Origin: an uncultured Rhodospirillales bacterium
GTDB taxonomy: Bacteria > Pseudomonadota > Alphaproteobacteria > Rhodospirillales > JAPHRK01
Reading direction: 5' to 3'
Assembly (NCBI GenBank): GCA_965368335.1
Contig: CBDUMN010000002.1
Location: 26,135 to 90,134, forward strand
DNA: 64,000 bases
Shown here: positions 1 through 64,000 of the stretch, in pieces
How positions within the stretch are numbered: the stretch's first letter is position 1
Layout of the letters: the number at the start of each line of letters is the position of its first letter
Made by a program: the position numbers and the translations under genes
The notes under the pieces: generated by a model
What the model was told of the DNA's origin: nothing
Seen by the model: the letters and a program-made list of their open reading frames with translations, nothing else
Database searches by the model: none

Positions 1-68
1 GGAGTTTTATTTTTCCGGATATAGTTCAGGAAAACATCCTGAACGTTTTGGGATTTTTCGGAAGCCAT
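1..68 (-). CDS. hfq: RNA chaperone Hfq, first 22 codons only; the gene runs off the window start
   Basis: The reverse complement reads MASEKSQNVQDVFLNYIRKNKT, a typical Hfq N-terminus. An AGGGG Shine-Dalgarno sits 7 nt upstream. The position near trkA/ntrYX fits alphaproteobacterial synteny. Confidence 0.75.
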   Translation of the reverse strand, partial: MASEKSQNVQDVFLNYIRKNKT

Positions 69-228
69 AGGCTTACCCCTTTTTCTTATTACCCTGTAGG
101 TGCCCGAGGAGAATTAATCGCCCCATTTGAAGTTTCGCTTTGTATCGGAATTCGCCCGCGATTTGAACCTATAATTGATAAACTCGAATAATTTTCGATT
201 TTATCGCCCAATCCCCGAATGCGAGTTC

Positions 229-888
229 CTAGAGAGTTCTAACAAGACTGAGCAGGTCCAGGCAACTCTTGAAATATATCGAGGGTTGAAAGGCGTCGAA
301 TTCTCCATGCTTGGGAGCCTGATCACGGATGAGAACCGGCACGCAGGCGCCGTTATGGGCGCACTCAAGATCGATATCGGCATCGCCAACATACCAAACG
401 TCTTCCCCCAGAGAAAAGCCAGACCCGTTAAGCGCCTGCCTCAGGGGCTCGGGATCGGGCTTATCCTGTTTAGCATCCGTCGCACCGACGATTTGACTGA
501 AATAACCGTTCCAATCTAGGTGCGCACATTCTTTTCTGAGATAGCCTCCGGTCTTATTGCTCACAACGGCGAGATAGAACCCCTGCTCTTTCAAGGCCGC
601 CAGCATCTCTCCAGCCCCTTCCTTGGGGCGAAGCATCTCAAGATGGGCTTCCTCGAAGCGGTCATAAAATATTTTAGCCGCTTCTTCCCAACGCTCGCCG
701 AACATCTCCGGAAAGCTGTCCCTTAAGGATTTGCGGACGCGGGATAGCGCCTGCTCTTTCGTCCAGGGCTCCTGCCCCATGGCGATCAGGGTAACGTTCA
801 GCGCGTCGGTGATCGCCAGCCAGTTATCAACCAGGGTATTGTCCCAGTCGAACAGAATGGCCTTAGGTCGCTTTACCGCCACGCTCAT
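229..888 (-). CDS. HAD-superfamily hydrolase (phosphoglycolate phosphatase-like)
   Basis: 219-aa ORF with HAD motif I (ILFDWDNTLVD) and a C-terminal GDADID acid motif. Confidence 0.8.
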   Translation of the reverse strand: MSVAVKRPKAILFDWDNTLVDNWLAITDALNVTLIAMGQEPWTKEQALSRVRKSLRDSFPEMFGERWEEAAKIFYDRFEEAHLEMLRPKEGAGEMLAALKEQGFYLAVVSNKTGGYLRKECAHLDWNGYFSQIVGATDAKQDKPDPEPLRQALNGSGFSLGEDVWYVGDADIDLECAHNGACVPVLIRDQAPKHGEFDAFQPSIYFKSCLDLLSLVRTL

Positions 889-1739
889 TCATCCTCTTCC
901 ATATGACGCTCATACCAATCGAGCAACGCCGTGGTCAATTTCCCAGGAGCCCCGCTTCCAATCGCATGACCGTCAATCTGCAGAACGGGTTTTACGAAAC
1001 TCGTGGTGCTGGTCAAAAAGGCCTCATCGGCTTCCAAAACATCTTTTTTGGTAAAGGCCCGTTCAACAAAAACCAACCCCTGCCGCTCAGCAATCGCAAG
1101 TACGCGTAAACGGGTAATGCCCGCCAGAATTTCAGGCCCGGTTCGACGTGTTACCACTTCACCCTTTTTGGTAACGATCCAGGCATTGCTCGACGTCCCT
1201 TCGGTAATGAAGCCCTTTTCATCGACCATCCAGGTTTCAAGAGCCCCTGCCTCCACGGCCTTTTGCTTAAGCATTGCATTAGGAAGGAGGGATATCGTTT
1301 TGATGTCGCATCTCTTCCACCTAATATCAGGCGCGGTGATGACCTTGCCACCAGTTAAAATCGTCGCTCTATCGAACGGCTTGATCGGTCGCGCGGTCAC
1401 GACGAAAGAAGGCTTTGGATTTGCCGGAAAAGCATGATTGCGCGGCGCAACCCCACGCGTCACCTGCATGTAAACCAAGCCATCGGAGATAAGGTTTCGC
1501 CGCACCATTTGCCCGAGCACGACACGAATTCCGCCTCGCGCCATGGGGCTGGGAATGGAAAGCTCAGCCAATGAGCGCTCCAAACGGTCCAGATGTTCCT
1601 TCTCATCGATCAGTCGACCTTTATGAACGCCGACGACCTCATATACTCCATCGGCGAACTGGTATCCCCTGTCCTCTATATGAACGGCGGCCCGCCGGTG
1701 GGGCACGTAGCGCCCATTGACGTAGGCAATTCTCGGCAT
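885..1739 (-). CDS. Class IV aminotransferase (D-amino-acid / branched-chain type)
   Basis: 284-aa ORF. EDRGYQFADGVYEV and the overall layout are typical of fold-type IV PLP enzymes. It overlaps the downstream HAD gene by 4 nt. Confidence 0.85.
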   Translation of the reverse strand: MPRIAYVNGRYVPHRRAAVHIEDRGYQFADGVYEVVGVHKGRLIDEKEHLDRLERSLAELSIPSPMARGGIRVVLGQMVRRNLISDGLVYMQVTRGVAPRNHAFPANPKPSFVVTARPIKPFDRATILTGGKVITAPDIRWKRCDIKTISLLPNAMLKQKAVEAGALETWMVDEKGFITEGTSSNAWIVTKKGEVVTRRTGPEILAGITRLRVLAIAERQGLVFVERAFTKKDVLEADEAFLTSTTSFVKPVLQIDGHAIGSGAPGKLTTALLDWYERHMEEDE

Positions 1740-1750
1740 TCTACGATTTC

Positions 1751-3127
1751 CTAAAAATATTCAAGCCGGACGGAGAACATCTTTTCGACCTTGCGGACCG
1801 ACTCGGCGGCGGCAAAGAGCACCACCCTGTCTTTCGCCTGAACAATCGTGCTTCCTCGTGGGCTGATCACCTTGCCTTTACGAACGACCGCGCCCAAGAC
1901 CACCCCTGGCGGCAGGTCCACGTCCTTGAGCGGCGTATTGACCAGGGGCGATGTCTCGAGCGCCTCGGCTTCGATCAACTCGCCAAAACCGTCGCGCAGA
2001 CTGTGGACCGAATGAATGCGCCCCCGTCTAACATGCTGAAGGATAGTCGAAACCGTAATCGCCCGGGGACTGACGGCAGCATCGATATCGAGCGGAGCCA
2101 ACAAGGGCTCATAGTTGCTTTTGTTGATCAGGGTGATGACACGCTGACATCCGGCCCGCTTAGCCAAGAGCGAAGACAGAATATTCGTCTCATCATCGTT
2201 GGTGACGGCAACCACGGTTTCCGTGGCCCGCACGTTGGCCTCATCGAGCAATTCGGAATCCAAGACATCGCCATTGAGAACGACGGTATTGGACAGTCTG
2301 CTGGCGATTTCCCTGGCTCTCTCCTGGTCCGCCTCGACAATTTTGGCGTTCACCCAGGGATATTCCCGCTCGATTTCTTCAGCCAAAAACAACCCGATAT
2401 TGCCGCCGCCAAAGATTAAAAGGCGTCGAGCCTCGCTTTCTTCATGACCGAAGGCGGCCATGGCGCGCGACACATGATCGCTATCGACAACGAAATAGAC
2501 CTCGTCACCCTCAATCATTTGATCTTCAGCCGTTGGGATGATCGCCTTCCCTTCCCTGATAAGGCCGATAATCACGATATTCAGATCGGGAAAAAGCTGG
2601 GTGAGTTGGCGCAGGGGCGTATTGATCAAGGGGCAGTTCTCTTCACACCGAACCCCCAATAGCTTGACCTTGTCATTGACCAGGGAAATCATATCGAACG
2701 CCCCGGGCACCTTGAGACGCCGCGTCACCGCCCGCGCCACTTCAATTTCCGGCGAAATAATCACATCGATGGGCATATGCTCACGGGAGAACAGATTGGC
2801 CCAGATCGGCCTCAAATAACTCTGGTGGCGAACGCGGGCGATCTTCGTCGGCACGTCGAACAATGAATGAGCCACCTGGCAGGCAATCATGTTGACTTCG
2901 TCGGCATAGGTCACCGCGATCATCATGTCCGCATCGGCCGCCCCGGCGGCTTCAAGCACGTCCGGCAAGGATGCTTGGCCAACAACGCCTTGGCAATCCA
3001 GACTATCTTTGATTTTACGAACCAACTCGGCGGACTGGTCGATGACCGTGACATCGTTGTCTTCAATCGCCAAATAGCGGGCAATATTAAAACCAACCTG
3101 CCCCGCGCCGCATACGATGACTTTCAT
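1751..3127 (-). CDS. trkA: Trk potassium uptake system NAD-binding subunit TrkA
   Basis: 458 aa with two Rossmann GxGxxG motifs (VCGAGQVG and IFGGGNIG) and a duplicated TrkA-N/TrkA-C architecture. Confidence 0.9.
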   Translation of the reverse strand: MKVIVCGAGQVGFNIARYLAIEDNDVTVIDQSAELVRKIKDSLDCQGVVGQASLPDVLEAAGAADADMMIAVTYADEVNMIACQVAHSLFDVPTKIARVRHQSYLRPIWANLFSREHMPIDVIISPEIEVARAVTRRLKVPGAFDMISLVNDKVKLLGVRCEENCPLINTPLRQLTQLFPDLNIVIIGLIREGKAIIPTAEDQMIEGDEVYFVVDSDHVSRAMAAFGHEESEARRLLIFGGGNIGLFLAEEIEREYPWVNAKIVEADQERAREIASRLSNTVVLNGDVLDSELLDEANVRATETVVAVTNDDETNILSSLLAKRAGCQRVITLINKSNYEPLLAPLDIDAAVSPRAITVSTILQHVRRGRIHSVHSLRDGFGELIEAEALETSPLVNTPLKDVDLPPGVVLGAVVRKGKVISPRGSTIVQAKDRVVLFAAAESVRKVEKMFSVRLEYF

Positions 3128-3166
3128 AATCCTGGTATCCCTGCCCTGTCCCTCTGACGCGCCAAA

Positions 3167-4564
3167 TTAACCGTTGGCGTTGGACTTGTCTTCACTGGTA
3201 ATGCCGAGGCTTTTGAGCTTCCGGTGCAATGCTGAGCGCTCCATGCCGACAAAAGACGCCGTACGGGAGATATTTCCGCCAAAACGGCTAACCTGCGCCT
3301 GCAAGTATTCGCGCTCGAACACCTCCCTGGCTTCACGCAACGGCATACTCATGATTTCCCCGGTCCGATCCAAGCTCATAGCTTCTCCCGACCCGGCCTC
3401 AAGAACCGAAGAAAGCATATCCGCTCTGATTTTTTCTTCAGAACCTCCGGGCGCCATGATCAACAACCGCTCAACCAAATTCTTCAACTCACGCACGTTG
3501 CCGGGCCACTCATAGGACTGCATAGCCGCCAAGGCATCGTCACCGAGTTGTCTAGAAGGTTGACCCGTGCTTTGGGACGCCACAACCATGAAATGCTCTG
3601 CAAGGAGAGGAATATCCTCACGTCTTTCCGTTAAACCCGGCAAGCTAATAGGCACGACGCTCAACCGGTAGAAAAGATCCTCGCGGAACCGTCCTACAGC
3701 AATTTCGTCGGTCAGGTTTCTGGCTGTCGAAGCGATAACCCGAACGTCGACTTCGACTTTTTTTTGACCGCCAACTCTTAAAAAGGTTTGCTCCTGCAAG
3801 GCCCGAACAATTTTCCCCTGTGTTTCCAGAGGCATATCGACCACTTCATCGAGAAAAAGCGTCCCATTATGGGCTTGCTCAAACGTTCCGACCTTTCCCG
3901 GCCCTCGAGTTGGAGAGGGCTCGACGCCGAACAACTCTTCTTCCATTCGCTCCGGCGCCATGGTCGCGCAATTTAGTGCAACGAAAGGTCCGGCCGCTCG
4001 ACTGGATTGCCGATGGATCAGACGAGCCGCCACTTCCTTGCCGGACCCAGCTGGGCCGGAGATCAAAACCCGGCTGTTGGTCGGCGCAACTTTTTCAACA
4101 GCTTGGCGCACGGCATTCACGGCCGGGGATGAGCCAATCAGGTCGTATTGCCCCCCAGCCCTGACTTTAAGCTCTTCGTTTTCACGCTTCAGACGGGTCG
4201 ACTCGATAGCCCGCTCGAGAATCAAAATCAGACGATCCGTCTTAAAGGGCTTTTCAATGAAATCGTAAGCACCGATTTTCAGGGCGGAAACCGCTGTCTC
4301 AATGGTTCCATGACCGCTCATCATCACAACCGGCAGATCGGCATGTTCGGCCTTAATCGCCTCAAGGATACCTAGGCCATCCAATTGACTGCCCTGAAGC
4401 CAGATATCCAGTAAAACCAAGCTTGGTCGCCGGGTTTTAATCGATTCAAGCGCCTCGGTGCTGTTGGCCGCTTCCCGTGTCTGGTAGCCCTCATCCTCCA
4501 AAATACCGGAGGTCAGCACCCTGATGTCGGCTTCATCGTCAACTATGAGAATATCATAAGCCAT
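3167..4564 (-). CDS. ntrX: Sigma-54-dependent response regulator NtrX
   Basis: 465 aa with a receiver domain (ILIVDDEADIR), an AAA+ core (GPAGSGKE, GAFTG-like region) and a C-terminal HTH. It lies directly downstream of the ntrY-like kinase. Confidence 0.85.
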   Translation of the reverse strand: MAYDILIVDDEADIRVLTSGILEDEGYQTREAANSTEALESIKTRRPSLVLLDIWLQGSQLDGLGILEAIKAEHADLPVVMMSGHGTIETAVSALKIGAYDFIEKPFKTDRLILILERAIESTRLKRENEELKVRAGGQYDLIGSSPAVNAVRQAVEKVAPTNSRVLISGPAGSGKEVAARLIHRQSSRAAGPFVALNCATMAPERMEEELFGVEPSPTRGPGKVGTFEQAHNGTLFLDEVVDMPLETQGKIVRALQEQTFLRVGGQKKVEVDVRVIASTARNLTDEIAVGRFREDLFYRLSVVPISLPGLTERREDIPLLAEHFMVVASQSTGQPSRQLGDDALAAMQSYEWPGNVRELKNLVERLLIMAPGGSEEKIRADMLSSVLEAGSGEAMSLDRTGEIMSMPLREAREVFEREYLQAQVSRFGGNISRTASFVGMERSALHRKLKSLGITSEDKSNANG

Positions 4565-6833
4565 CGGTTGTCAGCTTGATTGCCATATCCATTGGTTCTT
4601 CCCGAGACCCGGCGGAAGCCGAATCGTCAGAATTTTCTACGCCCTGGCTATCCCTATCAACGTGAGGAAATACAAGGGTTACGGTAGCTCCTCCCCCTTC
4701 TCGGTCGTCAAGTATAAGGTCGCCATCGTGCTCTTCCATGATTTTTTTAACGATAGCAAGCCCCAGGCCGGTCCCTTTCTCCCGCGTCGTTACATAAGGT
4801 TCCGTTAAGCGGCCGCGCAAATCCTTGGGAAAACCGGGGCCGTTGTCCTCGATATGAACCGTGACGACATCCGGTTCGGTCGTCAGGGTCAACGCGACGA
4901 ACCGACCGCCTTCTCTTTCGACCGCACCCAACGATTCGGCTGCATTCTTCAACAAATTGGTCAAGGCCCTGCCAATTTGTTTTTCATCGCACAGAACAAT
5001 GACATCTTCTTCGGGAACGTCGGCTCTGAATTCGATGTCGCTATTGCGATTTTTTTCAAGAAAAACGGTTTCACGACACAACTGCTTGAGGTTGGTAGGA
5101 GCGAGAACCGGCTGCGGCATTCTGGCAAATGAAGAAAATTCATCAACCATCCGCCCAATATCCTCCACATGCCGCACGATGGTTTGCGTACAAAGCTCGA
5201 AGGTCTCTTTGTCCTCTTCAATCCGGTCGAGATATTTACGCTTTAAACGTTCTGCGGAGAGTTGAATGGGCGTCAGAGGGTTTTTGATCTCATGGGCTAT
5301 CCGACGCGCCACATCGGCCCAGGCCGCGGTTCTTTGGGCTGATTGCAACTCCGTGATGTCATCGAAGGTCACGACGTATCCCAAGACCTCCTGTTCCATG
5401 AGTTCCGCAGCAATCCGCGTCAGCAGGATCATTTTTTTCTCACCCCGGATAAGCGAGATTTCTCCTTGAGCGCTTCGTTCTGGGCGGCGCATGACATTCA
5501 GCAACAGGTCCCTCATTTCAGGGACTGCTTCTCCAAAAGGTTTCCCCTCAAGATCCTCTAGACCGGTTGCCAATAGTGCGCAGGCGGACCGGTTAGGCAG
5601 ATGGATCAATCCCTCCCGATCCAAACCAATTACACCGGCGCTAACGCCGGAAAGGACGGTTTCAGTAAACCGGCGTCGCTCATCAAGTTCCCGGTTGGCA
5701 TCTACCAGTCCTTTTCGCTGAGTCTCCAATTGGCTGGTCATACGGTTGAAGGCCCTATTGAGGGTGTCGATCTCATCGCCCCCCTCAAGCAGGGAAACTC
5801 GAGCCGACATGTCCCCTTTGCGGATACGCTCCGACGCCGAAATCAATTGCCCAATCGGTGCGGCTAGTCGGTTGGCCATGACCAGCCCAAACCACCCCGC
5901 CACCAACAGCAACAAAATCGCCACAAGAGCGAAGATCATGACGAAGGTGATCTGAATACCTTCGCGTTTTTCCTCGATATCTTTGTAGCGTTTCACTGCC
6001 CCTTCGGTTTTTTCGATGTGCTCGAAAACCTTCGGGTCGACGAAACGTCCAACAAGTAAATAAGAATCGACAAACCGGTCGAGCCGGGTAATCGCCCGCA
6101 CCCGATCTTCGTTTTCTCCCGTCAGAATAACCACATCGCCGGATTGCGCCTTATCCAACGCCTCCAAGGGCACCTGATCGAATTCCAACGAAAAGCTCAA
6201 AGAGGAACGCGCCAGGATTTTTCCACCCCGGTCCAACACGACCAACTCGGGCACAGTTCGGATAGCGCCAACCGTATCGAGGAAACGGCTCATTTCGTAA
6301 GACGATTGCATCAATCGTGGAGCGTTGTTGTTGATATCGGCCGCAACCGCCAAAACATCTGCCTTGATCGCTTTGCGGTGCTCGTGCAGATAAGCGCGAA
6401 CAACCTCCCTGGACTCCATAACCGCTGTGAAAACCTTGTCGCTAAACCAAGCCTGAATACCGAAATTCAGGAAGAGACCGGCAAACACGGCGACAATGAT
6501 CGAGGGCGTCACGGCGACCAGGCTGAACATGAGCAGGAACCGCGTATGCAGCTTAGACCCCGCAACCCCTTTACGCCGTTCCAGCCAAATCGTCATCAAC
6601 CGTCTGGCGATAATCGCGCCAAGGCCTAGCAACAAGATGACATCGAGATAAAGAAGGATCAGCACCACTTTGGGATTCATGGCCTCTGGCCCTGTCCCTG
6701 CCATACTGACCAATGTGGCAACCCCGGAGACCGCCGCCGCGCCGGCAAAAGCAAAAGCGACTTTGCGGCTCAGTCCCGTTTTACGGGACCAGCTGCTAAA
6801 TCGCCTCAAAGGGTCAACGGGTCTGGGGTCCAT
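4554..6833 (-). CDS. ntrY: Sensor histidine kinase NtrY
   Basis: 759 aa with N-terminal TM helices, HAMP and PAS regions, an H-box (AHEIKNPLTPI) and an HATPase domain (GTGLGLAIV). Confidence 0.85.
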   Translation of the reverse strand: MDPRPVDPLRRFSSWSRKTGLSRKVAFAFAGAAAVSGVATLVSMAGTGPEAMNPKVVLILLYLDVILLLGLGAIIARRLMTIWLERRKGVAGSKLHTRFLLMFSLVAVTPSIIVAVFAGLFLNFGIQAWFSDKVFTAVMESREVVRAYLHEHRKAIKADVLAVAADINNNAPRLMQSSYEMSRFLDTVGAIRTVPELVVLDRGGKILARSSLSFSLEFDQVPLEALDKAQSGDVVILTGENEDRVRAITRLDRFVDSYLLVGRFVDPKVFEHIEKTEGAVKRYKDIEEKREGIQITFVMIFALVAILLLLVAGWFGLVMANRLAAPIGQLISASERIRKGDMSARVSLLEGGDEIDTLNRAFNRMTSQLETQRKGLVDANRELDERRRFTETVLSGVSAGVIGLDREGLIHLPNRSACALLATGLEDLEGKPFGEAVPEMRDLLLNVMRRPERSAQGEISLIRGEKKMILLTRIAAELMEQEVLGYVVTFDDITELQSAQRTAAWADVARRIAHEIKNPLTPIQLSAERLKRKYLDRIEEDKETFELCTQTIVRHVEDIGRMVDEFSSFARMPQPVLAPTNLKQLCRETVFLEKNRNSDIEFRADVPEEDVIVLCDEKQIGRALTNLLKNAAESLGAVEREGGRFVALTLTTEPDVVTVHIEDNGPGFPKDLRGRLTEPYVTTREKGTGLGLAIVKKIMEEHDGDLILDDREGGGATVTLVFPHVDRDSQGVENSDDSASAGSREEPMDMAIKLTTDGL

Positions 6834-6844
6834 ACTATCACTGC

Positions 6845-8296
6845 CTAAAGATCGTTTTTCCCGCCCCGAACCACCGGGATGCCGAGAACTTTTATTTTCT
6901 TACGCAAGGTATTGCGGTTTAACCCCAAAAGATCGGCCGCCTTGACTTGATTGCCCCGTGTCGCCTCCAGACAAATGCTAATCAACGGCCGTTCGATTTC
7001 CCGCAGAATACGATCATATAGCCCTGCCGCCGGCAAGGAATCGCCGTGGGCGTTAAAATATTCCCGCACATGGCGATCGACGAGATCGCTGAGCCCTTCC
7101 CCCTCAGAAGACTTGCTGCTTACCGCGCCGGAAGTTCCCGCCAATTCCGTCTCAATGGCCTCAACGCCAATTTCTTCTTCCGAATAGAGCGCCGCCAAAC
7201 GCCTGATAAGGTTTTCCAGCTCCCGCACGTTCCCCGGCCAACGATAGGTTTTCAACCGCTCCATAGCGGACGACTGCACGGTTTTCCAAGGCAAACCTTC
7301 TTCCGTCGCCTGAGAAAGGAAGTGATTGACCAGTTCGGGGATATCCTCAACTCGCTCACGAAGCGGCGGCAACCGTATGGGCACCACATTCAAGCGGTAA
7401 TAAAGGTCTTCACGGAAAAGCCCCTGACGGATCAACTGGCTCAAATCCCTATGGGTCGCCGCAATAATCCGTACGTCTGTTTTAATCGGCGTTCGACCGC
7501 CCACGGTCGTATATTCGCCCTCTTGAAGCACTCGCAGCAAACGCGTCTGGGCTTCCGGCGGCATATCGCCAATTTCATCGAGGAAGAGCGTCCCGCCTTC
7601 AGCCTGCTCAAAACAACCGACAGATCGGGACACGGCGCCGGTAAACGCCCCTTTTTCATGACCAAACAACTCACTCTCGATCAAATCGCGTGGAATAGCC
7701 GCCATATTAACCGCGATAAACGGCTTGTTCCTGCGCTTACCGTAGTTGTGAAGAGCTTTGGCGATCAATTCCTTACCGGTTCCCGATTCCCCCGTAATCA
7801 TAACGGCGAGATCTGTTCCCATAAGCCGCGCCAGGGTGCGATAGATTTCCTGCATCGCAGGCGAACGACCAATTAACGGGAGGCGATCGTCCACATCGTC
7901 ATCTGTATTATCAGCATTTACCCCTGCCTTGCTTTCCTTGAGCGCCCTCTCAACAACAGACGTCAACTCTTTGAGATCAAAAGGTTTTGGTAGATATTCA
8001 AATGCGCCGCGTTCGGTCGCTTTAACCGCTGTCATCAGGGTGCTATGGGCCGAGATGACAATAATACGGAGATCGGGACGGAGTTTTTTGATTCGCGGAA
8101 TTAGATCGAGGCCGTTTTCATCAGGCATACGAACATCGGTAATAACCAAATCGCCTTGCCCATCAGCAACCCAGCGCCAAAGCGTTGACGCATTTCCCGT
8201 CGCACGAACCTCGTACCCTTCCCGCCCCAAGGCCTGATTGATTACCGTGCGGATGGCCGCATCATCATCGGCGACCAGGATGGTTTCATTGCTCAT
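6845..8296 (-). CDS. ntrC: Nitrogen regulation protein NR(I), NtrC
   Basis: 483 aa with a receiver domain, a sigma-54 interaction domain ([23 protein letters not shown]) and a Fis-type HTH. Confidence 0.9.
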
Positions 8297-8299
8297 ATC

Positions 8300-9421
8300 T
8301 TATAGTTCCGCATTGTTTTCACTTGCCACCAGTTCGGCAGGCGCTACCGGCAACATTATTTTGAAAAGGGTTCGATTGGGTTGGCTATCGCATTCAATGA
8401 CCCCACCATGATCGTTGATGATTTTGGCGACCAAAGCCAAACCAAGCCCACTTCCATTGGTTTTCGTCGAAACGAAGGGCTCAAACAGATGAGGGCGAAC
8501 ATCTTCGGGGATGCCTTCACCATTGTCTTGAATGGTCACCATAAGCGGCAAATGCACCTTGGTTTTGGTGCCTGGCACGACAAAGCTCACACCATGCTGG
8601 TAAGACGTTGAGATGATAATTTCACCGCCCTTTTTAGGCACTGCCTCAGCCGCATTCTTAATGAGGTTGAGAAACACCTGAATCAATTGATCCCGAACGC
8701 CATAGACCGGAGGCAGGGATGGATCGTAATTCTCCACATATCGAACTGTCGCGCCAAAACCATTCTTGGCGATTTTGCGTACATGCTCCAAAACCCGGTG
8801 AATATTAACCGGCTCACGATCAATGGGCCGCTGATCGGTAAACACCTCCAGCCGATCAACAAGCGCGCAGATTCGGTCGGTTTCAGTGCAAATCAACCGC
8901 GTTAGCTCTTGATCTTCCGGTGTCGCATTCTGCTCAACAAGCTGAGCCGCTCCTCGAATACCCGACAGAGGGTTCTTAACTTCATGGGCCAGCATGGCCG
9001 CCAAGGCCGTAACCGAACGGGCAGCCCCCCTGTGAGAAAGCTGCTTGGCGATCTTATCGGCGAAGGAGCGCTGATGGATGGAAAGAACGATATGACCGGG
9101 CCGACCGCTCAATTGAGACGCCTGGATATTGACGAAATGCTTGCCTATTCTGGGAGAATCAAGGGTTACGCCATATTCGGAAACGGCGAGTCTGGCGTTC
9201 CTCGCCTGATCGATCAGGCCGTACATGGGATGGTCTGACGGAACGAACTCATCCAAAGATCGATCTTTCAGATAAGCAGCACTTGCGCCAAACAGCTGCT
9301 CCCCCGCCCCATTGACGAATTCGATCAGATTTGCAGGCCCGACCACTAAGACGGAGGCTGAAAGCGAGCCAAGAACGGCTTCAAAATCAATCTCGCCACC
9401 CCCATTCTCAATCCCGTTCAT
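8300..9421 (-). CDS. ntrB: Nitrogen regulation histidine kinase NtrB
   Basis: PAS domain, H-box (AHEVKNPLSGI) and HATPase domain. I chose the ATG at 9421 because it overlaps the dusB stop by 1 nt (TGATG). The ORF track begins 21 nt further upstream. Confidence 0.85.
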   Translation of the reverse strand: MNGIENGGGEIDFEAVLGSLSASVLVVGPANLIEFVNGAGEQLFGASAAYLKDRSLDEFVPSDHPMYGLIDQARNARLAVSEYGVTLDSPRIGKHFVNIQASQLSGRPGHIVLSIHQRSFADKIAKQLSHRGAARSVTALAAMLAHEVKNPLSGIRGAAQLVEQNATPEDQELTRLICTETDRICALVDRLEVFTDQRPIDREPVNIHRVLEHVRKIAKNGFGATVRYVENYDPSLPPVYGVRDQLIQVFLNLIKNAAEAVPKKGGEIIISTSYQHGVSFVVPGTKTKVHLPLMVTIQDNGEGIPEDVRPHLFEPFVSTKTNGSGLGLALVAKIINDHGGVIECDSQPNRTLFKIMLPVAPAELVASENNAEL

Positions 9422-10407
9422 CAGGCCGCATCCTTTTCGCAAAGCGGCAGATAAAAAGCATCAATTAAGGAAAGCACCTGTAGAGGGTCGTCCAAAGTGT
9501 TGATTTCAGAGCGAAATTCAGCAGAACCAGGCAGCCCTTTCGAATACCAACCCAGGTGCTTTCTGGCAATTCTGACCCCACCGCGTTCGCCGTAATGCTC
9601 AAGCATCATTTTGTAGTGCTCGACAACGACGGCATATTGGTCTTCCAGTTTTGGCTCATCCGGCACTTGGCCTGTTTCCAGGTACTTGGCGACCAACCCC
9701 GGGAACCAGGGACGACCATAGCACCCACGGCCAATCATGACGCCGTCTGCACCGGACTGATCCAGGAGTTTCCTGGCTTTTTCGTAACTGGTGACGTCGC
9801 CATTACCAATCACCGGAACGCTCACCGCCTGCTTAACCTCGCCAATGGCCCGCCAGTCGGCTTGCCCTTTATAGAATTGGCTCCGAGTGCGGCCATGCAC
9901 TGTCAGGGCAACCGCCCCACAGCCTTCGGCGATCCGAGCCAACGAAACCGCATTGCGATTTGAATCGTCCCACCCCAAGCGCATCTTCACCGTGACCGGC
10001 AGTTTGACCGTCTTGACTACGGCTTCGACGATGCGGCCAGCCAAAGCTTCATCTTTCATCAAGGCTGCGCCGGCGTCGCCTTTAGTGACCTTCTTAACCG
10101 GGCAGCCCATATTGATATCGATAATCGCCGCTCCGCGGTCTTCGTTCATCCTTGCCGCCTCGGCCATGGCCTCGGGCTCGCATCCGGCAAGCTGAACGGC
10201 AATGGGATGCTCATCTTCACAATTGGTCGACATTTTGAGGGTTTTCTCATTGGCTCGGATCATCGCCTGACTGGCGATCATTTCGGAAACCACCAGACCC
10301 GCGCCATGCCGTTTGACGAGACGCCGAAACGGCATATCGGACACTCCCGACATGGGGGCTAAAATCACTGGATTGTCCAGGCGCACCGGCCCGATAAGAA
10401 GCGACAT
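9421..10407 (-). CDS. dusB: tRNA-dihydrouridine synthase B (NifR3 family)
   Basis: 328 aa with Dus TIM-barrel motifs (LAPMSGVSDMPFR, DINMGCP). It holds the classical nifR3-ntrBC position. Confidence 0.9.
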   Translation of the reverse strand: MSLLIGPVRLDNPVILAPMSGVSDMPFRRLVKRHGAGLVVSEMIASQAMIRANEKTLKMSTNCEDEHPIAVQLAGCEPEAMAEAARMNEDRGAAIIDINMGCPVKKVTKGDAGAALMKDEALAGRIVEAVVKTVKLPVTVKMRLGWDDSNRNAVSLARIAEGCGAVALTVHGRTRSQFYKGQADWRAIGEVKQAVSVPVIGNGDVTSYEKARKLLDQSGADGVMIGRGCYGRPWFPGLVAKYLETGQVPDEPKLEDQYAVVVEHYKMMLEHYGERGGVRIARKHLGWYSKGLPGSAEFRSEINTLDDPLQVLSLIDAFYLPLCEKDAA

Positions 10408-10533
10408 TTTTAAGCACCAAAGTGAGATGTTTGTTTTTTAGGCAATTTCTGCGCTAAATGCAAGAAACAGAGTACGGTTCTAGCCGGGGGTCGGATGGTT
10501 TTCGGCAGAACTATAAAGCGGCTCAACCAGACC

Positions 10534-11337
10534 CTAATGATTAACCAGCACGTCGGTCACAAACTTAACGCCGGGATAACCGAGCGTAAGCAGCAAGTAG
10601 GCCAGCAACACCAAGCGGGCCGCCGAACGCCCGCGAACACCGGTCTTATGATGAGCAACCAATAAAGCGCCGATAACCAAAAACGTTCCAACGGAAAGAA
10701 GCGTCTTGTGATCAAGCACAAAAAACTGGCCGTTTGAAAAGTATTGAGCCACGACACCGGTCAAGAGGCCAATTCCGAGAACGACTTCACCCGAGCCTAA
10801 CAGCTTAAGGACGAGACTTTCACTATCGACGACCGCCGGCAAAACTCGGGTCAGGCGGGTTCTTTGTTTCTTCTTAAGTGCGCGCTCCTGGAGAAACGCC
10901 GCCAAGGCCGCCACGGCCGCAAGCGTCACCATGCCATAGGTCACGACGGATACGAAAATATGCATATGTATCCAGCCGGTCGGCACTTTGAGGCTCATCG
11001 GAGTCCCTTGCGCCGTATGCCAGACCGTCGCCAAAATTCCCAGAATAAGGAGATAAGGCATCAAAATCGGCGTCAAGCGCCAAGCCTGCGGAGCCCAAAT
11101 AGAGACGGCGAGAAACAGCAGAAGGGTCATACTGATGGTGACCCACAGGGTAATTGAAAGACCCGTCTGCCAATGCCCGGCAAGCAGCGCCACGGCCCAG
11201 ACACCGACACCGGCGACCGCCACAACAAGCGTCGCCCAATAGACAGTATCCTTACCGCCTTCACGATTGAGACTAACGGCCCAAACGGGCAAAAGCGCCA
11301 ATAGAGCGCATATGTTCAAAACCAGGCTTTCACTCAT
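10534..11337 (-). CDS. Cytochrome c assembly family membrane protein (CcsA/YpjD-like)
   Basis: Polytopic membrane ORF. The internal ATG at 11337 (MSESLVLN) is preferred over the track start. Confidence 0.65.
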   Translation of the reverse strand: MSESLVLNICALLALLPVWAVSLNREGGKDTVYWATLVVAVAGVGVWAVALLAGHWQTGLSITLWVTISMTLLLFLAVSIWAPQAWRLTPILMPYLLILGILATVWHTAQGTPMSLKVPTGWIHMHIFVSVVTYGMVTLAAVAALAAFLQERALKKKQRTRLTRVLPAVVDSESLVLKLLGSGEVVLGIGLLTGVVAQYFSNGQFFVLDHKTLLSVGTFLVIGALLVAHHKTGVRGRSAARLVLLAYLLLTLGYPGVKFVTDVLVNH

Positions 11338-11444
11338 GGCAATCTGTATCCTCCCGCAGAAGCCATCTGTCAAGGACCCCGTCGATCTTGCCCCTTTTCT
11401 CGGAAGGGTTTAGTAACATCAAGAACACGGGAGTTAAGATTTGA

Positions 11445-12611
11445 ATGCGTGAGCAGGAAAGAAGAGATAACGCAGCGATTATCGTTGCTGCAGGGCGTGG
11501 CCACAGAGCCGGAACGCCCCTGCCCAAGCAGTATCTTGACCTGAACGGCAAAACCATTTTGCGGCGAACCGTTGAACAATTTCTTGCCCATAAGGACGTC
11601 TCCCTTATCCAGGTGGTGATACACCCCGACGACAGAAGCCTCTACGATGAAGCCCTGCAAGGCCTGCAGCTACCCGAGCCGGTTCCAGGCGGTGAAACAC
11701 GCCAAGCTTCCGTGCTCAACGGCCTTGAGGCCCTGGCTGCGAAAAAACCGACGAAGGTTCTTATTCACGATGCGGCCCGCCCTTTTGTCTCCCTGCTGGA
11801 TATTTCCAACGTTCTCACCAAGCTTGAAAATTATCCCGCGGCCCTTCCCGCCGTCAGGGTCGCCGATACACTCAAGCGCGAAAAAGACGGCATAGTGAGC
11901 GGCACCCAGGACAGAGAGGGTCTCTGGCGGGCTCAAACGCCACAGGGCTTTGACTTTATGACCATCTTAGAGGCCCACCGCCAGCAAATCGGACAAAAAC
12001 TGACTGATGACTGCGCAGTCGCCGAAGCTTCGGGCATCCCCGTTGCAATTGTCGAGGGCTCTGACAACAACTTCAAAATCACCACGAAAGATGACGTAAA
12101 AAGGGCACAACGAATGACGGCGGCTCAAACACTAACGAGAATGGGAAGCGGCTTTGACGTACATGGGTTCTGCGATGGCGATCAAGTTACCCTTTGCGGT
12201 GTTTCCATCCCCCATAACCGTTCGCTTAAAGGACATTCCGACGCCGACGTCGCCCTGCATGCGCTAACCGACGCCCTCCTCGGCAGTATGGCGCTAGGGG
12301 ATATCGGTCAGCACTTCCCACCCAGTGACAACAGGTGGAAAGGCGCTGATTCGGCTCTTTTCTTGCGCAAAGCCCATGATCTGGTTTGCGAAGCCGGTGG
12401 GGACATTATCAATCTGGACCTAACCATCATTTGCGAAAGCCCTAAAATCGGCCCTCATAGCCAAGCGATGCGTGATAATATCGCAACCCTTCTCGACCTT
12501 CCGATCAACCGCATCTCAATCAAGGCGACAACGACCGAAGGACTGGGGTTTACCGGTCGCAAGGAAGGGATCGCCGCTCAAGCTATGGTCTCAGTGCGCT
12601 GCCCGGAATAG
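11445..12611 (+). CDS. ispDF: Bifunctional 2-C-methyl-D-erythritol 4-phosphate cytidylyltransferase / MEcPP synthase
   Basis: 388 aa. The N-terminal half is IspD-like (AAGRGHRAG). The C-terminal half is IspF-like (GSGFDVHGF, GHSDADV). Confidence 0.92.
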   Translation: MREQERRDNAAIIVAAGRGHRAGTPLPKQYLDLNGKTILRRTVEQFLAHKDVSLIQVVIHPDDRSLYDEALQGLQLPEPVPGGETRQASVLNGLEALAAKKPTKVLIHDAARPFVSLLDISNVLTKLENYPAALPAVRVADTLKREKDGIVSGTQDREGLWRAQTPQGFDFMTILEAHRQQIGQKLTDDCAVAEASGIPVAIVEGSDNNFKITTKDDVKRAQRMTAAQTLTRMGSGFDVHGFCDGDQVTLCGVSIPHNRSLKGHSDADVALHALTDALLGSMALGDIGQHFPPSDNRWKGADSALFLRKAHDLVCEAGGDIINLDLTIICESPKIGPHSQAMRDNIATLLDLPINRISIKATTTEGLGFTGRKEGIAAQAMVSVRCPE

Positions 12612-12614
12612 GCT

Positions 12615-12935
12615 CTAGACGGTTTCCTCATCGATCCACCGCAGGAAGGCCTCACTTCCCCCGACGATTGGAAGCGCAATAACGCAGGGACAATCGTAAG
12701 AATGCAGTTCCTCGATACGTTCGGTCGCCTTGGCGATAAGGCTTTTCTTCGTTTTTAGAATGAAAGACACCTCAGCATCGCTTTGAAGTTTTCCCTGCCA
12801 ACGATAAAAAGAACGCACTCCCCGGGAAACATTGGCACAAGCCGCCAGCTTCTCTTCGACGAGCTTTCCGGCAATTGTTTCCGCTTCATCCATCGTTGGC
12901 GCCGTGACATAAAGAATCACATGGCTCATAGGCAC
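12615..12935 (-). CDS. cutA: Divalent-cation tolerance protein CutA
   Basis: 106 aa. AACANV and YRWQGK are typical CutA1 motifs. Confidence 0.85.
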   Translation of the reverse strand: MPMSHVILYVTAPTMDEAETIAGKLVEEKLAACANVSRGVRSFYRWQGKLQSDAEVSFILKTKKSLIAKATERIEELHSYDCPCVIALPIVGGSEAFLRWIDEETV

Positions 12936-13012
12936 TCCTTTCGGGTTTCACCGCAGGGTAATCTAACGTACCATACAGACAATTCACCTAGTTGATTCTT
13001 ACGGAGCACGTC

Positions 13013-13252
13013 ATGACAGGTCAGGAAAAACCCACTGATATACAGGTCCAGTGGCTGACCCGTGGATTGTCACAACCCGGAGGCAAACTCCCCCTCTTCG
13101 ATGCGGAAGGACAAAGCATTAACCCGGCAACCGTACAAAGCTGTATCCGGCATGGTTGGGCCGAGCCCTGGTTTTCAAACCCCTTAAAACCGGATTGGCT
13201 CGTCTGCAAGCTTACAAAAAAGGGACGTGAAGTCTTGGAAAGTCACGGCTGA
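13013..13252 (+). CDS. Small hypothetical protein, translationally coupled to the STAS gene
   Basis: ATG at 13013 preceded by GGAG. The stop overlaps the next ATG by 1 nt (TGATG). No family recognised. Confidence 0.5.
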   Translation: MTGQEKPTDIQVQWLTRGLSQPGGKLPLFDAEGQSINPATVQSCIRHGWAEPWFSNPLKPDWLVCKLTKKGREVLESHG

Positions 13253-13554
13253 TGGAAATTCTAACGGAAACAACAGATGGCTTGACCATCGCAAAGCCGG
13301 TTGGCGACTTTGATCTGGAAAGCTCGCCAGAGGCAAGGGAATATTTCCAGGAAATTCTCGCCGAAAAAAGAGGCCTTCATGTGAATTGCTCGGAAATCAC
13401 CGCCATCGATAGCTCAGCAATTGCAACCCTTATCGAAGCTTTTCAAAGCGCTGAACGACAGAAACTGGATTTCAAGCTGACTTCCGTTGGCGCCAACGTC
13501 ATGCGCGTTCTTCAACTCGCCCGGCTCGACAACGTCTTTCCTATTGTAACCTAG
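13252..13554 (+). CDS. STAS-domain protein (anti-sigma-factor antagonist family)
   Basis: 100 aa. The IDSSAIATLIEA segment is typical of SpoIIAA/STAS. Confidence 0.8.
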   Translation: MEILTETTDGLTIAKPVGDFDLESSPEAREYFQEILAEKRGLHVNCSEITAIDSSAIATLIEAFQSAERQKLDFKLTSVGANVMRVLQLARLDNVFPIVT

Positions 13555-13563
13555 GGTCAGGAA

Positions 13564-13908
13564 TCAACCTCTGGTGTTGATCGCCACATAGCCTTTTTCA
13601 ATAGCGTCGGTCAGAGCCTCAAAAGCCGCTTTTGCTTCTTCAAACATTTCCCGCTTCAGCTTCAAGTCGCTCACCGTATCTTCGGACGGGACCGCTTCTC
13701 TTCCGCCGCTGGCAATCTCAAAAGCCGCTTCCAAATAAGCCGTGCGTAGCTTGCCAACCACAACGGCAAAGGCCAAAACCTTATCTCGAGTTAAATGGGG
13801 AATATTCGAATGAATAATTTCCCGATTGGCGATTCGGACGCCCTGCTCCACTTCATTCATAAAACGCTGAAGTTCCGCGAAATTGGGAGCCGCTGCTGGT
13901 TCCGTCAT
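13564..13908 (-). CDS. Hypothetical protein
   Basis: Clean helical-looking ORF starting MTEPAAAP at the ATG at 13908. No family recognised. Confidence 0.5.
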   Translation of the reverse strand: MTEPAAAPNFAELQRFMNEVEQGVRIANREIIHSNIPHLTRDKVLAFAVVVGKLRTAYLEAAFEIASGGREAVPSEDTVSDLKLKREMFEEAKAAFEALTDAIEKGYVAINTRG

Positions 13909-13999
13909 GGAAGCCTCCAAAACCATCAAAAGGTTGCGATATCAAAGCTATACCAACTTACCACGAACACCAAGAACTGAAGAAAGCACTTGTTTGGCA

Positions 14000-14344
14000 A
14001 TGCGCTTCCCCTCAAAATTGCACGCACTGGAACCGGAGACCGAATTTTTGAATGATTTTTCCTCCTCGACGCCGTCGCTTCTGATCTGCATTAACGAACG
14101 GCAAGACCCAACAAGACCGAGCTGCGCTCGTCGCGGTAGCTTAAAACTCGCCCAAGCCATCGAGCAAGGGATTGTCGAGCGGGGAATCGCCTTGAAAATC
14201 GAACGAATCCATTGCCTCGGTCACTGTCAGAAAGGCCCGACCATGCGCCTTGCCCCAGGGGGAAAATTTTATCTGGGCAATAAGGACACGGAAGCAGAGA
14301 CAATCCTCGACGATATCGAGTCGCGTCTGAAAAAAAGTTTATAA
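14000..14344 (+). CDS. Thioredoxin-like [2Fe-2S] ferredoxin domain protein
   Basis: ATG at 14000. Cysteine pattern CINER...SCARRG...CLGHCQKGP resembles thioredoxin-like 2Fe-2S ferredoxins. Confidence 0.6.
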   Translation: MRFPSKLHALEPETEFLNDFSSSTPSLLICINERQDPTRPSCARRGSLKLAQAIEQGIVERGIALKIERIHCLGHCQKGPTMRLAPGGKFYLGNKDTEAETILDDIESRLKKSL

Positions 14345-14371
14345 TCAACTGAGAAGTTGGGGGGAATGAAA

Positions 14372-14422
14372 TGGTCGGAGCGAGAGGATTCGAACCTCCG
14401 ACCCCTTGACCCCCAGTCAAGT
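14372..14422 (-). repeat. Displaced 3' fragment of tRNA-Pro (island attachment-site repeat, integrase-proximal)
   Basis: tggtcggagcgagaggattcgaacctccgaccccttgacccccagtcaagt is identical to 28321..28371. The tRNA 5' half is absent here. Confidence 0.95.
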
Positions 14423-14500
14423 TTTTTGATTAAACATGGTTAAACAAGTCAAAAAGTCATACCCATAAAAACGGCTGTTTTATTGCGCTTTTTACAACAT

Positions 14501-14556
14501 GGTGTAACATGGGGTAACAGCAAGAAACGGGGTTTGTGTTACCCCGGCGTTACCCC
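14501..14556. promoter_or_regulatory. Cluster of GTTACCCC/GGGGTAAC octamers upstream of int (candidate arm-type recombinase sites)
   Basis: GGGGTAAC at 14511..14518. GTTACCCC at 14538..14545 and 14549..14556. A near-copy GGTGTAAC lies at 14501..14508. The same octamer pair recurs at the other island end. Confidence 0.5.
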
Positions 14557-14593
14557 GAATGACCTTTTGACCCTGCGGAAGGACCTTTTGACC

Positions 14594-15871
14594 ATGCCCA
14601 CAATTAAGCTGACCGCGCGCGCCCTCGACCACCTTCCAGTACCGGCGAAAGGACGCCTTGAGTTTTGGGACGCCGCCCTTCCCGGCTTCGGGCTCCGCAT
14701 CACCGACCGGGGCGTTAAGTCCTGGGTGGTGATGTATCGGATAAACGGAAAGTCGCGACGCCACACCCTAGGCCGCTATCCGAAAATGCTTCTTGGCGAT
14801 GCGCGGGAGGAAGCGCGAGAAGCGATGCGGGCCGTCGAAAAAGGTGATGATCCGGCGGCGGAAAAGAAAGCGGCCCGAAAGGCTGCGCCCGACAGCTTCG
14901 GCCAGGTGGTTGAAGACTATTTCAACCGCGACGCCAGCCGACGGAATAAAGCCTGGGTGGAAACCCGGCGTCTGATTTTACGAGATTGTGAGAAATGGAC
15001 TAATCGGGCGATCAGGGACATTTCGCGCCGAGAGGTTCGTGATCTTCTAGACGGCATCGTGGATCGTGGCTCCCCCGTCATGGCAAACCGGCTGTTTGCG
15101 TATATCCGTAAAGTTTTCAACTGGGCCGTTGATCGCGAAATCATCACAGAATCGCCCTGCCGTGGATTGAAAAAACCGAGCGAAGAGCGAAGCCGCGACA
15201 GGGTTTTGACGGACGGAGAGCTTGTAGAATTTTGGAACGCTGCCGACGCGCTGGGCTATCCCTTCGGCCCGCTTTACCGGCTCGCCCTGCTGACGGCGCA
15301 ACGGCGCGGCGAAGTCGCCGCCGCTCGATGGCAGGATATCGACTTGAAGCGCGGCGTTTGGACCCTCCCCCGCGAAAAGACTAAATCCGACCGCGCCAAC
15401 GAAGTGCCGCTTTCGGACTTGGCGATTGCCGAGTTGAAAAGCCTGCCCCGCTTCAAATCCTCCGCCCTGCTATTTCCTAGCCGCACAAAAACGCAACTCG
15501 CTAATAAAGACCTGAAACGAGACGCGGAGGACCACCCGATCTCTGGATGGAGTCGCAGCAAAAGACGCCTCGACGAACTCATCGCCAAGGAACGCACTAA
15601 GAACGATGTGGAACCGATGCCCGGATGGACGATCCATGACCTGCGCCGCACCGCCGCATCAGGAATGGCCCGCCTCCGCATCGCGCCCCATGTGGTCGAG
15701 CGCCTTTTAAACCACACAGAAGGCGAAATTTCAGGCGTCGCAGCCGTCTACAACAGGTATGGATACGAGGATGAAAAACGCCAAGCAACAGATGCTTGGG
15801 CACAATTCTTAATGTCATTATTGAATCAAAAAGATAATAGGAACGTGGTCAAAATCGAGGTTCGTGGTTGA
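14594..15871 (+). CDS. int: Tyrosine recombinase / phage integrase (P4-type with N-terminal arm-binding domain)
   Basis: The N-terminus (LTARALDHL...GFGLRITDRGVKSW) is DUF4102-like. C-terminal catalytic residues are HDLRRTAAS, LNH and VYNRYGY. The ATG at 14594 is preferred over the track start at 14483. Confidence 0.9.
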   Translation: MPTIKLTARALDHLPVPAKGRLEFWDAALPGFGLRITDRGVKSWVVMYRINGKSRRHTLGRYPKMLLGDAREEAREAMRAVEKGDDPAAEKKAARKAAPDSFGQVVEDYFNRDASRRNKAWVETRRLILRDCEKWTNRAIRDISRREVRDLLDGIVDRGSPVMANRLFAYIRKVFNWAVDREIITESPCRGLKKPSEERSRDRVLTDGELVEFWNAADALGYPFGPLYRLALLTAQRRGEVAAARWQDIDLKRGVWTLPREKTKSDRANEVPLSDLAIAELKSLPRFKSSALLFPSRTKTQLANKDLKRDAEDHPISGWSRSKRRLDELIAKERTKNDVEPMPGWTIHDLRRTAASGMARLRIAPHVVERLLNHTEGEISGVAAVYNRYGYEDEKRQATDAWAQFLMSLLNQKDNRNVVKIEVRG

Positions 15872-16464
15872 TGGCGAAGGAATATAAAACGCGCGGCACC
15901 GGGATAACGGAGCGCCAGTACCTTTCGTACAGTGGCGACGACGTGCCAGAAGGTCTCCGCAAGTTCTTCGACAAATGGGACAAGAGGATTGAGGACGGCG
16001 GCGGCTTCTTCGGCGGAGTTACGATAAGCATTGTTCAAGAAGCCGAGGCCGTCCTCGCCACGGCTGACGATGAAGAACCTTTGGAAGATAGTCCCGTCGA
16101 TTTTGCTCAGAAAATATTGAAATTATGGCGTTGGGTGAAGCATGACATTTCAGCGGACAATGCCGATCAAGCCGCACGGTGGGCTTTTGAACTTGGATAC
16201 ACCTACGCTACGGCGGTGATGAAACAGGATTGGGAAGAAGCCGCCTTGAAAGGGGCTGAAGTGCTTGAAGGCAAGGCGGAACTTGAAGCACGGCAGCGCG
16301 AAGAGCGCCAAGCGATACTTGAGGATTACGAGGCGCTCCGAAAAGAGGGGGTCCGAGCAAAAGTGGCCTATAATATTGTTGGGGAGAAATTCGGCAAAAA
16401 AACCGATGGTGCGGTAAAGCAGGCCGTTTACCGCGCCCGGAAAGAAAAGAAGGGGACACCTTAG
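15871..16464 (+). CDS. Island hypothetical protein (197 aa)
   Basis: The ATG overlaps the int stop by 1 nt (TGATG). Acidic, helical sequence with a lysine-rich tail. No family recognised. Confidence 0.55.
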   Translation: MAKEYKTRGTGITERQYLSYSGDDVPEGLRKFFDKWDKRIEDGGGFFGGVTISIVQEAEAVLATADDEEPLEDSPVDFAQKILKLWRWVKHDISADNADQAARWAFELGYTYATAVMKQDWEEAALKGAEVLEGKAELEARQREERQAILEDYEALRKEGVRAKVAYNIVGEKFGKKTDGAVKQAVYRARKEKKGTP

Positions 16465-16544
16465 AGATGTCCCCCTGCGAGCAGTAGGACAACGCCCCGC
16501 CCTGTGTTTTTCTCGAAAGTGAACACGCCGCACCGCGGCTAAAC

Positions 16545-16751
16545 ATGGAGGAAAACGCAATGACGCGCACATTTTTACGCTTCCCGGACCTCGTCGAAGC
16601 AGGTCTAGTGAACAACCGCACCACCTTGGCTCGGTGGATAAAGTCCGGCAACTTTCCCGCACCCGTCTCGCTCGGCCCGAATACCCGCGCATGGCTGGTT
16701 GATGATATCGAAGCATGGGCGAACACACGCTTCGGGGGCACGGAATCATGA
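16545..16751 (+). CDS. alpA: AlpA-family HTH regulator / excisionase
   Basis: 68 aa. LRFPDLVEAGLVNNRTTLARWIKSGNFPAPVSLGPNTRAWLVDDIEAW matches the AlpA/prophage CP4-57 regulatory pattern. Confidence 0.85.
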   Translation: MEENAMTRTFLRFPDLVEAGLVNNRTTLARWIKSGNFPAPVSLGPNTRAWLVDDIEAWANTRFGGTES

Positions 16752-17032
16752 TGAGTCCCCGCCGCGAAATGGGAATCGCCGTCTATCAGGCCGCTAGGGC
16801 AATCCGCCAACACCGCCCGGATGAGGTGCGCTCGAATAGTTTGGGCGGATTTCACCGTATCCCCGGATTTCATATTCAATTTCACCGGAATCGAGGTCGC
16901 ATTGTCGTCACCAGCATGGCCGGACTTTTCGACGGCCACCTAAGGGCCGGTCGCATCGCGATAACTCGATTTCAGCGTCCCCATGATTGGGTCGATAAAT
17001 TCTTGGCCTACGTAGACGAGGTGACGCCATGA
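16748..17032 (+). CDS. Island hypothetical protein (94 aa)
   Basis: ATGA overlaps at both ends, with the alpA stop and with the primase start, which suggests translational coupling. The composition is weak and no family was recognised. Confidence 0.45.
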   Translation: MMSPRREMGIAVYQAARAIRQHRPDEVRSNSLGGFHRIPGFHIQFHRNRGRIVVTSMAGLFDGHLRAGRIAITRFQRPHDWVDKFLAYVDEVTP

Positions 17033-19557
17033 CGCAAAAACGAAAAGCCCCCGCGCCGGGAAGCAACGGGGGCCTCAATTCCAAGGAGAATAACAGGATC
17101 GATTATAGCGGAAATGCACCCCAAGCACCAGCCGCATTCACCCCCTACCCGCAGTTTATCCTGTGGCGGCTCGAACATCGCCCCGGCGAACCGAAACCGG
17201 CAAAAGTCCCGTTCGATCCGCGCACCGGCTCCCGCACGAACCCGCACGATCCGGCGAACTGGCTCTCACATGACGAAGCCGCATCGTTCCTCGCCGTCTA
17301 TCCCGATGCGGGACTCGGTTTCGTATTTACCGAGAACGATCCCTTCACGTTCATCGATGTGGATTCTTGCGTGCAACCGGACGGAACGCTTACGGCACTT
17401 GCCACCGATATTTACAGCCGGTTCCCCGGTGCCGCATTCGAGTGGTCAACGTCACAAACCGGTTTCCACCTGTTCGTCACCGGTCCCGTTCCCGAACCGT
17501 TCCGTAAGAACAACCGTCAACTTCACATCGAGTGCTACACCTCTAAACGGTTCGTCGCTCTGACCGGGATCGGTGCGCAAGGTGACGCATCAATAGACCA
17601 CACCGCCGCGCTCGCTGCGTTCCGTGATGCTTATCTCGCTACGGATGGCGCGACCATAGACGATGCGGACTGGACCGACGCCCCCGTACCGGAATGGAAC
17701 GGGCCGACCGACGACGACGAACTGATCGCCCTCGGTTGCCGTATGACCAGCGCAGCCAGTGCGTTCAATGGTCGCGCCACGTTTGCCGATCTATGGAACG
17801 GTAACGAAGAACGCCTAACAGATACCTACCCCTCCGACACCGACGTATTCGGACGTTCTGAAGCGGACTCGGCACTATTCTCACACCTTGCATTTCTTAC
17901 CGGTAAAGACTGCGAACGGATGGAACGCATCGCCAGACGGTCGGCTCTATACCGCGACAAATGGGAACGCGACGATTACCGGCGTAACACCATCCTCAAG
18001 GCTGTGGCGCGGTGCGAGAACGTGTACTCAAAGCCCGATCCTGCCGCGATCACGGAGACCGAGGCGCTCGACACTGCCCGGACGTTCACGAGGGACACCG
18101 CCGGAAGCGAAGTGTCCGAACTCCTCGGACGTATTGCCTCGGCGGGACTAAGCGGAATCTCCCAAGAGGCAATCCTCCGAACGGTTAAAGAATTTACTGG
18201 ACTGTCCCTCGGCACCCTTCGCCGTGAACTTAACGCAACCGCCAAGGACGACGAGGACCTTGCACTGCTTGTCGCCCAACGTGTCGAGAACGAACGGTTC
18301 GCCGGAGGACGGCATATCCTCCGAGATCAATTCTCGACGTTCAATGTTTACACCGGAAAATATTGGGTAACGAAAACCGACGAGCAAATCGGAAACATTG
18401 CCTTGGGTGTAATCGAGGCGTCTGACGACCTGGGCCGGGCGAGCCGTCCCCAACTCGTTAAAAACGTCATACACCTTTTGGCCGTTCGGAATGTGGTGCA
18501 AAGCGATGTAATGGGGCTGACGAGCGAACCGCGTCCCCTTATCAACTGCGACAATGGCGAGCTTCATTTCGACGAAAACGGGGGCGTCGCTTTTTATAAT
18601 CACACGGCTGAAAGCTACCTACGCTACGTCCTGCAAGTTCCGTACACACCCGGCGCGCAGGCTGATCGACTCGACGCGATCCTCCTCGGAATTTTTGCCA
18701 ACGCAACCGATCCCGCCGGGATGGTGCGCCATATTTACGAAGTGATTGGCTACGCGATTCAGCCGGACCGATTCATTCCCGCCTTTTTCATATGGCAGGG
18801 ACAGGGACGAAACGGAAAATCCCTCCTCACGGGATTGATCGAGGCGCTTATGAGTCCCGCCGCCGTACACAGCGGTTCGATGTCAGAGCTCCAAAACAAT
18901 CGGTTTGCCATTGGCTACCTTTTGGGGAAGCTCATTCTCCTCGACGACGACGTGACCACTGGACAACGGCTGCCTGACGGGCTCCTCAAGAAAATTTCCG
19001 AGCGGAAACTCCTCACGGGCGAGCGCAAGAATAAGGACCCCTTCGAGTTTGTCGCAACGGTTCTCCCGATCATGCTGACAAACAATTTTCCCACCGTCTC
19101 GGACCTGTCCCCAGGCCTCCGACGCCGCGCGTATGTCGTACCGTTTAGCCGGATATTTACCGACGAAGACGCGGACCCGAACCTCTTATCAACTATCTGC
19201 GCGACAGAACTTCCCGCATTGTTGAACCGGGCAATCGAGGGGTTCCAGCGTCTACGCGCACGCGGTCGGTTTGAGGAGCCCGTCGATTGTGTCGTTGCGA
19301 AACAGGCTTGGTTAGAAGAGGCAAACCCGCTCCCGGCGTTCCTCAATGAGAAGTGCACGCTCGGCGATGGTCACTCGGTTTTGATTTCTGACTTTTACCG
19401 ACACTTTCAAACCTGGGCATTGCAGAACGGATACCGCTCCGTCCCGATCCAAAAAGTCGTCAAACGGGACCTCAAAAATATGGGCTTCGGCGAACACAGG
19501 TACAGCAGCGGAATTCACATCATGGGCTGCACCGTAGGTACACCCCTAACCCACTGA
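17029..19557 (+). CDS. Primase-polymerase (AEP) fused to a D5/P4-type SF3 helicase
   Basis: 842 aa. The N-terminal AEP-like acidic motif is GLGFVFTENDPFTFIDVDSC. The C-terminal part has Walker A (GQGRNGKS) and Walker B (KLILLDDDV). Confidence 0.85.
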   Translation: MTQKRKAPAPGSNGGLNSKENNRIDYSGNAPQAPAAFTPYPQFILWRLEHRPGEPKPAKVPFDPRTGSRTNPHDPANWLSHDEAASFLAVYPDAGLGFVFTENDPFTFIDVDSCVQPDGTLTALATDIYSRFPGAAFEWSTSQTGFHLFVTGPVPEPFRKNNRQLHIECYTSKRFVALTGIGAQGDASIDHTAALAAFRDAYLATDGATIDDADWTDAPVPEWNGPTDDDELIALGCRMTSAASAFNGRATFADLWNGNEERLTDTYPSDTDVFGRSEADSALFSHLAFLTGKDCERMERIARRSALYRDKWERDDYRRNTILKAVARCENVYSKPDPAAITETEALDTARTFTRDTAGSEVSELLGRIASAGLSGISQEAILRTVKEFTGLSLGTLRRELNATAKDDEDLALLVAQRVENERFAGGRHILRDQFSTFNVYTGKYWVTKTDEQIGNIALGVIEASDDLGRASRPQLVKNVIHLLAVRNVVQSDVMGLTSEPRPLINCDNGELHFDENGGVAFYNHTAESYLRYVLQVPYTPGAQADRLDAILLGIFANATDPAGMVRHIYEVIGYAIQPDRFIPAFFIWQGQGRNGKSLLTGLIEALMSPAAVHSGSMSELQNNRFAIGYLLGKLILLDDDVTTGQRLPDGLLKKISERKLLTGERKNKDPFEFVATVLPIMLTNNFPTVSDLSPGLRRRAYVVPFSRIFTDEDADPNLLSTICATELPALLNRAIEGFQRLRARGRFEEPVDCVVAKQAWLEEANPLPAFLNEKCTLGDGHSVLISDFYRHFQTWALQNGYRSVPIQKVVKRDLKNMGFGEHRYSSGIHIMGCTVGTPLTH

Positions 19558-19569
19558 AAATAAAGGAAT

Positions 19570-19688
19570 GGTGTAGGAAATGCAGATTTTAGATTTACCC
19601 TTTTACGTAAAAGAAAAACATAAAAAGGGGAAAAAGTATTTTTTCTATACATACATGAAGTGGCCGAAAAATCTGCATTTCCTACACC
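19570..19688. repeat. Perfect 21-bp inverted repeat flanking a 77-bp AT-rich spacer (candidate island origin)
   Basis: ggtgtaggaaatgcagatttt at 19570..19590 is the exact reverse complement of 19668..19688. The spacer contains the 12-bp palindrome ttttacgtaaaa at 19601..19612 and several A/T tracts. Confidence 0.85.
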
Positions 19689-19833
19689 TTGACCAGAAGC
19701 CGCACCCTGTGAATTTTGGCGGCTGGGGGTGGGGGGCGGTTGCATCCCTACGCCTCCGGGCTGGCGGGACCGCACGGGGGCTCACGCGCACATCACGGAA
19801 TGGCTATGATTAATTTTGAATAGGAAAATCAAA

Positions 19834-20259
19834 ATGAACACCATCTTCGAACACGACGACACACCAATTTTTGCGTGCGCGCGCCGCGATGAACTTGCTC
19901 GGCGGTGGCGGGAGGAAGGCGACGAACGCGCTTTGGAAATTCTGCTCGCTGCCTCGGCTCCCGACCTTCGCTCCGGGCCGCTTCGCGGCGAGCGTGATCG
20001 TGAAATTCGGGCTGTTGCCGCGTGGCTGGAAGCAGCGTTGCCCGGAGTGAACAAAACCAGCCTCGCAAAACTTCTCGCCAAGGCCGGGCGTGCGGTAGGC
20101 CGGGGTGATTCACTTCGACCGACAGTTTTCCCCGGCCTAGACGACGGGGAACGCTTGGAACTGGCCGCCCGTCTTGAAAAAATCCTAGCGTGGTCGCCGA
20201 GCACGACGCGCAACGCTGTGTGGCCGTCAAAACGCCAGATTGATGCTATTTTGAAGTAA
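19834..20259 (+). CDS. Island hypothetical protein (141 aa)
   Basis: ATG at 19834 (MNTIFEHDD). Arg/Ala-rich and helical. The antisense 173-aa ORF looks like a GC artefact. Confidence 0.5.
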   Translation: MNTIFEHDDTPIFACARRDELARRWREEGDERALEILLAASAPDLRSGPLRGERDREIRAVAAWLEAALPGVNKTSLAKLLAKAGRAVGRGDSLRPTVFPGLDDGERLELAARLEKILAWSPSTTRNAVWPSKRQIDAILK

Positions 20260-20303
20260 TCGGATTGGACCTGTCCTGAAAAAGTGGAGTGTATCTCACT
20301 CAT

Positions 20304-21161
20304 TTAGGCAGCCCGTCTCTCAAACTTGATCGGGCTGAGGCCGTTTAGGTATGAATGGCGTCGGCGGGCATTGTAAAATCCGTTTATGTATTTGAACAAT
20401 ACCTTTCTGGCCTGCTCCCGTGTCCGGAAGGCGATTTTCCAGACCATTTCCGCCTTCAGGGTTTTGAAGAAGGTCTCCACGGCGGCATTGTCGTAGCAAT
20501 TTCCCTTGCCGGACATGGACTGTCTGAACTTATGTGTGGTGAGCAATCTTCTGAACTCGTTGGAGCAATATTGCGAGCCGCGATCCGAATGAAAGATCAC
20601 GCCTTCAGGCGGCTTGCGAAGAGCTATGGCCTTGTTCAAGGCGTCGATGACCAAGTCCTTTTTCATCCGCCGGCTTGCCGACCAGCCGATCACTCGGCGG
20701 GAATAAAGATCGATCACGACCGCTAGGTAAAGCCAGCCTTCCTTCGTCCAGAGATAGGTGATGTCGCCAGCCCATTTCCGGTCAGGCCCAGAAGCCTCAA
20801 AGCCCCCCTCCAACAGGTTGGGGGAGATGTTGTGGCTATGGTCGCTATCCGTCGTGCGTTTGAACTTCCGGCTTCGCACGACCCGCAAAGCGTTTTCCTT
20901 CATGAGGCGGGCAACGCGGTGCGGACCGACATCAATGCCTTGCTCCTTCAATTCGTCCGTCATGCGGCCACGGCCATAGGCTTGGTAATTGGCGTGATGA
21001 ATAGATTTGATGTGAGCGAGCAGAACCAGATCTTCACGCTGGTGTCTACTTGCAGGGCGGCTTCGCCAAGCGAAATAGCCGCTTTCGGAAACGTTCATAG
21101 CCCGGCATAGCCTTGCGATGCTGTGGCTTTGACGCTGCTCGTGAATGAACGGGAACTTCAC
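20304..21161 (-). CDS. IS3 transposase OrfB (DDE/rve integrase core), probably expressed as an OrfAB -1 frameshift fusion
   Basis: 285 aa with an rve-like core (WAGDITYLWT...HSDRGSQY...NAAVE). Confidence 0.9.
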   Translation of the reverse strand: MKFPFIHEQRQSHSIARLCRAMNVSESGYFAWRSRPASRHQREDLVLLAHIKSIHHANYQAYGRGRMTDELKEQGIDVGPHRVARLMKENALRVVRSRKFKRTTDSDHSHNISPNLLEGGFEASGPDRKWAGDITYLWTKEGWLYLAVVIDLYSRRVIGWSASRRMKKDLVIDALNKAIALRKPPEGVIFHSDRGSQYCSNEFRRLLTTHKFRQSMSGKGNCYDNAAVETFFKTLKAEMVWKIAFRTREQARKVLFKYINGFYNARRRHSYLNGLSPIKFERRAA

Positions 21162-21430
21162 GGCTTTTGGCTCGCAAAGTAACGAGCCGCCTTTTTTAGA
21201 ATATCCCTCTCCTCCTTGAGTTCACGAACTTCACGGTGGAGGCGGGCAAGCTCCTTGTGAACATCATCAGATGGCTCAGAGGCCTCCCTGTCCCGGTGCA
21301 AGGAAATCCACCGGTTAAGGCTGTTCACGCTAATGCCGAAATCTTCAGCGACCACCCGGCGGGACTGGCCGCTCGTCAAGGCGACGTGAACCGCTTCAGC
21401 TCGGAATTCAGGGGTAATCTTTCTCTTCAT
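21158..21430 (-). CDS. IS3 transposase OrfA (HTH)
   Basis: 90 aa. FGISVNSLNRWI is the HTH and a leucine-zipper-like region follows. It ends just past the slippery AAAAAAG at 21191..21197. Confidence 0.9.
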   Translation of the reverse strand: MKRKITPEFRAEAVHVALTSGQSRRVVAEDFGISVNSLNRWISLHRDREASEPSDDVHKELARLHREVRELKEERDILKKAARYFASQKP

Positions 21431-21542
21431 GGCGTTCTCCTGTCGTCAACGTAATTAACTCAGGAGACACACTCCACTTTTTCAGGACAGGTCCAGATTG
21501 TGCAACTTCTCACATATCGATTGCACACCCGATGGGGAGAAC

Positions 21543-22064
21543 ATGACGGAAGTTAATCCCCAATGGAGCTTCCAAAAGATGTTCACCAAAACACTACCAC
21601 CGAAAAAGCCCGCCGCCGTGGTCGCCGCCGAGCATGTTCTTCGCCGTGCCCGCGAGAAACAGGCCGAGGCCGAGGCGGTCCATTTCGCGACAATTCACGC
21701 TAAAGACACGGCGGGCCGCTCGATTGCGACCGGTTCCAACGATTCCCGGCTTCGCGCCGAACACCGGGCCGCCGCCGAAGCGTTGGCCGAGGCCAAGGCG
21801 GCGACGAAATCAGCGCGGCAGGGACTTAAAGAAGCGCGGGAGAAGTGGCGGCCCGCATACCGCAAGGCGGTCGAACCGATGGCGGAACAAGTTGAAGCGA
21901 CCCTCCGCGAAGGCTTGGCGATAGTAGAGTCCGCCGCTGCCGCGTTGACCGATCTTGACCTGGAATCCGAAAGGCACGGCGGCATGCCGAAACCCGGCCT
22001 CATTTATCAAGCTCGGTCCATAGCGCTCGCGCTCGACGGGCTTAAACGCTCGCTCAAGCGGTGA
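21543..22064 (+). CDS. Island hypothetical protein (173 aa, Ala/Arg/Glu-rich, probably coiled coil)
   Basis: ATG at 21543 preceded by GGGGAGA. It ends 4 nt before the ClpP-like gene. Confidence 0.55.
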   Translation: MTEVNPQWSFQKMFTKTLPPKKPAAVVAAEHVLRRAREKQAEAEAVHFATIHAKDTAGRSIATGSNDSRLRAEHRAAAEALAEAKAATKSARQGLKEAREKWRPAYRKAVEPMAEQVEATLREGLAIVESAAAALTDLDLESERHGGMPKPGLIYQARSIALALDGLKRSLKR

Positions 22065-22068
22065 GAAC

Positions 22069-22719
22069 ATGGCTTCCACCGATAGAACCCGCCTTGCCCG
22101 TGCCCGAAAACTGTCGGTCGCGATGATCACGCTCCATGCTCACTCAACCGAAGCGCCAGCCGACCGAACCCGCCGTCTAAGAGCGTCCCCGCTAATCGAA
22201 ATGTGCGGTGAGATTGATGAAAAACTCGGCGCTTCGGTTTGCCGAAAACTCGACGCGCTGAAAGGAAGCCCGTCCATTTTGATGTGGATAAATTCGCCGG
22301 GCGGTAGCGTCGTCGAGGCGGGGAAAATATGCTCGGCACTGGACCGGCTAACCGACAACGGCTGTGTGGTTTCGGCGCACGCTCAAAAAGATTGTTCTTC
22401 CGCCGCGATGGCAGTTTTTTTGCGCGCCACCGAACGAACCGCCGCCTCAGGAACGCGGCTTTTGGTGCACCGCGCCGCCTTGCCGATAGGCCTTTCCGAA
22501 TATCGCAACGCCGCCGACCTACGCCGGATCATCAACCTGCTTGAGGATGAGGACCGTGCGGCCCTCCATGAATTCGAGGGCCGCCTCGGTCGCGCGATGC
22601 CGCGTTTTATGCGTCGCGATTTTTTGAGGGGAAAAGACATCCGCATCAGCCAGACCGTGGCTCGCGACCTCGGCTTAGTTCATGGCTTCTCAAGCGGGAT
22701 AAAATCAAAATGTACGTGA
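22069..22719 (+). CDS. ClpP-like (S14 family) serine protease, orphan
   Basis: INSPGGSV, a catalytic-Ser context (CSSAAMAVF) and a His context (LLVHRA) follow the ClpP family pattern. Confidence 0.7.
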   Translation: MASTDRTRLARARKLSVAMITLHAHSTEAPADRTRRLRASPLIEMCGEIDEKLGASVCRKLDALKGSPSILMWINSPGGSVVEAGKICSALDRLTDNGCVVSAHAQKDCSSAAMAVFLRATERTAASGTRLLVHRAALPIGLSEYRNAADLRRIINLLEDEDRAALHEFEGRLGRAMPRFMRRDFLRGKDIRISQTVARDLGLVHGFSSGIKSKCT

Positions 22720-22928
22720 TGAATCAGGAACTTAGAGCGCAGATAGTGGCAATCAAAACCGCGCTCGGCCCGTCGCATCCCGCGCTCTTGGCGCTTGCCA
22801 GAGCGACCAGCTTGCGCGACCACAGCGCCGCCTTGGCGCTACTAACGAAAGACGAGCGGCTGGCGGTCGGGGCTCTGTTGAAAAGCGACGGACCGGTCGG
22901 AACGGGCTCATTCTCAATCCGGTTCTGA
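22719..22928 (+). CDS. Island hypothetical protein (69 aa)
   Basis: The ATG overlaps the protease stop by 1 nt. The track start at 22710 is also possible. Confidence 0.45.
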   Translation: MNQELRAQIVAIKTALGPSHPALLALARATSLRDHSAALALLTKDERLAVGALLKSDGPVGTGSFSIRF

Positions 22929-23207
22929 CTGCACCACAGCAGCTTCTACGTCACGTCCACAATGCTTACATACTATCGCCGCTGCTTTAATTTCTTCTGC
23001 ACAATAAGGGCAAGTTCGCGTCTCGGCTGTCAAATTGATAGCTACATCAGAAACGCTTGGCATCGCCAACAGCGCCACCAAGCCGAAAACACCGAACACC
23101 AATCCTAAGACAAACCAGGCCCCAGCACTCCGCCCACGTCCTGGGGCAATCACAGAGCACAAAACACCAAACCCCATCCAAATCATAATGATTATCGTTT
23201 CAATCAT
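22914..23207 (-). CDS. Small membrane protein with a C-terminal zinc ribbon
   Basis: Start at MIETIII. Two hydrophobic helices are followed by CPYC...CKHC. Confidence 0.55.
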   Translation of the reverse strand: MIETIIIMIWMGFGVLCSVIAPGRGRSAGAWFVLGLVFGVFGLVALLAMPSVSDVAINLTAETRTCPYCAEEIKAAAIVCKHCGRDVEAAVVQSEPD

Positions 23208-23347
23208 TTCATTTATCCTTTTGTTCGGAAGGCAGGGGAGAGACGGCACCGTGAGAACATTGTGTAACACGAGTAAGTACGGCAAATAGTTTTAAAGCAT
23301 TCATTTCGACCTGCTGTTCTCCCTGATTAGCTGTGCAATCATAGTAA

Positions 23348-23578
23348 GTTCTTGCCAAGATTGCGACATGGAATAGGCGCTACCCTGGCTGCCGATGTCC
23401 CTTCGAAAAACCAATCACATTTGAAGGTCAAATGAAGGCGCTGGATGGCGATACGCTCAAATTTGAAAAACAAAGGCTACGTTTGTTTGGGGCCGCTGCA
23501 CCTGAGATGGACGACCCGCGTGGCCCACTGGCCCGAGCTGCCATAGATGATCTAATCGCCGGGAACAGAAGGAGATAA
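23348..23578 (+). pseudogene. Truncated SNase/thermonuclease-like fragment
   Basis: The open frame reads ...ITFEGQMKALDGDTLKFEKQRLRLFGAAAPEMDDPRGPLARAAIDDL then stops. This matches the GDT...RLxGIDAPE N-terminal core of SNase proteins, as in the intact gene at 27589..28056. It has no signal peptide and no C-terminal half. Confidence 0.45.
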
Positions 23579-23598
23579 ATCGGCAACGCCTTATCCAT

Positions 23599-23631
23599 GA
23601 ACCGTAGATCAATAATGCCGATCTACGGTTC
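23599..23631 (+). terminator. Hairpin followed by a T-run
   Basis: 12-bp perfect stem (gaaccgtagatc / gatctacggttc) with a 9-nt loop, followed by aagcttttt. Confidence 0.4.
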
Positions 23632-23848
23632 AAGCTTTTTGAACAGCGTTATGAGGTTTTTCGCAACGTCCAAAAGATAATCAATCAGACTTTGGGGAGC
23701 AGGTCAGAGCTATTAACTTGGCTCAACAATCAAACAGCCGCATATCATGATCTGCTGCAACCATATCTCCACTTCCCTAAACGCTACTGATGATTAAACT
23801 TTGAAATCGCCGCAGGGTCGGCGGGCACTGGACCGGAGGGGGTATATT

Positions 23849-24439
23849 GTGACTGATAGTGGGCAAGACCAGGCAGATTTCAGGACACAAATCGAAAAAG
23901 TCCGTCTTGGGCAAGAAGACATCCGCTTGAAGCAAGAGGACCTCCGTTTGCATTGGGAGCGGTGGAACCTCGACGTGGCTCCACTACAAAAAAAGGCTGG
24001 CGAAGCTACTGCACACGCGGTTGAATATTCTACATTGGCGCTCCGAACGCTTATCTTAATCAACGGCGGTGCTCTTTTGGCACTTCCCGCTTTTTCCCAG
24101 TTTGATAATGGCCTTAGTTTTACTAACCTTGGTTGGGCTATGGCATGTTTTGTTCTTGGCCTTTTCGGTGCGGGAATTGCCTTACTTAGCGGGTATCTCT
24201 CTCTTGCAGCTTCTACAAAAAGGTTTTCACATGAAGCAACGGCTAGAGCAATTGTGTTAAATGCTCGTGATAACCTAAACGATGAACAGAAAAAAAATAA
24301 AGAAGACGCGGATAAGAAGGCCGCCGACCAGTCCGGCAAAGAAAGCAAATGGGAGGTTGTTGCATTAGTGGCCGCTATCGTCTCCCTCCTGCTTTTTGTG
24401 ATTGGGTGCTTTCTCGGCGGGAAAGCAATAGCTGGCTGA
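23849..24439 (+). CDS. Island membrane protein (about 3 TM helices, charged N-terminus)
   Basis: GTG at 23849 lies 6 nt after GGAGGGGG. Hydrophobic segments include LILINGGALLALPAF, WAMACFVLGLFGAGIALL and VALVAAIVSLLLFVIGCF. Confidence 0.55.
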   Translation: MTDSGQDQADFRTQIEKVRLGQEDIRLKQEDLRLHWERWNLDVAPLQKKAGEATAHAVEYSTLALRTLILINGGALLALPAFSQFDNGLSFTNLGWAMACFVLGLFGAGIALLSGYLSLAASTKRFSHEATARAIVLNARDNLNDEQKKNKEDADKKAADQSGKESKWEVVALVAAIVSLLLFVIGCFLGGKAIAG

Positions 24440-24566
24440 ATTCTTAGTCTCGCTCAGCCTCTATTCCTGCACGGACCCTCTATCGGGGTAGATTGTGGCT
24501 AGCTACTGCCGTTCCTCAACTGCCTATCCAATTGCAATACTCTTACATTAGTTCTATAACCCTAAT

Positions 24567-24581
24567 GTTCCCCATATGTTC
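24567..24581 (+). promoter_or_regulatory. Alphaproteobacterial-type LexA (SOS) box
   Basis: GTTC-cccatat-GTTC fits GTTC-N7-GTTC and lies 17 nt upstream of the umuD ATG. A third GTTC is at 24551. Confidence 0.6.
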
Positions 24582-24597
24582 CTTCACTGGGCTACCT

Positions 24598-25008
24598 ATG
24601 CTTTATCGTGCTGAAACCACCACTTCCTGCCCTCTCCCTTTGTTCTCTTCAACGGTTCGCGCGGGGTTCCCAAGTCCTGCGGAGGACTTCGTTGAGGGAA
24701 GCTTGGACCTAAATAAACACCTCATTGAACACCCTGCCGCCACGTTCTTTATGCGGGTCTCTGGAGACTCGATGACGGGGGCCGGTATTTATCCCGATGA
24801 CCTCTTGGTGGTGGACAGAAGTCTCAAGGCGGTTGCTGGGAATATCGTGATTGCTGTCCTGCATGGTGAATTGACGGTGAAGCGCCTAGCCAAAGAAAAG
24901 GAGGCGTGGTTTCTGAAGGCGGAAAACCCTGACTACCCAAGGTTCGAGTTGCCTGAGGATGCTGAAATCTGGGGAGTTGTCACAAGCTCTATACGAGCCC
25001 TCCGATGA
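24598..25008 (+). CDS. umuD: Translesion polymerase V accessory subunit UmuD (S24 peptidase)
   Basis: An Ala-Gly cleavage context ([12 protein letters not shown]), GDSM (Ser) and VKRL (Lys). The ATG at 24598 is preferred over the track start. Confidence 0.88.
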
Positions 25009-26270
25009 TCATCGCCCTAGTCGATTGCAATAACTTTTATTGTTCCTGTGAACGGGTGTTCCAGCCAAGGCTTGAAGGACGTCCCGTTGTTGTTCTCTCC
25101 AACAATGATGGTTGTGTGATTGCCCGTAGCAATGAGGCCAAAGCTTTGGGGGTTCCCATGGGGGCTCCTTACTTCAAGCACAGGGAAGTCTTGCAGAAAG
25201 CTGGCGTTGCCGTCCGGTCCAGCAACTATGCTCTCTATGGCGATATGAGTCACAGGGTAACGACAGTCTTGAGCCGCTTCACACCTAACATTGAGGTTTA
25301 CAGCATTGATGAATGTTTCCTGGACCTCTCAGGCTTCAATGGTCGCGATCTAACGGCCTATGGACAGACGATCCGCGACACAGCCAAGCAATGGACGGGC
25401 ATCCCGGTTTCCGTTGGTATTGGCCCGACAAAGACCCTTGCTAAGATCGCCAATCGCATCGCCAAGAAAGACCTGGAGGCAGATGGTGTCTGTGACCTCA
25501 CCGATCCTGCCTTGGCTGAAGCTGCGATGAGCAATACAGAAGTCGGTGATGTTTGGGGCATTGGCAGACGTTGGCGAAAAATGCTGGAAGGTCGAGGCAT
25601 CCATACAGCCAAGGACTTGAGGGATGCCCAGGAAGGCTGGATTCGTCAGAAGATGGGCGTGGTCGGCCATAGAACCGTTATGGAGCTTCGTGGAACCCCT
25701 TGCGTTGACCTTGAAACCGTTCCTCATGACAAGCAAACGGTCTACGTTTCCCGTACCTTCGGCAAGCCCATGACGGACTACGAGGGGCTTCACGCAGCCA
25801 TATCGACCTTCGTCATGAAGGCAGCGGAAAAGCTACGCAAGCTCGACCTTGTGGCGACCCACATCAACGTCTTCGTTCACACGGACCCCTTTCGGGAAGA
25901 CCGGGCGCAGTACAGCAATTCGGTTACGGTCGATCTTCTGACAGCGACCAATCATAGCGGCAAGATTTTAGCCGCAGCCTTGCGTGGACTGAGAGGCATT
26001 TACCGTTCTGGATACCACTACAAACGAGCCGGTATTCTGCTTCTAGACCTAGAGCGGTCAGGCTATGCACCCAGGACATTGTTTGATCATGAGGACCAGA
26101 AAGGGCAACGCCTCATGGCTGCTGTCGATGCCATCAACAAACGCTATGGTCACGGCATGGTCAATTACGGACAGATCAGGCGCTCATCGACGTGGTACAT
26201 GACGCAAGAGCACCGATCACCCAGGTTCACCACTCAGTGGGATGAATTGCCTGTAGTAAAATCTAGCTAA
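25005..26270 (+). CDS. umuC: Y-family DNA polymerase V catalytic subunit UmuC
   Basis: 421 aa. [16 protein letters not shown] and SIDECFLD are Y-family motifs. It overlaps umuD in an ATGA. Confidence 0.92.
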
Positions 26271-26384
26271 CTGATTTTATGGATTGCGGTTTGGAACTTT
26301 TTACTAGGTCAAAAATCTAGGGGCGATTCAGTGATCCTGGTAATCCGCACAGCCGCAAACGCCACCAGTAATATGGGATCGAAT

Positions 26385-27029
26385 CTAATCATCATTCCGC
26401 TCGACCCTGACCGCTGTTCCATTGGCGACCAGCATCAGCATTCCATGCTTCCCGCCCCCAGAAATTTCTTGATAGTCGAGGTCGGTCGCTATCACTGCAT
26501 TCGCCCCTACTAAATGGGCCTCAGTTCGGAGTTCTGCGAGACACGTTCGCTTCGCATCACGTAGCACCTTCTGTGAGGCTTTGCTTCTTCCGCCAAAAAC
26601 ATCCCGAACCTCAGCAAAAATGTCGCGGAAGATGTTCATCCCATAGACGCACTCGGCGGAAATCAAATCAATAGTTTCAACGACTCGGTAGCCCTCAAGA
26701 GTGGGGGCTGTTGTCACTATGACATTTTTGGCTTCTAGCTTAGCTTGAAATGCATCGATTTCATCTGGATTAACTTGACGTGTTGATAGTCGCAAAGGCC
26801 CAGATTGTGCGCTTAGCTCCATCATTTCGCCAGAACGGATGATTTGTAGCGTTACCGTTTCAGAGTTTCGGTGTTGAGCGATTGCTTCCGTTAATTGCTG
26901 GGAAGTGCCAATCCGTTGGCCCATGTAGGAGTACAGCAAATCGCCTTCACGAACACCAGCTTCATAAGCATTATTTCCTGAATCAACTGTGACTACAATT
27001 ATTGTGTTTTCATCGAGATCATAGCTCAT
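26385..27029 (-). CDS. PDZ-like domain fused to a YbjQ/UPF0145 domain
   Basis: The N-terminus is PDZ-like ([27 protein letters not shown]...[14 protein letters not shown]). The C-terminus is TTAPTLEGY...[18 protein letters not shown]...[14 protein letters not shown]...LVANGTAV, which aligns by eye along E. coli YbjQ. A strong SD (GGGAGGGGGAG) precedes it. Confidence 0.75.
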
Positions 27030-27052
27030 AACTCCCCCTCCCTTTATAGCAA

Positions 27053-27592
27053 TTAGGCCAACTTTACCGCTGTCCCATTCGCTACCAGCATAATCATCCC
27101 CCCATCCTTGTATCCGGGAAATTCTTGGTAATCTAAGTCGATTGCAATCACAGCGTCCGCTCCAACCATCAATGCTTCTCGACGAAGCTCTGTTAAAGCT
27201 GTGCGACGAGCGTCCCTAAGAACTTTCTGGGAAGCCCTACTTCTCCCGCCCACAACATCACGAACGGCTGCAAACATATCTCTAAACATATTCATGCCAA
27301 AGACGCACTCGGCGGAAATGATTTCAATCTCATGTTCAATTTCGCGCCCTGCAACCTGAAAAGAAGTTGTGAGGACAATTTCAGAAGCAACTCGGGAAAT
27401 AATTTCTGCTGGAGTATCTGACCAATCTCCAGACTCGCGGGACTTATCAATTAACGCCTGTTGGTGGGCCTCAATTCGTTCCCTACGGTCCGCATCAGTA
27501 GGTAGCGGAGCATTGCAATGCGGGCAGGCTGTCTGGTCCGAATACGTTTCTTTCTGACATGATGGGCAGGTAACTACAGTTGAAAGCATCAT
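27053..27592 (-). CDS. Zinc-ribbon domain fused to a YbjQ/UPF0145 domain
   Basis: The N-terminus carries CPSC...CPHC. The C-terminal YbjQ domain is paralogous to 26385..27029. The ATG at 27592 overlaps the SNase stop (ATGA). Confidence 0.75.
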
Positions 27593-28056
27593 TTTTCCCT
27601 TTTGGACTTTCGCCATTCCCATGGCGAAATAAACTCGCCGCTCCACATTCCACGATGATCGCTCATGGCGCGAGCCTCTTGATCGACGTAATCCCCTGAG
27701 TATTTCCTGTATGCTAGCGCCCAGCCAGCGGAGACCATTTCCGCATTGAGGTTCATTTGCCCTACAAAGCAGATGCCAATAAGCCGATTATAGCGATCCT
27801 TTACGCCACCCTCGCAGTGGACATTATTATTCCCAATGAGTTTGCCTAGGTACGCCTTGGCATCCTTTCCACACAGGAACTGCTCACTATGTTTGGTCAT
27901 GCACTTCTGCTTAATTTCGGGGGCATCAATGCCGTGAAGGCGAATGCGTTGTTGATTGATGATAATCGTGTCGCCGTCGGTCACTTTGGCAGTGCCAGTG
28001 AGTTCAGCTGCATGAGCAAAGGAGGTCATAAAGAGAAACATCAGAAAATATTTCAT
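27589..28056 (-). CDS. Thermonuclease (SNase-fold) family nuclease with a signal peptide
   Basis: 155 aa. MKYFLMFLFMTSFAHA-AE looks like a signal peptide. DGDTIIINQQRIRLHGIDAPE is the SNase core. Confidence 0.85.
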   Translation of the reverse strand: MKYFLMFLFMTSFAHAAELTGTAKVTDGDTIIINQQRIRLHGIDAPEIKQKCMTKHSEQFLCGKDAKAYLGKLIGNNNVHCEGGVKDRYNRLIGICFVGQMNLNAEMVSAGWALAYRKYSGDYVDQEARAMSDHRGMWSGEFISPWEWRKSKREK

Positions 28057-28235
28057 GGACGCAACATTACCATCATTGCGACATTATCGCTAGAGACACC
28101 ACCCTTGCTGGTCGCCAATAGATTATAAAGACGGCGCGCCAATCGAAATAGGTCCTTTCCCGATTCGCTACTGACAGGGCCGCAACACTGAGGGCAATGG
28201 GCCCCTGATGATTTCCCCTGTGATATTTGTCTGCC

Positions 28236-28255
28236 GTTACCCCAAATGTTACCCC
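28236..28255 (+). promoter_or_regulatory. Two direct GTTACCCC octamers at the tRNA-proximal island end
   Basis: GTTACCCC at 28236..28243 and 28248..28255, ending 65 bp from the attachment repeat. The same octamer occurs at 14511..14556. Confidence 0.5.
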
Positions 28256-28260
28256 AAAAC

Positions 28261-28287
28261 AAAAAAAGCACCCCGCGATGGAGTGCT
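28261..28287 (-). terminator. Rho-independent terminator downstream of tRNA-Pro, encoded by island DNA
   Basis: On the minus strand the sequence reads agcactcc-atcgc-ggggtgct followed by a 6-T run (then g, then tttt). The stem is 8 bp and includes one G-U pair. It lies about 34 nt after the tRNA 3' end. Confidence 0.65.
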
Positions 28288-28320
28288 ATTTTTGTAAGCT
28301 ATTGTTTTTTAAGTTTAAAT

Positions 28321-28397
<77 letters not shown>

Positions 28398-28465
28398 ACC
28401 GTCGCGACGGAAAAATACCCCGTTGCAGGGGGGCACTATAGCGATAGGTTTTGATTTCGCAAGTA

Positions 28466-28855
28466 CTAGTTTGCGGCCCGCGCAAGGAAGTTTTTTAAGT
28501 CCTCCAACTCACCGATCACCGCAGAAATTTCCGCTTTCACGCGGTCGCCCCCTGCGGTTTCTATCGGAGCTTCGCTCCGTCGTGGGGCCGCAGCGCCCGA
28601 AACCTCATCGCTTAGCAGTTTCTGAACGCCTTTAATCGTATAGCCATCGCTATGAAGCAGCCTTTTGATCCGCTTCAGCAGCGCGATATCCTCTGGACGA
28701 TAGTATCGTCGCCCGCCGCCACGTTTCATAGGATTGATTTGAGAAAATTTGGTTTCCCAAAAGCGCAACACATGCTGCTGCAGATCCAACTCGTCGGCAA
28801 CCTCGCTGATTGTCCTAAAGGCCGCCGCCGACTTCCGCGGTTTCCGATCACTCAC
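28466..28855 (-). CDS. MerR-family transcriptional regulator
   Basis: 129 aa. [22 protein letters not shown]...RRYYRPEDI is a MerR-type HTH. It sits downstream of ihfA, a conserved position. Confidence 0.85.
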
Positions 28856-28884
28856 CGTTGCTTCCCCCCGACCTTTGGATGCTT

Positions 28885-29187
28885 TTACCGGCTAAGAGCC
28901 TGATTAATCCGCTCTTTAAGCACCTGTGACGGGCGGAAAACCAGAACTTTACGGGGAAGAATAGGCACCTCCTCACCCGTCTTCGGGTTGCGCCCAATCC
29001 GTTGCCCTTTTTGGCGAACGGAAAAACTGCCAAAAGATGAAATCTTTACGGTTTCCCCATCCGACAAGGCGTCTGAAATATTGGAAAGGACCATTTCCAG
29101 CAATTCCGAGGATTCGTTTCTGGAAAGCCCGACCTCCTGATAGACGGCCTCGGCGAGCTGCGCTCTCGTAATCGTCGTTTCACTCAT
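28885..29187 (-). CDS. ihfA: Integration host factor subunit alpha
   Basis: 100 aa. [25 protein letters not shown] is the IHF/HU arm motif. Confidence 0.9.
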
Positions 29188-29311
29188 ACTGCTAGCCCCA
29201 ATTTATCCTTAATTATCAAAAGGATAAACTGAGAGGAGAATTCCGTCAATAAAAAGGAAACCGAAACTGGTCGATTCGGCAGTTTTTTTTCGCGCTGCTA
29301 AATTCGCTTTC

Positions 29312-30292
29312 TTACCAGCGAATCAAGCCTGCGCCCCAGGTAAAGCCGCCCCCCATGGCTTCCAAGAGCAATACGTCTCCATCTTTGATCCGCCCGTCTT
29401 TCATCGCCTGATCAAGGGCGAGAGGAATTGAGGCGGCAGACGTATTGGCGTGTTTATCAACGGTAACGACGAAACGCTCCGGACCGATCTTCAGCTTACG
29501 AGCTGTGCCGTCTAAAATCCGCTTGTTGGCTTGATGGGGAACCACAAGGGAAACATCGTCAGGGGTCAAATTATTAGCTTCAAGCGCCTCATAGACCACC
29601 GAAGCCAGATTGGTCACCGCATGGCGAAACACTTCCTTGCCCACCATACGGACATGGCCGACAGTCTTGGTCGACGACGGACCGCCATCGACATAAAGCA
29701 AATCTTTGTGCCGCCCATCCGAATGAAGATGAGTCGAAAGAACGCCATGGGGCGCGGCATCGTCCTCAGCGACTTGTTCGGCTTTAAGAACCACCGCTCC
29801 CGCGCCGTCACCGAAAAGCACACAAGTGGTCCGATCCTCCCAGTCGAGCAAACGGGAGAAGGTTTCAGCCCCAATCACCAAAGCGGCTCTGGCCTGACCG
29901 GCTTTTATAAAGTTATCCGCCGTCGCCAAAGCATAAATGAAGCCGGAGCAAACAGCCTGAACGTCGAATGCCGCGCCATGAGTCATTCCCAGGCGCATCT
30001 GAACGGTTGTCGCCGTTGCAGGAAAGGTGTTGTCCGGCGTGGTGGTCCCAAGAACGACCAAGTCGATCTCACTGGCGTCCATTCCTGCGTGCTGTAAAGC
30101 CCGCTCGGCGGCCGCCAAAGCCAAATCGGAAGTCATCTCGCCTTCCGCCGCCACATGCCGTTGTTTTATCCCGGTGCGCGCGACGATCCATTCATCGGAG
30201 GTATCGACGAAATCAGACAAAGCCTCATTGCTCAGAATTTTTTCCGGCAAATAAGAACCGCACCCGACAAGTCTTGAAATAATGCGCGGCAT
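29312..30292 (-). CDS. fabH: 3-oxoacyl-ACP synthase III
   Basis: 326 aa. [11 protein letters not shown] provides the active-site Cys, with HQAN and a GGGFTWGA tail. Confidence 0.92.
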
Positions 30293-31395
30293 TAAGCTTC
30301 CGCCGCCTGCTGAACGTCTTCCGAACCGACGTATTTGGCGACATCCCTTTTAATCCCCTCATTGATCCCCTGAGCGCTCAATTCGGCAGCCACGCCGATA
30401 GCGTTGGCGAAACCCAAGGCATCCGTACCGCCATGGCTTTTAACGCAGATACCGTTCAATCCAAGGAACATCGCGCCGTTATACCGGCGTGGGTCGACAC
30501 GCTCCTTGAACGCCCCCAAAGCGGGACTGGCGATCAAAGCGCCGATCTTGCCAAGCAGCGATCCAGTCAGGGCTTCTTTGAGGAAATGCCCTAACATTTT
30601 CGCCGTACCCTCGGCGGTCTTTAAGGCGACGTTGCCGGTAAAACCATCGGTGACCACCACATCGACCGTCCCTGCCCCGATATTGTCGCCTTCGACGAAA
30701 CCATGGAAACGAATGGGCAGATCGGTATCCTGAAGGAAGGCGGCGGCGGCCTGAACGGCTTCGTTTCCCTTAAGGTCCTCTTCACCAATATTGAGAAGGC
30801 CGATACTCGGCTTTTCAAGCCCCAACACGTTGGTTGCGAAAACCTCACCCATAACGGCGAACTGCACCAAGTTCTGCGCGTCGCAATCCACATTGGCGCC
30901 AAGGTCCAGCATAACAGTCTGACCAGAAATCGTCGGAATCACCGTAGCCATAGCAGGACGATCAATGCCGGGAAGCGTCTTCAGGACGAATTTCGCCATG
31001 GCCATCAAGGCTCCGGTGTTGCCCGCCGAGACGACCCCTGCGGCTTCACCGTCTTTGACAGCATTAATCGCCAACCGCATGCTCGACTGCCGCTTGTTGC
31101 GCAAGGCAACCGCGACTTTGTCGTCATTGAGAACCATCTCTTCGGTATGACGCAACTCGCAGCCGGACTGCAAACTTGAATGCCGGGCAAGCAAAGGCGC
31201 AACCTTCTCTTCGTCACCAAAGAGAAGGAAGTCGATATGCGGTAACCTCTGTCGAGCCAGATGAAGTCCGGCCACAACCATTTCAGGGGCGTCATCGCCC
31301 CCCATGGCATCAACAGAAATGGTCAGTCGCTGTGTCAAGAAGCCTCTTCCCCTGTCTGCTAAAAGACCAAAGGGTCCGGGGCGCGTGAAAATCAC
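30292..31395 (-). CDS. plsX: Phosphate acyltransferase PlsX (start uncertain)
   Basis: ISVDAMGGD and KSHGG motifs. The track start gives a ~22-aa N-terminal extension that may not be translated. Confidence 0.9.
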
Positions 31396-31577
31396 GCGGC
31401 GCCGGCGGCTTCCGTCACCTCACGGCCATCATAATAGCCGCAGGCGCTACAGACGTGGTGCGGCAGTTTCTGCTCACCGCACTCGGGGCACTCCATGCCG
31501 GTCGTCTTTTTCAGCGCATCATGCGAACGCCGTTGACCACGGCGGGATTTTGAAATTTTCTTCTTCGGAACAGCCAT
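31392..31577 (-). CDS. rpmF: 50S ribosomal protein L32
   Basis: [19 protein letters not shown]...CPECGE...CSACG. The ATG at 31577 was chosen. Confidence 0.9.
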
Positions 31578-31658
31578 TTCGATACTCGCGAACAATAGCC
31601 CAAACACAAGGGGCGATTACTTATACAAAAACCGGCGAAGGAGCAAGCGATATACGCC

Positions 31659-32189
31659 CTACTCCTTCATTTTATCCTTTAAAGCGGCCAATGCGGCAAA
31701 CGGTCCCGCATCTTCCGCTTCGCTCTCGTCACTCCCCACCTGGTATCCGTCAAACTGAGCCTCAGGCGATTTTGGAAACGGGTCGAGAGCGATCCCGAAT
31801 TCTTCAGCCAAGGCCTCTGCGGCGTCTATTCGCCCTTCATCCAAGGGCTCAGGCGGGTCCTCCTCGTCCATTTCGACGAGGACTTCGACATCTTCTTCCC
31901 CAGGGGGAGGCGGACCGTACCGGCGTGAGACGCATCCTTTAACCGAGCAGCCGAAAGGTTGCAAGGAAATCACACATATTTGGACGATTTCCGCTTCATA
32001 TTTTCCCTCAAGGACAAAGTTTTCCCCTTTGGGCAACGGTGTGACCGACACTTCTCCACTGAACGACTTCACGTCCTCCAGCCCAAATCGTTCCGCCAGA
32101 TCGTTCCGTTCGGCCTCGTCAGCCTCGATTCTCAAAAACTTTCCCTTAGGCGGGATCGCTGCGACATCCAAATATCGGTGAAACATCAA
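31659..32189 (-). CDS. YceD/DUF177 family protein
   Basis: 176 aa with an acidic C-terminal half. It holds the conserved position upstream of rpmF-plsX. Confidence 0.75.
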   Translation of the reverse strand: MMFHRYLDVAAIPPKGKFLRIEADEAERNDLAERFGLEDVKSFSGEVSVTPLPKGENFVLEGKYEAEIVQICVISLQPFGCSVKGCVSRRYGPPPPGEEDVEVLVEMDEEDPPEPLDEGRIDAAEALAEEFGIALDPFPKSPEAQFDGYQVGSDESEAEDAGPFAALAALKDKMKE

Positions 32190-32200
32190 ACAACAGTTCC

Positions 32201-32752
32201 TTAACCGGTTAACACCGGAGGTTCGGCAAAAAGCGCACCGCCCTTAACAAGCACCTCCATGGGAAGACCGGCCAAATGTGCATCGCACCGTAACATATAA
32301 TCCGCCATGGCCTTCAAGGCGCCATCCGTAGGGTCTTTGGTATTGAACAGGTTGCGACGCAGCGCGGCTTCCAGTTCTTTTTCATCCCCGGCCTCCAACG
32401 CCTGCTCATAGGCATCGACGCGGCCGTAAAAACCTTCCGCCATCTTCTTAATACGCCGCGCCAGACCGATATCGCCCACACCGACCTCCCGGAGGTTGAG
32501 ATCGACATTTTCGAACATCACGTCAAACGTCGCCTGGGCGAGTTCGCCGGTGCTCTCCCCTTCTCTTTTTAAGCGCCGGAGCACTAAAAAAGCATGCAAG
32601 GTCAATAACTCGAACCGCCCCTCAACCGTGTCCTCGGCCTCGAAAGATTCGTAAAACAGGGGAGTTCTAGTCCGTTCGACAATAGTTGCAAACAAAGCTT
32701 CAGCGTTGTTGCGGGTTGCTTTGCGCCCAAACAGGCTCTTAAACATCGGCAT
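32201..32752 (-). CDS. Ubiquinol-cytochrome c chaperone (Cbp3-like) family protein
   Basis: 183 aa. The pattern and the position next to DUF177 and bamE resemble the alphaproteobacterial family as I recall it. Confidence 0.65.
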   Translation of the reverse strand: MPMFKSLFGRKATRNNAEALFATIVERTRTPLFYESFEAEDTVEGRFELLTLHAFLVLRRLKREGESTGELAQATFDVMFENVDLNLREVGVGDIGLARRIKKMAEGFYGRVDAYEQALEAGDEKELEAALRRNLFNTKDPTDGALKAMADYMLRCDAHLAGLPMEVLVKGGALFAEPPVLTG

Positions 32753-32856
32753 TGACCGGTTCTACTCAAATTTTAAAACATGATGCGAGGCAAAACGCCC
32801 TGCTGTATAACAAGTTAACGAAATGATCTCCATCGTCTTTAACAAAGATTGATTTG

Positions 32857-33327
32857 ATGAAACGTAGCAAGCAACTCGGCATCCGCACTTCCATGATCGG
32901 CCTTGGAGTCGGCCTTATCGCTCTGATGGCGACATCCTGCGCACCCCGAATTGAAACGCGGGGAAATCCGCTCGATCCGGACATTCTCACGGATATCGAA
33001 CCCGGTGAAATGGCCAAAGACGAGGTTTCCGAGATCCTCGGCGCACCTTCAACCACCTCCCTATTCAATGAAGGTAAGATCGAAACCTGGTACTACATCA
33101 GTGAACGAACTGAAGCCGTTGCTTTTTTTGCCCCCGAAGTCAAAAAAAGAAAAGTCGTCGCCATTAGCTTCAACGAAGCAGACGTCATTCAAAGAATCGA
33201 CAACATTGGTTTGGAAGATGGCAAGTTGGTTGAGCATATCGAGCGCAAGACGCCGACACACGGCAACGAAATGAATATCCTTGACCAAATTCTCGGTAAC
33301 CTGGGACGCTTCAACAAGTCCGAGTAA
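32857..33327 (+). CDS. bamE: Outer-membrane assembly lipoprotein BamE (SmpA/OmlA)
   Basis: Lipobox-like LMATSC, and GEMAKDEVSEILGAPS typical of BamE. ATG at 32857. Confidence 0.75.
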   Translation: MKRSKQLGIRTSMIGLGVGLIALMATSCAPRIETRGNPLDPDILTDIEPGEMAKDEVSEILGAPSTTSLFNEGKIETWYYISERTEAVAFFAPEVKKRKVVAISFNEADVIQRIDNIGLEDGKLVEHIERKTPTHGNEMNILDQILGNLGRFNKSE

Positions 33328-33354
33328 CCTCTCCCGAACGTCACTCAAAAAAAT

Positions 33355-33421
33355 GAGGCACGAACATCGTAGCAAATGTTCGTGCCTCTTAATGTATAAG
33401 CCCCGGCCAAGCGGCCGGGGC
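33355..33421 (+). terminator. Two tandem hairpins after bamE, the second a canonical intrinsic terminator
   Basis: 13-bp stem at 33355..33388. A GC stem (gccccggcc-aagc-ggccggggc) at 33400..33421 is followed by ttttctt. Confidence 0.65.
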
Positions 33422-33437
33422 TTTTCTTATTGTGTTG

Positions 33438-33463
33438 GGTTCCGGGCCGTTCGGCCCGGAACC
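33438..33463 (-). terminator. GC hairpin just after the hppA stop
   Basis: ggttccgggcc-gttc-ggcccggaacc, an 11-bp stem. There is no clear U-tail on the minus strand. Confidence 0.4.
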
Positions 33464-33473
33464 GTAAGGCTGT

Positions 33474-35561
33474 TTACAGCAGAGCCAGCAGCAAGATCGC
33501 AACAATGTTGGTGATCTTGATCAGCGGGTTGACTGCAGGACCAGAGGTGTCCTTGTAGGGATCACCAACGGTGTCGCCGGTAACCGCAGCTTTATGGGCC
33601 TCGGAACCTTTACCACCGTGCGCGCCATCTTCGATGTACTTCTTGGCGTTATCCCATGCGCCGCCACCGACGGTCATGGAAATTGCAACGAAGAGGCCGG
33701 TAACGATGGTGCCCAGCAGCATGGCGCCGACAGCGCTGAATGCAGCAGATTGACCAGCAAAGGCGTTCACAGCGAAGTAGAGAACGACCGGAGCAAAGAT
33801 CGGCAGCAAGGACGGAATAATCATTTCCTTGATCGCCGCCTTGGTCAGCAGGTCAACGCAAGCCGCATAGTCAGGCTTGGCTTTACCTTCCATGATCCCT
33901 GGGATTTCTTTGAACTGACGACGAACCTCGAGCACGACGGAACCACCGGCGCGGCCAACGGCCATCATGGTCATGCCACCGAACAGGTAAGGCAGAAGGC
34001 CACCAAGGAATAGACCGATAATCACATACGGATCGGACAGCGTGAAGGTCACGTTAACGTCCGGGAAGTAGTGCCTCAGGTCTTCGGTATAAGCGGCAAA
34101 CAGCACCAGAGCAGCCAGACCGGCGGAACCGATGGCATAACCCTTGGTAACAGCTTTGGTGGTGTTACCCACGGCGTCCAGGGTATCGGTGAGGTTGCGA
34201 ACTTCTTCCGGAAGCTCGGACATTTCAGCAATACCACCAGCGTTATCGGTCACCGGACCAAAGGCGTCCAGAGCAACAATCGTACCAGCCAGAGCCAGCA
34301 TGGTGGTTGCAGCCATTGCGATACCATAGAGACCGGCGGTCTGGAAGGTCACGATAATGGCGATACAGATAACGATAACCGGCAATGCAGTGGCTTCCAG
34401 GGATACAGCAAGACCCTGGATAACGTTGGTGCCGTGGCCCGTGGTGGAGGCTTCCGCAACAGACTTAACCGGACGATAGTCGGTACCGGTATAGTACTCG
34501 GTGATCCAAACCATAGCGCCAGTGACGACCAGACCGGACAGGGCGCAAATAAACAGGCCCGTACCGGTGAAGGTAACGCCGTTAGTCGTTGTGAAGCTGC
34601 CATCGAAGCCCATGGTCATGGCGATGGTGGCGCCAATCAGAACAGCAGAAAGCACACAAGTAACGACCAGACCTTTGTAAAGCGCGCCCATAACGTTGTT
34701 GTTGGCGCCCAACTTTACGAAGAAGGTGCCGACAACCGAAGCGGCAATACAAACGCCCGAAACCAGCAGCGGGAAGAGCATCAGCTCTTCCTGAGCGGCG
34801 CCAGTGAAGAAGATACCAGCCAGAAGCATGGTAGCCACAACGGTCACCGCGTAGGTTTCAAACAAGTCAGCGGCCATACCGGCACAGTCACCCACATTGT
34901 CGCCAACGTTGTCGGCGATGGTTGCCGGGTTGCGGGGGTCGTCTTCGGGAATACCGGCTTCGACCTTACCAACCAAGTCGCCGCCAACGTCAGCACCTTT
35001 AGTAAAGATACCGCCACCAAGCCGGGCGAAAATGGAAATCAGGGAAGCACCGAAGCTGAGAGCAACCAAGGCTTCAAGGATGTGACGGATGCCTTCGGCG
35101 CTCGAAGAATCGACAATACCGCGCATAAAGAAGTAATAACCGGCAACACCCAAAAGACCCAAGCCAACGACCAGGAGACCGGTGATAGCGCCCGATTTGA
35201 ACGCAACATCCATAGCCGGGCCAAGACCTTGGCTACGGGCTGCTTCAGCCGTGCGGACGTTGGCGCGAACCGAAACGTGCATGCCGATGAAGCCGGTGAC
35301 ACCGGAAAGGATAGCGCCGATGGCGAAGCCAATGGCGACGGTTACGCCGAGACGCAGACCGAGAAGAACACAGACGACCGCGCCGACAATGGCAATGGTC
35401 GTGTACTGACGCTTAAGATAAGCAGCAGCACCTTCCTGCACCGCTCCGGCGATTTCCTGCATCCGCTCGGTGCCCGCAGGTGCGGACAACACGGAACGAA
35501 TGGCATAACCACCGTAAGCGAGAGAAAGGATGCCACACAGAATAACAATGACACCTGTCAT
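33474..35561 (-). CDS. hppA: Membrane-bound proton-translocating pyrophosphatase
   Basis: Polytopic protein with H+-PPase motifs ([42 protein letters not shown]). The ATG at 35561 (MTGVIVIL) is preferred over the 53-aa track extension. Confidence 0.93.
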
Positions 35562-35912
35562 AGGACTTAACCCTTTTTCCCTTGGTTTACTCCCCCCCCC
35601 AGGAATATGCCCGTAAAGACAGTCAGAATCCCCGCCCTGGGAGGCAAAAATCGGACGGAAAATGCCAGAACCCGACCAATAAAGCAACAAATGGTTTTGA
35701 CAGGCGTAATTTGACAAAACTTAAAATCAACAACACACTGTAATTGTTGAATAAATCTGAAGCATTTCAAATCATTCAAATTGCTCTTTTTTGGGTGGTT
35801 TACCCCCCGCCCGAAAGGAGAGGGAAAAATTCAGAGCGTATTTAGGATTGGTAGGACCAGTCAAATTAGATAAAAATAAAATATTAACAAACGAATATTT
35901 CTATTTTCTCTG

Positions 35913-36362
35913 TTATCTGGGCGTATCCATTATTGACTGAATCAAAATATTATCGACAAGCCCCTGTCCAACTGCCCTATCTGCCACAGTAATCATATGT
36001 CTTTTTACTTTAATCAGATTAAGCTTCTTGTAGCGATGCAGTTGGCGGGGAATATAGGTGTAGAGATCGCGGAGCAAAGCATCGTGAATTTTCGGCAATA
36101 GCCGATTCACTTCTTCTTCGTTTTCTTTTTTAATTTCCAGCTTAACCGAAATTTGGATGGTGCTGATAACCCTATCACCTTGAAAAATCGGGATTAGCAA
36201 GGCTTCAACATCGATAAAAGCAGGAGGCTCCTCTGGCTCCTCCTGCGCTGTCTTTTCGCCTTCCGGAACGGCAAATGGGCCAATTTCCATATACTGGAGT
36301 ACGCCGAAAGTCGATCCGCCGATAATGACGAGGATCAGCAAAAGAACAATCAACTTCTTCAT
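35913..36362 (-). CDS. FliL-like flagellar basal-body-associated protein
   Basis: 149 aa with a single N-terminal TM helix and a C-terminal region resembling FliL (LIPIFQGDRVISTIQISVKLE...IHDALLRDL). Confidence 0.55.
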   Translation of the reverse strand: MKKLIVLLLILVIIGGSTFGVLQYMEIGPFAVPEGEKTAQEEPEEPPAFIDVEALLIPIFQGDRVISTIQISVKLEIKKENEEEVNRLLPKIHDALLRDLYTYIPRQLHRYKKLNLIKVKRHMITVADRAVGQGLVDNILIQSIMDTPR

Positions 36363-36389
36363 CGGTCGTTAGAGCCCCAACGTTTAAGA

Positions 36390-37364
36390 TTAAAAATGCT
36401 GGTATCCGGTTTTATCTAAGTCGAGCCGGATATTCCCATCTTTGAATATCACCTCTCGGCTTTCTTTGGCAGTGCCAATTCGGGATATCGGCGTTTCAAA
36501 AGACAAACGAACGGCTTCCAGATCATTGATTTTATTGGCAGGAACACTGAACAGCAGTTCATAGTCATCGCCGCCGGTTAATATTTCTTCATAAGTCAAG
36601 TGATGCTCAGCAAGCAACTTTGCAACCGCCGAAGACAGTGGGACGGCCTTCGAATCGACGACGCCCCCCACACCGGATGCTTCGCAAAGATGGCCCAAAT
36701 CGGCCGCAAGTCCATCGGAAACATCAATCATGGCGGAAGCGATACCTCTCACCATATCCCCAATTTCAAGTTGCGGGGATGGCTTGCGATACCTCTCCGT
36801 CAAATAATCCTTATCGGATGCCGGGAGATGATCATACCCCCCTTGTAGAAGTCTCAGCCCCGCATAAGCATCGCCAATAACACCCGTTACGAACAAGGCG
36901 TCGCCCGGCTTTGCGCCTGATCGTTTGATGGCCGTCCCTTCCGGAACCTCCCCAAACGCCGTCAGTGTCAAAGTCATGGCCCCATCGGTCGAAACGGTAT
37001 CTCCGCCAACCAGAACGCCGCCAAAACGAGCCTGACACCCTTTAATCCCCTCGGCAAACCTCCTAACCCATTCTTCATCAAGGGTTCGCGGAAAAGCGGC
37101 AGCTATGGTGAAAAAACGGGGCGTCGCCCCCATGGAAGCAAGATCGGAAAAGTTGACGCCAATTAACTTGGCCGCCAGGGTTTCAGGCGGGTCATCGGGA
37201 AGAAAATGAACACCGGAGACCAAGCAATCCGTGGTCACCACCGTCTCCCGCCCCTGCCCGAAACGCAGGACGGCGGCATCGTCTTTCAGGTTCAGACTCC
37301 CCGGTTCGGCCGCAGCAAGCGGAGCGAAATAGGTTTCAATGAGATCGAACTCACCCTTGCTCAT
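36390..37364 (-). CDS. thiL: Thiamine-monophosphate kinase
   Basis: The GEFDLIETYFAPL start and the AIR-synthase-like fold motifs (DDAAVL, GGDT, GDDYELLF). Confidence 0.88.
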   Translation of the reverse strand: MSKGEFDLIETYFAPLAAAEPGSLNLKDDAAVLRFGQGRETVVTTDCLVSGVHFLPDDPPETLAAKLIGVNFSDLASMGATPRFFTIAAAFPRTLDEEWVRRFAEGIKGCQARFGGVLVGGDTVSTDGAMTLTLTAFGEVPEGTAIKRSGAKPGDALFVTGVIGDAYAGLRLLQGGYDHLPASDKDYLTERYRKPSPQLEIGDMVRGIASAMIDVSDGLAADLGHLCEASGVGGVVDSKAVPLSSAVAKLLAEHHLTYEEILTGGDDYELLFSVPANKINDLEAVRLSFETPISRIGTAKESREVIFKDGNIRLDLDKTGYQHF

Positions 37365-37863
37365 GGCCGCCCTGGCCTTCGGCCGCGCCCATCTCACCCT
37401 CTCTCAGCACATGAGCCATTTTATCCAACACGCCATTGACCATGGAAACTTCGCCGGAATCGTAAAAGGCTTTCGCAACCTCCATATATTCGTTGATCAC
37501 GACGCGAGGAGGAACATCAACCAGGCTCTTGAGCTCATAAAGTCCGGCAAACAGAATAACCCGCAGCACCACTTCGAGACGTTCAGTCGACCAATCACCG
37601 GTCAAAGCCTCATCGAGAATGCCGCTTAAGGTCGACTTATCGGCGCTAACCCCCCGGACAACCTGAAGAAACAGCGCTTTATCCGGTTCGGCAAGCTTCT
37701 CGCCTTCGTTATTTTCCCATCGATGTCGCACAAACTCGAGCAACACCGCATCGAGCGGCGCGTTGCTCATTTCGAGTTCATACAAAGCCTGAACGGCTGC
37801 CAAGCGGGCGGCGCTCCGGTTGACCCGGGTCACGCCCTTCTCTGATTTTTTCTGATCGCTCAT
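37351..37863 (-). CDS. nusB: Transcription antitermination factor NusB
   Basis: 170 aa. RSAARLAAVQALYELE is typical. It follows ribH. Confidence 0.9.
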   Translation of the reverse strand: MSDQKKSEKGVTRVNRSAARLAAVQALYELEMSNAPLDAVLLEFVRHRWENNEGEKLAEPDKALFLQVVRGVSADKSTLSGILDEALTGDWSTERLEVVLRVILFAGLYELKSLVDVPPRVVINEYMEVAKAFYDSGEVSMVNGVLDKMAHVLREGEMGAAEGQGGHEQG

Positions 37864-38327
37864 CGGTGCACGAGGTGGAAACGTTTTTTGAGTTCCATCA
37901 TACGAAGGCAGGCTTCAGCCGCGCGCCCGCCATGATTTTTCTGATCGACCTTGGCGCGAACCCATGCCTGATCGCGGTTTTCAACCGTCAAAACCCCAAA
38001 GCCATGGGCAATGGTGTAATCGAGCGCTAGATCCATCATGGCTCGCGACGATTCTCGACAGACGTGGTCGTAGTGATCGGTTTCGCCACGAATGACGCAA
38101 CCGAGCGTAACAAATCCGGCAAAGGGCTTGGAAACGGCCTTGGCTTCCATGGCCTTGATGGCGAAACGCACCGCTCCAGGGACCTCGAAAACGCCGGGAA
38201 CTTCAATGCGTTCATATTCGCAACCGGCTTTATCCAGTACCTCGGTCGCGCCACGCACCAGTTCATCGGCAATATCGTCGTAGAAACGTGCTTCGACGAT
38301 CAGAACACGGGGACGATCATTATCCAT
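37860..38327 (-). CDS. ribH: 6,7-dimethyl-8-ribityllumazine synthase
   Basis: 155 aa. VPGVFEVP and TLGCVIRGETDHYD motifs. Confidence 0.92.
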   Translation of the reverse strand: MDNDRPRVLIVEARFYDDIADELVRGATEVLDKAGCEYERIEVPGVFEVPGAVRFAIKAMEAKAVSKPFAGFVTLGCVIRGETDHYDHVCRESSRAMMDLALDYTIAHGFGVLTVENRDQAWVRAKVDQKNHGGRAAEACLRMMELKKRFHLVHR

Positions 38328-38329
38328 GA

Positions 38330-39478
38330 TTATTCCTCCCGAACCGGAATGGGACGGCGCTCAACCACATTGAGCCCATAGCCCTCAAGGCCAACAATGG
38401 TGCGCTCTGTGTTGGTAAGCAAAATCATATCCTGAATACCGAGATCGAGGAGAATTTGCGCGCCAACACCATAATCTCTTAAAGGCTCAGGGCCTACCGG
38501 AGGGTCACCGGCGCGGGTCCGCACCTTATCCGACAACGCGGTCGGGCGAGGTTCGCGAATAAGCACCGTCACCCCCTGACCGAATTCACCGATCATCCGC
38601 ATGGCTTCGTGCAGTTCGTGGGCCTTACCCGCGCTATGGTCGCCCAACACATCATCAAGCACATTCAGCGCATGCATCCGCACCATAGCGGGCCCCTCGG
38701 CCGCTAGGTCGCCTTTGACCACGGCCACATGCTCGGCATAGTTCACAGTGTTTTTGTAGACGATCATTTTCGATTCACCGCAATAGCGGCTATCGAGCGG
38801 GCTTTCCGCAACTCGTTCGACCACACGGTCGTTCTTCAAGCGGTAGGCGATCAGGTCGGCAATCGTGGCGATTTTCAAACCGTGGCGCTTAGCGAACTTC
38901 ACCAAATCAGGCAAGCGAGCCATGGTGCCGTCGTCGTTCATGATTTCACAGATCACACCAGACGGATTGAGACCGGCGAGTCTGGAAATATCGACGGATG
39001 CTTCAGTGTGTCCGGCACGGACCAAAACGCCGCCGTCCCGCGCCCGCAACGGAAAAACATGCCCCGGCGTAACGATGCCGTCGGTCTGCATAGGGTCGAT
39101 AGCTGCGGCAATGGTCCGCGCACGGTCGCCCGCAGAGATGCCCGTACTGACGCCTTCCTTGGCCTCAATAGATAAGGTGAAGGCGGTCTCATGGCGCGAT
39201 TCGTTGTTGGCCGCCATCAAAGGCAGACCCAATTCGTCAATCCGTGACGAAGTCATAGCCAAGCAAATTAAACCGCGGCCGTATTTCGCCATGAAATTAA
39301 TGGCGTCCGGCGTTGCCATCTGGCCGGGAATAATCAAATCCCCTTCGTTCTCGCGGTCTTCATCGTCAACGACGATGAACATACGCCCATTACGGGCTTC
39401 CTCAATGATCTCCTCAATGGGAGAAAGAAAATCTGTTTCAGACAATGCCCTAGTCCTTCTCAAGAAGGCGGGCACCAT
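38330..39478 (-). CDS. ribBA: Bifunctional DHBP synthase / GTP cyclohydrolase II-like
   Basis: VVDDEDRENEGDL is RibB-type, followed by a C-terminal RibA-like half. The start codon is uncertain. Confidence 0.9.
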   Translation of the reverse strand: MVPAFLRRTRALSETDFLSPIEEIIEEARNGRMFIVVDDEDRENEGDLIIPGQMATPDAINFMAKYGRGLICLAMTSSRIDELGLPLMAANNESRHETAFTLSIEAKEGVSTGISAGDRARTIAAAIDPMQTDGIVTPGHVFPLRARDGGVLVRAGHTEASVDISRLAGLNPSGVICEIMNDDGTMARLPDLVKFAKRHGLKIATIADLIAYRLKNDRVVERVAESPLDSRYCGESKMIVYKNTVNYAEHVAVVKGDLAAEGPAMVRMHALNVLDDVLGDHSAGKAHELHEAMRMIGEFGQGVTVLIREPRPTALSDKVRTRAGDPPVGPEPLRDYGVGAQILLDLGIQDMILLTNTERTIVGLEGYGLNVVERRPIPVREE

Positions 39479-40037
39479 AGCGCGCCAACATATCGATTTC
39501 CAGGTTAACCGAGTCCCCTTCTTTCAGGCTCCCCAAGGTCGTAACCTGCATGGTGTGCGGAATGATATTGATGCCGAACCGGCCGCCTTCAACCTCATTG
39601 ACGGTCAAAGAAATACCGTCAAGCGCCACCGACCCTTTAGGGGCGATGAAGTTTTTTAAGGAATCGGGCGCTTCAAAAACGAAACGATGGGATTCACCCT
39701 CCGGCGTGATCGAAACAATTTTTGCAAGACCGTCCACATGCCCTGAGACGATATGACCGCCCAACTCGTCGCCAATCTTCATGGCGCGTTCAAAGTTGAC
39801 CGCATCCCCTTCTTTCCAGGCGCCCATGGTTGTCTTGGAAAGAGACTCGCCGGAAGCGGAAATAGCGAACCAATCGTCGCCCGTTTCAATCACCGTCATG
39901 CAAGCGCCATTGCAGGCGATAGACGCGCCGATCTCAATGGTCGACGTATCGTATGAAGTTGTGAATTCGAAGCGCGTATCTCCAGTCTTGGTGACGGAGC
40001 GCACTTTTCCCAGGTCCGTAATAATCCCCGTAAACAT
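39450..40037 (-). CDS. ribE: Riboflavin synthase
   Basis: MFTGIITDLG, and a duplicated lumazine-binding repeat (GASIACNGACMTV / GSVALDGISLTV). Confidence 0.9.
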   Translation of the reverse strand: MFTGIITDLGKVRSVTKTGDTRFEFTTSYDTSTIEIGASIACNGACMTVIETGDDWFAISASGESLSKTTMGAWKEGDAVNFERAMKIGDELGGHIVSGHVDGLAKIVSITPEGESHRFVFEAPDSLKNFIAPKGSVALDGISLTVNEVEGGRFGINIIPHTMQVTTLGSLKEGDSVNLEIDMLARYGARLLEKD

Positions 40038-40045
40038 CTTTAGGC

Positions 40046-41122
40046 TTATCTTTCGTAAATTTCGATCAGGTCGGTACCGGCTTCGCGCGATGAAATGCGC
40101 ACAAAATCGGCGGTTTGGTCAAGTTTTTCAACGCCGAAGGCCATTGTCGCCGGAAGACCATCGCCGCCCATAATGCGGGGAGCCCGCATCCAGGCCACTC
40201 TGTCTATTAGATTGTGCTCAAGAAAGCTAGCCGCCAGATGACTGCCGCCTTCGACAAGAACCCGCGTCAACCCTCGCCGCCCCATTTCAAGCGCGGCCAG
40301 TTCCAAGTTTGGGTAGCCGTCTTTGTCGGGCTCTACTTCAATCACCGAAACCCCGACCCCTTCAAATGCCTGTTTCCGCTCCTCATCATTCCCCGGCAAG
40401 GTGACGATCCAGGTTGGATGCTTTGCAGCGGTCGCCACCAACTTATGTGTCAAAGGGAGCCGCATCCGGCTATCGAAGACGATGCGTACTGGAGATTTTT
40501 CCTCCAGCCCCGGCAAACGGCAGGTCAGCATGGGATCATCGACCAAAGCAGTACCGATACCGACCATGATGGCGTCATGATCGGCGCGCAACGCATGTCC
40601 GGCCCGCCGGGCTTCTTCGCCGGTGATCCACTGGCTATCGCCCGTATGGGTGGCGATCCGTCCATCAAGCGTCGAGGCCGATTTCAAAGTAAACAGCGGC
40701 CGCCCCTTGGTTACTTTAAGGAAAAACCCCTTGTTCAAGCGCAAAGCTTCTGCTTCGCAAACCCCTTGTACGACCTCGATACCGGTATTTTGCAGACGTT
40801 CAATACCTTTTCCGCCAACCCGTCCGTCAGGATCTTGGCAGGCGACGACGACACGGGCGACCCCCGCATCGATTAAGGCTTGCGAACAAGGTGGAGTCTG
40901 ACCGTGGTGATCACAGGGTTCAAGGGAAACGAAAGCGGTCGCCCCCTTCGCCTGAGCCCCGGCCTGCCTTAAGGCTTCGGTTTCCGCATGGGGACGCCCT
41001 CCCGGCTGGGTCCAGCCCCGTCCGACGACAATTCCTAACTCGTTGACAAGAACGCACCCGACAGCGGGATTGGGCCAGACATTGCCAAGCCCACGGCGCG
41101 CCAAGGCCAATGCCGCCCGCAT
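40046..41122 (-). CDS. ribD: Riboflavin biosynthesis deaminase/reductase RibD
   Basis: HAETEAL...LEPCDHHGQTPPC is the deaminase zinc site, followed by a reductase half. The ATG at 41122 avoids overlap with nrdR. The track start would overlap nrdR by 110 nt. Confidence 0.85.
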   Translation of the reverse strand: MRAALALARRGLGNVWPNPAVGCVLVNELGIVVGRGWTQPGGRPHAETEALRQAGAQAKGATAFVSLEPCDHHGQTPPCSQALIDAGVARVVVACQDPDGRVGGKGIERLQNTGIEVVQGVCEAEALRLNKGFFLKVTKGRPLFTLKSASTLDGRIATHTGDSQWITGEEARRAGHALRADHDAIMVGIGTALVDDPMLTCRLPGLEEKSPVRIVFDSRMRLPLTHKLVATAAKHPTWIVTLPGNDEERKQAFEGVGVSVIEVEPDKDGYPNLELAALEMGRRGLTRVLVEGGSHLAASFLEHNLIDRVAWMRAPRIMGGDGLPATMAFGVEKLDQTADFVRISSREAGTDLIEIYER

Positions 41123-41153
41123 ATTGGCGACATCGCTGGAGCCTGGGCCCTTC

Positions 41154-41612
41154 TTAGTCTGCTTCGTGGTCGAGTGTTCCGACAAAGTCTTCGAAATCCT
41201 TGGCTTCGCGGAAGTTCCGATAAACGGAAGCAAACCGCACATAGGCGACCTTATCCAGTTCACCCAAGACGTCCATGATCATTTCCCCAATGACCTTGGA
41301 GGGAATTTCCGTCTCACCCAAACTCTCAAGACGTCGCTGCACCCCATTGACAACACGCTCTATTTTCTCGGGATCGACAGGGCGTTTACGTAGTGCGATC
41401 TGCAAAGAACGCAACACCTTGTCCCGGTCGAAGGGCGACTTCTTACCGTCGTTTTTAATGACCGTCAGTTCCCGAAGCTGAACCCGCTCAAACGTCGTGA
41501 AGCGCGAACCGCAGCCGGGGCAATAACGGCGGCGACGGATCGTCGCGTTATCTTCCGTCGGCCGCGAATCCTTTACTTGGGTATCGTTGTTTCCACAAAA
41601 CGGACAGCGCAT
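41154..41612 (-). CDS. nrdR: Transcriptional repressor NrdR
   Basis: [17 protein letters not shown]...[17 protein letters not shown] is the zinc ribbon, followed by an ATP-cone. Confidence 0.92.
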
Positions 41613-41647
41613 GTCCCCCTCCCCTGGTTAAATCGTCCCACGCAACC

Positions 41648-42934
41648 TTAGCTTCCCGTATAAACGGGGAACCGCTTGCAGAGATCGGCGACTTTTTCGC
41701 GGGCGGCCTTTTCGGCTGCCGAGTTGTCTTCGCGGTTCTCGGCAAGGCCGTCGAGAACATCACTTATCATTTCACCGACCAGCTTGAACTCCTCGACACC
41801 AAAGCCTCGCGTGGTTCCGACAGGCGTTCCCACACGAACGCCAGAGGTCACCATGGGCTTCTCCGGATCGAAGGGAATACCGTTCTTGTTGCAAGTCATC
41901 CCGGCCCGCTCAAGGCTTTCCTCGGCGATATTGCCCGTCAACCCCTTAGGTCGCAGATCGACGAGCATCAGGTGCGTATCCGTGCCGCCCGAAACGATAT
42001 CGCAGCCGCGGGTCGAAAGAACCTCAGCCAGCGCCTTGGCGTTTTCCACCACGTTGGCCACATAATCTTTGTAATCCTGGGTCAGGGCTTCACCGAAGGC
42101 GACGGCCTTGGCGGCAATCACATGCATCAAAGGCCCGCCCTGCAAACCGGGGAAAACCGCCGAATTGATCTTTTTGCCCAAATCGGGATTGTTGCTCAAA
42201 ATCATCCCGCCCCGCGGACCGCGTAGGGTCTTGTGGGTCGTCGTCGTGACGATGTCGGCAATCGGCAGTGGGTTTGGATGAACGCCCCCGGCCACAAGAC
42301 CGGCGAAATGCGCCATATCGACCATCAGCAATGCACCAACTTTGTCGGCAATCTCACGAAACTTTTTAAAGTCGAGTTGCCGCGGATAGGCGGAACCGCC
42401 GGCAATGATCAGTTTCGGCTTGTGCTCTTTGGCGAGACCTTCCAACTCGTCGAAATCAACCAAAGCATCCTGGCGGCGAACGCCATACTGAACGGCATTG
42501 AACCACTTACCCGACTGGGCAGGCGGGGCGCCATGGGTCAAGTGCCCGCCAGCGGCCAGCGACATCCCCATCAGAGTATCGCCAGGTTGCAGCAACGCCT
42601 GATAGACCGCACCGTTCGCCTGAGCTCCCGAGTGGGGCTGAACGTTGACGAATTCGCAATCGAAAAGCTTCTTGGCCCGCTCGATGGCAAGGCTCTCGGA
42701 AACATCCACATACTCGCAACCACCATAATAGCGGCGACCGGGATAGCCTTCCGCATACTTGTTGGTCAAAACCGAACCTTGGGCCTCCAGCACCGCCTTG
42801 GAGACGATGTTTTCGGAAGCGATCAGTTCAATCTGATCCTGCTGACGGGCAAGTTCGGCATCGATGGATTTTTTCAGGTCGGGATCGGTCTCAGCCAGGG
42901 AAGCACTGAAAAAGCGGTCGTTGAGAGACGACAT
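41648..42934 (-). CDS. glyA: Serine hydroxymethyltransferase
   Basis: 428 aa. The [18 protein letters not shown]-lysine motif is present. Confidence 0.95.
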
Positions 42935-42969
42935 GGATGGTGGTCCTTTTTAACTTAAGCACTAAGCAA

Positions 42970-43413
42970 TTAGACGGGAGAAGACATTTTGGCGACGCGA
43001 CGTTCATGCCGTCCGCCTTCAAATTCAGTCTCCAGGAAAACTTTAAGACAGTCGCGCGCCGTCTCGAGGCCGATCATCCGACCACCGAAAGCAATGACGT
43101 TGGCGTTATTATGTTCACGCGACATCCGGGCCGAAAGCGCATCATGGATAAGAGCCGCACGCACCTCGGGGTGCCGGTTGGCGGCTATGCTGATGCCGAT
43201 CCCCGAACCGCATACCAAAACCCCTTTACTCGCCTTGCCTTCCTTAATGGCGTTAGCCATGGCGTTGGCATAGTCGGGATAATCCACCGATGCAGTACCG
43301 TCGGTTCCGAGATCGAGAACCTTATAGCCCATTTCGTTTAAATCGATCATCAGTTGATCTTTGAGTTCAAAGCCGCCGTGATCGCAAGCAACGGCAATAA
43401 TTTCTGAGGACAT
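42970..43413 (-). CDS. rpiB: Ribose-5-phosphate isomerase B
   Basis: 147 aa. VLVCGSGIGISIAANR is the RpiB/LacAB motif. Confidence 0.9.
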   Translation of the reverse strand: MSSEIIAVACDHGGFELKDQLMIDLNEMGYKVLDLGTDGTASVDYPDYANAMANAIKEGKASKGVLVCGSGIGISIAANRHPEVRAALIHDALSARMSREHNNANVIAFGGRMIGLETARDCLKVFLETEFEGGRHERRVAKMSSPV

Positions 43414-43593
43414 GGCGAAGCCTTCGGTCCATTGGAGACGTTTTCGGGTTAGTTACCACATATCGATTCGCGTTTCTATCAGAACCACAACTTATCGCGT
43501 TTTTTGTGTGTAAAAAGCCGCCCCCTATTGTGGACAAAAAGAAAGCCCGGCGAAATTTGATCGCCGAGCCTCCCCAATCTATTGAAAAGCCGC

Positions 43594-44694
43594 CTATTTT
43601 GCGTAGTCGTACTGGCCGTCTTTCCATTCGTAGAAAACATACCCCGGCGCAGTGACGTCACCCTTTTCGTCAAAACCGATGGCGCCGAGCACCGTATCGA
43701 ACTTACCCTTCTTCAAGGAGCCGATAACCTTATCGAGATCGGTGCCGCCAGCAGCCGTAACGGCCTGGGCCCAAGCCTGGATAGCGCCGTAGGTATAAAG
43801 CGTATAGCCTTCAGGCTTGTAGTTCATGGCAAGGAACTTCTCGACGATTTCCTTGTTTTTTGGATCCTTTGCAGGGTCGGGACTGAAGGTCATCAGCGTA
43901 CCTTCACCGTCCTTGCCGGTAATCGCCCAATATTCCTGCGTCACCAGAGCATCACCGGAAACCAAAACCGCATCGAGACCTTGCTGACGGGATTGGCGGA
44001 CGATCAGACCACCCTCGGTGTGATACCCCCCTAAGTAAATGACATCGACCTTAGACGCCTTCAGTTTGGAAACCAGGGCCGAGTAGTCTTTTTCACCGGC
44101 CGTAATGGCTTCATACATCACTTCCGTTACGCCAAGACCATTGAGGGTTTTCTTGGTTTCATCGGCGAGGCCCTTACCGTAGGCGGTTTTATCGTGAATG
44201 ATGGCGATATTCTTGCCTTTGAATTTCTCCACCAAATAGGTGCCTGCCACGGTGCCCTGCTGGTCGTCACGACCACAGGTACGGAAAACGTTGTCCATGC
44301 CCCGCTCGGTCAGTTTCGGGTTGGTCGAAGCGGGAGAAATCTGAAGAATGCCTTCATCGGCATAGACTTCGGATGCCGGAATGGAAGAACCGGAACAGAA
44401 GTGGCCCGCCATAAACGAGACCCCTTTGTTAACCATTTCATTGGCGACAGCGACAGCCTGTTTCGGGTCGCATGCATCATCGCCGATTTCCAGTTTGAGC
44501 ATTTGGCCCAGCACACCGCCTTTGGCGTTGATATCGGCAACCGCCTGCTCAGCGCCCCGCTTCATCTGTTCGCCGAATGCCGCATACTGTCCCGTCATCG
44601 GACCTGCGGTAGCAATAGTGATATCGGCCTGAGCCGCGGTTGCGCCGAAGGCGACCATGGCCACGGCGGCCATCCCAAGTTTGAAACTGTTCAT
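43594..44694 (-). CDS. Branched-chain amino-acid ABC transporter substrate-binding protein
   Basis: 366 aa with a signal peptide and a LivJ/K-like type I periplasmic-binding fold (ITIATAGPMTGQYAAFG). Confidence 0.85.
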   Translation of the reverse strand: MNSFKLGMAAVAMVAFGATAAQADITIATAGPMTGQYAAFGEQMKRGAEQAVADINAKGGVLGQMLKLEIGDDACDPKQAVAVANEMVNKGVSFMAGHFCSGSSIPASEVYADEGILQISPASTNPKLTERGMDNVFRTCGRDDQQGTVAGTYLVEKFKGKNIAIIHDKTAYGKGLADETKKTLNGLGVTEVMYEAITAGEKDYSALVSKLKASKVDVIYLGGYHTEGGLIVRQSRQQGLDAVLVSGDALVTQEYWAITGKDGEGTLMTFSPDPAKDPKNKEIVEKFLAMNYKPEGYTLYTYGAIQAWAQAVTAAGGTDLDKVIGSLKKGKFDTVLGAIGFDEKGDVTAPGYVFYEWKDGQYDYAK

Positions 44695-44744
44695 CTGAGA
44701 AACTACTCCCTATACTTATCGCACCACTTAGTTCACTGAAATGA

Positions 44745-45086
44745 TTAGTTAATTTCTCGCCAGCTGAAGAGGCCGCTGCGTCGGTAGAGCCACGGGTATT
44801 GCAACACCATCATTCGCGCTCTGGTTAGCTTGTAGGATAACCCGGCAATGATCAACATGGTTAGCGCATCCACCGCATAACCCAAGGCCGTCAAAAGTAC
44901 GCCATCAAACAGCGCAAAAATCAAAAACCGCACCGCCAATCCCAACAAAAGCGAATACGGCACAATCTGCCACATAGGCCGCCATGTGGCAGCCAAAGCC
45001 TGACCCGTCATATAAGCGCAGGCTCCACCACAAACAACGGCCATGACAAGATAAACGCCCCCAGAGGTACCCAGCAAACCTTCCAT
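44745..45086 (-). CDS. Small integral membrane protein embedded in the liv operon
   Basis: 113 aa with 3 hydrophobic helices, lying between the livF-like and binding-protein genes. Confidence 0.55.
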   Translation of the reverse strand: MEGLLGTSGGVYLVMAVVCGGACAYMTGQALAATWRPMWQIVPYSLLLGLAVRFLIFALFDGVLLTALGYAVDALTMLIIAGLSYKLTRARMMVLQYPWLYRRSGLFSWREIN

Positions 45087-45089
45087 GAT

Positions 45090-45800
45090 TTAGTGCCCTC
45101 CTTCCAGATAAGCGGCGCGCACTTCTGGATTGGCGAGCAACTCATCCCCATTACCGCTCATGGTAATGTTGCCATTGACCATCACATAGCCCCGATGGGC
45201 CAGCTTGAGGGCGTGAAATGCATTTTGCTCAACCAGAAAAACGGTCATGCCCTCTTTTTCGTTGATCATCTTAATGGCGTTGAAAATCTGGCGCACCACC
45301 ATGGGGGCCAAGCCAAGCGAAGGCTCGTCAAGCAAAAGCAATTTCGGGCGGCTCATCAGGGCGCGGCCAATGGCCAGCATCTGCTGCTCCCCCCCCGATA
45401 AGGTGCCGGCCCGCTGTTTTTGCCGCTCCTTCAAAATCGGAAATAGCTTAAAGACGTTTTCGAGATCGCCATCGAAGTGCTTCGGGTCGGCAACCGTCGC
45501 ACCCATTTGAAGATTTTCGAGTATGCTCATCCGGGGGAAAACACGCCGCCCTTCTGGCGATTGGGCGAGGCCCAAACGAATAATCTCATGAGGAGCGGCA
45601 CGGGTAATATCCTTGCCTTCAAATTCGATCATTCCCTTTGAGGCATGAGGATTGCCGCAGACGGTCATCAAGAGGGTCGTTTTCCCGGCTCCATTGGCGC
45701 CGATCAGGGTGACGATTTCTCCCTGCTCGATTGTCATATCGACGCCCTTAAGCGCCTCGATCCGCCCATAGAAGGTATGCACGCCACGGATATTAAGCAT
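45090..45800 (-). CDS. livF: Branched-chain amino-acid ABC transporter ATP-binding protein LivF
   Basis: Walker A (GANGAGKTT), signature (LSGGEQQ) and Walker B (LLLLDEPS). Confidence 0.9.
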   Translation of the reverse strand: MLNIRGVHTFYGRIEALKGVDMTIEQGEIVTLIGANGAGKTTLLMTVCGNPHASKGMIEFEGKDITRAAPHEIIRLGLAQSPEGRRVFPRMSILENLQMGATVADPKHFDGDLENVFKLFPILKERQKQRAGTLSGGEQQMLAIGRALMSRPKLLLLDEPSLGLAPMVVRQIFNAIKMINEKEGMTVFLVEQNAFHALKLAHRGYVMVNGNITMSGNGDELLANPEVRAAYLEGGH

Positions 45801-46656
45801 CGCCCGCGCCCTCCCCGCTCAATCCCAGGTCTTGGGCGACTTCTTCAGGCAAGTCTTCATCATCTTCTTCGCCAAGATAAGCTTTGATCACGCTGGGATC
45901 GTTACGCACCTCTTCAGGCGTTCCGTCGGCGATCTTGCGACCGTAATCGATCACCACCACATGATCGGAAATCTCCATGACCACGCTCATATCGTGTTCA
46001 ATCAGCAACAGACCGATTTTATGGCTGTCCCTGATATATTGCAGGAGCTCGTTCAACTCGAGAGATTCCCGAGGGTTCAGGCCTGCGGCCGGTTCATCGA
46101 GACATAACAAACAGGGTTCGACACACATCGAGCGGGCAATTTCCAGACGGCGCTGATCGCCATACGGCAGGTTGCCGGCATCCCAATCGGCCTTGTCGAG
46201 CATACCGACCTTATCGAGCCAGTATTTCGCCAGTTCAACGGCTTCTTTTTCAGCCTGGCGGTAACGCGAAAGCCCCAAAAGTCCGGCAAAGCTAAACCCC
46301 GACGCCCGCATGAGCATGTTGTGCTGTGCAACAATCAGGTTTTCCATCACCGTCATCTGCGGAAACAGTCGAATATTCTGGAAAGTGCGCGCCACGCCGG
46401 AACGCCGGGGAATGCGGAACCCTTCCATTTGTTCCAGATAGCGCTTGCCCTCTGGGTGATGCAGCGTCAGGCATCCCACCGTCGGCTTATAAAAGCCTGT
46501 CAAGCAATTGAAAACCGTTGTTTTTCCGGCTCCATTGGGGCCGATAATCGCGGTAATTTCCCGCTCCCTGGCAACAAACGAAAGGTCGTCAATGGCAACC
46601 AAGCCGCCAAAATGCATGGAGAGGTGCTCGACCTCCAAAAGCGGAGCGTTGGTCAT
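45793..46656 (-). CDS. livG: Branched-chain amino-acid ABC transporter ATP-binding protein LivG
   Basis: GPNGAGKTT, LPYGDQRRLEIAR and LLCLDEPAAG. Confidence 0.9.
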   Translation of the reverse strand: MTNAPLLEVEHLSMHFGGLVAIDDLSFVAREREITAIIGPNGAGKTTVFNCLTGFYKPTVGCLTLHHPEGKRYLEQMEGFRIPRRSGVARTFQNIRLFPQMTVMENLIVAQHNMLMRASGFSFAGLLGLSRYRQAEKEAVELAKYWLDKVGMLDKADWDAGNLPYGDQRRLEIARSMCVEPCLLCLDEPAAGLNPRESLELNELLQYIRDSHKIGLLLIEHDMSVVMEISDHVVVIDYGRKIADGTPEEVRNDPSVIKAYLGEEDDEDLPEEVAQDLGLSGEGAGDA

Positions 46657-47960
46657 CCTTCCCCTCCCCGCTCTTTATCCGGATAGAGCTTCATGGTCGG
46701 TTCACGGAAAGCCAGAAGGCCACGCGGTCGCCAAACCATGATCAGCACCATCACCCCGCCAAACGCCAGCATTCGGTATTCTTGCAGTTCGCGAATCAGC
46801 TCAGGAAGCAACACAAGGACGAAAGCCGCCAGAACAACGCCGATCTGGCTGCCCATCCCCCCCAAAACGACAATCGCCAAGATAATCGCAGATTCAATGA
46901 AGGTAAAACTTTCCGGGCTGATGAACCCCTGCCGGGTGGCGAAAAACGATCCGGCGAAGCCTGCAAACATCGCTCCAATGGCAAAAGCCGAAAGCTTCGT
47001 ATTGGTCGGGTTGATACCCAACGACCGGCAAGCGATCTCATCCTCGCGCAAGGCCTCCCAGGCCCGCCCAATGGGCAAGCGACGCAATCGCATGGCGACG
47101 AAATTGGTAATCAACGCCAGGGCTAAAATCAGGAAATACCAAAAGACGAAACGGTGCTCGGAAGAATAGGGAATATCGAAATATTGATGGAAGGCGACCT
47201 CCCCCTCTTTGGGACGGCGGGTAAACTCCATCATTCCGAAAAGCGACGGCCTGGGAATGCCAGATAAACCGTCGGGCCCCTTGGTCAGATCGTACCAGTT
47301 CAGCAGCACAACGCGGATGATTTCACCAAACCCCAGCGTCACGATAGCCAGATAGTCTCCTCTCAGACGCAGAACGGGAAATCCGAGGATAATCCCAAAC
47401 GTCGCCGAGAAAATCCCAGCCAAAGGCAGACATATCCAGAAAGAAAGGCCGAAATGTTCGGCCAGCAGCGCATAGGAATAAGCGCCAACCGCGTAGAAGG
47501 CCACATACCCAAGGTCGAGCAATCCGGCCAAGCCGACCACGATATTAAGCCCCCAACCCAGCATGACGTAAATCAGCAGCACGATCATCAGGTCGAGAAC
47601 GTAGCGGTTGGCGATGGGGCTAAACGGCAAAATCACCGCCCCAACAATCAGCATAACGCCGATCCAGAACATATAGCGCTGCAGGGCATGACTGAAATGA
47701 CTGGAACCGGTACGGAACTTTTCACCGTACCTCGGCACCAGCGTCGCCTGCCCGACATTGATCGCCAACCGGCCAAAGAAAGCTATCGCCGCGGCATAAA
47801 CGACCCACATCATTCGCGGCTCAATGCTCAGACCCGTTGGAGAATCAGCCAGACGGAACCCAGCTAAGGGCAAAGCGAGGGCGGCGATGACAAAGGCCGT
47901 AAGCCCGGCGTCTTTAACTACACCAACGACATCGAAACGCTTTTCTCCGGCCATCCTCAA
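46653..47960 (-). CDS. livM: Branched-chain amino-acid ABC transporter permease LivM
   Basis: 435-aa polytopic protein with LivM-like motifs (GLAGLLDLGYVAFYAVGAY). Confidence 0.9.
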   Translation of the reverse strand: MRMAGEKRFDVVGVVKDAGLTAFVIAALALPLAGFRLADSPTGLSIEPRMMWVVYAAAIAFFGRLAINVGQATLVPRYGEKFRTGSSHFSHALQRYMFWIGVMLIVGAVILPFSPIANRYVLDLMIVLLIYVMLGWGLNIVVGLAGLLDLGYVAFYAVGAYSYALLAEHFGLSFWICLPLAGIFSATFGIILGFPVLRLRGDYLAIVTLGFGEIIRVVLLNWYDLTKGPDGLSGIPRPSLFGMMEFTRRPKEGEVAFHQYFDIPYSSEHRFVFWYFLILALALITNFVAMRLRRLPIGRAWEALREDEIACRSLGINPTNTKLSAFAIGAMFAGFAGSFFATRQGFISPESFTFIESAIILAIVVLGGMGSQIGVVLAAFVLVLLPELIRELQEYRMLAFGGVMVLIMVWRPRGLLAFREPTMKLYPDKERGGEG

Positions 47961-48871
47961 ACCTTCTCGATTTCGGGTTTACCGAGAATGCCCGTCGGGC
48001 GGAAAATCAGTACGATCACCAGGATCGAAAAAGCGGCTACATCTTTATATTCAATAGTGAAATAGGCCGACCAGAAGGCTTCAATGAGGCCGATCAAGAG
48101 CCCGCCCAACATCGCTCCCGGAAGCGAGCCGATCCCGCCCAGCACTGCTGCCGTAAAGGCCTTAATACCCGCCAGAAAGCCGATATAGAAATCGATCACC
48201 CCGTAATAAAGCGTGACCATCAAACCGGCGACGGCAGCCAAGGCCGCCCCCATGACCAAGGTTAGCGAAATGGTGCGGTCGACATTGACTCCGACAAGCC
48301 CCGCCATCGTCCTGTCCTGTTCGCAGGCCCTTTGGGCGCGACCTAGAGCCGTCCGGGAAATCACAAGGGAGAAGACCACCATCAAAACAACGGTCAGCAG
48401 GATGATAATGATCTGCAGATAGCTCAACGTGACGCTGAAACCATCGCTCTCCATCAAAACAAAGCCCCCTTCGATCAGCGGCTGCAAAGGTTTGACCCGC
48501 GCCCCCTGAAGCAGTTGGACATAGTTCTGCAGAAAGATAGACATACCGATCGCCGAAATGAGCGGCGACAGACGCGGCGCGCCTCTTAACGGACGGTACG
48601 ACGTTCGCTCAACCGACCATCCATATGTCGCGGCAAACACCATGGCCATAGCCAGAGCAATCATCAAAATCAGGGCAATAGAGGTGAAACCCAATTGTCC
48701 CATCAGCAGAATTGTGATCAGGGAAATAAACGCGCCGATCATATAGATTTCGCCATGGGCGAAGTTGATCATGCCGATAATTCCATAGACCATCGTGTAA
48801 CCAATGGCGATAAGGCCATAAATGGCCCCGAGCGTGAGGCCGTTGATCAACTGCTGTACGAAATACTCCAT
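47957..48871 (-). CDS. livH: Branched-chain amino-acid ABC transporter permease LivH
   Basis: MEYFVQQLINGLTLGAIYGLIAIGYTMVYG is the canonical LivH N-terminus. ATG at 48871. Confidence 0.9.
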   Translation of the reverse strand: MEYFVQQLINGLTLGAIYGLIAIGYTMVYGIIGMINFAHGEIYMIGAFISLITILLMGQLGFTSIALILMIALAMAMVFAATYGWSVERTSYRPLRGAPRLSPLISAIGMSIFLQNYVQLLQGARVKPLQPLIEGGFVLMESDGFSVTLSYLQIIIILLTVVLMVVFSLVISRTALGRAQRACEQDRTMAGLVGVNVDRTISLTLVMGAALAAVAGLMVTLYYGVIDFYIGFLAGIKAFTAAVLGGIGSLPGAMLGGLLIGLIEAFWSAYFTIEYKDVAAFSILVIVLIFRPTGILGKPEIEKV

Positions 48872-49054
48872 ACACTCCCTCAAGATCAGATCGTCTTTGA
48901 GCGATTAGAGGCTGATTCACTTAGCAATCCCTTACAGAAACCACTGAAGCACATCAACCAGGCTCTAGAAACGTCAAATTTTGTAGATTAAGGAGGTACT
49001 ACAGGCGAAACGCCGATCCAAGCCTAAATGGCCGAAAGGTGTCAATAATTGGGC

Positions 49055-49279
49055 TCAAAGCCCTTCCCACTGATCTTTTGCTTCTTCTTTGAGCAGTTTT
49101 GTTAAGACGTACTCAAGCTTGCGTCTGGCGATACGCATCAAGTATTCCTCGCCCGCTTTTGGGTCGCCGACAATCGCCACCTCATGCCCTGTAATGGGAT
49201 CGACCGCCGACACCTTGACGGAAGTCCCGGAAGGGATGAATTCGTAGATGACTTCGTCCAGTTTGACCCGCTGTGTCAT
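49055..49279 (-). CDS. Small conserved-looking hypothetical protein
   Basis: 74 aa starting at MTQRVKL. It has protein-like composition. No family recognised with certainty. Confidence 0.45.
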   Translation of the reverse strand: MTQRVKLDEVIYEFIPSGTSVKVSAVDPITGHEVAIVGDPKAGEEYLMRIARRKLEYVLTKLLKEEAKDQWEGL

Positions 49280-49332
49280 GGCCCTAAACCGTTGGAATCC
49301 GAGATGCTTAAATATAAGCACCAACTCGAAAC

Positions 49333-49361
49333 AAAAAAAGGAGGTCCGAAGACCCCCTTTT
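49333..49361 (-). terminator. Intrinsic terminator after icmF
   Basis: On the minus strand the sequence reads gggggtc-ttcg-gacctcc (one G-U pair) followed by seven T. Confidence 0.7.
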
Positions 49362-49382
49362 AACCTTTTAGGTGGCTATCGC

Positions 49383-52300
49383 CTACATATTGCGTCGGTA
49401 CTGACCGCCAACCTCGAAAAGCGCATCGGTAATCTGCCCCAATGAACAGTAGCGAACCGCATCGACGAGCACGGCAAAAACGTTTTCATCATTGGTCGCC
49501 GCATCTTTCAGACGCTGAAGCATTTCGGCGTTTTTATCGGAATCCCGGGTCTGGAATTTTTTCAGCCGTGAAATTTGGCTTGCCTTTTCCTCTTCGGTGG
49601 AACGCGCCAGCTCCGGCGTCGGAATTTCCTCAGGCCCATTGGGATTGAGGAAGGTATTCACCCCAACAATCGGATAAGAACCGTCATGCTTCTTCATTTC
49701 GTAGTGCATGGATTCGTCTTGAATCTTGCCGCGCTGATAACCTGTTTCCATGGCCCCCAGAACGCCGCCACGTTCCGAAATCCTTTCGAACTCCTGCAAC
49801 ACGGCTTCTTCGACCAGGTCGGTCAATTCTTCAATGATGAAAGCGCCCTGGTTGGGGTTCTCATTTTTGGCTAAACCCCATTCCTTATTGATGATCTGCT
49901 GAATAGCCAATGCGCGCCGCACCGATTCTTCGGTCGGTGTGGTAATCGCTTCATCATATGCGTTGGTATGCAGGCTGTTGGTATTGTCGTAGGTAGCGAT
50001 CAAGGCCTGCAAAGTGGTCCGGATATCGTTAAAGTTCATCTCCTGGGCATGCAACGAACGACCGGAGGTTTGGGTATGGTACTTGAGCTTCTGAGAGCGC
50101 TCGTTGGCCCCATACTTGAATCGCATAGCCGTCGCCCAGATACGCCGCGCCACACGGCCCATGACCGAGTATTCCGGGTCCATGCCATTTGAGAAGAAGA
50201 ACGACAGGTTGGGCGCGAAATCATCGATGTGCATGCCCCGCGCCAGGTAGGTTTCCACATAAGTGAAGCCATTGGACAGGGTCAGGGCAAGCTGAGAAAT
50301 CGGATTCGCCCCAGCTTCGGCGATGTGATAGCCGGAAATCGAGACCGAGTAGAAGTTCCGCACCTTGTGTTGAACGAAATACTCCTGAATATCGGCCATC
50401 ATCTTAAGCGCGAACTCGGTCGAGAAGATGCAGGTGTTCTGCCCCTGGTCCTCTTTCAGGATATCGGCCTGAACGGTTCCACGGACGTTTTGCAAAACCC
50501 AGGCTTTGATCTTCTCGATTTCCTCATCGGTCGGGCGCCGTTTGTTCTCCTCCTCAAACACTTCCAGTTTCTGATCGAAGGCCGTATTGAGGAACATCGC
50601 CAGAATCGACGGCGCCGGACCATTGATCGTCATGGAAACCGACGTTGAGGGGGCACAGAGGTCGAACCCGCCATAGAGCACTTTCATATCGTCGAGTGTC
50701 GCAATGGAAACGCCCGAGTTGCCGATTTTACCGTAGATGTCGGGCCGTTTGTTGGGATCGTAACCGTAAAGGGTCACCGAATCGAAGGCCGTCGAAAGAC
50801 GGGTCGCCTCGCCATCCTTCGAGAGCAGCTTAAAGCGCTTATTGGTTCTAAAGGCGTCGCCTTCGCCGGCAAACATCCGGGTCGGGTCCTCACCTTCCCG
50901 CTTAAAGGCGAACACGCCCGCCGTATAGGGGAAGCTGCCCGGCAGATTTTCGCGCAACAGCCACTTCAGCAGTTCGCCATGATCTTCGTATCTTGGCAGG
51001 CAAACCTTAGGAATTTTAGTGCCGCATAGGCTCTCGTGGGTCAGTTGGGTGCGAATTTCCTTATCGCGGATTTTCACCACGTATTCGTCACCCGAATAGC
51101 TTTCCTTAACCGCCGGCCAAATCTCAAGCAACTTCTTAGCCCTGGGGTCGAGCGCTTCTTCGCGCTTCTCAATCAGGGCGTCGATATCCTTGGAGTTTTT
51201 CTTGCCGAGCATCCGCTTGGTTTCGGTGAGCTGCTGGCGTTCACGGGCGACTTGAGATTGCTCTTCAATAGTTTGATGATAGCCCCGAACCGCATCGGCG
51301 ATTTCGGCCAGATAGCGTTGGCGCTGGGCCGGGACAATCCCCTGCCCGGGTTCGGAATTGCGCACAGAAACCCGATCAAGCGAGCTTTTCCACTTGCCGA
51401 AGCCCTTTTCGTTAAACACCTCAATCAGCCGTTGATACAAAGCCGAGACGCCAAGATCGTTAAACCGCGCCGCAATGGTGCCGAACACCGGCATTTCCTC
51501 AATCGGCGTGGTGAAGGCCTCTTGATTGCGCTGCATTTGCTTTGAAACGTCGCGCAAAGCGTCCATCGCCCCTTTGCGGTCGAACTTGTTAATGGCGACC
51601 ACGTCGGCAAAATCCAGCATATCGATTTTTTCAAGCTGGCTCGCCGCCCCGAATTCGGGTGTCATCACATAAAGGGAAACGTCGGAAAACGGCACAATCC
51701 CCGCATCGCCCTGACCGATGCCGGGCGTTTCGACAATCACCAGATCCATTCCGGCAGCCTTACAGGCCTTGATCATATCGGGAATGGACTCCGGCACTTC
51801 CGATTGCGAAGTCCGGGTCGCCACCGAACGCATATAGACATTGGGAACGTTATTGGCGTTCATTCGAATACGGTCGCCGAGCAAAGCACCACCGGTTTTC
51901 CGTTTTGACGGATCGATGGCGATCACCGCAATTTTCGGTTCCTTCGAATAGAGCCGGAAACGTCGGATGATTTCATCGGTCAGGGAAGACTTACCGGCGC
52001 CGCCAGTGCCGGTGATGCCGAGAACCGGGACTTTCGTCTTTTTGTCACCCTCCGAACGCAACTCTTCCAGCATTTTACCGGAAATTTTGCCATTCTCGAG
52101 GCCGGTCAGAACACGGGACAACTCCCGTAGGTCGCCTTTCTTTAAGTTTGTCAGGTTTTTCGGCAATGACTTGGCTGGATCAAAGTCGGCACGCGAAACC
52201 ATGTCTTCGATCATTCCCTGGAGGCCCATACGTTGTCCATCGGCCGGAGAATAGATGCGCTCGACCCCATAGGTGTGCAGTTCGTCGATTTCCTCTTTGA

Positions 52301-52700
52301 CGATCACGCCGCCGCCGCCGCCAAAAACCCGGATGTCTTCACCGCCGCGTTCTTTCAAAAGATCGACCATGTATTTGAAAAACTCGACATGACCGCCCTG
52401 ATAGGATGTCACCGCAATGCCTTGAACGTCTTCCTGCAATGCCGCATTGACAACCTCTTCAACCGACCGGTTGTGGCCCATGTGAATGACTTCCGCGCCC
52501 GAGGCCTGAGTAATCCGCCGCATGATATTGATTGCGGCATCATGGCCATCGAACAGGCTCGCCGCCGTAATGAAGCGGACATTGTTTTTCAGCTTAAAGG
52601 TCTTTTTCGATTTCGCGTTCATCGTTCCATCATCCGGCATGATCATCTCCCTGGCGGCGAATTCACGCTTTTCCTGCAAGAAATTTCTCGGCAAGCGCAA
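49383..52700 (-). CDS. icmF: Fused isobutyryl-CoA mutase IcmF (B12-binding + MeaB-like GTPase + mutase domains); start uncertain
   Basis: The order is an N-terminal B12-binding domain (DGHD), then a P-loop (GTGGAGKSS) of MeaB/ArgK type, then a large C-terminal acyl-CoA mutase barrel. Confidence 0.88.
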
Positions 52701-52966
52701 AAGAGGCGCATAAGCACCTTCCGTTTACGTAAACGTAAAGGATCGAATCTCTTGCGTAAAGCATCTTTTGTTGGGCGGCCACAATCCCATCCATATTTCA
52801 TTAGGACACAACGATTTGGGCATTAACGACCGTGGTTTCCCGTTATTTTACAGTTACGAAAACCGAAAGGCCGAAACACTTACCCAAATCCCTTGACCCG
52901 AAACGGGTCTCGGTGTTTTCTCCCCTTCGCCTCAGACAGGCGCTTTTTCAATCCCGGGGGGGAACA

Positions 52967-55280
<2,314 letters not shown>

Positions 55281-55356
55281 CCTTGCAGAGACCTCAAACG
55301 ACAAAAGGCGAAGCCGCGGCTTCGCCTTTTTTTATCCGTTTGCAATCGCCTGGGGA

Positions 55357-55866
55357 TTAAGCGGGGACTTCACCGATGCCCATGCCTTTGAAGGCCAAAA
55401 GTTTGTCCACATCGAGAATGACCATCAAGCGCCCTTCCAGTCGATAAACGCCATTGGCGAAGTCACGCCAGAGCGGATCGAGGGTGTTGGGATTTTTCTC
55501 GAAATCGTCATCCTGCATACTAAGCACTTCACCAACCTTATCGACCAGGAAGGTATAGAGGTCATTCACATGCTCGACCGTCACGCCCATGCCCATATCG
55601 CCTTCTTCCCTTTTCGGCAGGCCCAAGCGAGTCCTTACGTCGATCACGGTGACAATACGTCCCCGTAAGTTGATCGATCCGGCGACTTCCGGCGGCGCCA
55701 AAGGGATGGAAGCAATGGAATCAGGGGTTAGAATGTCCTGAACCTGAAGAACAGGAATTCCAAACAACTGTTTGTCGATGAAAAAAGTGACAAAATCTTC
55801 GGTTTCGATGCTTTGCGCGACGTCAACCGAGCGTGATTCCGCGGCTACGACCTGATTCATTCTCAT
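55357..55866 (-). CDS. cheW: Chemotaxis coupling protein CheW
   Basis: 169 aa. FFIDKQLFGIPVLQVQDI...GSINLRGRIVTVIDV is the CheW domain. Confidence 0.85.
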   Translation of the reverse strand: MRMNQVVAAESRSVDVAQSIETEDFVTFFIDKQLFGIPVLQVQDILTPDSIASIPLAPPEVAGSINLRGRIVTVIDVRTRLGLPKREEGDMGMGVTVEHVNDLYTFLVDKVGEVLSMQDDDFEKNPNTLDPLWRDFANGVYRLEGRLMVILDVDKLLAFKGMGIGEVPA

Positions 55867-55964
55867 TCTCCGGTAGCAACGTCTTTATGTTCCCTGGCGT
55901 GAATCATAACGGGCCTTTGAATAAATCTCCATAAAAATCAAAGAGATTGGACCATTTTTGATTT

Positions 55965-56849
55965 TTAACCGGACGATGCGAGCCAATCGCGAACAAACTC
56001 TATTTGTTTTTCATCCATCAGAGCCGGGGCGTGACCGGTATTTTCGATCTCGACCAGTTCAGCCTCAGGGCCATCGGTCAACATTCGCTCAGCCGTTTCC
56101 TCCGTCAAGAGATCAGATTCTTTTCCCCTGACGATCAAAACCGGGCAACTGATCTGGTTCCAAACCGGCCAAAGATCCACATCGTCCAATTCTACGCCCT
56201 TAAAGGCATCGCCAATTGCCGGATCATAATGAAGAACAAAACCGCTCTTTTCACCCCGGCGCGCGCTGTGCTTGGCAAGATGTCGCCATTGCGCATCGCT
56301 CAAAGGACCGAAAGGAGCATGCACTTCACGCAGATACTCTTCAACCCCTTCAACGTCTTCAAAATGAGGTTTGCCGCCGACATACTCTCCGATTCGTTCC
56401 AGCGAAGCCTTGGGAATAAAGGGCCCGACATCGTTGAGAACCAAACGGCGGATGGGAGAATTGGGCTGAGCAGCCAGCATCATACCGATCAATCCCCCCA
56501 TGGAGGTGCCGATCCAGTCCACTTCGGACACACCTAAACGGGCAATCATCGCCGCCATATCGTTAATATAGGTGGGATAGGCGTAGTCCTCCGGGTGGAT
56601 CAACCAATCGCTTTGCCCACGCCCCGCCACATCAGGACAGGCGACCCGATAATCTTCAGCCAAGACGGCGGCCAGGGCGTCGAAATCCCGACCGTTCCGG
56701 GTCAACCCATGCACGCAGACCGCTGTCGTTTCATTGTGTGCGCGCCCCCACTGAGTATAGGCGATTTTGTGAAAACCGTGCGGCCCCAAGCTCAAAAAAT
56801 GTTTTTGCGAAAATGCATCTTGTTTTTCAGTCATTTCCAGATACCCCAT
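55965..56849 (-). CDS. Alpha/beta-fold hydrolase
   Basis: HGLTRNGRDF oxyanion region, nucleophile elbow GTSMGG and a C-terminal His (NTGHAP). Confidence 0.8.
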   Translation of the reverse strand: MGYLEMTEKQDAFSQKHFLSLGPHGFHKIAYTQWGRAHNETTAVCVHGLTRNGRDFDALAAVLAEDYRVACPDVAGRGQSDWLIHPEDYAYPTYINDMAAMIARLGVSEVDWIGTSMGGLIGMMLAAQPNSPIRRLVLNDVGPFIPKASLERIGEYVGGKPHFEDVEGVEEYLREVHAPFGPLSDAQWRHLAKHSARRGEKSGFVLHYDPAIGDAFKGVELDDVDLWPVWNQISCPVLIVRGKESDLLTEETAERMLTDGPEAELVEIENTGHAPALMDEKQIEFVRDWLASSG

Positions 56850-56951
56850 GGTTGGCGGAGCCTTGCGCCCCCCTTACAAAAAGAGATATTGGTTCAGGCA
56901 GGAAATAACAAGTCGAATAGCGCCTCGGTTTGAGGCCCTCGGAGGAACCCC

Positions 56952-58109
56952 ATGGCCCTGGATGGCCCCTTAAACGGTATTGTCGTCGTAGATCTGACCC
57001 GTGTCCTGGCGGGCCCCTACTGCACCATGCTTCTCGCCGATCTTGGAGCCAGAGTAATCAAGGTCGAGCGCCCCGACACAGGCGACGATTCGCGTAATTT
57101 CGGACCTTTTGTCGATGGCAAATCAGTCTATTTCGCCTCTCTCAACCGGGAAAAAGAAAGCATCGCCATCGACCTGAAGTCGGAAGCCGGACGCGCCGAA
57201 TTCAACCAACTCCTTGAAAAAGCCGACGTGCTGGTTGAGAATTTTCGCGCCGGGACCATGGAAAAACTGGGCCTTGGCTGGGAAACCCTGCACCAACGTT
57301 TTCCAAAGCTAATCTATGCCGCGGCTTCGGGCTTTGGTCACACAGGCCCCTACTCTCACCGCCCGGCCTACGACATGGTGGTTCAGGCGATGGGGGGCGT
57401 TATGAGCCTGACCGGGCATCCGGGAAGTCCTCCAACCCGGGTCGGCACCTCCATTGGCGATCTTGCCGCCGGGCTTTTCACTACCATCGGCATCAATTCG
57501 GCTCTTTATCACCGCGCCCAAACAGGAGAAGCCATCAAGGTCGACGTCGCCATGCTCGATAGTCAGGTGGCTATTTTGGAAAATTCCATCGCCCGCTATT
57601 CCGTATCGGGGCAAATTCCAGGTCCCATCGGTTCACGCCATCCGACGATTACCCCGTTTGCCGCTTTTGAAACAAAAAACGGACATGTGGTCATTGCCGC
57701 AGGAACCGACGCTATTTTCAAACGTCTTTGCCATGCTATTGAACGACCGGAACTCATTGAAAATCCATTTTTCTTAACCAATCCCCTACGCACCGAGCAC
57801 GAACCGGCGCTGAAAGACGAGTTGGAAGCGACCTTAAAAAACCGCACCACCGAAGACTGGCTCGCCACCCTTGAGAAGGCCGATATTCCCTGCGCCCCCA
57901 TTAACAATATCGCTCAGGTTCTTGAAGACCCACAGGTGCAGGCGCGCAACATGGTCGTTCACTCGGAAGACGAAACCTTTGGTGAGTTATTGATGCCCGG
58001 TAATCCGATCAAGATGTCAGCCTTCGCCGACCCAAAAGAAAGACGGTCGGCCCCCAACTTGGACGCCGACCGCAAGAGAATAGAAAAACTATTCAAAACA
58101 AAACATTGA
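56952..58109 (+). CDS. Family III CoA-transferase (CaiB/BaiF)
   Basis: GIVVVDLTRVLAGPYCTMLLADLGARVIKVE is the typical N-terminus. Confidence 0.88.
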   Translation: MALDGPLNGIVVVDLTRVLAGPYCTMLLADLGARVIKVERPDTGDDSRNFGPFVDGKSVYFASLNREKESIAIDLKSEAGRAEFNQLLEKADVLVENFRAGTMEKLGLGWETLHQRFPKLIYAAASGFGHTGPYSHRPAYDMVVQAMGGVMSLTGHPGSPPTRVGTSIGDLAAGLFTTIGINSALYHRAQTGEAIKVDVAMLDSQVAILENSIARYSVSGQIPGPIGSRHPTITPFAAFETKNGHVVIAAGTDAIFKRLCHAIERPELIENPFFLTNPLRTEHEPALKDELEATLKNRTTEDWLATLEKADIPCAPINNIAQVLEDPQVQARNMVVHSEDETFGELLMPGNPIKMSAFADPKERRSAPNLDADRKRIEKLFKTKH

Positions 58110-58118
58110 AGAGACTTT

Positions 58119-59498
58119 TTAAGCTGAAAGACCAATTTTACTACGGCAGTGAGTTTTCACTTCATCCAGCAATTCCAGAACGTCCTTTGACGCTTCCATG
58201 CATTGGCTCATAGTTGCCAAGGCGGCGTCAATATCGTGGTTACCAAGGTGCTCCAAAGCCTCGTGCCCAAGGTCGTGCACTTTCTTATGGGGCGCTTCCA
58301 AGGCCACATAGGCGGGATCGGCCTTTGTTTCAGGGTCCTTCGCTGCAATGTCATAATACCATTTGCCTAACCGACAATTGGTATGGGAAGCGAGGTTGCC
58401 TGGCTCAATGACGGTTCTGCCGATCATCGCATTCATGAGATTCTTCATAAAGCGGATATGGTCGGCCTTTGCGATCTCAACGGTTCCTGCAGAAATTTGG
58501 TATTTAATAAGGGCTTCAAGTCGCTCGACGATGACACCATCGGCTTTATCCATGGTATCGACGACCCGATTGACGCTGGTGACGTTACGATCCGTCATAT
58601 CCGCAATGACCGAAACGCCCTGAGCCACTTCTCCTGACGCCTCACTCTGTTGCGACAAAATGGCTGAAACATCTTCCATTTTGGTCGTAACGCCTTCCAC
58701 CTGAGAGGCAATATCGCGCATGCCATTGCTGGTTGTCTGGATCACCTCCCGCCCCTCATCAACGGCCTTTGCGCCTTCCTCCATCGAGCTGACAATCGTT
58801 GCCATATCGCTTCTTAAGGCTTCGATACGCGCTCGGATATCTTCGGTCGCCTTCGCCGTCTGATTAGCCAGGTTTTTTACTTCACCGGCAACAACGGCAA
58901 AACCTTTCCCCGCTTCCCCCGCTCGCGCGGCTTCAATGGTCGCATTCAACGCCAGAAGGTTGGTTTGTTTGGCAATCGCCTCGATAGATTGAACGATTTC
59001 TCCGATTTTTTCCGAAGCTTCGGCTAATGTTTCCACTTGGCCTGCGGCGTTTTCCACGGCACTTGAAATATTCGCCATAGCAACTTCTGCTTTTTCGGCC
59101 GACCGAATGCCCTCATTGGCCGTTGTCCGCACCAGGGTGGCATCATTTGAAGCCGCCTCGCTGGTCGTAGCAATTTCCTTCACCGAGGCGACCATCTCTT
59201 CAGCAGCAGCTGAGATTGCCTGACTTCGGTTATTGACCTCTCTTACATCACGCAGCATCCCAGCCATTTCCATCATGGCGCTACTGCACTCCATGGAAAC
59301 GGAAACCGTGCCCTCAAGACTCTCCATCTCGCGCTGCTCAAGCGTAATGGCGAGTTGTCTAATATCCTCACCAATAGAGGAGTCCGCTATCAGATCGAGG
59401 AATTTACCCTCGCCCAATCGCTGCGCTCCGCTATCACCCGCAATCTGGAGATCACCTTCCCTCTCTAACGTATCCATTCTTTCCTCCGTAACCCGCAA
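58119..59498 (-). CDS. Soluble methyl-accepting chemotaxis protein with a C-terminal CZB zinc-binding domain
   Basis: MCP signalling hairpin ([34 protein letters not shown]), no TM segment, and a CZB-like C-terminus (DHIRF...[11 protein letters not shown]...PHKKVH). Confidence 0.85.
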
Positions 59499-59626
59499 TA
59501 CGCGCCACCTCCCCTTTTCACTCGCGCAGAACAGTACAGTAAATCACACAAAATTTTGATGATTTTTTTAGGGCTGATGCTACTTTTGAAACGATTTCGG
59601 CTTTCTTCCGGCATGACGAGAAACAA

Positions 59627-60847
59627 ATGACAATCAAAACGGCAGAAGCGATCCACCCTATGAACGGCGGCGTTGCGAGAACCCCCACTCTTCACTCGCC
59701 AATGCTCAGCAAACTCTCCGATTCGGAGGTCTGGCTGAAACTAGAAAACCTTCAAACCACCGGATCGTTTAAAGTACGCGGTGCACAAACGAAGCTTTCA
59801 ACGTTATCTCCAGAACAACGAAAAAAAGGGGTAATCGCGGCATCTGCTGGAAATCATGCCCAAGGGGTCGCCTATCATGCCGAGAAACTAGGTATCCCCG
59901 CGACAATCGTCATGCCCAAGTCTACCCCTTTCACAAAAGTCGCTCGAACCGAAGCCTTAGGCGCCACCATTGTCCTGGAAGGTGAAACTCTAAGCGAAGC
60001 CAGCGACAAGGCGCATCAATTGGAACGGGAAAATGGCCTGACCTATATTCCCCCTTACGATGACCCAGACATCATTGCCGGTCAGGGGTCCGTCATGCAT
60101 GAGTTCCTAGAGGACGCCCCCTCCCTGGACAGTGTAATCGTCCCTATTGGCGGCGGCGGCTTGATTTCCGGATGCGCTCTCGCTGTTAAGGAGGTGGGTG
60201 CTCAAACAAAACTTTTCGGGGTCCAGTCGGCTCTTTTCCCTTCCATGATCTCAGCATTGGAAGGAACGACGCCAAATATCGGCGGTCAAACCATTGCCGA
60301 AGGAATCGCCGTTAAAACTCCCGGTGTTCTTACTAAAACGATCATCGAAAAATACGTTCAGAAAATTTTCCAAGTCGATGAAACGACTCTGGAAAAAGCC
60401 GTTCACCTTCTCCTTATCGAGCAGAAACTAGTGGTTGAAGGGGCTGGAGCCGCTCCACTGGCCGCCCTGATCAAACACAAGGAGACCTTTAAAGGCCAAA
60501 AAGTCGGACTGGTTATCTCAGGGGGCAATATCGACGCCCGGATATTAAGCGCCGTGCTTATGCGAGGGCTTGCCCGCGAGGGGCGTCTGGCCCGCCTCCG
60601 CATGGAAGTGCCTGATGCGCCCGGCAGCCTCGCCCGAGCCACAGAAATCATCGGAAAACGCAACGGCAATATTATTGAAATTCATCATCGGCGACTTTTC
60701 TATGACATCCCGGTCAAAATGACCGAAGTCGACGTCATCATCGAAACCATTGACGGAAGTCAATTGGACGATATCGTAACAGCGCTCGTTCAGGCTGGTT
60801 TTCCGACCGTGACGCTCAAAAACACCTCCAGCGCCGACCCCGGCTAG
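59627..60847 (+). CDS. ilvA: Threonine ammonia-lyase (short form with a single regulatory domain)
   Basis: PLP lysine context (ENLQTTGSFKVRGA), SAGNHAQG and a C-terminal ACT-like domain. Confidence 0.88.
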   Translation: MTIKTAEAIHPMNGGVARTPTLHSPMLSKLSDSEVWLKLENLQTTGSFKVRGAQTKLSTLSPEQRKKGVIAASAGNHAQGVAYHAEKLGIPATIVMPKSTPFTKVARTEALGATIVLEGETLSEASDKAHQLERENGLTYIPPYDDPDIIAGQGSVMHEFLEDAPSLDSVIVPIGGGGLISGCALAVKEVGAQTKLFGVQSALFPSMISALEGTTPNIGGQTIAEGIAVKTPGVLTKTIIEKYVQKIFQVDETTLEKAVHLLLIEQKLVVEGAGAAPLAALIKHKETFKGQKVGLVISGGNIDARILSAVLMRGLAREGRLARLRMEVPDAPGSLARATEIIGKRNGNIIEIHHRRLFYDIPVKMTEVDVIIETIDGSQLDDIVTALVQAGFPTVTLKNTSSADPG

Positions 60848-61326
60848 GAATCTGCCAACGCGCGATATCCGCCTTGATAGTAAACAAGAGGCTTTCCGCT
60901 ATCCTTGGCTTTTATGGCGACAACACGACCGATATAAATGAAATGATCCCCGGCATCGTGCACCGCTTCTTTGCGACACTCGATGTTGGCCAGGCAGTCT
61001 TTCAGCAACGGCACCCCCGTCTCTCCCGTGTCAGTTTCCTGACCGCCGAATTTGTCGGCATCGCGCGAGGCAAAGAGGTTGGAAAGATTTTGCTGATCTT
61101 CCGAAAGAATATTGACAGCAAAGGCATCGCCTTTATCAAAAGCATCGAGACACCCTGTCTGCTTGCCGATACACACCATAACTAGAGGGGGCTCAAGCGA
61201 AACCGACGAAAAAGCCGTCACCGTCAAGCCGGCAGGACCGCCATTCGGCAACCGGCCCGTCACGACGGTTACACCTGCGGCAAAATTGCCAAGCGCTTTC
61301 CTGAAATCGTTCGCATCGATAGCCAT
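60844..61326 (-). CDS. Flavin reductase family protein
   Basis: 160 aa. FRKALGNFAAGVTVVT and TAFSSVSLEPPLV are typical of the flavin reductase-like domain. Confidence 0.85.
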   Translation of the reverse strand: MAIDANDFRKALGNFAAGVTVVTGRLPNGGPAGLTVTAFSSVSLEPPLVMVCIGKQTGCLDAFDKGDAFAVNILSEDQQNLSNLFASRDADKFGGQETDTGETGVPLLKDCLANIECRKEAVHDAGDHFIYIGRVVAIKAKDSGKPLVYYQGGYRALADS

Positions 61327-61608
61327 TTTTATTTTCCCAAAGCGATGGTTTATCTGAGTCGAAGGGTTCTAAATAAGCGGGATGACACAACAACTCAAGG
61401 AACGTTTACCAAAATTAAAAAATAGTTCGAGTAGAGATAGAAACGATGATACTTTTCTGTAATTACACGGAAAAGTGTCGTTGGAATGCGGAAGAAAGAC
61501 GCGCTACGGCTTCTCGCCAAGCGGAAAAAGAAGATACTTCGATCTCGCTCCGGGACGGGCGGATTGAAGGGTTGGGTAACGGGATAATAATATAACTAGG
61601 GCTGCTGG

Positions 61609-62466
61609 ATGTTCTTCATAATCGGCTTTGTCATCGTTATCGCCAGCGTCATCGGCGGGTATCTGGGTGTGGGGGGACACCTGGAGGTTTTATGGCAACC
61701 CTTCGAATATGTCATTATTTTCGGCGCAGCCATCGGCGCGACGGTTATTGGCAACCCCAAACCGGTCATTACTGGCTTGGCGAAGAGTTTTGGCAAACTC
61801 TTAAGCGGCTCTAAATATAAGCAAGAACACTACGAAGAACTGCTGGGTGTACTCTTTTCGGTCTTCAAGCTTGCCAAGGTTAAAGGCGACCTCGCCCTTG
61901 AAAGCCATGTTGAAAAGCCGGACGAAAGCTCCCTCTTTCAGAAATTTCCGGGGTTTGCCGACGATCATCACGCTTTAGAATTTTTCTGCGACTACCTGCG
62001 CCTTTTAACACTTGGCGTCAGCGTCTCCCATGAAGTAGAGGCGGTGATGGACGCGGAACTGGAAACTCACCACCACGAAAACGCTTCTATTTCCGGCGCT
62101 TTGACCACAATGGGCGACGCCATGCCGGCTCTCGGGATCGTCGCCGCCGTGTTGGGCGTGATCCACACCATGGGATCGATCACCGAACCCCCCGAAGTAT
62201 TGGGGCATTTGATTGGCGGCGCGCTGGTCGGGACTTTCTCGGGCGTTTTAATGTCTTACGGCTTCGTTAGCCCCATGGGCGCTTTTCTCGGTAAAGTGTT
62301 CGATACGGAACACCAATATATGCTTTGCATCAAAATTGGCCTGATCGCTCACATGCAGGGGTATGCTCCACAGGTTTCAACCGAGTTCGCCCGCAAGGCC
62401 ATTCCTTCCGATGTGCGCCCGACCTTCGCTGAGACTGAAGAGATGCTTCAGAACATTCCAGACTAA
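61609..62466 (+). CDS. motA: Flagellar motor stator protein MotA
   Basis: 285 aa, 4 TM helices, MotA/ExbB-type C-terminal channel region (ALGIVAAVLGVIHTM). Confidence 0.88.
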   Translation: MFFIIGFVIVIASVIGGYLGVGGHLEVLWQPFEYVIIFGAAIGATVIGNPKPVITGLAKSFGKLLSGSKYKQEHYEELLGVLFSVFKLAKVKGDLALESHVEKPDESSLFQKFPGFADDHHALEFFCDYLRLLTLGVSVSHEVEAVMDAELETHHHENASISGALTTMGDAMPALGIVAAVLGVIHTMGSITEPPEVLGHLIGGALVGTFSGVLMSYGFVSPMGAFLGKVFDTEHQYMLCIKIGLIAHMQGYAPQVSTEFARKAIPSDVRPTFAETEEMLQNIPD

Positions 62467-62487
62467 TCCAGGGACTGGTCCGAACTG

Positions 62488-63657
62488 ATGGCCGAACAAG
62501 GCAACGTCACAATCATCAAAAAGATCAAGAAGGGCGGCCATGCTCATCATGGTGGCGCCTGGAAGGTTGCCTACGCCGACTTTGTGACCGCCATGATGGC
62601 CTTCTTCCTGTTGTTGTGGTTGTTGAATTCCGTCACCCAGGAACAACTTGAAGGCATATCCAACTATTTTGCACCCGCCAGTATTTCTGCAACGACCAGC
62701 GGCGCGGGCGGCATTCTTGGAGGTCAGACCATGGATGCGGAAGGCGCCATGGTATCGGACCGCAGTCGCCCAACCGTCAGCCTGGAACTTCCTCCGCCTA
62801 AACTCGGCACCGGTGGCGAAGCGGCAGCCCAAACCGCAGAGCAAGCGGAAGACGTCACCGAAGAACAGGCTCAAAAAGTCCTGGAGGAGAAAGAAGCCGA
62901 GCAGTTCGAAGATGCCGCGGAACAGATTAAGCAGGCGATTGAGAGCGTTCCATCTTTAAAAGAAGTCGCCCGCAGCCTGATCCTCGACGATACGGCGGAG
63001 GGATTACGCATCCAAATCGTCGATCAGGACGGCCTCGCCATGTTCCCAAGCGGTTCGGCAGACATGTATGAACACACCTATCGTGTTTTGGGACTCGTCG
63101 CCAAGGTGGTGACCGACATGCCGCAAAAGATCGCTATCAGCGGCCATACCGATGCCTCGGCATTCGTCACGGCTTCAGGCTATAGCAACTGGGAACTCTC
63201 GGCCGACCGGGCAAATGCCAGCCGCCGGGCGCTTATCCATCTGGGCGTCCCCAAAGATCGTGTCGCCCGCGTTGTCGGCAAGGCTGCGACCGATCCTCTC
63301 TTGGAGGATGACCCTAAAAACGCAAAAAACCGGCGCATCTCTATCGTTCTTCTGCGTAAGGCCCGCAAAAAGGTAGAAAAAAGTAAACCAATCTCGTTGA
63401 TTGACGATCCCACGCTTCCCCAAGAAGGCGACGGCGCGCAAACCAATACGGAAGAAGCAGAAGAAAACCGAAACGCCCCCCCACCTGGAGAGCCTCGGGA
63501 CAATCGTCCGCAAGCCGTTTCTCCAATACCGGAAAACGCGGCGTCTCCCTCCGGGTTCATTCCCGAAACGCTACACATGAATCTGCTCCCGGCCCCAACT
63601 ATTGACGATGACGGACAGACAACTATTGAACTCACCCCCCGAAATACCCAAAATTAA
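62488..63657 (+). CDS. motB: Flagellar motor protein MotB (OmpA-like) with a long C-terminal tail
   Basis: AWKVAYADFVTAMMAFFLLLW is the plug/TM region and contains the conserved Asp. The OmpA-like domain includes ISGHTD...NWELSADRA...NRRISIVL. Confidence 0.85.
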   Translation: MAEQGNVTIIKKIKKGGHAHHGGAWKVAYADFVTAMMAFFLLLWLLNSVTQEQLEGISNYFAPASISATTSGAGGILGGQTMDAEGAMVSDRSRPTVSLELPPPKLGTGGEAAAQTAEQAEDVTEEQAQKVLEEKEAEQFEDAAEQIKQAIESVPSLKEVARSLILDDTAEGLRIQIVDQDGLAMFPSGSADMYEHTYRVLGLVAKVVTDMPQKIAISGHTDASAFVTASGYSNWELSADRANASRRALIHLGVPKDRVARVVGKAATDPLLEDDPKNAKNRRISIVLLRKARKKVEKSKPISLIDDPTLPQEGDGAQTNTEEAEENRNAPPPGEPRDNRPQAVSPIPENAASPSGFIPETLHMNLLPAPTIDDDGQTTIELTPRNTQN

Positions 63658-63709
63658 AAAGTGGGAATAAAAGAACTATTTGAATGAGCATGGACCCTAA
63701 AAGCTAAAG

Positions 63710-64000
63710 ATGAAGTTCGATCCGTTCCAAGTTCCGGCGCATTTCTACACCAGCACCCTACGCCCCTGCCCCTATTTACCGGGCCAAGTGGAACGCAAGC
63801 TCTTTACCGAATTAATGGGCCCCGAATGCGATCATCTCTACTCCGGTTTGAGCCGCGCCGGTTTTCGTCGCAGTCACGGCATTGCATATTTACCGGCCTG
63901 CCCTGAATGCGAAGCCTGCAAAGCGGCAAGAATCGATGTCGCAGCCTTTAAGCCAAGCAAGTCGCAACGACGTATTTTCAACACCAACAAACAGATTACA
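63710..64000 (+). CDS. bpt: Arginyl/leucyl-tRNA--protein transferase (Bpt/Ate family), N-terminal 97 codons; runs off the window end
   Basis: My own translation gives MKFDPFQVPAHFYTSTLRPCPYLPGQVERKLF...GFRRSHGIAYLPACPECEACKAARI...SKSQRR. This matches the ATE_N cysteine pattern. Confidence 0.8.
   Translation, partial: MKFDPFQVPAHFYTSTLRPCPYLPGQVERKLFTELMGPECDHLYSGLSRAGFRRSHGIAYLPACPECEACKAARIDVAAFKPSKSQRRIFNTNKQIT

Follow-up and report, generated by a model that had tools for sequence, protein, structure and literature searches.

The YbjQ/UPF0145 family is broadly conserved in bacteria, including E. coli and Bacillus, and has been represented by crystal structures since 2005. To our knowledge it has no known function, and our literature search found no functional study under YbjQ, UPF0145, PF01906, DUF74 or phrog_15412. 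Several described genes of mobile elements are close to the locus reported here in one respect or another. The lambda rexAB genes and those of the exclusion lipoproteins Cor and Llp are co-transcribed with phage repressors in lysogens. Prophages of Streptococcus pyogenes carry secreted DNases (Sda1/Spd family) as cargo close to the attachment site, and ParB of RK2/RP4 is a plasmid-borne homologue of staphylococcal nuclease (SNase), encoded with a resolvase in the parCBA stabilisation locus. Staphylococcal nuclease itself is Ca2+-dependent, and a disulfide-containing SNase of this type would be expected to show hardly any activity in the cytoplasm.

The operon that we analysed combines an SNase gene with two YbjQ genes. 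It lies in the window, by which we mean the whole 64,000-nucleotide stretch of DNA from an uncultured Rhodospirillales bacterium, and the following features of the window are referred to below:

14369..14422, no strand: left direct repeat, the island boundary; 54 nt, a copy of the 3' half of tRNA-Pro and 98% identical to 28318-28371
14483..15871, plus strand: tyrosine integrase (Arm-DNA-bind_3, Phage_int_M, Phage_integrase) at the island end far from the operon
17029..19557, plus strand: primase-helicase, the island replication gene (D5_N/DUF5906, NrS-1 polymerase-like HBD; phrog_1829 DNA primase, E=1e-126)
23348..23575, plus strand: decayed SNase fragment, truncated, with only the DGDT...RLxGxxAPE segment left and no signal peptide
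26385..27029, minus strand: PDZ-YbjQ, 214 residues; PDZ domain at about residues 10-85, helix 88-101, YbjQ/UPF0145 domain
27030..27052, minus strand: spacer of 23 nt between the second and third genes, in which GGGAGGGGGAG can be read as the ribosome-binding site
27053..27592, minus strand: Zn-ribbon-YbjQ, 179 residues; four-cysteine ribbon, long helix, 'SGDWS' linker, YbjQ/UPF0145 domain
27589..28056, minus strand: SNase-family (thermonuclease/YncB-like) nuclease, predicted to be exported; 155 residues, PF00565, AHA|AE cleavage motif
28057..28317, minus strand: leader and putative promoter region from the attachment repeat to the SNase start, with a hairpin resembling a terminator (28267-28287) after tRNA-Pro
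28321..28397, minus strand: tRNA-Pro(GGG), the integration target, whose 3' half (28318-28371) is the right direct repeat

With the direct repeats, the tRNA-Pro and the integrase located, the operon can be placed, as a preliminary description had proposed, among the accessory cargo at the attachment site-proximal end of an island. This island measures 13.9 kb and is of the integrase/primase type; its tRNA-flanked direct repeats, tyrosine integrase and primase-helicase point to a P4-like or primase-integrase element, of which the satellite status is only putative. No genes for capsid redirection or packaging were identified on the island, where a ClpP-like head-protease remnant was the only related trace. 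The island is a mosaic that also holds an IS3 element, UmuDC and the dead SNase copy, and the direct neighbours of the operon are the tRNA-Pro and UmuDC, with no repressor adjoining. No sigma-70-like promoter consensus was found upstream of the operon, and no Rfam element besides the tRNA. The window also contains an IspDF fusion and a plsX-fabH-ihfA-tRNA-Pro neighbourhood, both of which point to an alphaproteobacterium. With an exported nuclease as cargo of the lysogenic-conversion type close to its attachment site, the island is reminiscent of prophages with Sda1/Spd DNases; these DNases, however, have a beta-beta-alpha-metal fold and are secreted by Gram-positive bacteria, whereas the window combines an SNase OB-fold with a Gram-negative envelope and YbjQ partners. 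Likewise, the window shares with RK2/RP4 an SNase-family Ca2+-dependent nuclease on a mobile element, but the operon is accompanied by no resolvase or parCBA-type genes.

Gene calls and direct reading of the sequence upheld the earlier account of three tightly coupled minus-strand genes, which lie at the tRNA-Pro end of the island in the order SNase, Zn-ribbon-YbjQ and PDZ-YbjQ. The SNase stop overlaps the Zn-ribbon-YbjQ start in an ATGA (27589..27592), and a public protein record is identical to the 179-residue product starting at 27592; the second and third genes are separated by the 23-nt gap. The SNase core (PF00565, E=1.2e-15, 58.3 bits against a cutoff of 21) and the signal-peptide-like N-terminus, MKYFLMFLFMTSFAHA|AE, were also as previously noted, the latter being read from the sequence and the alignment, with no predictor run. 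In an alignment of 16 sequences, D27/G28/D29/T30, R39, D44, E47, Y89 and R91 were invariant, as were four cysteines (C52/C62/C81/C96). We take D29, R39, D44, E47 and R91 to be the equivalents of the catalytic and Ca2+-binding residues D21, R35, D40, E43 and R87 of the S. aureus enzyme. Given the putative Sec-type signal peptide and the four conserved cysteines, together with intact catalytic residues, the protein is predicted to be an exported nuclease acting in the periplasm or outside the cell, and it is probably disulfide-stabilised and of the Ca2+-dependent type. More than 2000 homologues were 50-77% identical to it. A decayed second SNase does exist on the island, as had been noted, and amounts to a motif fragment of about 33 residues (HMM positions 24-56, E=4.8e-6).

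Both other proteins contain a full-length YbjQ domain (YbjQ_1, PF01906), with E=1.2e-27 and 96.9 bits for Zn-ribbon-YbjQ and E=1e-28 and 100.4 bits for PDZ-YbjQ against a cutoff of 23, and with matches from profile position 1 or 2 to 103. The domain has an invariant GGRS/E-N-D-R pocket. The mutual similarity that had been judged by eye corresponds to 63% identity over 110 residues. Recent gene conversion between the two paralogues was considered and rejected, because each domain shares 66-71% identity with homologues elsewhere and is thus no closer to its neighbour. The domain is that of YbjQ from E. coli/Shigella and of Bacillus BC_1816 (UPF0145, PF01906; PDB entries 1y2i, 2gtc and 1vr4), as judged by profile matches (E=2e-37 to 3e-31) and by Foldseek comparison of these structures with the window model (TM 0.81-0.83 on the target). 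An AlphaFold (AF2) model was matched to 1y2i with E=6.8e-10 and a TMt of 0.83, which places it in the YbjQ fold. The PDB homologues have five chains per entry, and a pentamer in the window would be an analogy to these. The known members are single-domain proteins of core genomes. In the window, by contrast, the YbjQ domain follows an N-terminal Zn ribbon or PDZ domain and a helical linker, the genes form part of a mobile island, and the clade is one typical of temperate phages.

The suggested PDZ-like module received a PDZ_2 match (E=2.9e-10, 40.7 bits against a cutoff of 27), and Foldseek searches with the PDZ-YbjQ model (AF2, pLDDT 86.5) retrieved the PDZ domains of RseP, DegQ and MucP in addition to 1y2i and 1vr4. 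For the other protein, Pfam models of zinc ribbons scored below their cutoffs. Here, the proposed ribbon is supported by C9, C12, C23 and C26 (CxxC...CxxC), which are invariant together with W57 in an alignment of 21 homologues, and by beta-hairpins modelled at residues 6-17 (AF2, pLDDT 86.3). Fold searches of the PDB and BFVD were limited in their matches to YbjQ structures of unknown function and generic PDZ domains. Full-length homologues of PDZ-YbjQ were 41-47% identical, and the YbjQ domains of the window were 60-70% identical to copies in core genomes. Neither protein has an export signal on reading of its sequence, and both are predicted to be cytoplasmic proteins in which a small binding module is joined by a helix to the YbjQ/UPF0145 domain.

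The two fusions can be assigned by profile to the mobile-element clade phrog_15412, of unknown function, with E=9.6e-38 for Zn-ribbon-YbjQ (residues 8-179 on profile positions 3-156 of 159) and E=1.3e-41 for the YbjQ part of PDZ-YbjQ. Viral contigs were scanned with alignments, single-protein queries being too narrow, and genes in the fetched loci were called with a simple longest-ORF heuristic. Nearly all viral YbjQ copies carried a Zn ribbon or a PDZ domain; PDZ forms were not enriched among the matches listed from the A4-alignment scan. The contexts comprised temperate phages, satellite-like, plasmid-like and integrative-mobilizable elements, and tandem YbjQ pairs were found in about four further contig families (the L155 family, L197/198, L206 and L208). 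That the fusions might be ordinary core-genome genes was only partly borne out: the clade does include ordinary core genes, in Halomonas and Rhodospirillales, but the Zn-ribbon and PDZ fusions are overwhelmingly borne by mobile elements. In the plasmid database, only ordinary single-domain YbjQ proteins were present, on megaplasmids and chromids. A YbjQ match in Escherichia phage 813R9 was discarded as flanking host DNA (ybjQ-amiD) and not a phage gene. Some YbjQ fusions have a small lipoprotein gene as their coupled neighbour.

The commonest place of the YbjQ fusion gene is directly behind a CI-type repressor, an arrangement seen in no fewer than 17 non-redundant viral lineages (counted without correction for kinship). 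At ten of these loci (L016, L020, L024, L027-L030, L032, L033 and L035) the gene upstream on the same strand encodes an HTH and/or S24 protein at a gap of -56 to +38 nt, and three more repressor-YbjQ loci (L330, L334 and L336) were found. Pfam searches of 30 upstream proteins gave 9 Peptidase_S24, 9 HTH_3 and 2 Phage_CI_repr matches. Two cultured Mu-like phages show the same pair: RS1, in which the YbjQ gene follows an annotated 'phage repressor' 18 nt on, and RC1. At two other loci (L210 and L211) the YbjQ gene is convergent with the repressor. Accessory loci are reported to be typically expressed in lysogens (PMC7067206). Genes expressed in the lysogen typically occupy a position behind a CI-type repressor; for the window, expression in the resident state is extrapolated from such homologues, because no repressor adjoins the operon. 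The fusion homologues thus resemble lambda rexAB and Cor/Llp in following CI-type repressors directly, and some are lipoprotein-coupled, but they are unrelated to RexA/RexB, Cor and Llp in both sequence and fold, and the window operon sits at the attachment-site end and not by a repressor.

These placements bear on two readings of the YbjQ fusions. According to the first, which is tentative and which we consider rather unlikely, the phrog_15412 Zn-ribbon-YbjQ and PDZ-YbjQ proteins would be new, widespread exclusion or defence factors of the resident state, in which a pentamer, or a mixed pentamer of tandem paralogues, would sense infection or an envelope cue through its N-terminal module. Together with an exported SNase, a small lipoprotein or a similar partner, it would then exert its effect at the inner membrane, where MscS-type channels are conceivable targets. 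Alternatively, the operon could serve host physiology, with the nuclease scavenging phosphate or nucleotides from extracellular DNA, YbjQ tuning ion, osmotic or envelope homeostasis and the host gaining in fitness. Consistent with this alternative, an MscS-like channel gene follows core YbjQ genes by 0-36 nt at about 21 Rhodospirillales loci, a Na/Ca exchanger gene follows YbjQ in Halomonas (L095), E. coli ybjQ overlaps amiD, and a close homologue of Zn-ribbon-YbjQ adjoins the gene of the secreted phosphatase PhoX; moreover, SNase-family genes are numerous in the genomes of marine Alphaproteobacteria and the YbjQ domains are very similar to core copies. However, PhoX and the exchanger were each seen as neighbours only once, an interaction of YbjQ with channels is hypothetical, and a systematic location downstream of phage repressors, or on a satellite or plasmid, is typical, albeit not exclusively, of exclusion and immunity genes. 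We regard an operon serving host physiology as unlikely.

The SNase is connected with YbjQ fusions beyond the window. Four independent lineages have an exported-type SNase no more than 600 nt away from a YbjQ fusion, two others have both genes on one element, and the arrangement varies. In the window the SNase precedes the YbjQ genes; a Mu-like phage (L001) has repressor, SNase and PDZ-YbjQ with a 23-nt overlap; in L153 a Zn-ribbon-YbjQ gene is followed by an abutting SNase; and in L206 the two genes are 525 nt apart. The same-element cases are a ParM-type plasmid-like element with an SNase 2.3 kb from Zn-ribbon-YbjQ (L124) and one with an SNase 3.65 kb from the fusion (L319). With 4/6 linked cases below 600 nt, a binomial test against uniform placement gave p of about 0.0025, lineages not being phylogenetically corrected. 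All linked SNases have putative signal peptides and the four conserved cysteines. No SNase was present near more than 90% of the examined YbjQ fusions on mobile elements (the SNase HMM was built from 122 sequences), nor was YbjQ found at any of 79 viral SNase loci. Because most fusions lack a nuclease and none of these 79 SNase loci has YbjQ, the three genes do not form an obligate three-part system. Judged by gene neighbourhoods, the SNase-YbjQ link nonetheless appears to be non-random, if facultative, and beyond chance.

These counts also speak to pure juxtaposition, that is, to unrelated cargo gathered without functional link at an insertion-tolerant island end. Both SNases and YbjQ fusions are common as stand-alone cargo, the island is a mosaic, the nearest SNase with genomic context (P0123, 63% identical) has an IS and an integrase gene as neighbours but no YbjQ, and the 0/79 count is in line with such gathering. 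The four independent adjacencies, in three gene orders and with start/stop overlaps, and the two same-element cases argue against it. Besides the linked cases, no further SNase was detected in about 2 Mb of YbjQ-anchored flanks, and the SNase is the sole recurring non-regulatory family among 133 flanking proteins. We find juxtaposition alone rather improbable.

The preliminary description had gone further and suggested a nuclease-based system with the YbjQ pair as sensors or regulators. The recurrence of SNase linkage and of YbjQ pairs supports part of this idea, the shortage of fusions with a nuclease does not, and the proposed sensor role clashes with topology: an exported SNase and cytoplasmic YbjQ proteins would sit in different compartments, which makes YbjQ an unlikely direct sensor or regulator of the nuclease. 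An integrated defence, in which Zn-ribbon-YbjQ and PDZ-YbjQ sense infection and activate or regulate an SNase effector, would fit the tight translational coupling, the SNase-YbjQ adjacency in four lineages, a composition outside all PADLOC models, and varied N-terminal modules on a conserved core, as in sensor-effector designs. Yet a cytoplasmic sensor could not directly gate a periplasmic enzyme, all linked SNases being of the exported type, and the partner genes of the fusions differ (lipoprotein, none, or repressor only), which makes such a circuit quite unlikely. Another possibility is a role of YbjQ as a cytoplasmic immunity factor or chaperone that keeps the SNase precursor inactive or export-competent, similar to barnase and barstar. 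The order of nuclease and then partner, with the ATGA overlap in the window and the overlap in L001, would suit such a role; however, inhibitors of this kind accompany their nuclease obligatorily, unlike most of the YbjQ fusions and all 79 of the viral SNases, the gene order is reversed in L153, and a Ca2+-dependent disulfide SNase is expected to be nearly inactive in the cytoplasm anyway. We consider this role most improbable.

With respect to defence, no system model in PADLOC-DB v2.0.0 covers an SNase with Zn-ribbon-YbjQ and PDZ-YbjQ, and we found no paper describing a system of these three genes, so the composition does appear undescribed, as had been presumed. The SNase weakly matched the C3a212 component (26 bits, E=1e-6), while a match to LmuB was at chance level (E=0.017); PDZ-YbjQ had no component match. 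The C3a212 model (SNc+LTD) aligns through the generic SNase core alone (residues 22-126 to 50-158 of 279) and includes no YbjQ, and the window SNase has no LTD domain, so the operon is not a member. The suggested test for enrichment beside known defence genes was negative: PADLOC detected neither a system nor an enrichment among 133 flanking proteins, and the flanks of 60 fusion loci were likewise not enriched in known defence families. Defence is a putative function of the operon, and exclusion a candidate role.

We favour, with a probability of about one half, an intact accessory operon of the 'moron' type that stacks functions of the resident state, in which nuclease and YbjQ are facultatively linked and incoming DNA is possibly excluded. 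Such an operon would combine functions that benefit both the element and its host. The nuclease would degrade DNA at or outside the envelope and thereby exclude incoming DNA or process extracellular DNA, whereas the YbjQ pair, which may form a mixed oligomer, would have a separate cytoplasmic or inner membrane-facing task, with the Zn-ribbon and PDZ modules as binding inputs. Nuclease and YbjQ would be tied by co-selection and co-expression and not by an obligate sensor-effector circuit, and the likeliest, albeit unproven, selective benefit would be the exclusion of superinfecting phages or foreign DNA. Several observations run counter to this moron-type reading. The window operon has no adjoining repressor and no recognised promoter, and the flanks of the fusion loci were not enriched in known defence genes. 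Given the 0/79 count and the many fusions with no SNase, the pairing could be a by-product of both genes being common cargo of the same hot spots, and 60-70% identity to core copies fits borrowed housekeeping genes at least as well as immunity.

We found no previous description of the recurrence of the Zn-ribbon/PDZ-YbjQ clade in the immunity regions of temperate phages and on other mobile elements, of the frequent tandem pairing of YbjQ fusions, or of their facultative, non-random link to exported SNases and small lipoproteins, core copies instead sharing operons with MscS-like channel genes. An orphan family thereby gains testable hypotheses, for which RS1 and RC1 are a possible test system, and the YbjQ fusions become candidates for phage-exclusion screens. 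Should they turn out to be ordinary fitness cargo, the three-gene operon would still be recognisable as composite rather than as a novel defence system built on a nuclease; if the reading as exclusion or defence factors is true, this would be the first function for the UPF0145 family.

The three minus-strand genes of the operon are tightly coupled, as the preliminary description had proposed: an ATGA overlap joins the end of the SNase gene to the start of a YbjQ gene encoding an N-terminal zinc ribbon (Zn-ribbon-YbjQ), and 23 nt containing GGGAGGGGGAG separate the latter from a YbjQ gene encoding an N-terminal PDZ domain (PDZ-YbjQ). Their products are genuine SNase-, PDZ- and YbjQ-family proteins:

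27589..28056, minus strand: SNase, 155 aa (Pfam SNase, E=1.2e-15)
27053..27592, minus strand: Zn-ribbon-YbjQ, 179 aa (Pfam YbjQ_1, full-length domain, E=1.2e-27)
26385..27029, minus strand: PDZ-YbjQ, 214 aa (Pfam YbjQ_1, full-length domain, E=1e-28; PDZ_2, E=2.9e-10)

Even though Pfam zinc-ribbon models stayed below threshold in the 179-aa protein, the four ribbon cysteines were invariant in an alignment of 21 homologues, which bears out the ribbon, and a public-collection record is identical to this product with its ATGA start. The SNase, whose N-terminus reads MKYFLMFLFMTSFAHA/AE, keeps DGDT, R39, D44, E47, Y89/R91 and four cysteines, all invariant across the aligned SNase family, and is, as judged from these features, catalytically competent and probably exported. 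The two YbjQ fusions are cytoplasmic and come from a mobile-element clade. Their YbjQ domains are 63% identical, and AlphaFold models were confident for both (pLDDT 86.5 for PDZ-YbjQ and 86.3 for Zn-ribbon-YbjQ), with Foldseek matches solely to YbjQ crystal structures and RseP/DegQ/MucP-type PDZ domains. The most conserved YbjQ segment, GMNIFRDxFAxVRDxxGGRSxAxQK (PDZ-YbjQ residues 132-150, Zn-ribbon-YbjQ residues 101-118), was the sole low-confidence region of both monomer models and may be a flexible subunit-interface loop or a ligand site.

The operon sits at the tRNA-proximal end of an integrative island bounded by a 54-nt direct repeat (14369-14422 and 28318-28371) that copies the 3' half of tRNA-Pro(GGG), confirming the attachment-site position initially suggested. 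The second, decayed SNase copy was likewise recovered, together with a ClpP-like head-protease remnant between the repeats:

28321..28397: tRNA-Pro(GGG), source of the 54-nt repeat
14483..15871: tyrosine integrase, between the repeats
17029..19557: primase-helicase, between the repeats (phrog_1829, E=1e-126)
20304-21430, minus strand: IS3-family element inserted mid-island (HTH_Tnp_1 orfA, rve orfB)
22914-23285, minus strand: small membrane protein with C-terminal zinc ribbon (phrog_8436), adjoining the dead SNase fragment
23348..23575: second-SNase remnant, 33 residues left
24493-26270, plus strand: UmuD-like (Peptidase_S24) and UmuC-like (IMS, IMS_C, DUF4113) pair, convergent with the SNase operon

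The UmuD/UmuC pair is SOS-mutagenesis cargo. Past tRNA-Pro, on the repeat's island side, is a terminator-like hairpin (28267-28287, minus strand). Within this hairpin begins a 72-aa ORF (28053-28271, minus strand) that has an ATGA overlap with the SNase start and is probably not a gene.

The YbjQ domains fall in a tight clade with a motif running from ECVFGMNIFRD through a stretch of 15 residues to GANAVIAVDLDYSE. The preliminary description had left open whether the fusions are ordinary core genes: the clade does have a core form, a short protein of Halomonas and marine Rhodospirillales genomes, whereas nearly all viral-contig copies bear an N-terminal zinc ribbon or PDZ domain. The Zn-ribbon-YbjQ matches phrog_15412, a phage family of unknown function, across its full length, and a CI-type repressor is the same-strand gene directly upstream of the fusion in 17 or more non-redundant viral lineages, with gaps of -56 to +38 nt in ten loci. 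Among 30 upstream proteins, Pfam identified 9 Peptidase_S24, 9 HTH_3 and 2 Phage_CI_repr domains; three further loci (L330, L334 and L336) showed the same order. In the cultured Mu-like Rhodovulum phage RS1 (JF974307.1; L118:4249-5414), an annotated 'phage repressor' precedes, with an 18-nt gap, a YbjQ-family gene that lies at the end of the genome, and the related Rhodobacter phage RC1 has an equivalent match. Lysogens typically express genes located in this way (PMC7067206). In two prophages (L210:3386-4245 and L211:478-1325), a lipobox-bearing lipoprotein gene (86-91 aa) overlaps the Zn-ribbon-YbjQ start, and an HTH_3 repressor gene faces the pair convergently, a placement typical of exclusion genes. 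Other homologues lie on a satellite-like element with primase and capsid genes, a ParM-type plasmid-like element (L124) and an integrative mobilizable element. That the fusions form a new exclusion or defence family working at the inner membrane is a tentative, rather doubtful proposal. Our literature search on YbjQ function or YbjQ in phages found no paper, and YbjQ entries in the PDB are structural-genomics pentamers only.

Tandem YbjQ pairs recur in about four further contig families (the L155 family, L197/198, L206 and L208), with gaps of 9 nt, so the paired design of the operon is not unique; such paralogues could plausibly form mixed oligomers. Downstream of the L206 pair come genes for a small protein with two TM segments and for a secreted protein. 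Core-type YbjQ genes also have a recurrent neighbour, an MscS-like mechanosensitive channel gene (Pfam MS_channel domains) 0-36 nt downstream in about 21 marine Rhodospirillales loci, and this conserved two-gene arrangement may hint at what YbjQ does:

L155:1126-2105, L197:3031-3959, L206:844-1862, L208:1754-2787: tandem Zn-ribbon-YbjQ paralogues on marine metagenome contigs
L050:8342-9262, L041:5561-6499: core YbjQ and MscS-like pair; also L053, L054, L065, L072, L090, L100, L129, L130, L133, L140 and others

In an apparently chromosomal locus (L209:2921-5537), the gene for PhoX, a secreted phosphatase, is followed after 155 nt by a close homologue of Zn-ribbon-YbjQ (57% identical), and in E. 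coli DNA within ON470620.1 (L119:2192-3342) ybjQ overlaps amiD, encoding a lipoprotein amidase, by 4 nt. This 'phage' record includes host flanking DNA, and its ybjQ was rejected as a phage gene. The neighbouring MscS, Na/Ca-exchanger, AmiD and PhoX genes suggest host-physiology conversion, in which the operon would serve extracellular-DNA scavenging and ion or envelope homeostasis, an explanation we consider improbable.

A search of ~2 Mb of YbjQ-anchored loci with an HMM of 122 SNase sequences placed SNases near YbjQ fusions in a minority of lineages, namely the window and five other loci. In the Mu-like prophage L001 a repressor precedes an SNase that overlaps PDZ-YbjQ by 23 nt; in L153 a close relative of our Zn-ribbon-YbjQ directly precedes an SNase with an apparent signal peptide and four Cys, after which comes a lipoprotein; in L206 the SNase is 525 nt from the tandem pair; and in L124 and L319 the two genes share an element, 2.3 and 3.65 kb apart. 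SNase was the sole recurring non-regulatory Pfam family in 133 flanking proteins. Chance juxtaposition of cargo genes is unlikely, since the varied gene orders and the spacing below 600 nt in 4/6 cases (binomial p ~0.0025 versus uniform placement) argue for selection and not for one inherited arrangement. Viewed from the SNase side, none of 79 viral loci carrying the family (0.55 Mb in all) contains a YbjQ gene, and the closest SNase with genomic context has an IS and an integrase as neighbours but no YbjQ. The linkage first suspected thus holds in six lineages from the YbjQ side and fails from the other: the association is real but facultative and asymmetric. These co-occurrence data exclude an obligatory nuclease-inhibitor pairing; that YbjQ serves the nuclease precursor as a chaperone or immunity factor is very improbable.

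Every linked SNase carries an apparent signal peptide and conserved Cys pairs, whereas the YbjQ proteins have no export signal. This topology speaks against YbjQ proteins as sensors or regulators of the nuclease, as first envisaged, and makes an integrated sensor-nuclease system quite improbable. Topology and co-occurrence together favour viewing the operon as a stack of resident-state accessory functions that are facultatively linked (probability roughly 0.5), whose most likely benefit would be exclusion of incoming DNA or phage. The nuclease would act at the envelope, combined with the YbjQ pair, whose zinc-ribbon and PDZ modules would provide binding inputs.

No PADLOC model matched the operon proteins, and known defence genes were not enriched in the flanks of YbjQ-fusion loci. 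As anticipated, the operon belongs to no named system. The nearest analogies are secreted DNases that streptococcal prophages encode close to att, plasmid SNase homologues such as RK2 ParB and, as repressor-linked lysogen genes, rexAB and Cor/Llp-type lipoproteins. None of them is known to have a YbjQ component. Rather than a self-contained nuclease defence system, the locus represents mobile-element accessory cargo of a new composition. Its main value lies in revealing that the orphan YbjQ family has a phage-associated clade, undescribed so far, that recurs with certain partners and for which phages RS1 and RC1 offer a ready cultured experimental system.
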